Shown here piece after piece: positions 1 through 64,000 of a DNA stretch of 64,000 nucleotides. Positions within the stretch are counted from its first letter, which is position 1; every line of letters begins with the position of its first letter. The translations under genes and the position numbers were made by a program. The stretch spans positions 1-64,000 of the forward strand of contig JALMLS010000420.1 in the NCBI GenBank assembly GCA_038496445.1, written 5' to 3'. The stretch is from Trichosphaerium sp. ATCC 40318. Lineage: Eukaryota > Protista > Tubulinea. The notes beneath the pieces are model-generated. The model worked only from the letters and a program-made list of their open reading frames with translations, was not told the origin of the DNA and searched no databases.

Positions 1-1025
1 AAGACTCGACAGGCACCACGCAGAACTTGCACACTGGATTTCTTAGTGGATTACCGCGATTGAATAGGCTTTGTCTGTACCCACGATGTATGTGCAATCA
101 TTTAATCTCCTGATCTATTAACGATGCCATAGTTGAACATGCGTATGATGAGGAGAGTACATATGTCATAACTTCAGCAGCCTCGTTACAGAGTTTCGCT
201 GAACGTCGAATACAGGTCAGTTTTTGCTCTAATCCAAACGTTGTATGGTACTGACGAACTTAGCAACTAATCGTGCATGTTCATCATCCATTGTATTGTT
301 TATCACTCGACTATTTGCAACACTTGCAAGTATTGGATACGTTGGCGTTGAGTGCAGTCGGTGGCGGCTACAAACAGATTACAGCGTCTGGATTGGGCTT
401 GTTAACAAACTTGCGCAATTTGAGAATGTCATATGTAGATTTTGGTTTAGAGAAACTGTCTTGGCTGTACAATCTCGAAGTACTAGGTTAGTTGTACTTA
501 AGTGCTAGTTACAGCAAATGCCTTTACCTGTACGTCTTTCTTACCAATCATAGGGATAAATGGCATGTCATTGAAACCAGCTTTACCGAGTTTACCTCGA
601 CTCACACGTCTCGTGTCGCTCACCACATTCTGCACACTGTACGTACAACTCTTTGCTGGTTGTGTTCAAAACCAACATTTTTACTTAGTGAGGACTGCAC
701 AGTAGAAGACATTTCTCATTTGACGCAAGTTACATCGCTCACTGAGTTATCATTACAAAGCAGAAAATCCTATCCAACCGATTTTTCATCAATGATTTCA
801 ACAATGACTAATCTTAAAGTACTCAACCTGACATGCCTCGAGCTGTCGCACGATAGTATCATACGTCTAGGACGCCTACCAAATCTCAAGAAACTGGGAA
901 TTGAAGACAGGGAGGGTGATAACCGCGAACTCCTGATCTCTCAATTCAAAAAGCTGTTTTCTGATGTAGAGCTCAACTTTGCAGCACCAAGGCTAAGGGT
1001 AGTTGGTAGGCCTGATGCCATATGA
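1..1025 (+). CDS. Leucine-rich repeat protein, 3' part (5' end outside window), at least 4 introns
   Basis: Exons give repeated LxxLxL motifs (LTNLRNLRMS, LTQVTSLTELSL, MTNLKVLNLT, LPNLKKLGI). Short GT-AG introns; TGA ends at 1025. Confidence 0.8.
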
Positions 1026-1095
1026 ACCACCAATAAATATTTCTATTGGAATTACGTCGTTGTTACTGCACATTTCGTTTGTAAACTTCGTTTTA

Positions 1096-3733
1096 TTATT
1101 TGAGGTGGTTCTCACAACACTTATTTGGTTCAAGTAGAAACCACGTATGTTCTGAGTACCGCCACCAAGGCAATTGACAGAGGGAACAGAGAAAGTATAA
1201 TTGGTGACCAGTAAGCCCTTTAAGAAAGGTTAACACCTGTTTTGTGACAGATAAACAAAATCGCAATTGACATGTCATGACACGTGCCTGAAGGTTGTCA
1301 TAAAACTACCCAATAGACCAACGATGAATGTGATGGTAATAACAGTTATTACTTCGGCTGAAAATGTCCATAAAATCTTTCTAATATGAAGAAAATGAGT
1401 TTAAAGTTCTTAATGACTGTGAACATCGCAGCGAACCTAAAGTAAACCAATGCAAGGAAAATACCAAGTACAAGCGTGTTGTTCTAGAAAAACAGTGTCA
1501 AGAAGGGTACTTTGATGGAAGTTAACTCACCATAATTGCAGCACCGTAAATGGCTCCAAAGCTATTCGTGAAACGTTAATTTAACGAATGGTAAAGTATG
1601 TGCGCACGTGATAGTCATATTCTTTTTCTTCATTTTAGCGGCAAAGATTAAACTGGCGATAAGTTCACTAGCATTTGAAGCAAACGGCGTAACCTACACA
1701 AAAAATGAGACGCTTCTAAGCTGTTTTAATGAGGGACATACCACGAAAGAAATGTAAAAAGCATCTATACCAACGCCATCTGCAAAGTTGCTGATCGCTT
1801 TTACCTAGACATATAGAGTAAGAATACATCTGGGATAGTCAACAACTAAGAGTACCATGCCATCTGCAAAGACAGATAATAAGACGGTGGCAACTTGGAT
1901 AAAGTTAGCAAAGGGTGACACGATTCATTTAAATACCTAGAAGCATGAGTGGACTGCGAATCAGTATTTCTCGCTTGGTTAGAACAACTTCTTCCTCAGC
2001 CTCTTCCTCTTCCTCTACTGGGGTGCTTTCTTCGTTCTCTTCAAGACGTTTTACCAAACGACGCATTTTCGACACGGCCTGCAGGAAAGTTGTGAAATTC
2101 GCGTGATGTGTGGATGAGACGTACACTGGATACGTGAGTATCTCTGCCTGAGTTCTTTCTGTTTTGGTCTCGGATAAGGGTCCTTAAAAATAGGATTACT
2201 GACAACACTATCATTTTTTGGATTTAAAGGTGTTTTGTTGGCTTACCCAATATCGATGCCACTTGGACTTGCTTCACCAGGCTGAGGGAACGCAGAAATT
2301 AGCGATTGAGCTTCCTCGTCGCTGGTGTGAAGGTAATTGATACCGCTGACCATTGACTCATTTTTAGCATCGAACTCTTCTTCAATTTTCTCAATCTCGT
2401 CTTCAAGCACTTTTACAATCTACCACGTGAATGAGATCAACCAAATTTATGAAGCTACATGGGTTTGAATTTTGACATACGTTCTTGTGGAGCAACACTT
2501 GTTGGGCTTTTTCTATCTCACGTTCTTGTTGTTCTGTGTTGAGGACCATGAACATACTGTAGGCAATGAATAGGATGGTAGCTACTATGAACCCAGCCTA
2601 AACGCTACAAGTTAAAAATGATTCATTTTACAAGGTTGTTTAAAGGGGTACCAAAGCGAACTCTTCTTGCTGGTCTATCTGGATCCTACGGGATTTGTCT
2701 GTAAAGACCCAAGCAATTGCCTAGAGAGATATATTAATATTGACATTTTAGGTGGTGGCTGCGTACTTGAATAATGAGGTAAGTCAAAGATGTCCCAAGC
2801 ATGATTCGAGATTGTATTTTCATGTCAGGCTCACAAGAAACGCCTGTTGACAATAACGCTACGAACTCCACGTCAATATTCATACCAAATTAAGTGCACG
2901 TACACCACTTGCTTGTTCTGGTCTTATCGACAGCTGTACATGGGGGTTAACACTTGTCCTTCATTGCATTAAAAAAATAGAATACCTTCGCCATCCTTTA
3001 TGTCACATCGTCCTATTAACACACTCCCTTTTGTGACCAGGTCAGTTTTGTGTTGTGTAATAAGCACATACCTCCCCAGGCTATTGTAAGAAGCATGATT
3101 GTGCTACCAGCTAAGGTGCCGACGCCCACTTGGAGAAGAATTACAACGAAAGCACTGTTGAATACATTTCGGCGGTTATGCCGATAGTGAATGCTTGCGA
3201 ACCTTTTACTTCTTCCTCGACACGATGAGCTGCGCCAAGACCACTGACAATGACAATGATAGCGTCTGGCATTGCACCTACGAAAATTTAGAGCGAGAAA
3301 GTAGTAGCACATCTAGCTCACCCAAAAATGGTATCACGAATCCACCAATAAGACCTGTACTGGCGTCAATTAATGTACGCGTACCCATACCGTACCAGGG
3401 TTTAATATCTATAAATGTTAGTGTTTGTCAAAATGATAAGCTGCAACATACGTCCAATAGCAATTCACTACCATCAGCGATAAGTTTCGAGCCCTTTTGA
3501 AGTCGTAAGAATGTGTTAAGCATAAAAAACAAAACGTGACGTACAAACCCCAAAATATAACCGTAGAATATCATCAAGAAGATGTTGGCTATTATGTTGT
3601 TCGAACATGGCAACCAATCTCCTTCCTCAACAAAAGTGACTAACTACCCTTGCTTTTAGATGGTACTTACAAGGGAGCAACTGCTCTCCCCTTCTACTGT
3701 GGTATTTGAAATGACCTCGGCAAGGAAATCCAT
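1096..3733 (-). CDS. Na+/Ca2+ exchanger-like (NCL/CaCA family) membrane protein, multi-exon
   Basis: Motifs NIFLMIFYGYILGF-GSKLIADGSELLLD, PFLGAMPDAIIV, GVGTLAGSTIMLLTIAWG, GRCDI, TPFASNASELIAS and YGAAIMNN match plant/protist NCL exchangers. ATG at 3733, TAA at 1096. Confidence 0.88.
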
Positions 3734-4192
3734 CGTTGCCTTGACAAGTTTATCACGTGCTTTTGAACCGTCACGAAAATTTTTTGGTCGATTTTTTCGA
3801 AAAAGGTGAAAAAAAAGACACCTGTGTCAGTTATCATGTTATTCGGATACAACAACAAAAAGGTAGCTTAGTGTTGCTAATACATCATTCTTTCGGAGTA
3901 CACTACGGGATAAAACAAAATTAAATAACGCTCTAGAAAAGATCGATAACTCACTCCCACATTCACAACTGCGAATGTACAAGCGAAAGGGAGCGTTCTT
4001 TCATGTTTTTTAACCTTTTACGTCAATCCCGATGCTAGACATCCCTTGAAACGTTAAAATACAGGGTGATATTATTCTATGTTCAACGCATTACACATCA
4101 CGAGATACGCATAATTCTTGGCGTTTGTGGTTTTGGATGCACATTTTTGTTGACAGTCGCGCACAATCATTGTAGCAATCCGTTTAACAAGC

Positions 4193-5223
<1,031 letters not shown>

Positions 5224-5626
5224 GCAATATTTCTGCAAAGGAATCAATAAACACAGTCTTCAACTATCGCCTTGTTTTTATACTCCAGGTTACCCGTGAG
5301 CGAAGGATAGATGACTATCTGACTATTAGCGACAGCCGGCTCAATCCGGACATTGAGGTTTTATCAAATGTCAATACGCGTAAACACTTTATAATTTTAG
5401 CAAGACAACCTACGCTCACCAAGCCAAGAGGTAAAGCTAACTGTTTTAACATTTTCAGTACAATTATTCTTTTTGTTTATTCCTTGCCGTTTCTTCCACA
5501 CAGTAGTATGTGTGAGGTTAATTGGTCGCGTAACCATCTTCGTGTCGCGTTTTAGTTCATTTTCTTCACCCTTCTCTCTATTGTCGTACCTACTAAGCTT
5601 GTAGGGCTTCTTAGTAACCATACATA

Positions 5627-8066
5627 ATGTCCTTGCCCATAGTAGGGTAAATGTTTCTTTATTCAGCGTTTTACTTGACCACAATTCGTCATATCGCCAA
5701 AACTCCATACATTACGCTCACTACGATTTAGTATCGATGACACACGGCAAAAATCAGTCGGTGACACATTGCAACAACAGAGCAAGGCGGCAGTTCACTA
5801 TCCGGCGCCATCAACACCAGAGGGTCCAGAAGAAGCACTAGGTACGTAACGAGGAATCTCGTTGAGCGAAAACGTTACTCCTCGTGGCGATTTACACGTG
5901 ATAGGTAGCCACGAACAACAAGAGGCTGGCAGTAGCGTAGACACACGTTCAGACGCGCTAGAAACTGTATTTTTAAAATTATACTCGTATTTGGAGAACC
6001 TACGGTTGGTGCTTATCTGTCTAATTATGGTGTTGGTTGACACCTATGTAGCCCGAAACTGCAATCTAAGAAATTATCAAAGGATGGCAACGCAATGAGA
6101 GAGCGGTTGCAGGAGTATTCTTCCTCTGTGACGAGCTTTGCAAGGTTGATTCAAGATTTAATAGTGCAAGAAACCAAACAACATTCAGTTGACTTTAGCA
6201 AGGTCACTCTTTATTGCTTATATTTCTTACAACTAACGCATGTTAGGTTGGCTTAGAGATGGGTAGAAATATCACAATAAAAGCAGAGGCTCAGGACGTG
6301 TACGATAGATAATATTATCTGCATATTCCAAAAAAGTAATGTATAATTTTAGGCCTTCTAACGCCTCTTGTAAATTATTTATTCAAGGTATCCCTTCAAA
6401 CTTTCCAGCTGAAGATGTTCGGTTTATGCTTGCTCCATTCACCGTAACAGGTACTAAAATCAAATGTTCATGGCGTTATTAAAGTGCGATTGTAGCGGTA
6501 AACACAGGAAGAAAAGATTTTGCTTTTGCAAATTTTAGAACACCAGAAGAGGCTACTGCCGCTTTGGATTATCTCGCACATGCATTCCCTCGCCTTGGTG
6601 TAAAGTTCGCTAAGGTATGTCCCTATATCACCACTGACAACCTAAGCGATTGAGCTCTAGCAGAAAGAGGAGATTAGAGAAGATAGACCATACAAGCGCC
6701 GTAAACTTGACAATACTCAGCCATCTAGTACAAAGGCGGTTGGGTTTAGCGCATTATATGATTCAAAGAGACATGAGTAAGCACAGACTGAATCATCAAG
6801 TATTGAGGATAACAATAACGCTTCTGATAGGGATGACACTGCCAGACATCGCTCAAAAGTTAGAAAATCGACCAGGCAGCCTTATAATGGTGACACTGCT
6901 AACTCTGCATATCCACCAAGAACAAGAAGCAGGGGAGACCACCACGCCCGTACGATAAGCTATGTCTTGTGAGACACTGATAACCTGTAGCGCCAATGTC
7001 GGCACCATCTGCAAACACCTCTCCTGCGCCTTCTTTTACATCTCAGCCAATCAGCACAGGATTTACAGGCTTACAGAACTCCATCCCTGCAGAAACTGTG
7101 CGTATCGGTTAACAAGGTCTAAGTCTAACTTGTACATGCAGATGACTTTGTTACAAGCTATTAACAATACTTTGCAAAATCTACCAGCTCAACCTGGATA
7201 CACCCAGCCACCGACATTCTCTTCAGCTGGCGCAGGGACAAACTATGGTTAGTTTTCCTCCACATAGTTAAAAACTAAGAAACATTAGGCAATCCACCAA
7301 TATCGTCCCAGTATCAGCCTCAAACTGGGCCACCGAGTGCAGACCCTACAACCTATTTAGCTACAGGTATGCTTTATTTATATTTTGAGTGCGTAGCACG
7401 TGTTCACATTACACGTTTAGACAGACCAGGATTATCACGTGACACGTTATACGTCAACAATTTAGCGAAAACTGTAACCTCACAAGATCTTGTGGCCTTG
7501 TTTTCAGACTTTGGTGAAGTGAAACAAGTGAGGTGGCCAAAAGAAAAGCAATCAGGTGAGTTAGTAAATATGGGATCTGGGTTTGTACAATTTTACGATG
7601 GTACTGCTTCAGCGGCAGCTCTATCTGGTCTCAATGGCTACCAATTACATGATAAGCCAATGCACATATCCTTTGCGACTGACAAGGCCACAGTAAAAGG
7701 CATGTTCTACACAATATTCTTGGGTGACTGACAAGCACTAGGTAAACCTCCAAATAAACATCCCAAGTATGACGCTTGTACTACTATATTCGTGGGTGGC
7801 CTCACAGAGCAATTTACAGAAGTGATATTGCGAGATAACTTTTCTTGGTGCGGTAGAGTGGAACACATTCGTTTCTTGGTCGTCAATGGAGAGTTTAAGG
7901 GGTAAGAAAATGTCACGTTTATTCAAAATAACTGAATGGTTTGTCTAGTTGCGGTTTTATTGATTTCAGTAACCCAGACGCAGCAGACAAAGCAGTGGCG
8001 AATATGGATGGCGTGCACATCCTCGGCAGGCGTATATCTGTAAATTACGGCGATAGGAGATCATAG
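5627..8066 (+). CDS. RNA-binding protein with three RRM domains and low-complexity linkers
   Basis: RNP motifs KLFIQGIP/DFAFANF, TLYVNNL/GSGFVQF and TIFVGGL/CGFIDF. The ATG at 5627 splices in frame to the exon starting at about 5732. Confidence 0.8.
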
Positions 8067-8370
8067 TTATGTCCTCCCTCCTTTTAAGTAAAAGTTGGTT
8101 GTATTTTTATATCTTGAGTCCATTTGGGATGGTACCACATATTGAAATTTACAAATATTGAAGTTAAGTTATCACAAATTTATCCGGTTGTGTGCGCTAG
8201 TTTCAATTTTAACGTGCGCTTTCACGACAAGTGTTACGTATTTTTAAAAGAGGAAGCAACTGTTCAGATACTGTAAGTGATGTAAATCCGGTTTTTTATA
8301 AAAAAGAACTAAAACAGCTTTCACGCTTTCTTACTTTACACATCGATGTAGTGGTCCTAGTGAGCCTCAC

Positions 8371-8697
8371 ATGTCCATGTTCAAGCGAAGTTCCCGACCT
8401 GACCGACAAAAAGCGTCACCGATACAAACCAGGGGACATGGACGCACGACAACTATTACTCTGGGCTCTAAAAGACAGGACGATTCAAGTTTTCTTCCAA
8501 ACATGTATGTAACCCTCGAAAAGTAAGAAAACACGTTGCTTACAGTGATTTCAAGATCACGTGGGCCACAAAGAGTCGCACTAGCAGATCAACAAGCAGT
8601 AAGGGAACTCTGTAAAGAGGCTATCATCGATTTAATACGCAGCGACATTAGACAAATGTTCAGAAACGCAATGCAAGACATGCTAGAAAAAAAGTAA
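8371..8697 (+). CDS. Small hypothetical protein of about 91 aa, 2 exons
   Basis: MSMFKRSS...LPNI joins in phase across a GTATGT...AAG intron to SRGPQRVALADQQAVRELCKEAIIDL...LEKK*. No recognised homology. Confidence 0.5.
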
Positions 8698-8895
8698 CAC
8701 AGCGATCTCTTTTTTGCTAATTTATTTCATTGATTTCCCTGTGATAATGTAGTATTTTTACCATTGTAGACGTGTTGTATGTAACTTTTTTTACCCTTTG
8801 ACGCTAATTCGCACGTGTCAACTTTTTTTTTGGGTTTTTTACGTCCCGAAGTCAATTCGCGTTTCTCGTGTACAACACGTTAAAAACCGCGTGCA

Positions 8896-10992
8896 ATGAG
8901 TGATGCTATCCCTCAAATCATCCAGTCGTTGCGCACTGGCTTCTCATCGCGGATTACGCTTCCAGTATGCTACCAATAGGTGTTAAGTAGTTATACGACC
9001 TAGGTGGCGTACAGAAAGAAGCAATTGTTGAAGCTACAGGCGTTACTCTCAGAAAACAGATCAAAGGTACGATTAGAGCACTAAAATCGCAGTGTCAGAT
9101 AGATCAACACATATTTTACGCATCAAAACCCTGTTTGAATGGTATTTTCTTCATTACCGTCTGATAATCATGTCACTAGTTCGTTGAAGCCTTTTATAAA
9201 GATTTAAAGCGTCCTGCAGGGTTTGGCAACAGTATCATAGACGTGTGCGTACAAGAAGTAAAGACAGCATGTAAGAACCTTAAGAAATGGTGTGCAAACC
9301 GTAAAGCATCTGTACCATCCACAATTCAGGTCCAGACGCCACTCAAAGTTGAGACATTGCCCATAACACGTGTTTGTTAGATGGCATCGGCATATCTAAA
9401 ACAAGAACCATATGGTGTTGTCCTCATTATAGCTCCATGGAACTTTCCACTTACGCTCACTATCAGACCATTGATAGGCAAGATAAATAGCAACCCAATG
9501 ACAGCTAGTTGATGTTTTGTTAGGCGCCATAGCAGCCGGAAATGCGTGTTTGATTAAACCATCCGAGATTTCGACGCACACCTCAGCACTGTTGCACTCG
9601 CTTTTTTCAAACGAACGGTACTTGCTACCCCTTTGTCCTATATGTATCCTTACTTTTCAAAAGATATGCTGATCCGCGTACTATACGCTGTGTTCTTGGT
9701 GGCGTCCCGGAAACCACAACGATACTGGCACACAAGTTCGATAAAATAATATTCACAGGAGCGCTGCATGTTGGAAAGATCGTCATGAAGGCACGTTTTC
9801 AGGATGAATGCAACGAAGTGTTCACATTAATCCAAAGGCGGCTGCACAGCATATGACGCCTGTGATATTAGAATTGGGAGGCAAGAATCCTGCTATTGTA
9901 CATAAAGATGCTGATATTGCTATGACTGCAAAACGCTTACTGTGGTACTTGTTGCTATTTTGATCCTCGATTTGCATCGTAGAAATAACATTACTACACA
10001 GGGGTAAGATGGCGAATAGTGGACAGGCTTGCGTGGCTCCTGATCATGTCTTTGTTCACAGTTCCGTAAAAGACCAACTTGTCGCTGAACTAAAGCAGTC
10101 AGTGGCAACCATGTTTCCCAATGGCACCAGCGTACGTTTTTTTGGCTCTGTCTCAATACCTCTAGCACTAATACCATTTTTCAATAGCGAACGGGATGTA
10201 TCGTTACTGATAGACACCTTGAAAGACTATCAGCCATGTTGGCACAACTTCCTAATGAGTCAATAGTCATTGGTGGGCACGTTGACACGAAAGACAGGCA
10301 CGTTGATTTCACAGTGGTTGATACGCCAAAAGAATCAACAATGCTCGCAAAAGTATGTCTTTGCACGTGACCACTTACAGTACCAACAATACCTAGGAGG
10401 AAGTATTTGGCCCTATTCTCGCAATGTATAGCTATGATCGTTTGCAGAACGTCATAGACAAGATCAACTCAGCGCCTAAACCGCTTGCTCTGTATATGTT
10501 TTCAAAGTGCGCTTTTGCTACCATTCATACTTAAGTTAACAATATGTTCAGTTCTAGAGCTGCACAACAGCAAGTCATAAATCTTACGAGTTCTGGAGCA
10601 ATTGTTATCAATGACACGTGGATGCAGTCTTTCGCAACAAGCAAGTTACTCACTTGGAGATCCACGTTTTTTTAATCGGATATGTAGGCCTACCTTTTGG
10701 TGGCGTTGGCGAGAGTGGCATGGGTTCATACGGTGAAAAGTACAGCTTTGACGCATTCACACATTGGAAGCCAGTAATCCATAAAGTACGTTTCAACCTG
10801 CAAGCAGTGGTCTGACCGCTCGTATTAAAGGGTACATGGTTTGATGTCATGAGCTTTCGTTTCAGCCCTAATAGTGATGCACGCCTGCAAGCAATATCAC
10901 CACGTGATGACCTCAAGGTGTCGAGCGTAGTCAATGAAGCCGTGCAAATACTAAAATACAACGTGGGGCCGAGGAGACGAGCAAATTTGTAG
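8896..10992 (+). CDS. Aldehyde dehydrogenase class 3, 12 introns, putative peroxisomal C-terminus -ANL
   Basis: [51 protein letters not shown] (catalytic Cys), EEVFGPIL and [14 protein letters not shown]. Confidence 0.95.
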
Positions 10993-11046
10993 CATTATCC
11001 AAAAAAAAAAAAAACTCTGACAAATTCTTGACACCTTGCCGTTTTA

Positions 11047-14005
11047 TTAACCGGTGAGTACTCTTTCGTGGCAGAGCTTATACCTTTTACCAGAGCCGCA
11101 TGGACATTTACCATTCCGATTGATGTTCAAGTATGGTGACTCGGGCATGATGTAAGGGTTCTTCCAGTTTTTGGATGCCTTTTGTCTAGTTATCAACTTT
11201 TCGTACGTGTTTATGCGCTCATACAGCGTTTTATATGTGGCTTCTTGACTTTGGATATTAAGTTTATCGACCACCTTGCCATTGTGTTAAATAGGGGATT
11301 TACAATGGTAAGTGTTGCGTACCTTAAAGCCTTTGTCAATTGTGAATTTTTTTGGGATGTGCTCTGCCTCAATCTCTTCGGCGTCTTCGTATTCTACTTC
11401 AGACTCGCTAGAAGCTTCGCTATGCTCAAAAACAAGATTGCAATCAGGTTGCTATTGCGAGAGTTAGCACACAATGAGGCATGGTGACCGTACTTTCTCG
11501 ATAGCAATAGGCAACTTCAAGACAAGTTGGGTGTCTGATTTATAAAATACTGCGTTGGCAGCTTGTGCTTGTATTAAGAATGGCACTTTGATCTGCACGT
11601 GTTAGTGAGATTGATTTATCTGCATGAGGGGCGTACGTGTAAGTATGAGAGCTTTGATTCTACTACAATTTCTCCCTCATCGCCATCTGTTTTAACCTCC
11701 ACTGAAGTGTTTTCTGTCGTCGTGTCTTCCTAACAAATATACATGTCATTCATCAAACTAAAACAATGAATAGCGTACGCCTTTGAGATCAATAGTCACG
11801 AGCAGACTGCCTACGTCATTGTCCGAACCTTCGACATGATACACTTTATATGGCGGTGTTTTGAGGAGTGGCTCTTGCTCTTCCTTGCTAGGCATCGCTG
11901 GTAAAGATACAGCCGCCTCGCTGCTTTTATTCAAAGGCTGCTTGTTGTTGGTCTGGTTCTTCTTACCCCTATTCCGCTTATTCCCCTTCCGACCTCGTCC
12001 ACCTCTCCCTTTAAGCTTATTAGCACCAACTAAAGTGACGTCCTCCTTATACCTTTTGGCGCTCTGCGGTTTGATTGCGTGTTGTTATTGTTACCACCTC
12101 CACCAGAACCTCCGCCGCCTCTGCCATGGTACTTACGGTAGTACAATATATAAGCATTCTGTTTGAGAACAGTCGCTGTATCAACCATACGTCTCTAAAA
12201 TTGGGAGGTCAGTGTGCAATAAAGAACAGAAGATTGAATTATGATAGAGAATGTAGTAGTACTTTGTCGTCATCATACAGGAGCCATCCATTGCCAACTT
12301 TAACAAATGCAGTGTAGTGCCCTGAAAATATAGTATCTCCAAAGTGTACTAAAGCACCAAACAGTTCATAACTACCATCCTGAAGAGTAATAAGAGAAAA
12401 TGTCCATCAAGTTAACTTAACCTTGTCATTACTGCTGATGAGACGACTTATGTTCAACCGCTCGTGGAATATAACAGTCTTATTTATCTTGATACCTCCA
12501 TGAGCCAAGTCGAATCTCTTCAATTGGATACACAAAACATTGGGTGCGTTATGAATGGATAACTGCTTCTTCACTTCTACAGCCTTGTTACACCTAAGAT
12601 AGTGACGTGAGTCATCGACAACAGAAGTTTCAGTTTGTTCAACAAGTTGAATTGGCCTTGAGGAGACAGGCGTACGTCTCACACTTGTAATCATCCATCA
12701 CTTCGATATCTACATAATTATTCAACGCCTCTTCGAGGCTAAAGGCATTTCCACTAAGGTCAAGGTTCAAATCTTGCACACGTTGTTAGCAGCATTATAG
12801 CAAGTTTTGTTTGCGCTGAGAGCTGTCGCACCCAGAAATTCCTCGTATCTGTTTGTCACGCGATCGCAGGACATGCATTTGACTTGACTGCGCGTCTTAC
12901 CACCTTTGTAAATATGAGATTTAAGCACTGCAGTAAGGCTGTCCTGGATACATACCAAACAGTTGATAAATTAGAGAAGTACCCTCAATACGTTGTTTTT
13001 CGTCTCTAGTCGTTGGCATAAGCGTTAATCCAACTCAACCCAAAGCGTACAGAGGTAGACTTTTGTCTAGATTTGCATTAAAGATCATACTCTCATGAAT
13101 GCGCTGCAATATCGCCACGTGAAATTCATGTGCATCTGGTAAAACATGTTAATTCACAATCCTTGTCATTCACTTTACAGTTGCTAACCTTCCTGGTATC
13201 CGTATTGGAATTCTCCTAGATCTTAAGCAATCGATTAGAATCACACTAGCTCCACATTTGGTGAACAATTTTGGTGGTTTTTACATACTGCTGAGGTTGC
13301 GTATTACTGACACTGGTCTCAAACTGTCATTGTCATTCTCAGCGTAGTACTGCTTCATGTGTAGTTCAATAAGGCAAGAGCCGCAAAATGCGCCTGTCTT
13401 CTTCAACGCGCCTACAATGCCGAGTTACAACGTGTGCAACTGATTAATCATAATTTGTACATGATTGGTGGTGATTATCTCCAATGAAGAACTGAGCTAG
13501 AGGGCGTACATGGCTCAAGCACTGTAACACAGAGTTTGCAAAACAAGTATTGCCAACGTTCTCTAGGCCTTTGCCAGCGCCTAAGTTGGGTGTCTTCCAT
13601 ATGAGCTGAGCGACACGATTTTTGTCTATGAGGTGCCTACAGCATTACGTCATTCTCAGATTTTTTTGATCCAAGTTCCAGACCATAAAAAAATAACGAA
13701 ATAAATAAAATTCACGTGTTGATAACAAAAACGGGTACGCACTCGATTCGTTTGCGTACAACGGGTTTGGTTACCTTTGAATCAGCGATAAACGCTTGTT
13801 TGCCTGCCTGACTCAGAATTTTACACTCTTTGGCGTGACCGCATAGCCAGTGCTTTTTTTGACATTCTGCGCTACAATACCACACTTTCTGCAACAATTT
13901 TTACATTATTCACGTTAATCCATCTGTTGGCCTTACCTTACAACTAGCACACCTCAACGGAGCGACTTTATTGCATCGAACGCATTGGCGTGTTGTCGTT
14001 GCCAT
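11047..14005 (-). CDS. Ubiquitin-specific protease with N-terminal MYND finger, USP domain, CS/PIH1-like domain and C-terminal SEC-C motif
   Basis: MYND Cxx[24 protein letters not shown]. Cys box [25 protein letters not shown], His box [15 protein letters not shown]. Ends [18 protein letters not shown]. Phases of the last three exons checked. Confidence 0.9.
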
Positions 14006-14124
14006 TTACCAATACTGTGACACGGGATGGCGCTTTGTTGTGCGTAGGTTAGCCTTGTTGGTGACCTTTCATGACTGTCACTTATTTGGATCGCCTGTCG
14101 TTTTGTACAATCCTAAAAACGCCT

Positions 14125-15367
14125 ATGGAGGACATCAAGTCTTCCGGTATTTCCGTAGTACTTCCTGAACGTAAATTGGTTACACTTCGTGACAATGCTA
14201 CTGTTGGTGAAGCCTTCAAAGTACACAATAATCGCTCAAAAGTACACTAAACTATTTCTAGACGTTAGTTAAGCAAAATATTTACGTTGCACCCGTTGTT
14301 ACGTCAAGTGGAACCCCAAAAGGGTTTTTTGGCCTAGCAGATGTTGTGGCAGTAATGCTAGAAGGTACTTACAGCGCGCCGTCGGTTGTTGGTGACGATT
14401 GTAGTTGCCGTTACGGAAAAAAAAGCTGCAGAGTTTGCGGTTGGCGTAAAGAAAGCCTTGAGTACAAAAGCAGTTCAAGATTGCATGAGTACGCCAAATT
14501 AACCAATTTCGAAATATTGACACCTTGAAGACATATCAAAGCAAACAGCGTTCGCCACCGCAAAGGCTTCTGCAACAATAGGCGAAATAGCGAAAATTAT
14601 CGACCAAAGTACGTTTTGGTTGTCCAACGCCCAAACCAAACAGAATTATACTGAAATTGCTTGTAGAGCGGTGCAGAGTCTTGCTACTGGATGAAGCAGG
14701 CAAAGTAGGATCGATTGTATCTGCTACTGACATTGTGCGGTATCTAATCGCCAAAAACAAACACGTGCGCAATCTTTTGCTTTATGGGCTTGCTTACAAA
14801 CTACATTCATGCTTGTTGCTTACAGGATGGTAGAAAACCGAAGCTTTTAATGTTGCTGTTGGTACTTCCGGATTGTGTAAGGCAGTGGAACCTGTGACAT
14901 TGTCTATCCGAGCTATAGACGCGTTTCTAGAGCTTATAGTTAAAAACCCAGGCGCTTTACCAGTCATGGAAAAAAACTTTCAATCAGTGCTGACTGTCAA
15001 AGATATTAAAGTAAGACCCGCTTCTTCTGCCCTACCGATTGCAGTAATCATTTTAACACTTACCTAGGGAGCATTACGCGATCCTCGATTGCTAATGGCC
15101 CCGTTAGAACAGTACATATCACACGTCAGAAAAAGTTCAGTCAGTGTACGTACTTTTTGTTGTTTCATCTACCCCCGTCTCTGTCATTAATCTTATTTGG
15201 CAATTTAGGGTATAGTTCCTTTCCTATGTGTTGATGGTAATGTAACACTGGGCTTCACCATTGACAAGATGATGACAACTCGAGTGCACGGCATTTTTGT
15301 GACGACAAAAGAACACGGACTCAGAAGAATCGGTGTTATAGATTACGTTTCCTTGTTGTGTAAATAG
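14125..15367 (+). CDS. CBS-domain protein (AMPK-gamma/SDS23-like)
   Basis: CBS repeats: ATVGEAFKTLVKQNIYVAPV, VGSIVSATDIVRYL, AIDAFLELIVKNPGALPV, TLGFTIDKMMTTRVHGIFV. Confidence 0.8.
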
Positions 15368-15552
15368 TGATCCGACAATTGTTTGGCATAATAAATATTT
15401 ATTATTGAGTTTTTCGAGAGTTGTGGTTGTTTGAAAACAAGTCACTAGTTGCTATTCAGAACATTCCCTATTTGGAATCTTTGTAATTTACACCGTTAAT
15501 TCCAAAGTCTACAGCCAGTCAAAGTCATCAAAACACTCTACACACTAAAGCG

Positions 15553-16814
15553 ATGTCCTGGCGGGAAATTTTAAGGGTGAATGCTCTAGCAGAACACCAC
15601 CTAACCAACGAGCAACAGCTACGCTTAAATCAAGTCTCTGAAGTGCTCTGTAGCATATCAAAAGATTTATCGCGGAAAATGCACCTACCCGCCAAAAAAG
15701 CAATGGATGCGCTATACACGTCCATTTTATACAGATTAAAAGCGAAGAGACGAAGACAAAAAATAAAACGTGTACAGCGCCTTGTAGCAGCGAAAAAAAT
15801 AGCCCAAGACGACGAATGGTCACAAATAGATGAAGAAGTAGCAAAATTAGAACGAAATCATGTGCTCGCAGCAGCCAAAAAAAAAATAGCACAAGCGCAA
15901 CTGCGTAGTACTGAGCCTACCTCCAGAGACGCCCCAATGCCCGATGGTGCGCTACAACATTAGTGTCTATCGGTTGCTGACGCTACATCTAGTGAAAAAG
16001 AATCTGATGATCTACAAACATCTACCGCTTGATGAAATCCGCAATAGGTTTGAACAAGTGTTAAAAGCGACTAAAACCAATCCAATCTCGATTGGCAATC
16101 ACACTATTACGTACGATCATTTGAGAGCCCTAAAGCCCGGAGAGTGGCTAAATGATGAAATCATAAACGGTTACATTACACTCTTGAAGGAGCGAGCAAG
16201 CAAACACAAGGACATTGTGGGAAATTGCTATTTCTTCAGCACCTTTTTCCTGACAACGCTAACACGAAACCGTAAATTTACATATGCTAACGTCAGAAGA
16301 TGGACCAAAAGGGTACGCACCATTGTGGGTTCTGGGTAGCACGGTATTAACTTTGTGTTCTTAGGTCGACTTGTTCAGTTTAGATAGAGTTTTTTTCCCA
16401 ATAAATGTCGGCAACAGACATTGGATACTTGGTGTTATAGACATAAAAACCAGGTCCATCTACGTTTATGATAGCAATGGGAGACCTCATGAAAGCTACG
16501 CTTTGGTAGGTTCAGCGTTTGTTATGTTGTATTAACTTGCTCTTTTTTTTGGATAGTGTTTGAGAGCCTACATAATGGAGGAAGCAAAAGATAAACAGAA
16601 ACCAAATTTCGTAGAGTCATGGCGTGTTGTTGAACCACCAGAACCTGTACCCCAGCAACTAAACGAGTCTGACTGTGGCGTGTTTGTGTCGGCGTTCGCA
16701 AATCAGTTGTCTCGTTGTCCTGATGCTAAGCTGAACTTGGACAGCAGGTACCTCGTTGAGTATTATAGAATGCGAATTGGATTGGAGTTACACGATAACG
16801 AAGTGAGCATTTAA
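15553..16814 (+). CDS. SUMO-specific protease (SENP/Ulp1, peptidase C48)
   Basis: LKPGEWLNDEIINGY, YFFSTFF, YANVRRWTK, FFPINVGNRHW (His), YVYDS (Asp), PQQLNESDCGVF (Cys). Confidence 0.93.
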
Positions 16815-17577
16815 GAAGGTATGCATTTTACACCTAGTTCTTGTTCTATAAACTCTTGGACACTCTTTGCATACACTGGGTTTATGTGCGTTATCGGCCT
16901 GTTCTTGCACACGTATTTGAGCGCTGTATCCGGCGTCCATCCTAAAGATGATGAGCTTAGTCATGCACAAGACTGTGGTGTTGTACCTCTCGTTTTGACG
17001 AGCCACAGTACTATGACGGCTGGAGATCTATTTTGCCCACCTTCAAATAAATTAGTTCACGTGCTGGACACAAAAATGTTGTTTCTTTTTAATGTTTATT
17101 TACCAAAGCAGTGGACCAGAACTTTGTTGCCTTTGTTCGTCTCCGATTCCAGCACTTCCAATGCCTTTGTAAAGTATGGAGTAGCTTTAAAATGCATAGG
17201 ATGTGGCTGGTCTGCAAGCGGTAGCCTTGTGTAGCTAGAATGTGGTTAAGGCTCTCAAAGAAAAAGGAGACTTCTAAAATGAGGGAAAAATGCTGACAGT
17301 GCGAAAATGGCCAGGTACCTGCATAATTCGGGATAAAGCGAAGGTGTCTCTGTTGCACTAGTGCAGGAGATGATGTGCTTTATGTTCAACTGTTTTAGCA
17401 GCGATTTATCCTTTGCTGCTCTTAAATATACGTCAAACGTCGGTTAATGGTATTGTGGTACCTGTAATTGCTTAAATAAACCAACTCTGATATTTTACAC
17501 CAATCTTCCTTTCCAGCTGCAAGATGTTGAGAAGACAGGCTATCAGATGGTATGTCAAAGTTTACTCGATTGGTCAT
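16811..17577 (-). CDS. Dual-specificity phosphatase; upstream exons possible, so start is uncertain
   Basis: Spliced exons: ISELVYLSNY-AAKDKSLLKQLNIKHIISCT, KVLVHCFGGQNRSPAVIVLWL (HCx5R), ALKYVCKNRPITHINP. TAA at 16813-16811. Missed by the ORF track. Confidence 0.85.
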
Positions 17578-18736
17578 GCAGTTGTGATGTTCATAGAATG
17601 ACGCCTTGCCTCTTTAAGTAAGTACAAACTTGATTGGCAATCCACAACCGGTCTAGAATCTGGCGGGATAGGCAAATTCTTTTGCAATATCCACCCAAAG
17701 TCCAATAGCTCGTACACGCAATGCTCCTTGTTTTGTGAATCCTGCGTACGCTACATATGTTTTACATCCCAAGTTACGTTGTCACTGTACGTTTTCCGCC
17801 CAGCACACAGCGATAAACAAAGATCAGTTCAACGATAAAAGAAACACTATTTGAGCATCCCTACTGCCCTAAACACATCTAAAAATGCGTACTACATGTC
17901 CTTTTGTTTCTAGTTTGGGTTTTTAATTGTACATGGCACAAAGAATTGTTATTAGTATTATTTATAACGTGTACCTGTGATGGTAAAATTTTGGGGAGTA
18001 AAAGTGACTTGTGCCTGATTTAGGTTTTTGTTACAAGTTACGTGAAAACCAAAAGTCTCATACTAACGTACAACAACTGACCTGTAACTCCGTAAAACAA
18101 TTCTATTAGCTAATGTACATGTAATTGGAGTGTGTCAGTACAAAAGGTAGAGTTTACACTATAAAACAAGCAAAGTTCCTCCCAACCACATTACTTACGC
18201 ATGAGAAACGCCACCAAATAGTTTTGATTACGCGAAATGACCGAAAATAATAGCTCAAAAAAAACGCTTTTACCAAATAAAAGTTACTTTGGCGTTTGCC
18301 GTGTGCGTGAGCTCATACAACATTTTTAGTATGCACAAAGTGATCTTGACGTACAAACAACTAATTCAGTTTGCACAAACAGAATAAATAGAACTATTTC
18401 GTTTCCCTACGTACAGACTCCTTCAAAATTTCCAGAGATAGTTTTTTTGGATGTTTACAGCGTACTAGCAATGGTTTGGAGCCATTACGACCATACACAT
18501 GCACTTTTTTCCCAGTGGGGCCAATAAGACGCACGTACAGAGATAATTTTACCCTCAGGAGCTACAAAACTTCTGCACATAGCGATATAGGCACTTAGAG
18601 AGCAGTGGAGTACAAGGAAACTTTGTGTTTGGAAAATACCGTGAACGATTTTGACTATCTGCGCGTATCTACAACCGGTCTGAATAACATATTTTATTTT
18701 GGAGACGTTTTAAATACACATGTTGGTACACGAATG

Positions 18737-21700
18737 TTATCCTGGATTATCATCTAGCGACGCATTGGACACTGTACGTAGCTGTGCAATGGCTTCTGTA
18801 CTAAAAGGACAGCCTACAAAACGGGTTAACCTAAGAGCCACGCCGTGGTGCTGTACACCTTATCACACGTACTGTAGAGTAAGATTATCTTAATCGATTT
18901 GCAGGTGGCAAGGTGTACTAGTACCTTGTCAGTAAGGTGTGTGCAGCCTGCAATGCTCAATACTTCGAGGTGCGAGGCATGATCGAGGAGGTTGATTACT
19001 AGGCTATCTGAAACTCCATTGCCGTCCAACACCAAGACTTTCAACCCTGAGAGGCTCGTTGACAAACCAGCAAAGGAAGCCTGTACCAGAGTGTGTTATG
19101 AGCGTATACTAACACTTAAAAAGAGATACGCACGTCGGTCAATTGATTGCGGAGCACCACTAACTCGCGCAGGTTTTTGCAAGCAGACAGCGATGATACA
19201 TCTGTCAGCATACAATCTGAAAGGTCGAAGCATTCTAGCGTGGGCACCGCCACTGGCACGGAAATAGGCGATCCCCAAATCTGCAGATTTACAAGTGATG
19301 TGCAGCACTCGTTGAACAAAGCAGTCGTCGCATCTAATCACGAAGTAAAATGAACCTGGTCACCCAAAAGATATTAGTACGCACCTGTAATTTGAAGGCC
19401 TGATAGTTCGATATGTGTAAGTTGCGGTAAGATGTGGCCGATCGCTACAAAACTGGCATCTTCAACACTCAAAAAGTCAGTAATAAACGAGCAAGTGTGG
19501 GGCGTACCATCAAATCCTGTGGTGGCATCAATACTCAGGACTGTAAGTGCTGTGCACATTTTAACGATAGGTCTGATCATAAAAACTAAGTAAGTTGCAT
19601 TGAGTGTGCAGTAGCGTACAGTGCGCGTTCTGGGTGTATTGCAGGTGAAAACTTTGTTAATTCAAGTCGTCGTATCCACGGACGGCACTTGTCTTCAATG
19701 AATTTCACAAGCACATCGCTATGCGTTGTAATACATTCATGTATGAGCATGTGTGCTGCTCTACCGTGTACCAAGTCAATATCTCAAACAACAAGAAAAT
19801 GATGGATTGCTTACTTGTTTAAGATGCGAGCACACTCTTCTGTAACCTCCTTGCCTTGATGCTTTATGATCAAGCTCAAAATGACGGATTTGACGTTTTC
19901 AATGTCTTTGGTCTCACAGTACTTGTGCAACGACTCGGCCAAGAGCTTGTAATCTATACTGTTTCCTTTTTTAAGTTTGTTAGCATTACAGGATTTGGCT
20001 ACAATTGGCCTACCTGCATATGCGTGCTCTTTTAGAGCGCTTGCGTATTGTCGAATGACCTTAGGGCTTCCAGGTGCATCGTTTACAGCCTTTTTGAAGT
20101 GATCTCTCGACATTCTGAACAATCTAGTCCGCTCTCTGCCCTACATATAATTTTTGTTATGAACCACTCACGCCACAGCAAAATTGAGTGTCTAGTCTTA
20201 CTAGTGCATTGAGTGAGTTGTAATGAAGGGCATGTGCTTTGGCTAGTCTAAGAGTTGTCATTTCTTTGGTTGTTGCCTGTAGTTCTGCGATATCGGGCAG
20301 AACAAATACAAAGCTGTCACAGTTTTCTTTGAGCTCTCGGATTGCCTAGGACCAGCTGTTGATATCACAATACCAACGTTACAAAAGTGAAGTGCAAATT
20401 ACGTACCTCATCAGTAATTTGTACACCTGTTAATTCACCGACTCTGGAGAAGAACTTGGCCCATCCACACAATCGAATTTTTTGGTGGAGTATACCAAAC
20501 TTGTTCATCAAAATATCCTGTACCTTCAGTGTAGATTGGTTACTATAAAACTACTGTTAGTCTTTGGGCGCTGTCATCTTGATGACTTACCGTAGTGCGC
20601 AAGGTTCGCAATCGCAATAAAAATTAGTGCTGTAACCTCGCACTGTTTCCTATTTTGAAAATTAACCTCTACTGTGTTTGAAAGCTTGTGGTACTTTGCT
20701 CTTGTAACAACTGTGAGCACACGCTTGACACACACCAAAGTAATTAGAAGTATCGAGGGATATTACCTGGACACAAAAAGGGATTAATAGAGGTGCTCCT
20801 TTTGGGATATGGTATCTAACCTTATACATCATTTGTGGATATTCTATGCTTGTACCTGTGATCGACCGCGTGCATATACCACGTGAGGTACACCCAGCTA
20901 TGTAATCTAACACTACAGGTTCTGATTTCAACGCCTTGTATTCTTGTTATCCACAATTGTCATCATCAAAACGCACCTGTTTGGTTGGGAAGTTTTCGAA
21001 CATGTAGTTGAGCTTGGCCTATCTCAGTATTAACTTTGGTTCACGAAAAATGCTACTGCCTGAAAGTACGCACAATCAGTAACTTCCAAAATGCCTGCGC
21101 AGGTGCTATGTCTGGAGAGTGCCCTATAACCAGGTTGAATACCTCTACGATTACTTGTTGGTATGTTGTGGCAGACAAGGTACTAGATAGAGCATAGCGT
21201 TAGCAACAAGCACATTTACTTAACACAAACAGTCATTTAGTATGTACTTTTTCTGTCGCTTGACTTCACGGAGTTTGTATCGAAGTATGTTTTTTACACC
21301 ACGTGCGACCATTTCCTATAGCATTATGAATTGAATTGCCAGCATGACTATGTCGTACCATTAGCAAGCACGCCGACAAGTATGGTGCGCGGATCTTCGA
21401 TCTTACTACCGCCATGTATCTAATATTGATGCCGTATCGATGCATTATATCTATCACGGTCGATTAGAATCATCCCAAAAAAATAGAAAGGATTGACGAC
21501 TCACCACACAATTCGTTGCCTTCAAGGGCGACGAACTCGTTCTGTATTTCTAAGGCCTTGTGAGGAATGTGATTGTGCAGCAAGTTGTTTGTGGCATCGA
21601 GAATATCTTGGTTTATGCTGTCTTTCTCCGGATCGTGGCGAACAAATTGAGAGTACGCATCTGTCACAAGCTAATGTAAGTTCCAACTTTCAAACTCAAA

Positions 21701-23433
21701 AGATACATGTAGCCCACTTGTACCTGAACACAAAGGGACGGCATACGATCGAACAAATTCTGGTCTAAATAACCTAATCAAATAGCTTCGCATCACCCTG
21801 CACACGTATAAGAGGAGAAGAAAACTCATGATTTCGAAAGTACTTTTTGCATGGTGTTGTAGGTGGCAACAGTCGGGCAAAGTCTATCACGTCTACTCGA
21901 AATTAGCTGTGCTGGGACATGCCCAACGTACAATTACGATTATCCGATCCTCTGTGCACCTCAATATCACACGGCAAGCTCAGAGTTTTCGTAAATTTTG
22001 GCAACAAACCTAAAAGATTACATGGTGGGTTATAACCTCTTGACCACAAGTGCAATGTGAACTGACCTGCCACGTGCTTTCGCAAGTTGAGTATTGAGGC
22101 AGCCTTGTCCATTAGCACTGATATTTGAGGATCGCCATGTACCGTTCTGTAATAGGTAAGTCAAACAGCAGGGCCACCAATGTGATGACTTCTACTAGTA
22201 GAACGTACTTGCCACAATCACAAGAGCCATACAACAATGTTCCCGTCTTTGTGATGGGTAGTTTTGCTACAGCAACCAGTCTAAACCCGAGATAGTCGAC
22301 AATCGTCATGAGAGGAAAGCACAAGCCTTGAACACCTAAAACCAGATCAATACTGGTTCCTTTAAGACATGCCATCTACACTCACCTGTATCAAGAAGCT
22401 GCATGAGGCCTTTAAACTCGTGCCCAACGACTTTCATTGCACCTTCATCTGAACCATAAAGTTCTAAACAACATTTGGTTGGACAGGCTTGTTGGCAGTG
22501 TTCGACTCACTCTTGAAATCCATTGCAAACTTGAATAATATGCCATTGTGGAGGTACTTCTCTCCTGACGCAGTTCATCAACAGCCTGTATAACACATTC
22601 AAAATAGGGAAGTGTACGCACCACCAGCAATTCCACCAACATCAATAGGCTGAGTCATAACCAGTAAGCAACTCATACACACGAATGCTAGTGAGCAGGT
22701 ACCTTTATTGTTTTGTATTGTGGAGCCACAAACACTTCAGATACAATTAGCTTACCCCACATGCGCGCTGACTGCACAAAATCTTGTGCAATTTCATAGA
22801 CAGCTATATAAAATGCCTTGGGGTCTGTCTCACGAAGAGCGAATGCCTCCTGAAATTCACTAACGGCGAGCTGAGAAAAACAGGTACAACAACAATCTCA
22901 ATTTGTTACGTATTCCAGTCCTTATCTTCTCCTCTGCAAGTAGGTTCCATCTTGCATGCTGCATCCTGAGCTGCTTCCAGCTTGTCTTTGCACTCCCTCA
23001 TGAAAGACTAGTACCCAGCATAAGATTCAAGTCTTTCAATTGAATCCCTGGTTTACCTTGTAGTTGTCTGCCAAAGTACCATCTTTTTGAGCACCAACTA
23101 GAAGACTACTGGTAGCTGCCAATAGATAACTGAGGGTAGATGACAATGATTGTGCTGGATCACTTGGTGGAGTAATTACGCCCGGCTCTGAGTACCTGCC
23201 TGTACTTTGCTCAGTTGAAGGTGTACTACTAAATTGGAAGAACTCACCTCTCGGAGATGTTTCAAAACTCTCGTAGCTAGCAGTATATGGCGTAGGGTTT
23301 ACGTGTATTTCCTCATCCTTGCCATATTCGTCATAAATACAAATTACAGAATCTTTTTGCGTACCGGCGCTGATGCGTCAGTATTAGGGAGTTCAGGGTC
23401 AGTGTACATGTACACGTCTTCATCCTGTTCCAT
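18737..23433 (-). CDS. CLU-domain protein with a Cys-rich (UBR-box-like) segment and C-terminal LRRs; 3' end uncertain (may extend to about 18394)
   Basis: CLU motifs GHEFKGL, FPLMTIVDYLGFRLVAVAKLPI, YGSCDCG, PCDIEVHRGSD, DFARLLPP, LFRPEFV, MHRYGINIRY. Cys-rich CTRSITG...GVCQACAHSC...FYCDC. F-box-type LRRs such as LEVLSIAGCTHLTD. Confidence 0.8.
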
Positions 23434-23616
23434 TGAGCAGCAAATTGCTCAACAATGATTACCGCGATATGTAAAAGCGCTTCTTAGCAGTGGCGAATGC
23501 AATTGCTCACTAGTAATAACTGACAGAGACATATTAGTCAATGTCAGTCACTTTTTTGTATTTATTATTAAAGTGGCAAATAGCCTTTCTTGTATGTCAA
23601 CAACCAATAAGTAGCG

Positions 23617-25928
23617 ATGTACATGAGCTCCAAACCAGAACTTTCTGCTACAGCCGAATTGGACCTCTCTGAAGAACCTGAGTATGTACCTGGCGGCAGC
23701 TTTGAGGAGACACCATTCCTTGCCAAACAGGTGCGTCAATTTTGTAAATGCGGTGCCATCAAATTAATAGCGTGTATTAGATTTCTAAGGCCACGAACGG
23801 CGAAAACGCGTCATCTGGAGATGACAGTAGCGATCTTGAAGAACCAGGTGCACTATTCTAGCGTGTAATCAGCCTGTGCTAACGTATAACGAACAAAATA
23901 GAAATATTAAGCATTGACAAGCCAAAAAGTGAACCAGAAGAAGAATCTGATCCAAAAACTTACACACGAAAATACGCTCATGAAGGCGCGTAGGTTTGCG
24001 TTGGCGTTTGCCGGCTAACAGGACAACAGATATGACACAACCAGAATTTTACAAGCATGTAAAGCACATATTTATATTGAGCGCTGCAGGCAAGCCTATT
24101 TACACGCGCTACGGGCATGAGGTACAGTATTCGCATAAATGGAGACATTTCCCTTGACAATTGCTACAGGCGTCACATGGCCTCGTTGGCCTATGCGCTC
24201 TCCTTACTTCGATATGCTCCAACGTTAGCGCTTATTACAAAGGTGACAAACTCCGTTGCGTAACCGCTGGAGGCACTAAATTCTTTTTCGTACAACTGGG
24301 TCATCTGTACTTGGTCGCTATAGCCAAGGTACAGCTCCACAACCCGATGATCGCCACCAATACTGAAGCGTACATTTTAGAACAAGGAATCAGCACACCA
24401 TTTAGAACGTTGTCTGACAAGTCTGCACTCGCAAATACTGTCAATATTCACTGCGGGTGTCAACAAAATTTTCGAAACTAAACCACAATACAATCTCATT
24501 GATCTCTTCAGCCGTGCGTTATCTCTAACTTCGTTTATGTTTAATTAATACCTCGTCTAGGAACTGATTATAAATTTATGGACACACTCGCTACCTCCAT
24601 GGATAACTATCACTCCTTTATCTTAAATACAGTTCACTGCCTTCGCTTGAATCGTGCAGCGCGCAATACAATAGGAAACATATTACAAACGCACAAAGAG
24701 GGCGATTTATTGTATCCTCTTTTGGCAGTTTTTTTTTTTTCAAACAAAAAGCAAACCTATCTACCCTCCTTCACCCTAAAACAGTTACTCCATGATACTA
24801 TCAGGTCACAAGGTAGTACACTTAGCGCGACCAAAAAAGCATATTCTATGTCCACCAGGTACAGTCATGATGTCTCGACAGGAACAAAGAAAATCATTAT
24901 TTGTTACTGCATACCTTCCTCCCTCACTTTTGACTCGTTTGTATAGATTTACATCTCATAATGAATTTTGTTAATGCATCCAACTCTTTCCGATCATCAG
25001 AGGAGGCCTGGACACCATTTTGCTTGCCAAATTTCAACAGCAAAGGCAAGTCTTGCTTGCTTAAACGAATTGATGCAGTTTTTGCCTTTTTTTAAAAACT
25101 ACCAGTTAACAACCATCCCTAGGCTTCATGCACTTGTATGTCTGCTACCTTGACACTAACATTTGTTTGGTGTTGGTATTTAGAAAGCCTGATGACATGT
25201 ACATAAAGGGACATCAACTTAAAGAGAGCATACACGGCAGTCTACGAACCTCTGGTGCCATTGAAGCTATCAGATATTCTGCTGAAAACCAATCTTACTA
25301 TATTGGTACGTTGTCAACAGTTGATCACGTGCATTCGTTGCAGATTTTGACAGTATTGTGATAGAGGATGTCGGCATACCACGGTTACGTCATTTCTTGT
25401 ATAAATCAAATGCTACCAGTCAGATGACTGCGCCAGCCGTTGGTGCACCATACAACACCAAAGAAGAGCGATTCAGGATATTCAGGCTGTACCAAAACAC
25501 CAAACTGAAGGCGACTATAATACCACCTAAATCACATCGAGTCTACTTTGCAGTCTCCGACAAGGTACACTAAAAATACCTTGACTGCACTGTAATCACA
25601 AAAATTATAGGAAACAATAGTCGCGTGGATTACACGAGGGTTCGAGCTGTACGCAATATTTGGACCTCTGGAAAGGTAATCATCATCGTCATCATTTCCC
25701 TTTTCAATTTTGCTCGCCATACAGTGTGGCTAAGTTGTATTGTTCTTGTAGCAAGGAGTTTTGCATAACGGCTTGTAATCAATTGTTAAAATGGATCAAG
25801 CAGGAAGAAAACTCGTACGTCATTTCAACAGTAAATCTTTTATTTACTATTCTTTCTTCCCTTCACAATTGAAAATGTTCACGTCATTGTTTTAAAGGTT
25901 GTTCATCCTAAATTCCCCAGTATGGTAA
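23617..25928 (+). CDS. MON1: Vacuolar fusion protein Mon1 (Rab7 GEF subunit)
   Basis: [78 protein letters not shown]. Confidence 0.93.
24712..24784 (+). other. U12-type (minor spliceosome) GT-AG intron in MON1
   Basis: 5' site T|GTATCCTCTT and branch-like TCCTTCAC about 11 nt before the AG. Removal gives in-frame [16 protein letters not shown]. Confidence 0.75.
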
Positions 25929-26171
25929 TTACTATCTATAAATTTGGTGAAATTGGTCTGCCAAATCAAATATTGTATTTTTAGACAAGGGCACGGCCAT
26001 TCAAAGGGATGTGGGCTCAATAAAAAAAAATCACGTGCCACACAAAGGCAGACGCAAAAAAAAAGGCGTGAAACCACAACTAGTAGATACCAGTGTACCG
26101 TTGATTGAATTGGATTCTAACTATTGAGGAGAGCATGTGTCATTCATTTTTTTTTACAAAACCATTCTTTA

Positions 26172-26847
26172 TTACATCAGCGCTTGTGCCTTTCTCGTTT
26201 CATCGACCTCTATGGCCATTGTCAAGTTCTCCACCACTTCCAAGGCCAAGGCATAGAACACGTACACCAGCTTGATAGCAAGGAGTGCAATGAAGAAGGA
26301 GTACAGCTCTTGTGTCGGCCCATTATCGCAGTCTTTGCTGTTGAATATGATCACCAAGCCGAACACACGCCATCCAAAGTTAAACGCGAGTAAACCTGCC
26401 TGTTCGACATTGACCACTATCCAAAAGACAAGCTTCGCAACGTACCCAGAGCACCAATAGTACGCCAAAAAAGTGGCAGCCATTATACTTGCGATTATTA
26501 GATTTGCAATGCCATCAACAGCCAACCAAACAGGCATACCGATCGCTGACAATGCTGCGTTAGCCCACCGTAAAAGTGTACAAAAAAAAACGTTTACGAA
26601 TTTATGTATGTCCTTGTTTTGCAGTGTTTTGACGTAGCAAACGCGTACTGTAAGGCTCTACGGAAATGTAGCCATTTGTTGTAGTGTTAGAGACAATAGC
26701 GCCATAGCAAGGGTGCTCTTTGTGACGGCTGTAAAAAACAAGTTCAGCAATCGCTAGAGCAACTGGTGGCGCTATTAGAAGCATGCCGACTACAATCGCG
26801 ATGATAGAGCCATATCTTCGTACGAAGACGCGTGCTTTTTGTTCCAT
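26172..26847 (-). CDS. Hypothetical four-TM membrane protein, 2 exons
   Basis: Hydrophobic helices in ORFs 26602-26874 and 26172-26552 are joinable across a short intron. No family recognised with certainty. Confidence 0.6.
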
Positions 26848-26932
26848 GAGTGTTGTTCGTGAGAGGTAGTTCACTGTTTGAGGTTATAGCTTAACTTAAT
26901 CGGTTGTGCTTGTACGCAATTTTATAGGTCGA

Positions 26933-27367
26933 ATGTCAGCTACCCGAAATGATGTTGTAAACGTACAAGTTGTAGATGAATGCGGTAACACACACACGTT
27001 CAACGTGGGAAACGATGACGCCTGTAGGTACGACTGACAATGTATTGCGTTTGTTCAAACTCAAAAACGCGTATTTAGAGACCTACTAGCGCTTTTAAAG
27101 CGTCTCGCAGAGAAAGACGGGTTGTACGATATTTTGGGCAATATTGACACAATTGCAATTTCTGATTTTGTGACAGCAGTCAGCGTACAAAGCAGCTGCA
27201 AAACAGTCGCCAGCAAGTTGTTGACGCTGTACAGCGTCGAAACAGCTGAAAAACTAAAAGATGGCACATACACCGATGTTCTTGACGCTGGCGCTCGACT
27301 TTGCCTTTGGGCAAGCGCTCGTAAATCTACTGGAGGCAAAGCACCGAGACGGAAAACGCAGCAATAG
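26933..27367 (+). CDS. Small ubiquitin/SUMO-like protein ending in a histone H3 tail mimic (ARKSTGGKAPR)
   Basis: Exon 26933-27027, intron 27028-27078, exon 27079-27367, all in frame. Beta-grasp-like pattern VNVQVVDECGNTHTFNV..CRDLLALLK...KLKDGTYTDVLDAGARLCLW. Exact H3(7-17) at 27317-27349. Confidence 0.72.
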
Positions 27368-27481
27368 CGCAAGTGAGCGTATAATGTAGTGAGTGGAATA
27401 TAAACCGTGGTGTGTTGGCCACAATAAACTAAAAAAGAGCGTCAATTAGGTTTGACTTTAAGCTTACATTATCTTCTCACC

Positions 27482-28544
27482 ATGTCCACAGCAAAGCTAC
27501 TTGGCGCATTACTAGCAGTGTTTTCTGTTGCAGGGACCACACTTACAGTGTATCACCTCGTCCAATTTTTGAACCCTAACCCACCAACGGACAATACCAT
27601 GTCGGTACGTATCCACAACAGCGTCGTAACATATTTTTAATGAATATAGCCGTTATCTCCTTCTCAGTTCTCATACGCTGTTCTATTTGACGCGTTACTG
27701 GTTGCCGTATTCATGGCGTCACACAGGTATTGTTTTGTTGTTTGGTTTTCTTTCTTGGGTTGTTTTACGCTCATTATTGACTCCGTTAGTGGTTTGGCGC
27801 AGAAAAGACAAGTCCTTCCTATTGAACCTTTTGCCAGGCGCGCTATCTACACACTCGTATCTGTAGTTACATTGGAAACCTTAATATGGTTATGGAAGGT
27901 ATGCAAGGAGTTCTCTGCACGTTGCTTACCAATAACCCTCCTTAGCCACTACCAAAACATGTGTGGGTACTCGAAACACCATTGCTCGTATCGTTGGTGA
28001 CTATCGTGCACTACGTTGGATGGGTTGTACTTTTGTTGTCTTTCCTATCGATCGATCCGCTCTCTTTCCTCGGTGCAAAGCAAGCCCTCATTGCAGACTC
28101 AACCGTAGACGCTGAGACTGCAAAGACCCCCGCCACTCAAAGGCTTTACAAAAACTTGCGTCACCCTCAATTCCTTGGTTTTGCTGTACGTTGGTTGCAT
28201 CAACCCCAATTAATATTAACATTTTTTTTTTAAATGATAATATTTTTCGGGCAGTGCACACCTTAATTTAACTGCTTTTATAGGTTGTCATTTGGACTAC
28301 GAGCGCAATGTCTTTGGATAGATTCTTGTTGTGTCTTTTGTTCAGCATGTACCTCATGTTTGGCCACAGATTGGACGACCAGGACGTAGACTACGTCAAA
28401 TCACGTGCGTGTTATAGCTATTCAACATTTTGAGGCAGCCACGATCCCATCGTATTTCCTTTACCGTGTTATTCACACTTTGTAACAGGTGTTGGTGGCA
28501 AGTTCAATCAACTGAGAGAGAACACAAACCCATGGTGCGTTTAA
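27482..28544 (+). CDS. NRM: Nurim-like nuclear envelope membrane protein
   Basis: LLVAVFMASHS, RAIYTLVS..L..LIWLWKPL, DPLSFLGAKQ, LYKNLRHP, MSLDRFLL..YL..GHRLDDQDVDYV. Last exon approximate. Confidence 0.8.
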
Positions 28545-28862
28545 ACCACATTTTATTCTTTTATTGTACAACGTGCAAATCATCTTTGCATTGTGGACGT
28601 TTGCAGCCAAACAAAGTTTTGTACAGTAGCGATTGTTTGGCTGCAAACAAAATCTATTTACTTTTTTTTTGTTTTTTTTTTCTCTTCCATGAGAGGGACG
28701 TAGAGGGGGACAGAATACTCATTACATTGTAGGAGAAATTATTGAGCACTCGTCACCCTTATGCCCAGTACATGCTTCGTGTATAGAAGCAGTGCGTCTA
28801 TGTGGTTATTTTGTTCTTGAAACAATAAAAAATAGAACAAACCAAAAAAAAAAAAAAGTGTA

Positions 28863-30068
28863 TCACTCCTCCATTGCATCTTCACTGTAGTCTGACGCAT
28901 ACGACCCCAAGTCTTCGTCTTGTTCGTTTTCTTCATCTCCTTCACTTTTTTCGTCTGCGTCACCTTGTGCGCTGTCTTCTTGACTGGCCGATTGACTAGG
29001 CGAAGAACCTTTGGCATCCTTTTCTTCGCTTTCTGGCTCCTCGTCTTCTCCCTCTTCTTCTTCATCGGCGTCATCTTCGTCCTCGTCTTGCTCGTCCATG
29101 TCGTCATTGGCTTCGTCATAGTCTCCAAAGCCAACTAATTCCTCTTGATCGTTCTCTTGTTCTTCCTGTTCTGAACCTTTTGCCGACTCTTCTTCTTCTT
29201 CTTTAACTTGCTTCTTGACCAGAGATGGCGTTTCAGACCATGTCACTGAACAAAAACTGGTCAGCGGTTTGATTCTTTGGGTTAATGACATGTCGTTCAT
29301 GACTCTAAACGTACAGTTATTGCCACGATTTGTGTAGCTGCCATAGATGGAGAGTATGCCCCTCTTTGATGCGTTAACCCTGTTGATGAAAGACGATTAG
29401 TTGTGTGAAGGGCCCGAGTGCTGAGGATTATCTGTTGGCAACGTACTTTACAACGGTAAACCAAACTGTTTGATCGGCTGTGAAATTAGCGTTGGCAGGT
29501 AGGTCCCTTACAGTGACATTGAAATAGCCGTACACCTACGATGGAGGTTAGTTGAGGGGAGGTCTTAAAACAACAATCCCAAATCCCAAAAACACACATG
29601 TCATACCTGCACGGACATATAATCGTGCCCTACTTGTGTGACGCTGTAGATAATATTAAACCGTAAATCTGAACCGCAGTTGTCACGGACTTTGATGGCA
29701 ACCACCTGCTGCTACTAACAAAAAAAAAAGCACGTACCGACCGCTCAACCTATGTCCAGGTTTTGGATCAAACACCAATACAGTTGCTAGCGTTTTAACT
29801 TGTACTTGACAGGTTTCCGTGATTTTACCATAACAGTCGCTTATACGCAAGTTTTGCCATGCCACTAGCACGCCATTCATTTTGTAGCTGTGTCTACGCG
29901 TTGTGTTATTACATTATCTTGTTTTGAGAAATGTTTACAAATTAAACTTTCGTACGTCAAGAATAGGCTTTTGTACGCTCCACGAATGGTATTTGAAAGA
30001 GCCTTGCCATGGAGACTGCTCGGTTGCAAGCTGAGTACAAGCTCTACGTCGCGCTGTGTAAATGCCAT
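28863..30068 (-). CDS. RPA43: RNA polymerase I subunit RPA43-like with long acidic tail
   Basis: LSLQPS, LTYSYKMNGVLVAWQN, VLVFDPKPGHRLSG, VYGYFNVTV and GILSIYGS fit the RPB7/RPA43 SHS2+OB pattern. D/E-rich C-terminus. Confidence 0.75.
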
Positions 30069-30202
30069 TGTGAAGCGTTTAATACTGTTGTCCCGAACTA
30101 TGCAATACAACCGTTGACTTTTTGGTTAAGACAACCGACCAGACCGTCAAGTGAGGCATTGAAGAATTATTTTTACACCCAGCAATTTGAACTAGTACCG
30201 CC

Positions 30203-31988
30203 ATGGAACAGTACGCACACACTACAGCCTTGATAGCTCTTTAAATACGCTGTGTAGGGGTTTGCCAATTGCTCCTAAAGACTACAGTTATTCAAACTCG
30301 CCAGAAGAGCTACGGCAAAAATATGAAAACCTGCTCGCCAAGGGCGCAGAGGAACCGCAAAACATAGATTTAAACATGAGCGAGTTGCGTACAATGGTAT
30401 TACGCGAAGGGCTCCCTCCTGAGACTGGCGTACGTCCAATTAAGTTAATAAAACGGCTTGGCTTTCAATTGTTCCTGCATCCGTTACGTGGTCGCCATAG
30501 TATTTACAACCTTACAGAGAGAGCGGGATACACAACCAGACAACTTTTGCACGTTGCGTGGACGCGTTTGGAAAATTTTATTGAGGTACATAGGCAAAAG
30601 CGGCTATAATTAAACTTTACCCATATCTGGACATCCAATACTCACTGTACAAAGGGTGAAGGAACTAGATGCAGAAAAATACATTAATGCTGTAGGCAAG
30701 GCACGTATTTTTATTTTTTTTGTAAATCACGTGTCAATGACAAGTACACACGTACATGTTCAGACTACAAGTACATGAACATACTACACTCACCAAACAA
30801 AACCTTCAAAACGTTTTTTGGATGTTGTTTGTTTCACATCTGAAAAAGAGAACTAGGGACCTAGTTTGCAAGTGGGTATTATAAGTGATGATGTTGCGCG
30901 TACATTTAGTACCGATGAAACCTTTTGGATGAAGATTGGAGGCAAGGATAAAGGCACTGTCAAATTAAACAGGCTTCTCAATGCTTTCATCATGTACCTC
31001 AGTGCGTAACCCAAAATGCTCAATCATCTTCCATTCACAAAAAGCTATCTAACGACCAATCGAAAAACAACAGGAGATGATAGTTCCTTGGGTATTAGCT
31101 ATGTACAAGGGATGAACTGTGTCCTCGCTCCGTTTCTCTATGTGATGCCGGAGGTCGACGCTTTTTTTTCATTTGCCACACTCATAACGAAACACTGTCC
31201 TCAATACTTCTCCAGTGGCATCAAAGGCGCTTACAAAGGTGTTGATGTACGTATTCTTTTGAAGGTTCTGTTCTAGCGTTTTACTTACTTGCGATTGTCT
31301 CCCTTCTCTAGATGTTCCAGTCAATCATCAAGTATGTCGATCTAGAGCTCGCAACACATCTTATAGCACACGATATGGAGGGCATATTCGCTTTGTCTCG
31401 TATCCTCTTCTTTATTTTTATTGTTATCGGGTAGTTGGCGTGGTATGCCAGGCATACTCGAGCCATGACGAACTCGATACATTCACTTTAGTTTTTTTTC
31501 CTTGACAGATTGTAACCAGCAATATTGAGTTTCAGCAGCAACACAAAACCCTTTAACGAACTGTTGCGACTGTGGGACTTTCTATTCGCATTTGGTGTGC
31601 ATCTTAATGTGTTGGTGGCAGTGGCACAAGTCGTCTTACTCAGAACCGAGCTCTTGTCCACAAACAAGTGCGCCAGCTGTAACAACTTACATACATCTAA
31701 TTTTCCCCCAAGTCCGTTAACAGTCTTTGGCGTGTCTACGCGTTGGCCACTATTGGGTAAGTGCAATGTTTGTTTTGACTTTTTTTTTGATCAAAGGAAA
31801 AACTGTTACAAGAACCCAACGTTTTTATAAAAAATGTGATTCCCCCTCTTACAACACCCATTTTACAGTCCTCCCACTGACGTTGTGTCGTAGATACGGA
31901 AGTATTGATACCTTTGCTCCTTCAAATAGTGAGCGCATTGCCCACAGAGTTATTTGATGAACTCGTCAATCACCCTCTGGTCCCTTGA
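30203..31988 (+). CDS. BUB2: TBC-domain GAP, Bub2/Cdc16 type
   Basis: LRTMVLREGLP, LRGRVWKILL, DDVARTF, YVQGMNCVLAPFLYVMPEVDAFFSF, LRLWDFLFAFGVHLNVLVAVAQVVLLR, ELVNHP. Confidence 0.88.
31400..31519 (+). other. U12-type (minor spliceosome) GT-AG intron in BUB2
   Basis: 5' site GTATCCTCTT and branch site TTTTCCTTGAC (31496-31506) about 14 nt before the AG. Removal gives in-frame IFALSPILSFSS. Confidence 0.88.
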
Positions 31989-32323
31989 CAACTCCCTCTA
32001 GACTAAAGTCGGATTGATTAATGCGCTTGAAAGAATGTTGCCTACTACTACTAGTCGCAATTATTGCGACGACTAGCGCTCTTTATATATAATTATATAC
32101 ATTAACTAGTTACACAATATATAGCTGTACATTGTGCAGCAACTTGTTCCTATGCCGATTTGTCGTCGTATTACAGTTGTGGTTCCTAGATTGTGCTTTT
32201 ACATAGCGGCTGGCAGTGCAGTGCGTTCCATGGGACAATTACTTTAACGGTTTTTTTTGTACATGCGTTGCCGTGATGTCCACCCCCCAATAAAAAAGAA
32301 TGTCAAGTCAATGTGTAGCACTG

Positions 32324-33038
32324 TTATAACTTTTCCCAAACGTCTTTGCCTTTGTCCACAGTGATATCGTCGGTAGTACAGCTGAGGTGAGGTGGGTGAG
32401 CGTCAGAGAAAAAGATGCCTCTGTGCCCATAAGTTCCTGTTGCTGTCACTTGTATTTTTATCTTGTCGCCTTTTACCAAACAAAATGTGGAGTGCTCTGG
32501 CAGAATGCAAAATTCCATATTGTAGACTGTATTAGCTTGATCGATATTAGCGACCCAGGCTCTATCACATAGTGTTGTATGAGACCCATCTGGCTTTACA
32601 CTGTTAACAGTTACGGTTATATCCTTGTTTGGTGTCGCACTGCCGACATAAAGGTGCACTGTTATGATCCCTAAATGTCAGTTGAGAGCAGGATCTAGCG
32701 CAAAACGCAGCAGCCGTTTTTACCTTTTATCCGCGCGTTTTTTTTCCAAGTTGGGGTTTCGAATGAGAGCGTCTCTGTTGGTGGCGCTAGTGTATTGTGC
32801 TCTGAGGCCATGCGCGTGTAGTCCCATATATCAGTTCTACGAAGCTCTACAATTAGCTATTGTGTACTAGTACGTATTTTTTCATGCAGTACCTGATTGT
32901 GTCTTCAGTTGCTAGCATCGGGAAGTCGTTGTGTAAAAAGTTGTAGTTGTCAGGTGGTAATATTGATTTGATGTCGTGAATACTTGAGAGCTTGGAAATC
33001 TCCTGCTTTTTCGCGTAAATACCGGTATGTCCCAAAAC
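32324..33038 (-). CDS. Protein with a PepX_C/CocE-NonD C-terminal jelly-roll-like domain; start uncertain
   Basis: Spliced TLSFETPTWKKNARIKGIITVHLYVGSATPNKDITVTVNSVKPDGSHTTL...FCLVKGDKIKIQV resembles the non-catalytic C-terminal domain of CocE/NonD hydrolases. Confidence 0.55.
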
Positions 33039-33329
33039 CTACCACAGCGCTTACTACGCATGTGTAAGTGATTTGGCAGCATTTTTAAGTCGAGAATTAT
33101 TTTCGTGAGTGTACAGGAATTGGCACTTCCTAATTCAGACTTTTGTGTCACTCACTTTGATAAGAAATACGCTACATTGTTCTTGAACACTAAAGGTTGC
33201 ACGAAAATCTAATGTAGGGATCATAATAAAGAATTTAACCGCGCCTACTTACTCACTTACGGTCAATATTTTTCTTGCTTTTTTTTTTTGCATTCTTGCG
33301 TGTTTCTTGCTTCTACACTTTTTAACGCA

Positions 33330-34721
33330 ATGGACGAAGCCCAAATCAATGAACTTGTCGACACGCTTGGCCACAGTACAAACTGGAACACCCGCGCTGT
33401 ACGCAAAAAAAACGTTGGTTACCTCTGAAATTTACTGTCACTGTAGGTAGTGCGTGGTTGTAACGAATACACCAAGTATTACAAGCGAAAATTTTCAAAG
33501 GATAACAATCTGTTCTCAGATGATCCAGAGGCCATGCTACCTCCTATAAAATTGAGTTTCTTACTTAATAGTATCCCTGAAGAAACAACAGTCCGAAACC
33601 CGATTCATATGTGCGTAGTTTTAAATATTACACGTTTTATACGCGTACGGTTAAGTTTTGAAGCCGGTGTAAAATAATTTCTGGTTTTTTGAGCAATTTA
33701 CAAACAATTACAGTCGACTAGCACATTTCCTTCTCTTGCGAACTTACTCTTTGGTTTTTTTCCTGTTTTGTTCAATGCAATAATTAATAATACGTAGTTC
33801 GCTGCCGCACTCACTATACAAAGATAAACCGGTGTTTCTAGTAGTGACAAGTGACATTAAGAAAAAACGAATTAAAGAAAGGAACATTCCAAACTTAAAA
33901 GTTACAACAATAGCAAAAGTTAAGACAAAATACTACCGCTATGAAGTGCAACGTCGGTTAAAGATTCAGTACGATCTATTCTTGTGTGAAGCGCACGTGT
34001 ACGGCGATCTCATTCAGCTGTGGGCCTCCAAAAAAGCTGCATGGACAACAGATGTATTGAGGTAAGCTAACAGTAACATACATCAACATGCTTGCATTGC
34101 TCGCATTATTTTTGTGTTCTAGAGTCCTCAAGATGAAAAAAGCTAACTGTATAATTGTAGATATCCTATTCCTGTTAACATACGCGGACTATACGTCAAA
34201 TTCGATTACAGTAAGTACAGAGACAGCACAGCACTGCGATTTACAAATAATGAGCACACGTACGTTGTTTTTAGTTTACGCAAAAAGGGCAGTAATTAAA
34301 TAATTGCCATTTCATAAACATTGCATTTACAATCTTTTGTGTTTGGTTTATTTTTCTCTAAACTTGTCACTTTGTAGAAAATTGTATGTAGCTAGACCTT
34401 CCTTCACAGCACGTCAAATGGCAGAAAATGTGATTGCTGTATTTAAAGCTATGGCCTCACAGCTACCAAAGGGATGGTCCAGTACGTCAACAAAACGCAC
34501 ACAACTCGTTGTTTGCTTACTTTGAGTTCTCACTAGGTGTGTACACAGTTTACCTTACAGTTGCCAACGAGATTAAGGGAGGTGAGCCTATGGTTCCAAT
34601 CTACTACCACACACCGCAAGTCATCAACGCTGCCATAAACACCCAAAAACGCACTCGTGATGCGTGCGCTGGCACGGATGAAGAGCGTCCCAACAAGCTA
34701 CAAAAAATCGAATCCAACTAA
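33330..34721 (+). CDS. RSL1D1: Ribosomal L1 domain-containing protein (RSL1D1/Utp30/Cic1 family)
   Basis: PIHISLPHSLY, KVKTKYYRYEVQRRLKIQYDLFLCE, YPIPVNI, QMAENVIAV, LPKGWSSV, VPIY. Confidence 0.78.
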
Positions 34722-35142
34722 AAAAACACTGTACTGCGAGAAGAAACAATTTTCTCTCTTTTCCACTACATCCTTTGTAAAAACAAAAAATACATATACC
34801 CACCCAACATCCGCACGTGTCTTTTTCCTTCCCAAGATCAAATCACATACAGCCTCTCGTGATCAAAAACCTTGCTGCCACTTGTTGAAGGTATTATTTA
34901 CTACTTTAGACGGAGAGGTATGACGATCAATATTGCTTTCACGGGGCCGTGCAAGCGTAGTTTTTTTCTTCCGCTTTTGGCTTGTAAACGGCGTATTCGC
35001 TGTGCTCTGTAGCTGCTTTCAAGCAATAGTGCAATAAAAGTCAAATTTGTACCATTCATCGGAGGTTCAATTCCGGTCTTTATACACGCAATATCGCCAA
35101 AAAACCAGTTGGATACGAACGCAAGAACGTAGATAGACAAAA

Positions 35143-38100
35143 ATGCACGCTAGCGTCTTATGCGTGTATTTGCTTTGTGCGTGCGGTTATATATCTATCG
35201 CATTCTCACAATTGATTGCGGGGGGTCCTGGGTACAAAAACATTACTACCACATCTAGATACGCGCAATTACTAATGTCACTTTTTTAAACAGATACGCT
35301 GCTACAGCTTACACCAGAGAACACTATATGGTTATACCTAACACAAATTTATTCACATCACGAGACTTTACGATAGAATTTTGGGCGTACGATACAGCGC
35401 TATCGAGAGTGCCCTCTATCGTGGCCTACGCTGTTAATCGCGGTCCTGGCAGTAAGCTACCAGGGTCACTTGATGATCAAAGGTACCAACCAGCCCGGAA
35501 AAACCAGACAATTGCAATAACTTCGTTTTTGGTTTGACTCTAATATTCTTTGGTAGATTAACGCTATTGGCTGGTGACTCTAGCATCTTGTTCTATTTGG
35601 ATGTTGTTGTGGAGGCAGAAACACCACAACTTACCTCTGGCTGGCACCATTACGCTATTTCTTTTGCAGACAGCGACAAAGTAGCGGCTTTTTACCTGGT
35701 ACGTGCTATCACGATTAGTTTTGGTTTTTTTTTTTACCAGATTTACCTCTTTGTTTTCATAGTTTGTTGTTGGCTTCAAACTAACTCTCATGGTAATGTA
35801 TAGGACGGTGTTGAGTTATTTGCCTCTACCTTGAGTGGGTTAGATACAGTGAGTGCTTTAGAGAATGGAGGAGCGTTTGTTATTGGAAATGAGCAGGTAT
35901 GTAGTATGCACGCATAAAGTGCAACTATCATTATATTAGGGTCCCATGTTGAGTTAATCATATAATCCATAGGACGATCTGGGTTCAGGATTCGACGCTT
36001 CTAGAGCGTGGGTTGGCCAAATAGATGAGCTCAGAGTATGGTCTAGGCGTAGGACAGGTGCGTTGCGGCGGGACTTTGAGGTAGTATCTCTTTGTCGCTT
36101 AGCTTATTTTCATAGTTGCTGAAATACGAGCCTTGATGAACGTTGGCATAACAACGGCGCAATCTGGATCACTGGTTGGTCTCACAGGACTCTATAACTT
36201 CGAGCAATATAATGCCTCCGAAAAAGAGGTAAAACACATTAATTTTATTTTTTTGAAAAAAAGAGCAGTGCTGCTTGTTCTATTCGTGCCTCACTAAAAT
36301 TACTCAAGATTCCAAATGCAATTGGAACTGGATCTTCAATGTTCCTTGCGCACTGGGACATCGAAAACAACGTGTACACTGTTGGTGGCGGTGCGCAGAA
36401 GAGTGGTGTTCGTGGTGTGTCGTCTGCGCCAATCGTGAGTCAGGACGCGCCTACTGTAGTTACAGCTGTTGCCAATGTCGATAGAGTATGTTCGATACCA
36501 CATCTGTTACGCTGTTGTTAACTCTTGCTCGAGGTTATTACACTGCGAGCAAACGATGCCAGTAATGGGCAGCTCGCATACACTATCGCACAGTTTCCAA
36601 CCTATGGATCGCTGTACAAGACTGATGGTGTCACTCAGATATCAACGACGTCAGCTGTGATTGGATCCAACCAACTCATTTACCGCAACGCAGGGTCTGG
36701 ACCTGTCAATGATACTTTTATGTATCAAGTTAGTAACGGTGCACAACAAGCTACAGGATCGGTACTGGTACTTCAAAACACAGCCCCTGTGGCTGTAGAT
36801 GCTGTTATTCCATCAGGTACCAACCGCCACTCTTGGCTGTTTTTTATTTTTTTCGGTTTTTTTATCCAAGTAACAAAAAAACTGTACCGGCCGCTATGCC
36901 GACTATTAACACTGCACTAGAGGAGGATCTACCCGTTGTTGTACAACTAGATTGCGAAGATCCTGATGGAGATTTGCTAACAGCCACAATTGCGTCTCTT
37001 CCAACATCAGGTGCTTTATTTCAATTGGCGGATGACAAAGTGTCTCAAGGTACACTTGTTAAATATCGGTTTCCTTTTTTTTTAATTATGTTTTTATTTA
37101 GGCTCTGTTATCTCCTTGGGTGACACAGTGACACATGCGTCACGTGCGGTGGTATACTCTCCGCCATTGAATGAACCTGCAGATGCAAATTTCACGTTTA
37201 CATGCAGCGATGGCGTGGTTCAATCCAATGCAGGCAACGTACAAATATCTGTAGTTGCGTTCAACGACAAGGCCTTTGTTGGCGGTGGATTATTCGCTGT
37301 AGACATGGATGGCATTGGTGCTTATTTAAATTTCCCAAGTTCTTCTGTACCCATTACTGCCTTTGATTTTTGGCTAAATCCAAGGGTACCTACACTTCTT
37401 CTCTTTTCTATTTTTGTTGATTTTGTTTTGCAAAATGGTTAATTGCCATGTATTTCTTTTTACAAAAGAGTTGTACAACGGTGTGTTAACTGAGATACTT
37501 TAGGCACCGTACGACAAGTCAGTGATTACCATTCTTTCATGGGCTGACATTGACATTAATTTGGGGTACAACCAAGCTACGCAGTCATATTCCATGTGGG
37601 CAGTTAGCACCATTTCAAAGCGATCAGCGACTCCGCCTGTTGGGAGTATACCGACTGGCAATTGGACACATGTGGCGATGGACATTAAAAACAATACCCT
37701 TCGCTTTTTTGTAAACCAACTCGAGGTCGGCACTGCACCTTCCTTGTTTTCCTCTATTGATCCTTCGTCTTTTAATCTCGGAAGAGGAAAGTTTGGTGAG
37801 GGTTTCTACAACGGGGAGGTCGAAGAGGCACGACATTTTTTACCAGGCCCGCTTTTTTTTTGAACGCATGATTTTTCTGCATTCTTGGGCAAACAATGTA
37901 ACTATTCCTTGTTGCTGTACTATTCATTATTTCGTTACCAGTCTAACTTGGCATTAGCTTCGTTTGTGGAATACACCGTACACCCAGGCAGCTCTGTTGT
38001 GGTCTTCTAGACACGCAGTGATTGGCGACGAATTTGGATTGTTGACTGCTTGGGGCTTAAACGAGGGCACAGGTACTGTTGCAAAGAGCGTTGGTCGCAT

Positions 38101-41100
38101 TCTGCAGGCGTACGTATTTTATAGAGCCGTTGTGGTGTGTTGGCTACCATTTATTTACAAGAGTGTTTTTAGCGGTTCTTTTCGTGGATCGCCTAACAAG
38201 CCAAGATGGACACAATCTTCTCTGCCTGGTCGCGATACAGTCTACATTGACGAAGACAGTGCCGGTGTTATGATACGTATGCCGTATGTGGATGTTGAAG
38301 GGGATCTTGCAGCAATTCTTATCTTGTCATTGCCTGAAAAGGGTACACTGTATCAGGTACGCTTGCAAAAGGAATGAACATATTTTGTTCTAACAAACGC
38401 AATATCTCAGGTGAGAGAAGATGACACTTTAGGAGATGCATTTGGTCCAACAGACTTTTACCAAGTACATTACATATAGTGTGTATATATTATATAGTTT
38501 TGGCGTTTAGTAAATAGATAGATAACTCACACAAAAAACCTACAACATGTGTTTTATAGACATGCATATTTTTTTTTTTTCAAACCCATTCATTATTTAT
38601 ACGTGGCTTTAGGCTTGGCTATCTGACCAAGAGCCTGTATCCCAGTGGGTATCTGGCGTGAGCGAGTGGTCGTCCCAGTTTGGATCTGGACCTAGTTACC
38701 ACACACTTCAAATATTGGGCGAGCCATCTACCTTTATTGAAACGAGATCGACTCAAGAAACTGGGTATGTAGTTCAATGCCTACAAAAATAATTAAAAGA
38801 TTGATTATTTAAATAGAGATTGCGCCTGCGCTTGGTCTCCAGCAAAGCAGTGTGCAAGGGAATGGTCAAGTACGCCTGTTTTTAAATTGGCTATTTATTA
38901 TTATTATTGTTTATTCTATTTGGAACGTCATCATCAACCCTAACTGATATGCAGATGGTACTGTCAGCATGGACTATTTAGAGTTTGAATATGAGCAGGA
39001 GGTGTTTGTGACCGGCTTTGAGTTTTACGAGAATTACTATCCAGGGGCTGTCTCACAAATTTACCTCATGCATCCGGACGGCACTTGGAGAGCCGCCTAC
39101 AACGAACCACCACAACAATTACCCAATGAATATAGGGTGTTTAGACCATACCTTGAGTGCAAACGTACAACCCCTTTTGAATATCCACGTTCTAATTTCT
39201 GATTTTTTTTAATTATTATTATTATGTATTAATTACTTCCAAATTGAATTATTTTTCTTGTTTGTACTAGCTAACCGGCATCACTTAGTTCTATTTAAAA
39301 CGAGAAAGGTTCGCATTGTACACGACACTTGTGCTGGTACGGTTCTGTCATTGAGATATTATAATATTGACGTTTAATGTTAGTGGATGGTTGGAACGAG
39401 TTGGACGCGATCAAGATGATTGGCATTCCTACTTTGAAGGCTGTACGATAGCTTGTTGATAATATGTTTGACGGTTTATGTGACACACTGAATAGGGCGT
39501 AGTATCAAACAGCCAAGGCAAAGTGTTCTATGTGCCGTTTGAAAACGAGAGCGGTGAGGATGAGATTGAATTTCGCATTACCGATTGTCCCTACGAAGTG
39601 GAGAGAGAAAGCATATCAGGTTTCCTTAAGTGTACGTCTTTCTATGTACTTGTCCTTGTTTACATATGTACAGTTCAAATTACGCCTTCGAACGATGTGC
39701 CGCTGACTGTCTCTCAAAAACTGAATGCTAGCGAAAACGTAAACTTGGAGATACGCCTCAACGGTACTGATCTAGATGGTGGCGACAACACTTCTGCAAT
39801 CATTCTTTCAATGCCTAGCAATGCCAGATTGTGGAATGTAGATGCTGTTACAGGCAGCACAAGCAGTGAAATCACAACAGCGTAAGCGACCATTTCTTTG
39901 GTTTTTTTTTTGTTGGCATGTTTGGCGTTGTATTTATTACCTTCCTTGCGCATCGTTATTTGACAAGTGATAGATCGCCGACTGTTACGCATCCAGACTC
40001 TGTTCTTATCTATGAGCAAACGTCTGGGACATGTGGGTTCGGATTTGACAAATTCACGTTTTACTTTTGTGACAAAGCCCTCACTTGTTCCAATGTCTCC
40101 GAAGTACGTTTTTATACTTGGCTCCTGTATACCTCGGCACACTACTCACTTGGTTCTATACAGGCGGCAATAGATATGTACTGCACGCCTGGCGAACATG
40201 ATCTTTCAAGCGGTCTGATATATGTCCTTGGAGCAGTGACTGGTGTTCTAATCTTCATTGCACTTGTCTTGATTTGCTTCACGTTTTATGTTGGTTTTAT
40301 TGCGCGAATATCTCAGTTTATGGTGCGTAGCGCAAAATTGGGTCACTTTAACACCAGGAGTAGATTGCCTCACCAGTTTTCCTTCTGATAGTGCTCATGG
40401 GCGCAATACTATCATACAGCACTGTCTTTGTGTGGATGATTACTGTCTCTGCACAGAGCTGTTTAGCACGAGTATGGGTCTTGAATTTGGGAATCACCAT
40501 CATGTTCTCGTATGTGTGCGCTTGTGCCCACCTATTTTTAATGTATTTAGTGGCTTGTTTGTAAAAACATGGCGTGTCTACCGAATTTTCAGCAACAAAA
40601 AGTTGAAAGTATCCAAAGTTCCAGATAGACATCTTTGGATCATCATCTGCATTATTCTTGTACCGTGAATTCTTGATTGATCGTCTACTCATCTATTTTG
40701 TAGGCGGTACAGCTGGTGGCATTGGCTATCTACTCCTTTGTAGACCCACCACGAGTGAGCGGTTCAGTTGAACCTGGCAATCTTGTTAACACACAGCTCA
40801 CATGTACTACAAACTACTGGACATTGGCTATGCTCATGGCCCTTCAAGTACGCTTCACTGCCCTTTTTTTTTGGTTTCAGGTTGTTGGTTGTAGATTAAT
40901 TGTTTGCTTTCAAAGATTGTGCTCATTATTTGGGGTGTATTCCTTGCTGTTGGCACATGGAAAGTTAGTACTGTATATAATGAGAGTCGGTACATTGCTG
41001 TATCTATTTATGTGTTTGCGGGTGTTGGTGCTATTGTGGTATGTACTTACTTGTTGGGAATTATTTTCTTTTTTTGTATTTATGCATCGATAGGTTCCAA

Positions 41101-41453
41101 TTGCAGTCCTGGTTAATGATGATCCTGCTCAATTCTTTGTTCTTGTGTCAGTAGGTATATTGTTGGTTGTGACATCTGCTTTATGCTTTTTATTTATTCC
41201 AAAAATTGTTTCCATGGCAAAGGGCGAAAACTTGAAGGAGAAGCATCAATCATACATGTCAAAAAAATCCTCCAAAGCAGATATGGAGGCTTTATTACAA
41301 GAAAAAAACAAACAAATAGCTGATTTACAGGCCAAATTAGAAGCAATATCTCCTTCAAAAAAGAAAAAGCACAAAACCTCCCATGAATTAAAAAATGTCA
41401 TGGCTACTGCTGATACCCAACAAACAGAACTCAGCAGTATTGAAGATGTATAA
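35143..41453 (+). CDS. Very large class C (GABA-B-like, 7tm_3) GPCR with ectodomain of 2x LamG, several cadherin-like/Big_9 repeats and a pappalysin-like beta-sandwich
   Basis: Signal peptide. LamG motifs FTIEFW, GWHHYAISF, GQIDELRVWS and WTHVAM, GEVEELRLWN. Repeats DPDGDLLTATIASLPTSGALFQ and DVEGDLAAILILSLPEKGTLYQ. 7TM motifs IASPVFL, LFVKTWRVYRIF, YNESRYIAVSIY, LFIPKI. Coiled-coil tail. Confidence 0.88.
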
Positions 41454-41576
41454 ATAAACAATGTTTTGATTTTTTATTGTGTAATTAACAGTATTTTTTG
41501 GAAATCTACCAAGCATTTGCCCCTAAAACAGGCATAAAATAAGCATTTGCATTCCATGCTAACTTCAGTTTTATAA

Positions 41577-41878
41577 CAATAATGGAATCAGGATTTTGAC
41601 TTGTGCTTAACTTGCTGGAGTATGTTCTGTATCCAATAATTACAATTTTCCATATTATTTAATTGTACTCTACCTGTATGGATCCCATACGTAACCCGTA
41701 TGGGTAGAGTACAGATCAACAATACAGAACCTGTACAAGTTAAGTACGGGTCAAAAGTATGGGTCACGTACAGGTTTTGTATGGGTCAAAAGTACAGAAC
41801 CTGTACAGGTTAAGTACAGGTCAAAAGTACAGGTTCCATACGGGTTTAGTACAGGTCAAAATTCCGATTCCAGTACTG
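41577..41878. mobile_element. MITE / internally deleted DNA transposon, family A (CAGTACTGGAATC TIR, GTACGGG subterminal repeats)
   Basis: Imperfect 28-bp TIR: CAATAATGGAATCAGGATTTTGACTTGT ... ACAGGTCAAAATTCCGATTCCAGTACTG. Near-colinear with about 45200-45450. Confidence 0.75.
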
Positions 41879-41915
41879 ATAGATTTGATGTTGATTGTTA
41901 TGGATGATTAATGCC

Positions 41916-43255
41916 TTTATTTGATGATGATTTACCTAAAATGCAACAAGTTGCATTTTGGCACCAGCAAAATCTATTGGTGGCTCTCAATATTGACAAC
42001 TCACAATGTGATTGGCCCTTAGATGAAGCCAAGTTTATTTGTACTGGTGACTATTGGAAATCAACTAACTGGCTATCAGACTTTAAAGACTCTTTTTTTT
42101 TTTTTTTGCAAAAAAAGGTGAGTTTATTGTGCTGTGGACGACAATAACCATGTGTGCAATTGGGTTACATTAGGTTTTTACAATTCGAAGTATGGGTCTT
42201 CATCCCATTCATCTGAGCTTTCACAGTTTGAGTAGTAGTTGTGTTTTTTCCTTTTATTCCTAACAATGGGGGTTAAGTGGTTAGTGATAGAATTAATATA
42301 AGTGTTTTTAGAAGGTGTGGTTGGTAAAGGAGGAGGTTTTGGTGGAGGTGGTAAGCCTGCACCCCAATCTTCCCAGGTATTGGTGATATCTGCCAGCCAG
42401 CCAGTGGACTTCCAGAAGTTACCAACATAAGTGAACTTTTCTTCATCTGAAGGAACTTCACACTGTGAGTTATCAATATTGAGTGCAACAAGAATATTTT
42501 GTTGATGCCAGAAGAGAACTTTGTGAGTGACTGGGATTTCTTCATCATAAAGAAGAGAGTTGCAACATTTCCAAATACAGTGCATGATGGAGCTGATGTG
42601 GATGGCTTTTTCTTTGTTAGTGGTTAGCTTGAGAGTGTTAAAAGACCAGGAGGATAGGAAAGGTGAAATGTGTTTGATGAGCATACTATCTATAGCATTA
42701 GCATATTTCCATTCAAAAAACAAACAATGATGGTGTAGTGGATACATGAAATCAGAGTGATTGACAGGAAGAAGCTTGAGCAAATATCTCCAAAGAATAT
42801 CTCTAGGTTTGTTGACTCTCCTAAGCTTGCTGACAGACTTGAGCATAAGATGAACTTTCCAGCCTAGATCTATCATTTCTTGGAGACTTTAAAGACTCCT
42901 GAGAAGACTGGGGTGCTGGCTTACCTCCACCTGAGCCTCCTCCATTACCACAACAACTTTTGCAAAAACTCAAATCAATAGTATCATGCCCACTACACCA
43001 ATCTCCCCTGTAACTTGCAGATCTACTAGAAAAAGATATAAATATTATTCAGACTATGAAAGCTCAGATGGTGATAGCTCAGAAGAATGGGATTTAAACC
43101 ATTTATTCTAACAACGTAACTTCTGTACTAAAATTGCATGTGTGGTTATTGTTGTCCACAGCACAATAAACTCTCCTTTTTTCTGCTTCTAGCTTGTAAA
43201 AAAAAAAAAAAAAAAAAATAAACTCTCTTTTTTTTGTTTAAAAAAAAAAAAAAAA
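41916..43255 (+). mobile_element. 5'-truncated non-LTR retrotransposon (host copy) with poly(A) tail and 14-bp TSD
   Basis: TSD GGATGATTAATGCC at 41902-41915 and 43256-43269. Poly(A) tracts at 43198-43218 and 43240-43255. Degenerate ORF end FWHQQNLLVALNIDNSQC...EDWGAGLPPP. Confidence 0.88.
42093..42883 (-). mobile_element. 5'-truncated non-LTR retrotransposon of a related subfamily, inserted antisense into the host copy, 15-bp TSD
   Basis: TSD AGACTTTAAAGACTC at 42078-42092 and 42884-42898. Poly(T) at 42093-42107 is the poly(A) on the - strand. ORF 42178-42876 has L1/Tx1-like C-terminal motifs (ILWRYLLKLLP, HCLFF, IWKCxNSLLYD). Confidence 0.9.
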
Positions 43256-43414
43256 GGATGATTAATGCCCAATCAATGGTTGATTACAGGGCTACAACTA
43301 TCAATAGTGATCATGTTGATTGTGTTGATTGCAAATTGATGAAAGTTAATTATTTTAAACACAATGTTTTATTAAGCTGGGCCACATTCATCATGTTTAT
43401 TGTCATTAATACAA

Positions 43415-43529
43415 CAGTGGTGGAATCAAACAAAATACATGTGCCTAAAATGTGCCATTTGTGTGGAAATAAATGTGCCTAAAATGTGCCCAAAATGTGC
43501 CATTCATGTGCTGTCCAATTCCACCACTG
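43415..43529. mobile_element. 115-bp MITE, family B (CAGTGGTGGAATC TIR)
   Basis: CAGTGGTGGAAT...ATTCCACCACTG, internal GTGCCYAAAAT repeats, AA on both flanks. Confidence 0.8.
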
Positions 43530-43689
43530 AAATAAGTAAACAGTAGTGTAGTTGTGTGATATTGTATGTTGGATACATGGTGTTGTATGGCTTTAAAGGT
43601 AAGTTAAACACTGTTCAGAGCACATATGCAAGGAAAAACAAATCTATTAGCAGGAAAAATGTCATTTTTGGTTTTATTGCCACAAATGC

Positions 43690-43960
43690 TCAAATACGTT
43701 TGCTTAAGGTGCCTTTGTGAGCATTTTTGACAATGTACACCAAATTAAGTGAAATGTCATGACTTTGCACAATATCCACCTTTACAGGCTCTACAGGCCA
43801 AAAACATTTACACAAGCTCTTTGTAAGTGTTTTTGACAATTTACTTGTCAAATTAAGTAAAAGAACATGACCTGCTCAAAAACTGCCTGTACAGGCTCTG
43901 CATGCCAAACATGTTTGCTCAGGCACCTTTTTGAGTGTTTTTGATGATAAATTAAGTAAA
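43690..43960. repeat. Degenerate tandem repeat, unit of about 108 bp, about 2.5 copies
   Basis: TTTG..AG..TTTTTGACAAT...AAATTAAGTRAA and TACAGGCTCT recur at about 108-bp spacing. Confidence 0.65.
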
Positions 43961-44001
43961 GAATGGTTAAGGCAGCATAACTACAAAATTGGACTAACAA
44001 T

Positions 44002-44132
44002 CAGTGGTGGAATCAGACAGCACATGAATTGCACATTTTGGACATATTTTGGACATGCATATTTGCCACATATCACACGTTTTGAGCATGCATGGAACAC
44101 CATTTTATAGAAAAAAAAAAAAAGATTACAAT
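44002..44132. mobile_element. Left-end fragment of a family B element
   Basis: CAGTGGTGGAATCAGACAG followed by TTTTGGRCA repeats. Retains the empty site of the family A insertion seen in the adjacent copy. Confidence 0.65.
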
Positions 44133-46259
44133 CAGTGGTGGAATCGGACAGAATGTGAATGGCATGTTTTGGGCACGTTTATTTTCTACATTTTGGGCAT
44201 GTTTTGGGTACGTTTATTTTCCACATTTTGGGCACATTTTGGGCACGCATCAGTAGTAAAATCAGGAGTACGGATAATGTATGGGTAGAGTACGGGTCAA
44301 AAAGTATGGATTCCATACGGGTTTTGTACGGGTCGAAAGTACGGGTTATGTATGGGTTTAATCCGGGTCAAAAGTACAGAACCCGTACGGGTTGAGTACA
44401 GGTCAAAAGTACAGGTTCCGTACAGGTTTTGTACAGGTCAAAATATGTGTCGGCAGTTATAATTGTGTACACAAAATAGTAAAAACGATGGATTGGTTTA
44501 TTGTTTTCTTAACTATTACAAGTACATTTACATTACAACACATTACAATACATTACATTACATTACAACCCCATTACCACTAAATGACCATGTTTTTGAC
44601 CTGTTTGAGGAGATATTTTAGACATCATGCCTTAATTGTCCTAAAACCCAACTTAATATCCACAACTTAACGACTACTTCAGAAAAATGCTTGAAACCCA
44701 TAATCGCCTTTAAAAAGTGGTTTAATAGAGCTATTAGGCCATAATATCCTTAAACTACTCCAAATACATATTTTCTGTCGTTTTTGCCTAAAAATGGTGA
44801 GTTGATCCCCAAACCATCATGAAACCATGCATTGTACCTAAATATACCTAATGCTACATTTTCTGAGCAGTTCGTACAGTCAGACCAAAGTTATTCAATA
44901 AAACAACAAAATTCAGCAAAAAGCTACATTTTGCACTTTATTAAGTTTTCTCCTCTACTTTTTAAGTAAATGCCTTAATAACCTTAAAACACCCTCATCT
45001 ATTAATAATACATGTTTTTGTACCTTACGATTACAAGCTGCCATTTAATTGCAGTAATTTTTTTTTGGATTTTTTGATTGCCAAATCCAAACAAAATTTG
45101 ATGGCCAAATTTTTTTTTTGATTGCAAGTGTATACTGATGGTTGTGGTTTTGGCACACATGTGATATATGTGTACACATACATTGTATGGAAAAAGAAGA
45201 GTATATTCTGTATCCAATTTTTCATATTATTTAATTGTACTCTACCCGTATGGATCCCGTACGTAACCCGTACGGGTAGAGTACGGGTCAACAATATGGA
45301 ACCCGTATGGGTTAAGTACGGGTCAAAAGTACGGGTTCTGTACGGGTTTAGTACGGGTCAAAAGTACGGAACCCGTACGGGTTAAGTATGGGTCAAAAGT
45401 ACGGGTTCCGTACGGGTTTAGTACGGGTCAAAATCCCGATTCCAGTACTGATAAAACACCACTTTATAGAGGAAAAGAAAATAACAGTTTATTACGATAC
45501 ATAACACATAACGATTACAAAGAGGTTTGGTACAACTATTACAAACTTTACATAAAACTATCCCCACATAAATGATACCCAGTTTATATCAACCAACTTC
45601 ATGTTTTTGCCATTTTACCTGCTTTTTTCACCAATCCTGCCTTATTGTAAATACTTAAGCAAGAACTTACCTAGTTAGGCAAAAAATCTCAAATCCAATA
45701 ATCGTCTTTAAAAAGGGGTTTAATGGAGTTATTGAGCCATAATATCCTTAAACTACCCTAAATACCTATTTTCTATTGTTTTTGCCTTAAAAAGAGGCAC
45801 CAAACCCCAAACCACCATGAAACCATGCATCATACCTAATAGTGGGCCATACTTCGTTTTTTAAAGGATTCGTACTAGTAGACCTGAGTTATTCATGAAA
45901 AATAGGAAAATCAAGAAATTGTTGGTTTTTGGGTATTTTTAGATTTTTTCACCTACTTTTAAAGCCATGCCGATACAAACCTAACTACTGCTTACTTGGG
46001 TGAAAATACATATTTTATTGTTAACGATCAGAGGCGATCGGCTTTGGGGTGAGATGGTTGAGTTTTGAGTTTGTCAATTTTTGGCCAAATTTCTATTAAG
46101 GACAAGTCATGGTTAAAACACGCAAATGACACATTTTGAGCACGTTTATTGCAAATATACAACACGCGAATGGCACGTTTTGGGCACATTTTGGACATGT
46201 TTATTTTTCACGCGAATGGCACATTTTAGGCGCATGTATTTTGTCCGATTCCACCACTG
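44133..46259. mobile_element. Non-autonomous DNA transposon, family B, interrupted by a family A element
   Basis: Perfect 18-bp TIR CAGTGGTGGAATCGGACA ... TGTCCGATTCCACCACTG. TTTTGGGCAC repeats at both ends. Confidence 0.8.
44251..45450. mobile_element. 1.2-kb non-autonomous DNA transposon, family A, nested in family B, AT TSD
   Basis: CAGTAGTAAAATCAGGA ... TCCCGATTCCAGTACTG with GTACGGG arrays at both ends. Flanks gcacgcAT|...|ATaaaacacc match the empty site gcatgcATggaacacc at about 44086-44101. Confidence 0.78.
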
Positions 46260-46699
46260 TAACTGTGTTAGAGTATTACACAGTTCTAGAATCAAGGTAC
46301 AAGTTTTTTTTTTTCCGTTTTGTTGTGCAACTTACATTGATGTCTATTTGTTAGGAAAAGTGTGCCTGACCATAATGTAGATGATCTGTACAATGGAAAC
46401 TTGCCAAGAATAGCTGATATAACTTGTTTGCAACTATTGTTCCAGAAGTGGCAAAAATACTTGCTTCTATATGCTTGATGTACAAACATCTACTATCAAT
46501 AAGCTGCCACAACTAAAATCTCTGGATATCACTCACTGGAATACACTTTTGTTTGGAAAAACACAGCTTTTTGGATTTGTTTGTGTACATGCAACAATCT
46601 GCCATAAAAAAGCACAAAATGATCTGATATCAAAACTCTTTTTAAATATTAAAAAATACCAAAATGCTTATGCAGTCCAAAACCCTTTGATGTATTTTA

Positions 46700-46772
46700 C
46701 AGTATTGTATACCATGCATTATACCATATAATTATACCATAAAATGTGGTATTATACCGTGGTATTATACTG
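46700..46772. mobile_element. 73-bp MITE, family C (TATACCA repeats), TA TSD
   Basis: TA|CAGTATTGTATACCATG...CGTGGTATTATACTG|TA. Confidence 0.6.
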
Positions 46773-47921
46773 TATAAGTATAAGTTAGTCAAAGCTCACT
46801 TGGTCTGCACTTGATTTAATAGCATATGGACCTACGCAAACGCCATACCACACAATGCTTTGACAGTAGCTGTTATTGAACATAATTGGCATATAAATGT
46901 GTGAAAAACAGTTTTAAGAGAGAAATCTGGTAACGTGCCCCAATTATGGGCGTTTTAGGGATAAATTGGCCAACTTTCTCCGATTAATGGTATTTGAGGA
47001 AGAAACCACTCCGCGTACCCCATGTTAGAACGCTACAGTGGTAGACACACCAAAAACGCGTTTAGCACTCGAAAAATGCCCATTCGCAAAAAACCTCCAA
47101 TTGGAGGTTTTTTTCTCCAGCTCTCATTTTTTTCTCCCCTCCATAGGCATTTTTACACTCAATCAACGCCATACAGCCTCATTTACCAAATCAGGAGCAA
47201 AATTATTTATTTTTTTTTGACATTCTTGATATATGCCCCAATGTGTGTTAAACCGCGCAATTAGTGTTATAAGGCAAAGTTGTTTCAGAGCCTACCCATT
47301 TTTCGATTTTTTTGGATTTTTTTGGTTTTTTTTTCTACTAAACGCCTGCATTTGCCGGAACAGATAGCATTTAGGCTCTGCACCCATGCGTTGACCTTAC
47401 AAGTGATATTGTAAACTAATTGGCTAAGCCAGGGCATAAAACTAAGTCTTGACCAGTTTATCGCCCACACAACACAAGGTACGCTAGAAAGCAGTTGTTT
47501 TAAAGCTGTTTGCCATAGGTTTTACAGGCTTAATAGGTGATATAAAAAAAAAAAAACGTGTTAGCCGCCCAACCAGGTACTATTCCGCTAGAACTCGTTT
47601 CCGATGAGGTTGGTAGCTATTTTCATTTCTTTGTTTTAGTCTTGGTTTGGCTTCACTGTGCAGGTCATTTGTTACTCTCAGTGCTGCCATCACAACAAAA
47701 CAACAATTTTTGTATGACTATTTATTTTGTGTACAAGAAACCAAGCCAGCGCTAACTCTTCTTTTAAGTTTCATGCTATATCCATTCAATGCACTTACAG
47801 CAAGTACAATCTGTTCTTTTAAGGTTATTTGATGCCTGCAAAAAAGGACATGGGCAAAACTAAAGGTCACGGATGTAAACAAAAAAAAGATGTATTAATA
47901 AATGTGTTTTTATTTTTAGAA

Positions 47922-48237
47922 CAGTTTTTACACGGTATAATACACCTGGTTTTGTGGTATAATCTATCAAGTTTTAAGGTATAATATACCAGGCTTTATG
48001 GTATTATTCTGTGTTTTATACCATGTTTTATGGTAGAATTATACCATATAATGCATTTTTTCAGGTGAAAAAATATGGTATAAATTCGCACTTTCTACTG
48101 TATATTTATGGTATAATTTGGCTGTTTCATGGTATAAATCCTTTGATTTATGGTATATTATACTGGAATTTGTGGTATAAAATTGGAATCAATGGTATAA
48201 TTATACCACAAATTCATGGTATCTACCATAAAAACAG
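47922..48237. repeat. Array of TGGTATAA motifs at about 20-25 bp spacing, probably a family C-related element
   Basis: More than a dozen GGTATA(A) copies. Begins CAGTTTTTA and ends TAAAAACAG (imperfect inverted ends). Confidence 0.6.
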
Positions 48238-48559
48238 CTCAAGAATTTTAGACCTGATTTTTGGTTGATTTATCAACATTTAACATGAGAACCCCATGCT
48301 GCATCAACAGTTTTGTTTAAAAAAACCAGAGTAAAACATAGAACCTTGCTCTTACAGTAGTAAAATTGGAAGTATGTATGGTTTTGTACATGCCATAATC
48401 CTGATTATGGTACTGTTAGTGCCGCATCTACAAAAATACAACTAATTGTTTAGTTCATTTACCAAAGAATCTGATTTTTATTCATTGGGGTGTTAAACTA
48501 TTTTGGGCAAACAATGAAGGTTAAAAATTGTGTAATATTCATAAAAAAAGTTTATTTGG

Positions 48560-51500
48560 TTAGTTTGGAGCTAAACCCCAACTACCAATCATTTGATCTT
48601 CATCACTCTCTTGAATTAATGAAGGGCGTGCTGCTGTTTGCACTGGTGCTGGTGTTGGTGGCTGTGGAGCAATGTCATGCTCTGGATCAAAAAAGTTCTA
48701 GTTGGGAATTAATAGTTGGACAACAGCGCTCATTGCAGTACCTGTAATAGTTCATATGCTAACAGTGTCACTCCAAACTGAGGAGATGATCTAAAAAAGA
48801 AATTACTAATATTGTTACTTGAGATTGATTGCAAACCTTATACACCTAGGCACTATGCCCTTATAAAAAGCTAGAATACCCTCAGAACGGTAAACTTTAA
48901 CAAAGCAATCAACAATGCCATTGTATGTTTGATCTCCAGCACGTGCTTCAACCTGCAACCTTGTTTTGACAACATCAAAAGGTGTTGTCATTGACGCTGA
49001 AATCAAACCTATTAACATGTATGTAAGCTCTTTTGAACAACAACCCAATTATCAGTGCCTGCAAAGGATCCTGCAAGCAAGTAATTCATGGCACTCTCCT
49101 CGCCAGTATCAGCATCTCTCATCAACTGCTTTGATTTGGCATAAAGTGGAAAATAGATAGCCGAAAATGGGATATCACGACTAAAGCATGCAGGTGCGCC
49201 TTTATATAATCCAAAAAAGCCAAGCTCACGAACAATAGTAACAGCACCTTTGGGCTTTAAGCCATAACGTGTGGCAAGCTAGCACTGGTGTAAATTTACA
49301 TTTTGGTATAGCACCGCTTATAAAAAGAAATAGTACGCACTTCGCCTTGTACTTGCAATCTGATCTTTACAATTTCTATTGGGTTGGTAAACACGACCTG
49401 TGACATACCAGCACAACCACCGGCGAGTATTTCTAATGGCAAATACATGCTGTCTTCAGATTGGCCTGCCTGCTGGAATAGCCCGCTGGTATGATTGTCA
49501 GTAGTGTTTTTACAATTATTATCAAATACACATGACGGTACGTACCGAAGTAGATCGTTGACTACAAGCTTGATAGCTTTTTCAGGTGCAACACCTACCA
49601 GCTGTGGCAGTAAACCACGATACAAGCCTGTGGGTCCTTCATTCCTAAAGTAATGAGCCTCACGCTGTGGCGCACTAGTTTTGGTGTGTTTTGACCATAC
49701 TTTATAACCTGTGTAAAGCAATCCCAACTATTTTTGTACATTTGTTTTGCTGCTAAAGATTTTACATTTAGCAAGCTGCACAACTAGACATTATTACAAA
49801 CCCGAAGCATCACCAGCGGAGCCTCTCTGATTTTGCATCCTAGTTTTGACCAGATCGATAGGATAGACAGCTGTCGCTCCAATCGCACCAGCCACAGCGC
49901 CAATGCCAAACGACTTTGCGGCCAGTAGTAGTTTTTGCATAGGCGTTTTGTTGTTTGTGGCAGCATTGAGCTACAAAAAGGCAACAAAAGTAAGCTTCAA
50001 TTGGGGCAGGTGGTAATCAACCAAAACATAGAGAAGAAACAAACCATGCTTTAAATGGATGGCGCACCCTGTGGATATCGAACAAACGCATGTTAGATCG
50101 ATCCTTCATCACATACAGGAAGGTGTCAACATCAAGCATGCTGTGACGCCTTGGGTTGTCAAAAATGTGGAACAGGACGTCAAGTTGATTCGTTGAAAGT
50201 AAAGTGTCAGCTGTTTGCTGAGTTACTCTCCCCAATTGCGCTACCACCACGTGTCAGAGGTTAAAAGCAAGTGTTGTGTTGTACAGAAAAAGAAAAAAAA
50301 AATGTACAAAGTGATTACGCACATCTGCCAACACCTAACCCAGCAACCGAATTGGTCATGCGAAGTGCTTTTTCAAAGGCTGGAAAATTATCTAATACTT
50401 TGTGAAAGTTGGCGTAGTCATCCAATGAAATCTGGCAGTCTGCATATGCTTCATCCACGCTTTCCAAGTTTTGGTGCGTATGCTTAGGCAACCTACACAA
50501 TCGCTTGGGTTAGAAGAACCACAGCGCAATTCAATCAAAAATTGTTTTCGGCATACATTTTAGGATTGGTGTTAATCGCCACCAATGTTGTAAAGTCCTT
50601 TGCAGAGAGCATGCCGTTGGATTTCTTAAACTGGCTGAATTCCTACTCAAAAAAAACCGATTGTTACAACGAGATAAGGGTACGAGGTGTGAGCGCCATA
50701 CTTGTTGTAAGAGTCCTATTTTCAAATCTGCTATCAATCTCGTAAAGTCTTTGAGGCTGATGCGATTCTCTCCATCTTGGCCAAAAAAATTATCCCAGTA
50801 TCCAGAAGTAAACGCAAACGTCAAATGTCCACATGCGCGCATAAGAGATCTGAACTCGTCTAGCAAGCAATTTTAATAAAAATAATAGTAATATCGGCGT
50901 TGAGCCTCTTTAATATTTTACTTTGAAGCGCTCTTACAAATACTAAATTGATTCACACGCACCTTTAGAGCAGTATCCATCTCCTTCCGTGTCAAATAAT
51001 TTAAATGCTGTCTCAAACTCCTTCTCTGACGTAGCGAGCAGCGTGTCAAAAAACACAAATTCAGAAAAGGAGATTGTCTTTTCACCACTTGATTCTCGAG
51101 GTCGGAATAGAGTGTTAAACGGGTCTGTGTCAGTGCCATCAGTTTCCTACGCATGCGTCAGAGGTTGGGGTATCGTTTTGTTGGTACAGAACAAGTTACC
51201 ACCCCAGTAAAAATAAAATGCGACAAAACAACAGATTTTTTTGAAATATTTTAAACTAACTGTTACCACTCATCAAAAATACCAATGCGTACAGGAGTTG
51301 GCGGTTTAGGTTTACGTTTACCGTTCTTCCCCTTGCCGGTGTCACCAGTCAAGTTAATTGAGGCAATAAAATCGCCTTTTGTCATGTACTTCTCGCCATC
51401 AATGGTGATGGAAGCGTACTGCTTGTAGATATTATCAAGCTTTTTGAGCGTTTCCTTGGCGTTGTTAGCGATAACACGCATGAAGAACATCTTTTCGTAC

Positions 51501-51809
51501 CTTTTTGACGTTCAAAGGCTTGTTTGAGAATGGTGGCAAGTACGCCAGTATAGCTGCGACAGCAGCGGCGCCAATTACAGCGATAGGCAACAATGGGTTA
51601 AACCCGTTTGTTTTAGCGGTAGATGGCGAGTCCTCCTCAACAATAACACTATCGTCGCGTTTGGGTGGGTTTTGATCCTCTGTACTATATCGGCGCCAAG
51701 ACCTTCTTTGGGACCCATTGGACCCACTGGACCATCTGTTATACCTCCGTTGCTTCTGTTGTTCGTTCCGGAAGCGAGAAGTCCTTGAGAGTGTCCTCAA
51801 GCTGAACAT
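48560..51809 (-). CDS. Calcium-binding mitochondrial aspartate/glutamate carrier (Aralar/citrin, SLC25A12/13-like)
   Basis: EF-hand region, then [108 protein letters not shown]. Confidence 0.93.
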
Positions 51810-52097
51810 TCTCAAAATTTGATCAAAAAAACAGTTTAAAAATAAAACTGAAATGTCAATTTCGTTCGGCACAGCTTTGCTTGGTCACACTACGCGTAGC
51901 CATACCTTACAGCGCTTCGTTACTTGGCGTAGTGCTGTGCAAAATTTGGCTAGCCAACAGTCCGTGTTTATAGCGTAAAGACACTTTGTTCTCGCCTACC
52001 GCCATATAACGGACTACCTGAGCTTCAGTGCTTCGGGTTTGACATTGTTTGAATAGTTTGACACCTATGTCTATTTGAGTAAACGTTGTTGTAATTA

Positions 52098-53045
52098 ATG
52101 GAAAGAAAACGCAAAGCAGCGCAAGACTCCGTGTGTAGCATTATTTCTTTGTTTTTAGCACAGCAAAACAAATGGAACACTCTCATAGCGCGTGGAAATC
52201 GTTTTTGGGATGAGTTTATAGCGGTAAAACGCGATTCTATGTACATTACACCAAATAAATTAGAAATGTACTAACTGCTGCTCAGAGAAGCTCAAGGAAG
52301 TAATTGGGGAGCCTTGGAACAATTTCCGACGGTACAAACAAATGTTTTAGAGAAATTAGTTGAGAAATCCAACTACATTCAATGTCGAATAGAAGCAGTG
52401 CTACGCGACCTGGTGCGTAATCAATATCACAACCCCAATTGAATTTTTTTGGTGTACTTTTGGTAAAAAAACACTTGTCACCAGCAATTGTTGTTTTAAC
52501 TTGGCAAAAGGTAAAGTGTCAGGGTGTCATGGTATCGCAAGTACGTACCATAGTTCAATGACAAATAGACTGAAGCCTTACTTGTTGCTAGATAAATAGA
52601 CTGAAGCCAAAAATTGGATTGCTCGAAACGGTGTTTGGCACTGCACCTGTACTCAAGAACCTATCTGTGCGCGACACCGGTAAGCAACAAATACTGAAAA
52701 GACTTGATTACCTAATTTCTTGTGAACAGTGGACGTACTTGAGCGCCTGAGTGGGATGTATAAACAACAACTGACTGTGAATAAGTTGATTGCAACTGAT
52801 TTGAAACAACGTGCGAAATCTACCCTGTTGCATAAAGACTTGACTTTACTTCCCCTCTACAACGTATTGACATGTTATAGCTTCCCTTGATACGTTAACA
52901 GTATATGCATCTAGCTGGTACGCCTCACAATGTTACGAAGGCAGTCACTGAAGGAGCATTTAGGCGACTTGCACCGATGATTAATGAACAAGAACTTCAC
53001 ATGCTCACTGCCTCCCTCAAGCAGCAGCTCCCACCGCCCAAATAG
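52098..53045 (+). CDS. CINP-like (CDK2-interacting protein) helical protein; start uncertain
   Basis: C-terminal MYKQQLTVNKLIATDL...TLTVYASSWRLAPMINE resembles the CINP signature (YxxEL..K..IA.....L..YLS.W...PY). Confidence 0.5.
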
Positions 53046-53118
53046 TGTGCACGTACGGAGTTATGTTATTATATTATACAACAGGGAAAGGCGCCATCCG
53101 AGGATGCAAGGGGGGGAG

Positions 53119-55403
53119 CTACACTACACAACTTGAGTATTTGGAAATAGATCTTACAGCCATGCTAGAAGCTGTCATCATCTTGTGCTGGCGATTAGTG
53201 GCGCCTGAAGAAAGAATTAGTACTTGTCAGAGCTGGCAACTGAACGAACCAGCATCTTGTTGCTTGTACAGGGAGGGCACCACAGGCTCTATATTATTTG
53301 GTTCGCAATCAAACTGAATAAAGTCTTTAAGCGTTGCTTTGAGTGTATGTACATCGCCTAGATTTATCCAAGTCAGAGAGAGAATCCACACCAACACAGT
53401 AAAAAAGTTGTGAGTATCTATTCATTCCTACCTGGCCACCAGTACGGGATTTGAATGATGCGAATACCGTTGCTCTTGCAATATTCCTCTTTTTCTATAT
53501 CGCGTGCTGAATAAAGAGCCTGCGGGTGACCACGAATTATGTCGTGATAGTGATGCTCGCCTACAAATCCGTTACACTCAACACTAGTTGTTTACAAGTG
53601 AAACTATAGCGACAAACCTTGGTACTCCACTGCAATGCAATGATTTGGTAGGTACATGTCTACCACTATAATATTACCCGTCGTGTAACTGGTGCCGATG
53701 GCATGTTCCTCTAATACGGTCTCTTCTGGAAGGAGATCCTTGATGTGGGAATAAAGCAACCTACCATCCGCGTTACAGCGAGACCACATTGCCACGTTTT
53801 GGCAGGACCCTTTTGCGCACCTTTGTCTCGCTTTTCTAGAGTAACCAACATGATCCCATGTCCACAAAAAGCCTGGTCTGACGAGCTCAATCGCATTTGG
53901 CAGATACTGCAAAATGCCGTTGCCGCCCATTGCTGCTATTTGTTCGTGAGATATCCTATACCTAAGCAATTGCACATAATGGTTTAGCATAACTAGTTGA
54001 CAAACAGCCTTAGCTCTCACCAATCGGTGGGCTCTGAAATATTGTGCTTCTTCTCCACTTTTTTCAAGAACGCCAAGCGATTCACCTTGCTCGTCCAATA
54101 GTCATTGATTCTCAAGCTCCTGTTGGACGCCATGAGGTAGTGATAACATTGACGCCTGCAACGCACAAGAAGTTTTTTCTCTTCCAAGTTTTTTGAGGGT
54201 ACAACGCTGTCAGAAGAGTCACCAAGTTTTTACTCTGTCTTTTTGAAACAAAGAAGAGGTTAACATTGGGTTTATTCTGCGTTTGAGCAATACTGAGACA
54301 ACGCACTTGTTGTACACTGTTGTGCCACCAAAGTGTTTGATATCTTGAAGCTTTACACGATACCAATCATCCAGCGTCTTGTAACCCAGTGCTTCACCAC
54401 CCACGTTGAACATGCGGCGTTGGTTTTCAGTGTCATCCCAAAACCTTTGGGGTGCGCTTCTACAGCACTTTTAATACACAAAATCACACGTGTCTAAGCA
54501 CGTGCACAAATTTCCATGCATCCCACGTTGCTTCAGGATATACAGTGGTGAGTGCCGTGTACAGCGACGAGTTATACCTGGACAGCGGCAAGAACCACCT
54601 TTTGTTAGAAATCGACACTTTAGGACGATGAGCACAAAGGTCATTACTGACCCTTCGATGACGCACCTGGACAAGATACTTGCTCCCCTTGACATCTCCG
54701 TTATGAAGACGTTGTGTGTAACATGATACCAATCGGATAGTACTTTTACACCACGTTTAGCAGCAAACTCTTCGAACCTTGCGCGTTGGTGAGCTATATC
54801 ATCCCAGTACCGCGACGGCGTTGCACTACGTTTCATTAAATCCAAGTGCTACTGGCAAATTATGCTGAGAAGCGTACGCGAACTTCCACTGAGGCCAAGC
54901 GTGCTGAGGATACAATGACTTTAGGAGGGAGGAAAGAGAGCAATTGTATCTATAGCCACAAACAAATGTCAGAATTGGGGAGAGGAGGGAAGATTGGAGA
55001 AGGATGGTGGAGAGCGCGGAATGCCAAACCCTGGCTGGCGACATACCTCTTCGCAAGTCCGCCAGCGCCATGGTGTATGACTTGTTGTATCGTCGTTTTA
55101 CGCCAGTCGTTCAATGTCTTAATCCCAAGCACTTTTCCAATCTCGTTTATCCGCCTTCGCTGGTTGCGCTTTGAGTACCAGTAAAAGTGCGGTGCAGTCC
55201 TACACGAGTTACGTGTCACGTTTAACGGCACGCTATCTCGTCGTTACGTACTCATTTATCCACTTGTGCGGTAAAGCCATGCGTTGTATGTATCTGACGT
55301 TGTTGCTATGGTTTGTTTGGCACTTTTTTGAGCTATGATAGCTAGTACCGAAATAACACCGCGAAATGCCCGAAACAACATAGACATTGAACAACGTTGC
55401 CAT
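53119..55403 (-). CDS. Helical-repeat protein (4 or more repeats of about 75 aa) with C-terminal PD-(D/E)xK/RAP-like domain, possibly mitochondrial
   Basis: Repeats of the form P..YW....NQR.....G..LG.K.L.DWY.V......GG......Y..SL...L...YP...W..WKF. C-terminus VDMYLPNHCIAVEYQGEHHYHD...RDIEKEEYCKSNGIRIIQIPYWW. Confidence 0.8.
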
Positions 55404-55580
55404 CAGCGCGTTTTCCAGTGGTTACATTACAATAACGGTAACAGACACTTCTGGTAGCCTATTCCCTTTGCAAATGTAGTAATGGCACAAAAACCAACTT
55501 TACAGCTTCACGTGTTAATGAGACTCAAAACTTAGCTCAAACGGCTCATAACTTAACAATAGTAGCTTCCAACGCGTACA

Positions 55581-58500
55581 ATGCTAGCCCACCGTGCTGT
55601 ATTGTATACAACGCGCAATTACAGGCATAAACGCAAGTGTCGAACTAGAAATGCCGTAAACCGCCCAAATAAAGCGTAAGCTGGCGCCCAATACACCTTT
55701 TGACAATTGTAGGTGTGTTGTACGTAGACTCTGTACTGCAAAGCCCAAGGACGAAAGCCTCGTTAAATTAGACAAACAGAGCGCATTGAAATTTCTCAAG
55801 AGTTATTTCGTTGATACGGAAGTGCAACCGCCAGTACCAGGACAAGAACCTTCCATTAAACAACTGCACGACTACGAATGGACGGACAACTATGATTGGT
55901 TGCGTACGTCACATTTTGACATGTTGTCAAGTATTTGCAGTGAATAGAATCGTTCAATTTCATCCATGCAACCTGTCACGTGTTCCTCACTGAATGCTAC
56001 ATCGCACTTGCGACTCCACAAAGATTGCACATGTCTGCAGTAACCCCCTTTGTGCAACGTACGTCAGTTCATGAGGGGAGGGGTATTGATGGTTTTGCGA
56101 GTATTTTGAACATGTGTGTTCTTTGACAGGAATTGTTGAAAACAATGAAGATGATTTCTATTCACTGCAACTACAACATTACTGCTGCGACTGTATTGAA
56201 ATACTGTCTCTAGAGGACTTGGAAGCGCCTGCGGTTCGCGAATACTTGACAGCAGAACAAAAGTACATGGTATCACAATTCAAGAAACGAACAGGCAATA
56301 TTGGGCAAGATCTAGTCAGAGAGCTTCTACAGGATCTTCTAGATGGAGACAGAGCCACTGCCGAATTTGCTGAGGGGTACCAATACTATATAACCCACCA
56401 AGATAAAAAACCATTCCCGCTGTACAAGCGACGAACGCCTCAAGGCACCGAGCAAGTACAAACACACCACTCCTCACGTGGACGTGGTCAGTTGCAAGTA
56501 TTTATTGCTGGTAGGTGGTCATAGATCATAACGAGCTTACCACACTCTCGAAAGAGGCCGCAATTAGCGCAATGCGCATGTCATTTGATCACAATATTTT
56601 GGCATACACAGTAGATCTAGATGGCCTGGAGCAACCTCAGCTCCGTTTTAGAGATGTAGAAACGGGATCGGACCTCCCTGTACCGCAGTTTTTTTGTTTT
56701 GGGAATAATAGAAACATGTTAGCTTCATTTCTAACGTATTGTTCCAGGATTTGATTCACAACGTAGCGAGTGTTGAATGGTTTGCAGATGGCAAGCATGT
56801 GGTATACACAAAAAAAGACGATAAGCGTCGTCCCTACTCCGTTTGGAGACACAAGCTAGGTAAAATTTAACATACAAACTCAGAACATGTGCACGCTAAT
56901 CTCGAGCCCAGGAACTCACCCCGAAGAAGACGTGTTGGTCATGACTGAGCCCGACGAGAGGTGTTACTTGGACGTTCTGAGAACCAAAAACAAAGAATTC
57001 GTAACAATCACCGCTAACACCAAGAGCATGTCAGAGGCACACACCACGAAACACTCCAAGCACTGCTTTGTGTGATAACAAAATATTAGGTTCGTGTGCT
57101 TCCTGCAGATAGTCCATTGGGCGATTTCAAAGTGATTCGCGGTCGTCAAGAGAATGTTGAGTATTTTGTTGAACACTCTGGCAAACACTTTTACATAGTC
57201 ACAAACATGGGAGGTGCACACAATTACAAAGTACACTAATCAATTGCTATTGCCATTACTCACACTGCAAAGCTTATTAGAGTCTTGGAAGACGACGTAG
57301 AAGACAGTGATAAATGGATAGAGGTCAGTGCCCGCCAATCATCGTCTTCATTGACAAAAATGTATGCTCACCCTCTCTGCAGGTCGTAAAACACAGACTC
57401 AATGTCAAAATAGAGGACGTTGACGTATTTGCTAACTATGCAGTACTATATGAACGCACCAACGGGATTCCTGGATGTCGAATTGGTCAGATACAAAGCG
57501 ATGGTAGGGTGTCACAGAACCAACAGAACAAACACACCCTGCTACCAGTTACTTTTTAGGTGATATTAAGGATTGGAACGTACTAAGCTTTGGGGATATA
57601 GGGGAATTGTACGCAGGCGCTAACCAGGACTTCAACACGCCAAAAATAAGGTACCTATGCGTCCGCTGCATTTTTTTTGTTGCTATATCTGACTGACATG
57701 ACCAACAAGGCTCAACTTTTCTTCACCAGTAATTCCGGAGAAGGTATACGATTATCACGTTAAAGAGCGCAGATTGGAACTGTTGGAACAAAAATATATT
57801 CGATGTAAGTCACCACACCTTCAGTAATACTGGCTTTTTGTGTTTCTTGACAGATAAGTATACACATGCCCTCTAACCAACTACAAGCGTTGGATGAGAG
57901 TAACTATGTCAATGAACAAATTATGGTGCCTACACCAAGTGTCAATGTCCCATTAACCTTAACATACGATTCCAAACTCAAGTTGGACGGGAGGTAAGCA
58001 ATAGTTCCCTAAAAAAACGATGGGACGAACACTCACAAAGTCCCTGAAAACTAGTGCCCCAACACTGTTGATTGGTTATGGTGCATATGGATCGATGAAC
58101 GAGATTAACTACGACAGCCTACATGTCCCTTTGTTAAAGCGTGGTACGAACAGCCCCTGGCGAAGCAGCTGTATCTATTTTCTTAATGACTGCTGTGTTA
58201 GGTTGGCGCATTGCACGCGCACATGTTAGAGGAGGAGGCGAGCTCGGAGCGAAGTGGCACGAAGCTGGCAAAAAAATGAATAAGAGAAATTCCATGCACG
58301 ACTTTATACACGTTGCTGAGTACTTGATACAGAAGGGATACACCAGCACAAAAATGTAAGTGCGAATCAGTACATTAATCGCGTGTGATTACTGCGACTA
58401 ATTGGATTGTCAAGGTTGGCCGCACACGGTATTAGTGCAGGAGGGTTGCTCATTGGTGTGTAGAACGTTTGTGTTGGACACCAACTTATTTTCTCCTTTT

Positions 58501-59203
58501 ACCTTATTGCCTATTTAGGTGCCACACTTAACATGCGACCAGAGTTGTTTGGTTCTGTACGTCCTACACAAGTTTTGTCGATTTTATCCGGCACTGTGAT
58601 AAACCCCAAGATTTCTGTAACACTACCCTTGTAGGCTGTTTTGGAAGTGCCATTCGTTGATGTCCTTACATCCATGACCGATCCAGATTTGGCACTAACA
58701 GTGCACGAATACGACGAATGGGGTGACCCTTTGAATGATAGCAGTGTTTTTGATTGCATTAGGTACCCCCTACACAAACACCCACTTTGATGTGACTGCA
58801 GGAAAAAAGTCTGACAACACTGGTTTTTTAGGGAATATGACCCTTATGTAAACATCAAACGTGCAAACTACCCACACATGCTTGTCACAGCTTCTACTAT
58901 AGACCACAGAGTCCCCTTCTGGCGTAAGTATTTTTACTAATAAGGTTGCATTATAACATTAGCTAACTCCTTCCGTGCCTACAGAACCTGCTAAATACGT
59001 TGCTAAGCTTAGAGAGAAGAAGACGGACGACAACGTCCTGTTGTTACGCACTAGCTTTTCGCACGGACATTTTGGAACTGCTGGAAAGTACGTCACGTGA
59101 TATATAATTCCAGGCAAAAGTTGATGCAAGTAGGGTATCCATGCAAGCTGAACAAGCTGTCGTCTTATCATTTTTGATAAACACAATACAAGACAAGAAA
59201 TAG
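55581..59203 (+). CDS. Oligopeptidase B / prolyl oligopeptidase (S9A), probably mitochondrial
   Basis: [37 protein letters not shown] (Ser), [35 protein letters not shown] (Asp), HGHFG (His). Arg-rich N-terminus. Confidence 0.93.
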
Positions 59204-59362
59204 GGCGCCCTGCGTAAACTTTGGTTTTTTTTGTTTGTTTTATTTCTTATCAAAAAAGGACAGAGATGGATAAAGTTACAATATCGTAATAACAAAATAG
59301 CAACACCGAATGTATACCAACAATAATAATACTGTAAAAATCAATAAAAAAAATTAGGTGGT

Positions 59363-61478
59363 TCATGATGAGTTGGATGGATAAGCCAATTTACATGGTG
59401 ACAACCCATTTCTACGTTGTACTGGTCCCACAGCACGTTGGGGGGATGGTACTTCCCCTTTTTTCTACAAGAATAAATTAAGGAAGAGCATGAGAGCAAC
59501 GAAACGAAGCAACAACAAAAACTACACCGCTGTTTGTTTTTGTGTGGTAATATAGCGCACCTCCAGCCACGAGCGCCACGCATTTTGTGCTGCCAACACT
59601 TTGGACCTATCCCGTACAAAGATTCTGACATACCTCTCTTCATACACGCAAGGATGCAACAAGCTTATATAAACATTGTCTAATGCGAAGCTCTCTGCGT
59701 GATCACATGAACAAATGAGCAAAAAAGCCGAAAGAAATCTTGAAATAACCATACCTGTGTAGTTGTGCTTGTTCCAAAACTTGACATTTATCAGTGGATT
59801 CTTATCTTTCATTGCTATGCGGAGGTCAAAACCACGTTTTATACTGTAGACTTATATTACCATAATTGAGATAACCTTCCCTTACTATAATATCGCCAGC
59901 TGAAAGACGCACTTTCTGGCTTAGATCCTGTGCAGCTACAATCTCAGCTTCTGGTACTTCCTTTGCAATGACTCAGCGAAAACCGGATCAACGTAGGCCG
60001 CTTATGTACAAACAGCTGGCGCAATGACGAACCTTAGGAAAAGTGGATTTTGGAGGGACAATGTACTCGTCTACCATTTTATACAAGTTGCGCGTCTTGA
60101 TGCCTACACCGCACATTAAACCTCTTTATCGTATACCAGCGATTACCGCTGTAAAACTAACGCTTTAATAGGTTCCTAGCGCGTTCCAAGTCAGGGCTTG
60201 TTGAGAACTCTACAACGTATAAGAACTTACACCAGATGCAAACATGCATGTTATTCATCCCTACACTACAGGGCAGTGCATACCAAAAGGCCAAACAAAA
60301 AAACAAATAGAAAAAAGCCAAGCGCACGCGCACTACGTACCTACTTGCTTCAATATAGTGTCGTCCAACCGCATAAAGTTCTGTGCTTCATCTAGGCAGT
60401 CTGATATGTGCAACTGTGCATCGGCCAACGAAAGAATGTCGGATATCATGAGCTCAACCGCTTTTGCGACGTGATGCGAATACACCGTCTTGTGAAGGTC
60501 ATAGCGCTGACGAAACAGCTGGGTCACAAGATACGAATCTGCTTGGTAGTAACAAATTTGATCGTCAATGACACGTGGGTAATCCAACAAACGATAGAGA
60601 TTTAGTTTCAAGTCCGGGAAATTTAAGCTGTTTTCAGAATGTTGTGTTAGTTTGACGACTTCAAAAAAGAAACTCTTTTGGCAAGTACTTTCTCGCATCA
60701 CGTGCTATGTAATCAAATTTGTCAACATCCACCGAATTGCGAGAGTTTGCAATGATCTCAAACAAGAATTTCTGTGTTGCGTAACCGCACGTGAGTACAC
60801 TAAAATTAAGACAATAATAAAAATAAAAATAAAAATGCCATTTATCAATATGATAATAAAACTGAACGTACTCTATCCCCTATTGGATCACCAGTTATCA
60901 AGTGTTGAACAAAGTTAATGTCGGATTCGGATAAGTCTATAGCGTTGTCTGTGACTAGATAGTTGAACATCATTACGCTCATTTTTTCGTGATGCCATCC
61001 ACCTTTAGGCCTAGCTCTTTTCGCCCAAAACTCAAAAGAGTGAGAAAACGGTCCATGCCCCAAATCGTGGCCTAGAATTAACAACCAGCATCAGACACCA
61101 TTTTTGTAATTCGATCATTGCCAACGCACAAAGCCCTGCAAGCCTCACTAGCTTTATTTCTCTATCAGTTATATTCAGTTCTGGTTGTAGTTCCTGTTAC
61201 AATACTGTCAACGCGCTTTTTGGCAACACCACAAGTAAGACGCTACGTACGCGCAGTCTTAACAGCATTCTTCCGCCCAAATACGCAACACCAATCGAAT
61301 GATCCTTACGCGTATGTGTCGCACCTGGGAACACGTAGTAAGAGCACCCCAGCTGCTTCAAGTCGGCAAGACGCTGAAATTGCGGTGTGTCTATAACTTT
61401 CCAACAATACTCCGGCAGCTCAATGTTACCATGAACTGGATCATGATACGACCTAGGCTTACGAAATACACGCTCCAT
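59363..61478 (-). CDS. SAMHD1-like HD-domain dNTP triphosphohydrolase (no SAM domain)
   Basis: [86 protein letters not shown]. Confidence 0.93.
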
Positions 61479-61765
61479 GTGTCTCAAGGATGTTGTCAAA
61501 ATCGCGTTGTTGTGTTGCTTGTTGTATTATAACTCTATTGCTGTTTTACATACAGTGTAAATTAGATTTAATAAAGGTGTTAAGTGGTACACTCAGATTC
61601 AGATTAAGCCCGTTTTATTAGCCCACGATGCTGTTTTTGTTATTTATAATATCATAATATTATTGCAAGCATTGTTAGTATGTACAAACAAAACACCTAC
61701 ATAATGCATACACAGATATCCTGTTGCAGTGCAAAGAACAAGGAGATTTGGGTTTCTTGGCCAGT

Positions 61766-63005
61766 TTAGTAATACTTGGTGTAGCCCATGTGCTTTTCTC
61801 GTAGGTAGTACGGATCATCCAATACTGTTTGCATACCAGCAGGTGAAAGGTAGAAGTCTGGAGACTCTTCAATCCTTCGTAATTTGCGGTATGGAGCATT
61901 AAAGCGATGGCCCAATTTTAATGGAATACCATAAATATTTGATATCATTATAAAAGAGCAAGTGTTCACAACAGCAACCCATAGCCAAAATCGGGCAGAA
62001 ATGAGGGGTTTGTTCACTATCACAAAATGTCAATAAAAAAAGAGTTCTGAGAAGAAAAAATTGCGTCAAACACTTGAATTGCACCATCAGAAAAAGTTTG
62101 GGCAAATGTAGTGGGGGTATTAGTTTACCACAATTGGAGACAGAAAAGGGACGTACTTCTAGATGAATACCAAAGAAGTGGAGTAAAGGCGAGCCCAGGT
62201 ATGAGGCGCTCGTCTACGGATACTGTGCCCAACAATAAGGTGGTTGTTATCGAGAGAAATCCAATGTATGCAAACCCTCATGATACATGTCAGTTGGGTG
62301 GTGGGTGAGATGTGATTTTTGAATAAAGAAAAATGAAAAAATGAATGTACCGGCCCAAAACATATATTTGTATGTTCTGCCCGCTCGGAACTTGGCTTTA
62401 CTCTGATGCCAGAATCTGTAATACGCCGACCAAAATTGTCCATACGTCCATTTCGGGCGGTACGAGCCTTCTGCTGAGACTGGTGCCATGCCTATTGCTT
62501 TTGTGTATTTGTAAACGTGATATAGTGATCCCACTGTGGCGCCATACCGTGCTGAAATAGCGTTGTAAGTAAGGAGGCTCATGAAAATGGCCATTAAACA
62601 ACTGCAACGTACTGGACCACCACCATATTGTCATGAAGGCCGGAAGCCTTTTTCCTATATCGTCAGCTGAAGTGACAACAGACCAAGTGTAGAGATAGTT
62701 CACTTGTCACATGTAAGCAATTAATTACAGTTTAAGATGCTCTCAGTTTACCTGGGACTTGGTTACGTATCCCTGTGCCTCGCGGTACGGGTCGTTCAAA
62801 TTGTACTTCATGTGGTGCCTGCTCAATTCGCTCTGCGCGTATTTTATCCCGTGATTTGAATAGTGGGTACGTTGGCAGGTCATCTGGCCGACCACCAACA
62901 CTAATGACATGGGGATCCAACAAAGGGTTATTATAAGGAGCTACAAAGCATCGTCAGTCTAAATCTTAAGTGAAAGGCGTTTCTGAGGTTTGTACCGTTC
63001 TCCAT
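61766..63005 (-). CDS. Hypothetical multi-exon membrane protein
   Basis: Exons join in phase from ATG 63005 (MENAPYNNPLLDP...) through aromatic and hydrophobic segments to ...KHMGYTKYY*. No family recognised. Confidence 0.55.
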
Positions 63006-63172
63006 TGCGAAGGTGAGGTGAATTCACCAACGAAACCAGCTAGTACTTTATACACGCGTTTGTACGCGACGAGAACCCCTGGTGACTCCAACCTAGATCG
63101 TATAGGCCAGTCAAATAAAGTACCTCCGCAGGAAAACTAAATAATTTTGCAGTTGAAAAAAACCTTACCAAA

Positions 63173-64000
63173 ATGGAGGACGAACTCGCAAAGCTCCCTG
63201 ATCTTGACCTAGCGCAAGCGTGGTTTATTTTGACACTCCCTGATCACCCAGATGCTGAGAAGTCAAAAACCAAACTACTAACTGCAATTAAAACGGATAG
63301 TGCGTATTTAGTGTAGGTGTAGATAATTAACGCGAATAGATATGTCAGCATTGTATTTAGATGTCTGTGAACAGTTAAAATTTCCTGTCGACAAAGATTT
63401 AGTTGAAACGATGCAAAAAGCTAATACAGACAAAATAAAAGCGTTGGATGATAAAATAGAGGATGCAGAGAAGAATCTAGGTGAAACTGAAGTGCGTGAA
63501 GCTCTTTTAGAGAAAGCTGAGTATTATTGCTTGATTGGCAACAAAGTACGTACTTTTACAAGTAAACCCGGCTTTTGTAACGCGACCTGTTCAGAAAGAA
63601 GCCGAAAATTGGTTTCGAGTCACAGCAGAGAAAACCGTTGGGATTGGCGGCCGCATTGACATTGTGTTGACATTGATACGCATGGGTTTGTTCTACAATG
63701 ACAACGATTTAATCACGAGGAATATTGCAAAAGCTAGAGAGTACGTACTGGAGGCGTGCAAAGTGCCGAAGGTTGCGCAGCGCTCTGTATTAATCATAGC
63801 AAACTAATAATTATTAATCAAAACAAAACCTTGGCTCTTTGTAACAATATTTTACCACTTCTTATTTGTATTCTAGTCTTATCGAAGAAGGAGGTGATTG
63901 GGATCGCCGCAACAGATTGAAGGTGTACGAGGCCTATTACATGTTATCCACGCGCAACTTTAAGGATGCTTCAACACTCCTACTCGAAACAATGGCCACA
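63173..64000 (+). CDS. PSMD6: 26S proteasome lid subunit Rpn7/PSMD6, 5' part
   Basis: [65 protein letters not shown]. Confidence 0.96.

What the first reader, a model, noticed from the sequence alone, without database searches (positions are those of the whole stretch)
26933..27367. Ubiquitin/SUMO-like protein whose C-terminal di-glycine sits inside an exact histone H3 tail copy
SEEN: the spliced ORF reads MSATRNDVVNVQVVDECGNTHTFNVGNDDACRDLLALLKRLAEKDG...LLTLYSVETAEKLKDGTYTDVLDAGARLCLWAS-ARKSTGGKAPR-RKTQQ*. The 11 residues at 27317-27349 are identical to histone H3 A7-R17 (K9, S10, T11, K14), but there is no histone fold and the motif is C-terminal. KNOWN: ubiquitin-family proteins start beta-beta-alpha, end ...LEDG.TL.D......TLHLV...GG, and are matured by cleavage after GG. 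SUMO ends in TGG plus a short extension removed by Ulp/SENP proteases. H3K9/S10/K14 are substrates for SUV39/G9a, Aurora B and GCN5-type enzymes and are read by HP1. INFERENCE: H3 T11-G12-G13 falls where a UBL di-Gly would be. The protein could be (a) a conjugatable modifier carrying an ARKS mark site onto targets, with processing gated by K9/S10/K14 modification, or (b) a free histone-mimic decoy. I know of no described UBL with this design.
Basis: partly seen in the sequence, partly recalled or inferred. Interest (0 to 1): 0.9.

Follow-up and report, generated by a model that had tools for sequence, protein, structure and literature searches.

The report
Small amoeba protein ending in H3 tail
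A real, transcribed and spliced gene for a 127-residue orphan protein ends in an exact 11-residue copy of the histone H3 tail (residues 7-17), so it is most likely a host-made histone mimic; I found nothing to support the idea that it is a ubiquitin- or SUMO-like modifier.

Summary
A two-exon ORF (26933-27027 and 27079-27367) encodes 127 residues. Codons 27317-27349 spell A-R-K-S-T-G-G-K-A-P-R, identical to histone H3 residues 7-17, with conservative flanks (Ser for T6, Arg for K18).

Contigs from an independent RNA run show the 51-nt intron removed exactly. They also show no splice at 27124-27176/9, so the motif is in frame in the mRNA.

The protein is an orphan:
- no Pfam family
- no relative among 1.84 billion representative proteins, apart from two probably spurious bacterial repeat-protein hits
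- nothing in metagenome or viral contigs
- no ubiquitin-like protein (UBL) among solved structures, even at E = 10

The beta-grasp claim could not be tested properly. The spliced protein has no reference, so only exon 2 was folded, and that model was uninformative (pLDDT 52).

Best reading: an acidic body (net -6) carries a basic C-terminal H3-tail mimic (net +6) that offers the K9/S10/K14 region to histone writers, readers or erasers. Function is inferred, not shown.

The scan has already noted many other H3-tail pieces on other DNA of this same genome, fused to F-box, NACHT-TPR and vWA proteins. It had not noted this gene.

The free-mimic part is plausible.

The parts
26906..27437 (+). Transcribed region seen in RNA contigs; the mRNA is about 481 nt after splicing and the ORF fills about 80% of it
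   Evidence: run X4 records 10 and 11. No ATG lies between the divergent upstream gene's transcript end (26848) and 26933.
26933..27027 (+). Coding exon 1 (M1 to the first two bases of R32). Residues 8-25 read like a beta-hairpin.
   Evidence: The hairpin is my reading of the alternating pattern, not a tool result.
27028..27078 (+). Intron 1: GT..AG, 51 nt, phase 2, with an in-frame TGA
   Evidence: Joint 27024->27076 (cut +3) in X4; sequence.
27079..27367 (+). Coding exon 2 (R32 to Q127 plus the TAG stop). It is colinear in RNA and has no second intron.
27317..27349 (+). Exact copy of histone H3 residues 7-17 (K9 at 27323-25, S10 at 27326-28, T11 at 27329-31, G12-G13 at 27332-37, K14 at 27338-40)
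27314..27364 (+). Basic C-terminal tail of 17 residues (net charge +6, pI about 12). It has no secondary structure and pLDDT below 50 in the model.
27423..27428 (+). AATAAA polyadenylation-type signal, 9 nt before the last base covered by the RNA contig
   Evidence: Sequence; contig end 27437.

Best explanation
This is a genuine, expressed, lineage-restricted gene for a 13.7-kDa protein. It has an acidic, probably folded body of about 110 residues and a basic, probably disordered 17-residue C-terminal tail. The core of that tail is copied from histone H3 residues 7-17. The most likely mode of action is histone mimicry. The tail presents the K9/S10/T11/K14 segment, in its native sequence context, to proteins that recognise internal parts of the H3 tail. 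These include K9 and K14 methyltransferases and acetyltransferases, S10 kinases, chromodomain, 14-3-3 and bromodomain-type readers, and the matching erasers. The protein would therefore be modified or bound like H3 and would either compete with chromatin or be recruited by the same machinery. It lacks H3 residues 1-6, so readers that need the free H3 N-terminus are excluded. Shown here: the gene, its splicing, the frame, the exact identity and the orphan status. Inferred: that the tail is disordered and accessible, that it is recognised by histone enzymes or readers, and that this has a cellular consequence.
For: Gene model and frame. Independent spliced RNA contigs cover the whole CDS, and indels are confined to the UTRs. 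11/11 identity to H3 7-17, with conservative residues at positions 6 and 18. The motif is unique in the window and not expected by chance. Body net charge is -6 and tail net charge is +6, with pI 4.5 against 12. The tail has no secondary structure and pLDDT below 50. Short H3-like motifs in disordered parts of non-histone proteins are an established mechanism (G9a ARKT, bound by HP1 after methylation; influenza NS1 C-terminal ARSK): PMC6028506. Earlier notes of this scan, not checked by me, report many other H3-tail pieces on unrelated proteins of this genome, two of them followed up by agents.
Against: There is no functional data of any kind. No orthologue was found, so conservation of the motif over time is unknown, and a recently captured fragment would be identical without any selection. 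Transcripts of this gene were found in only one of three studies that contain the neighbouring genes' mRNAs. The two strains differ by two amino-acid changes and one silent change, which gives no sign of constraint. The fold and location of the body are unknown, and nuclear localisation is unproven.
Confidence: 0.45

Rival explanations
1. A young chimeric orphan gene. A 33-39-nt piece of an H3 gene was captured at the 3' end of a de novo or fast-evolving ORF. The mRNA is made, but the H3 patch has no selected function.
For: No homologue turned up anywhere. Transcripts were seen in only one of three studies. The strains differ by two non-synonymous changes and one synonymous change. The genome is reported to hold many scattered H3-tail pieces, which could reflect a mutational process rather than selection (unchecked notes).
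Against: The ORF fills about 80% of a compact mRNA. The intron carries an in-frame stop and is removed precisely. Strain indels avoid the CDS. The flanks at H3 positions 6 and 18 have changed conservatively while the 11-residue core is perfect, which hints at a copy that has diverged at its edges but not in its core. A follow-up note on another H3-tail gene reports that distant relatives keep the motif (unchecked).
Confidence: 0.25
2. Bait or decoy for pathogen effectors. The free H3(7-17) copy is a stand-in target for enzymes of intracellular bacteria or giant viruses that modify the H3 tail. It would either soak them up or report their activity to partner proteins, alongside the H3-tail fusions to F-box, NACHT-TPR and vWA proteins noted elsewhere in this genome.
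For: The SET domain of the Legionella effectors LegAS4/RomA contacts H3 K9-R17 and selects a G-K-X-P/A motif with G12-G13 in a narrow groove. All of this lies inside the copied segment (bioRxiv 10.64898/2026.05.29.728679). Earlier notes call the organism an amoeba and describe histone, ubiquitin-tail and ribosomal P-stalk pieces placed in trap- or receptor-like proteins (unchecked).
Against: The same paper shows that the effectors' ankyrin domain must also engage the H3 N-terminus (R2, K4) for nucleosome engagement and K14 methylation, and this protein lacks that part. The protein has no signalling or trap domain. No infection-dependent expression data exist. The supporting pattern rests on AI notes I could not check.
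Confidence: 0.12
3. Transport or handling signal. The H3-tail copy with its following R-R-K acts as a karyopherin- or histone-chaperone-binding signal, as the real H3 tail does for its import receptors, and brings the acidic body into the nucleus or onto the histone supply chain.
For: The tail is strongly basic (+6) and ends in K-A-P-R-R-K. The H3 tail is itself a recognised import signal for importin-4-type receptors (title and abstract of bioRxiv 10.1101/2022.04.08.487665; otherwise my own knowledge).
Against: A 13.7-kDa protein can cross nuclear pores without a signal. A generic basic stretch would do, and nothing in this model explains exact identity over 11 residues.
Confidence: 0.1
4. 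One reading: a beta-grasp ubiquitin/SUMO-like modifier, cut after T-G-G and conjugated to targets, carrying an ARKS mark site.
For: There are about 116 residues before G-G, followed by a 9-residue extension. The start looks like hairpin then helix, and there is an L-K-D-G ... hydrophobic strand ... G-G spacing like ubiquitin's L-E-D-G ... G-G (pattern reading only). An intact Ulp1/SENP-type C48 protease gene lies about 10 kb upstream on the same strand.
Against: No UBL family or structure matches at any permissive threshold. The only model obtained is helical, though of low confidence and lacking exon 1. There are about 30 extra residues in the middle. The G-G is simply H3 G12-G13. Gene proximity at 10 kb means little in a eukaryote, and C48 proteases are housekeeping genes.
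Confidence: 0.05

Closest known systems
Histone H3 N-terminal tail (canonical H3.1/H3.3)
   Same: Residues 7-17 are identical (11/11), and positions 6 and 18 are conservative. The copy contains K9, S10, T11 and K14 in native context.
   Different: There is no histone fold (no PF00125 hit). The segment is at the C-terminus, not the N-terminus. Residues 1-6 and everything after 18 are absent. The rest of the protein is unrelated and acidic.
Histone mimics in non-histone proteins (G9a/GLP ARKT, influenza A NS1 C-terminal ARSK, SARS-CoV-2 ORF8 ARKS, LIG1, NOP16)
   Same: An H3-like linear motif sits in an apparently unstructured part of a non-histone protein. As in NS1, it is at the C-terminal end (PMC6028506; titles).
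   Different: Known mimics copy 4-6 residues, whereas this one copies 11 exactly (13 with the conservative flanks) and spans two modification hubs, K9/S10 and K14. It is host-encoded in a protist, on an orphan protein with no enzymatic or chromatin domain. No modification or binding has been shown.
Ubiquitin/SUMO-family modifiers
   Same: Similar size before a G-G, a short C-terminal extension after it, and a T-G-G as in SUMO.
   Different: There is no detectable sequence or profile similarity, the fold is not established, and the middle region is longer. The G-G belongs to the copied H3 segment.
Integrated decoys of plant NLR immune receptors (a concept, not a family)
   Same: A copy of a pathogen-targeted host segment placed in another protein. 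Earlier notes report H3-tail pieces on NACHT-TPR, F-box and vWA proteins in this genome.
   Different: This protein has no receptor or signalling domain. No pathogen link has been shown, and the genome-wide pattern rests on unchecked notes.

Membership tests
Ubiquitin-like (beta-grasp) modifiers | Beta-grasp fold | tested here: inconclusive
   Only exon 2 (residues 33-127) could be folded by reference. The AlphaFold2 single-sequence model had pLDDT 52 and pTM 0.34 and was all-helical. The full spliced protein has no reference and was not folded.
Ubiquitin-like (beta-grasp) modifiers | Match to a UBL sequence profile or to a solved UBL | tested here: not met
   No Pfam family at E<=10 for either exon. 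phmmer against PDB at E<=10 returned only H3 chains. No UBL cluster was among the Atlas neighbours.
Ubiquitin-like (beta-grasp) modifiers | C-terminal Gly-Gly a few residues after the last strand, exposed by processing | tested here: inconclusive
   G117-G118 exist, with 9 residues after them. They are H3 G12-G13 of the copied segment. Processing cannot be seen in sequence.
Ubiquitin-like (beta-grasp) modifiers | E1/E2-dependent conjugation to targets | not testable with these tools
   Needs tagging and immunoblotting or mass spectrometry.
Histone H3 | Histone fold domain | tested here: not met
   No PF00125 or any other Pfam hit. The PDB alignment is confined to query residues 78-92 of exon 2.
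Histone H3 | N-terminal tail sequence | tested here: met
   11/11 identity to residues 7-17 only; residues 1-6 are absent.
Histone mimics (H3-like short linear motif in a non-histone protein) | H3-identical motif around a modifiable lysine in a protein without a histone fold | tested here: met
Histone mimics (H3-like short linear motif in a non-histone protein) | Motif lies in an accessible, disordered region | tested here: inconclusive
   The tail has no secondary structure and pLDDT below 50 and is terminal and highly charged. The whole model is of low confidence.
Histone mimics (H3-like short linear motif in a non-histone protein) | Motif is modified or bound by histone-directed enzymes or readers | not testable with these tools
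   Needs mass spectrometry, peptide pull-downs and enzyme assays.
DUF5122 beta-propeller repeats (from the only database hit) | Match to the family profile | tested here: not met
   Pfam PF17164 does not hit exon 2 at E<=10. The phmmer hit P0001 (E 1.3e-4) sums five weak stretches in a 21-repeat protein, and the best single stretch scores 26 bits.

The most novel reading that the evidence does not exclude
The protein is a free bait in a wider amoebal surveillance system. In that system, exact copies of pathogen-targeted host segments (histone tails, the ubiquitin tail, ribosomal stalk tails) are placed on sensor, ligase-adaptor and trap proteins. Modification of this H3(7-17) copy by an invading effector, for example a K14-directed SET enzyme whose footprint K9-R17 it contains in full, would be what is sensed or absorbed.
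Probability: 0.12. Interest if true: 0.85.

Novelty: new variant of a known kind. Interest (0 to 1): 0.55.

Why it matters
Histone mimicry is known mostly from viruses and from a few animal proteins, and it involves motifs of four to six residues. Here a protist encodes a small protein whose only recognisable feature is an exact 11-residue copy of the most heavily regulated part of the H3 tail.

If the tail is modified or read, this would be a simple natural tool, and a target, for studying how K9/S10/K14 enzymes and readers are titrated outside chromatin.

Together with the other H3-tail-bearing genes noted in this genome, it would point to systematic reuse of histone-tail segments as modules. 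That reuse might serve defence against chromatin-targeting pathogens of amoebae.

If the patch is instead a neutral capture, it is still a clean example of how such modules arise.

Tried and rejected
1. Rejected: X4 contigs run colinear through 27076-27157 and 27138-27437.

2. Reassigned stop codons. Run X3 holds a contig that matches only 27317-27349. Its flanks are a true H3 mRNA with TAG at Gln5 and Gln19, so I asked whether TAG is Gln here and the ORF runs on. Rejected: the spliced downstream gene reads 236 codons without any stop under the standard code. That contig belongs to another organism in a very large mixed run. At most the protein would gain three residues before a TGA.

3. Homologues. 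I found none with the word-indexed search of 5.8 billion clusters, with degenerate-pattern scans of metagenome contigs or with scans of viral contigs. Full HMMER against 1.84 billion representatives gave two hits at E of 1e-4 to 1e-3. Both are bacterial repeat proteins, one with 21 DUF5122 repeats and one with SLH and InlB B-repeats. Both scores are sums of several weak stretches, and the family's own Pfam profile does not recognise the query, so I treat them as spurious.

4. Paralogues or further H3/H4/ubiquitin-tail motifs in the window. None.

5. Fold. AlphaFold2 on exon 2 alone was uninformative. I did not run fold searches on it, because a low-confidence model gives meaningless matches. 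A hydrophobic-moment scan run locally shows one strong amphipathic helix (residues 28-45) and beta-type periodicity at residues 100-111. It is compatible with many folds.

6. ESM Atlas feature search, on the whole of exon 2 and on the body only. All scores were below 0.9, which is noise.

7. Neighbouring genes as a clue. The exons tested from both flanking genes have no Pfam family. Both look like membrane proteins.

8. Literature. No paper in the library combines histone mimicry or integrated decoys with amoebae.

Full report
**What is there**

- The ATG is at 26933.
- Exon 1 runs to 27027.
- A GT..AG intron occupies 27028-27078. It is 51 nt, phase 2, and holds an in-frame TGA.
- Exon 2 runs from 27079 to the TAG at 27365-27367.
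- The product is 127 residues and 13.7 kDa.

Codons 27317-27349 spell A-R-K-S-T-G-G-K-A-P-R. A phmmer search of exon 2 against all PDB chain sequences returned 58 sequences at E up to 10. All of them are histone H3 or H3 peptides, aligned to H3 residues 7-17 with every position identical. The residue before the copy is Ser where H3 has Thr6. The residue after it is Arg where H3 has Lys18. The similarity therefore spans 13 positions.

The 33-mer occurs once in the window even when 3 mismatches are allowed, and it never occurs in 100 shuffles. No other H3, H4 or ubiquitin-tail motif longer than a bare ARKS is present in any frame of the window. An exact 11-residue match to a given protein segment cannot be chance. 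It must derive from an H3 gene.

**Is it a real gene, and is the motif translated?**

The sequencing-run search found no run labelled as RNA. However, laying the contigs of four runs on 26100-28600 showed GT..AG-spliced contigs for both neighbouring genes, so these runs are RNA or cDNA.

Run X4 comes from a 2023 study of 'organism C'. It holds two contigs for this gene.
- One covers 26906-27024 joined to 27076 and on for 82 letters. The 51-nt skip is placed with 3 ambiguous letters, which gives exactly 27028-27078.
- The other is colinear over 27138-27437.

These contigs establish four things.
- Intron 1 is removed as predicted.
- The H3-like codons lie in frame in the mRNA.
- The transcript ends about 9 nt after an AATAAA at 27423-27428.

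No ATG lies between the divergent upstream gene's transcript end (26848) and 26933. The ORF fills about 80% of a roughly 481-nt mRNA.

X4 differs from the window by D7N, Q12R and one silent change, and by a 1-nt and a 2-nt indel that both fall in the UTRs. It is therefore an independent allele or strain, not the window's own data, and the junctions of the H3 patch with its flanks are not an assembly artefact.

Runs X1, X2 and X3 hold the neighbours' mRNAs but no contig of this gene, so expression is not universal.

**A false trail on the genetic code**

X3 contains a contig that matches only the 33-nt patch, at 90-95% identity. Its loose ends read as a true H3 mRNA with TAG at the positions of Gln5 and Gln19. 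That raised the possibility of a TAG=Gln genetic code.

The downstream gene, spliced as four runs show it, reads 236 codons with no stop under the standard code. ORF statistics do not favour a TGA-only code either. The H3 contig belongs to another organism in a very large mixed run. The stop at 27365 stands.

**Relatives**

None were found.
- The word-indexed search of 5.8 billion protein clusters gave nothing, not even the protein itself.
- Pfam gave no family for either exon at E up to 10.
- Degenerate-pattern scans with the body alone (residues 33-111, leaving out the H3 patch so that true histones would not swamp the result) found no relative in JGI metagenome contigs or IMG/VR viral contigs.
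- Exhaustive HMMER against 1.84 billion representatives gave only two hits, at E 1.3e-4 and 6.5e-4.

Both HMMER hits are long bacterial repeat proteins. One has 21 DUF5122 beta-propeller repeats. The other has SLH and InlB-type B repeats. Their scores are sums of four or five weak stretches, with best single stretches of 26-29 bits. The DUF5122 Pfam profile itself does not see the query. I treat both as repeat-inflated chance matches.

ESM-Atlas feature neighbours all score below 0.9 and none is a UBL. There is no paralogue in the window. The gene is an orphan as far as these tools can see.

**The ubiquitin-like claim**

I could only partly run it.

Exon 2 alone (residues 33-127), folded without an alignment, gave pLDDT 52 and pTM 0.34, with six helices and an unstructured last 12 residues. 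This is too weak to accept or reject any fold, and I ran no fold search on it.

A local hydrophobic-moment scan shows a strong amphipathic helix at residues 28-45 and beta-type periodicity at 100-111.

Several points argue against the claim.
- No UBL profile or solved UBL is matched at permissive thresholds.
- The segment between the first helix and L-K-D-G is about 30 residues longer than in ubiquitin.
- The G-G needs no UBL explanation, because it is G12-G13 of the copied H3 segment.

One coincidence deserves a mention. An intact-looking Ulp1/SENP-type C48 protease gene lies at about 15553-16814 on the same strand. Its three exons hit PF02902 in order and carry the His and Cys motifs. It sits about 10 kb upstream. 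Such proteases cut after T-G-G in SUMO. They are also housekeeping genes, and a 10-kb distance in a eukaryote is no evidence of a link.

**What it most likely is**

The anatomy is an acidic body (net -6, pI 4.5) followed by a 17-residue basic tail (net +6, pI about 12).

The tail holds the complete K9-S10-T11 and K14 context. It lacks H3 residues 1-6, so anything that needs the free H3 N-terminus is excluded. Enzymes and readers of the internal segment are not.

This is the design of a histone mimic. That mechanism was established for G9a, whose ARKT motif is automethylated and then bound by HP1, and for the unstructured C-terminus of influenza NS1, with its ARSK motif (PMC6028506). The copy here is two to three times longer.

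I therefore put histone-tail mimicry first, at 0.45. The mechanism is inferred from sequence only.

**Context from the scan**

Earlier notes, which I did not check, call the organism an amoeba. They list many H3-tail pieces on unrelated proteins elsewhere in this genome: F-box, NACHT-TPR, vWA, VIT-vWA-TPR, and a spliced mini-gene without a histone fold. They also list a ubiquitin-tail bait in a macroglobulin and ribosomal stalk-tail arrays. Two or three of these have been followed up by agents.

This changed my reading. The gene looks like one member of a genome-wide habit of reusing tails of conserved proteins as modules, not a one-off. The pattern suggests the decoy or bait rival.

In support of that rival, the SET domain of the Legionella effectors LegAS4/RomA contacts exactly H3 K9-R17 and selects G-K-X-P/A with the two glycines in a narrow groove. 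Against it, the same work shows that the effectors' ankyrin domain must also read the H3 N-terminus, which this protein lacks. The protein also has no signalling domain.

**Other rivals**

- A neutral young chimera (0.25) cannot be excluded without orthologues or the genome's own H3 DNA.
- A transport or chaperone signal (0.10) does not explain exact identity over 11 residues.
- The UBL modifier (0.05) has no positive evidence.

**Novelty and score**

No paper in the searchable library links histone mimicry or integrated decoys to amoebae.

I class the finding as a new variant of a known kind, histone mimicry. It is host-encoded in a protist, 11-13 residues long, C-terminal, and sits on an orphan body.

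Interest is moderate to high (0.55). The object is real, expressed and odd. Its function is untested, its fold is unknown, and this scan has already noted several sister cases in the same genome.

Noticed in passing
window 15553-16814 (+): Multi-exon Ulp1/SENP-type C48 cysteine peptidase gene. Three exon ORFs hit PF02902 in profile order (1-75, 81-120, 133-188) and carry the catalytic His (..RHW..) and Cys (..SDCGVF..) motifs. It lies about 10 kb upstream of the H3-tail gene on the same strand.
   Followed up: partly
window 27317-27349, run X3: A contig in a very large mixed run matches only the 33-nt patch (90-95% identity). Its flanks read as a true histone H3 mRNA with TAG at the Gln5 and Gln19 positions, so an organism with TAG=Gln (ciliate-type code) is present in that sample. 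It is not the window's organism.
   Followed up: partly
window 27479-28535 (+): Downstream gene, seen spliced in four runs with five short GT..AG introns (45-98 nt). It gives a 236-codon open frame for a multi-pass membrane-like protein. The one exon tested (27946-28185) had no Pfam hit. Its transcript starts only about 45 nt after the H3-tail gene's mRNA ends.
   Followed up: partly
window 26138-26848 (-): Divergent upstream gene with a 103-nt intron (26546-26648), membrane-like and with no Pfam hit. Its transcript end is only about 58 nt from the first base of the H3-tail gene's RNA contig, so the two probably share a bidirectional promoter. Even so, runs X1 and X2 show the upstream gene's mRNA and not the H3-tail gene's.
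   Followed up: no
whole window: Only one ORF of 200 aa or more in 64 kb under the standard code, GC 41%, introns of 45-103 nt. This is an intron-dense eukaryote with short exons. Other Pfam hits in long ORFs are mitochondrial carrier (49299-49727, -), Cadherin_3-like (36525-36917, +) and weak LRR (492-1022, +).
   Followed up: no
window 27086-27295 (residues 39-50 and 89-101 of the protein): Two similar stretches about 51 residues apart (R-L-A-E-K-D-G-L-Y-D-I-L and K-L-K-D-G-T-Y-T-D-V-L-D). They are what aligned to the roughly 50-residue repeats of the bacterial DUF5122 protein. This is a possible weak internal repeat and is unexplained.
   Followed up: partly
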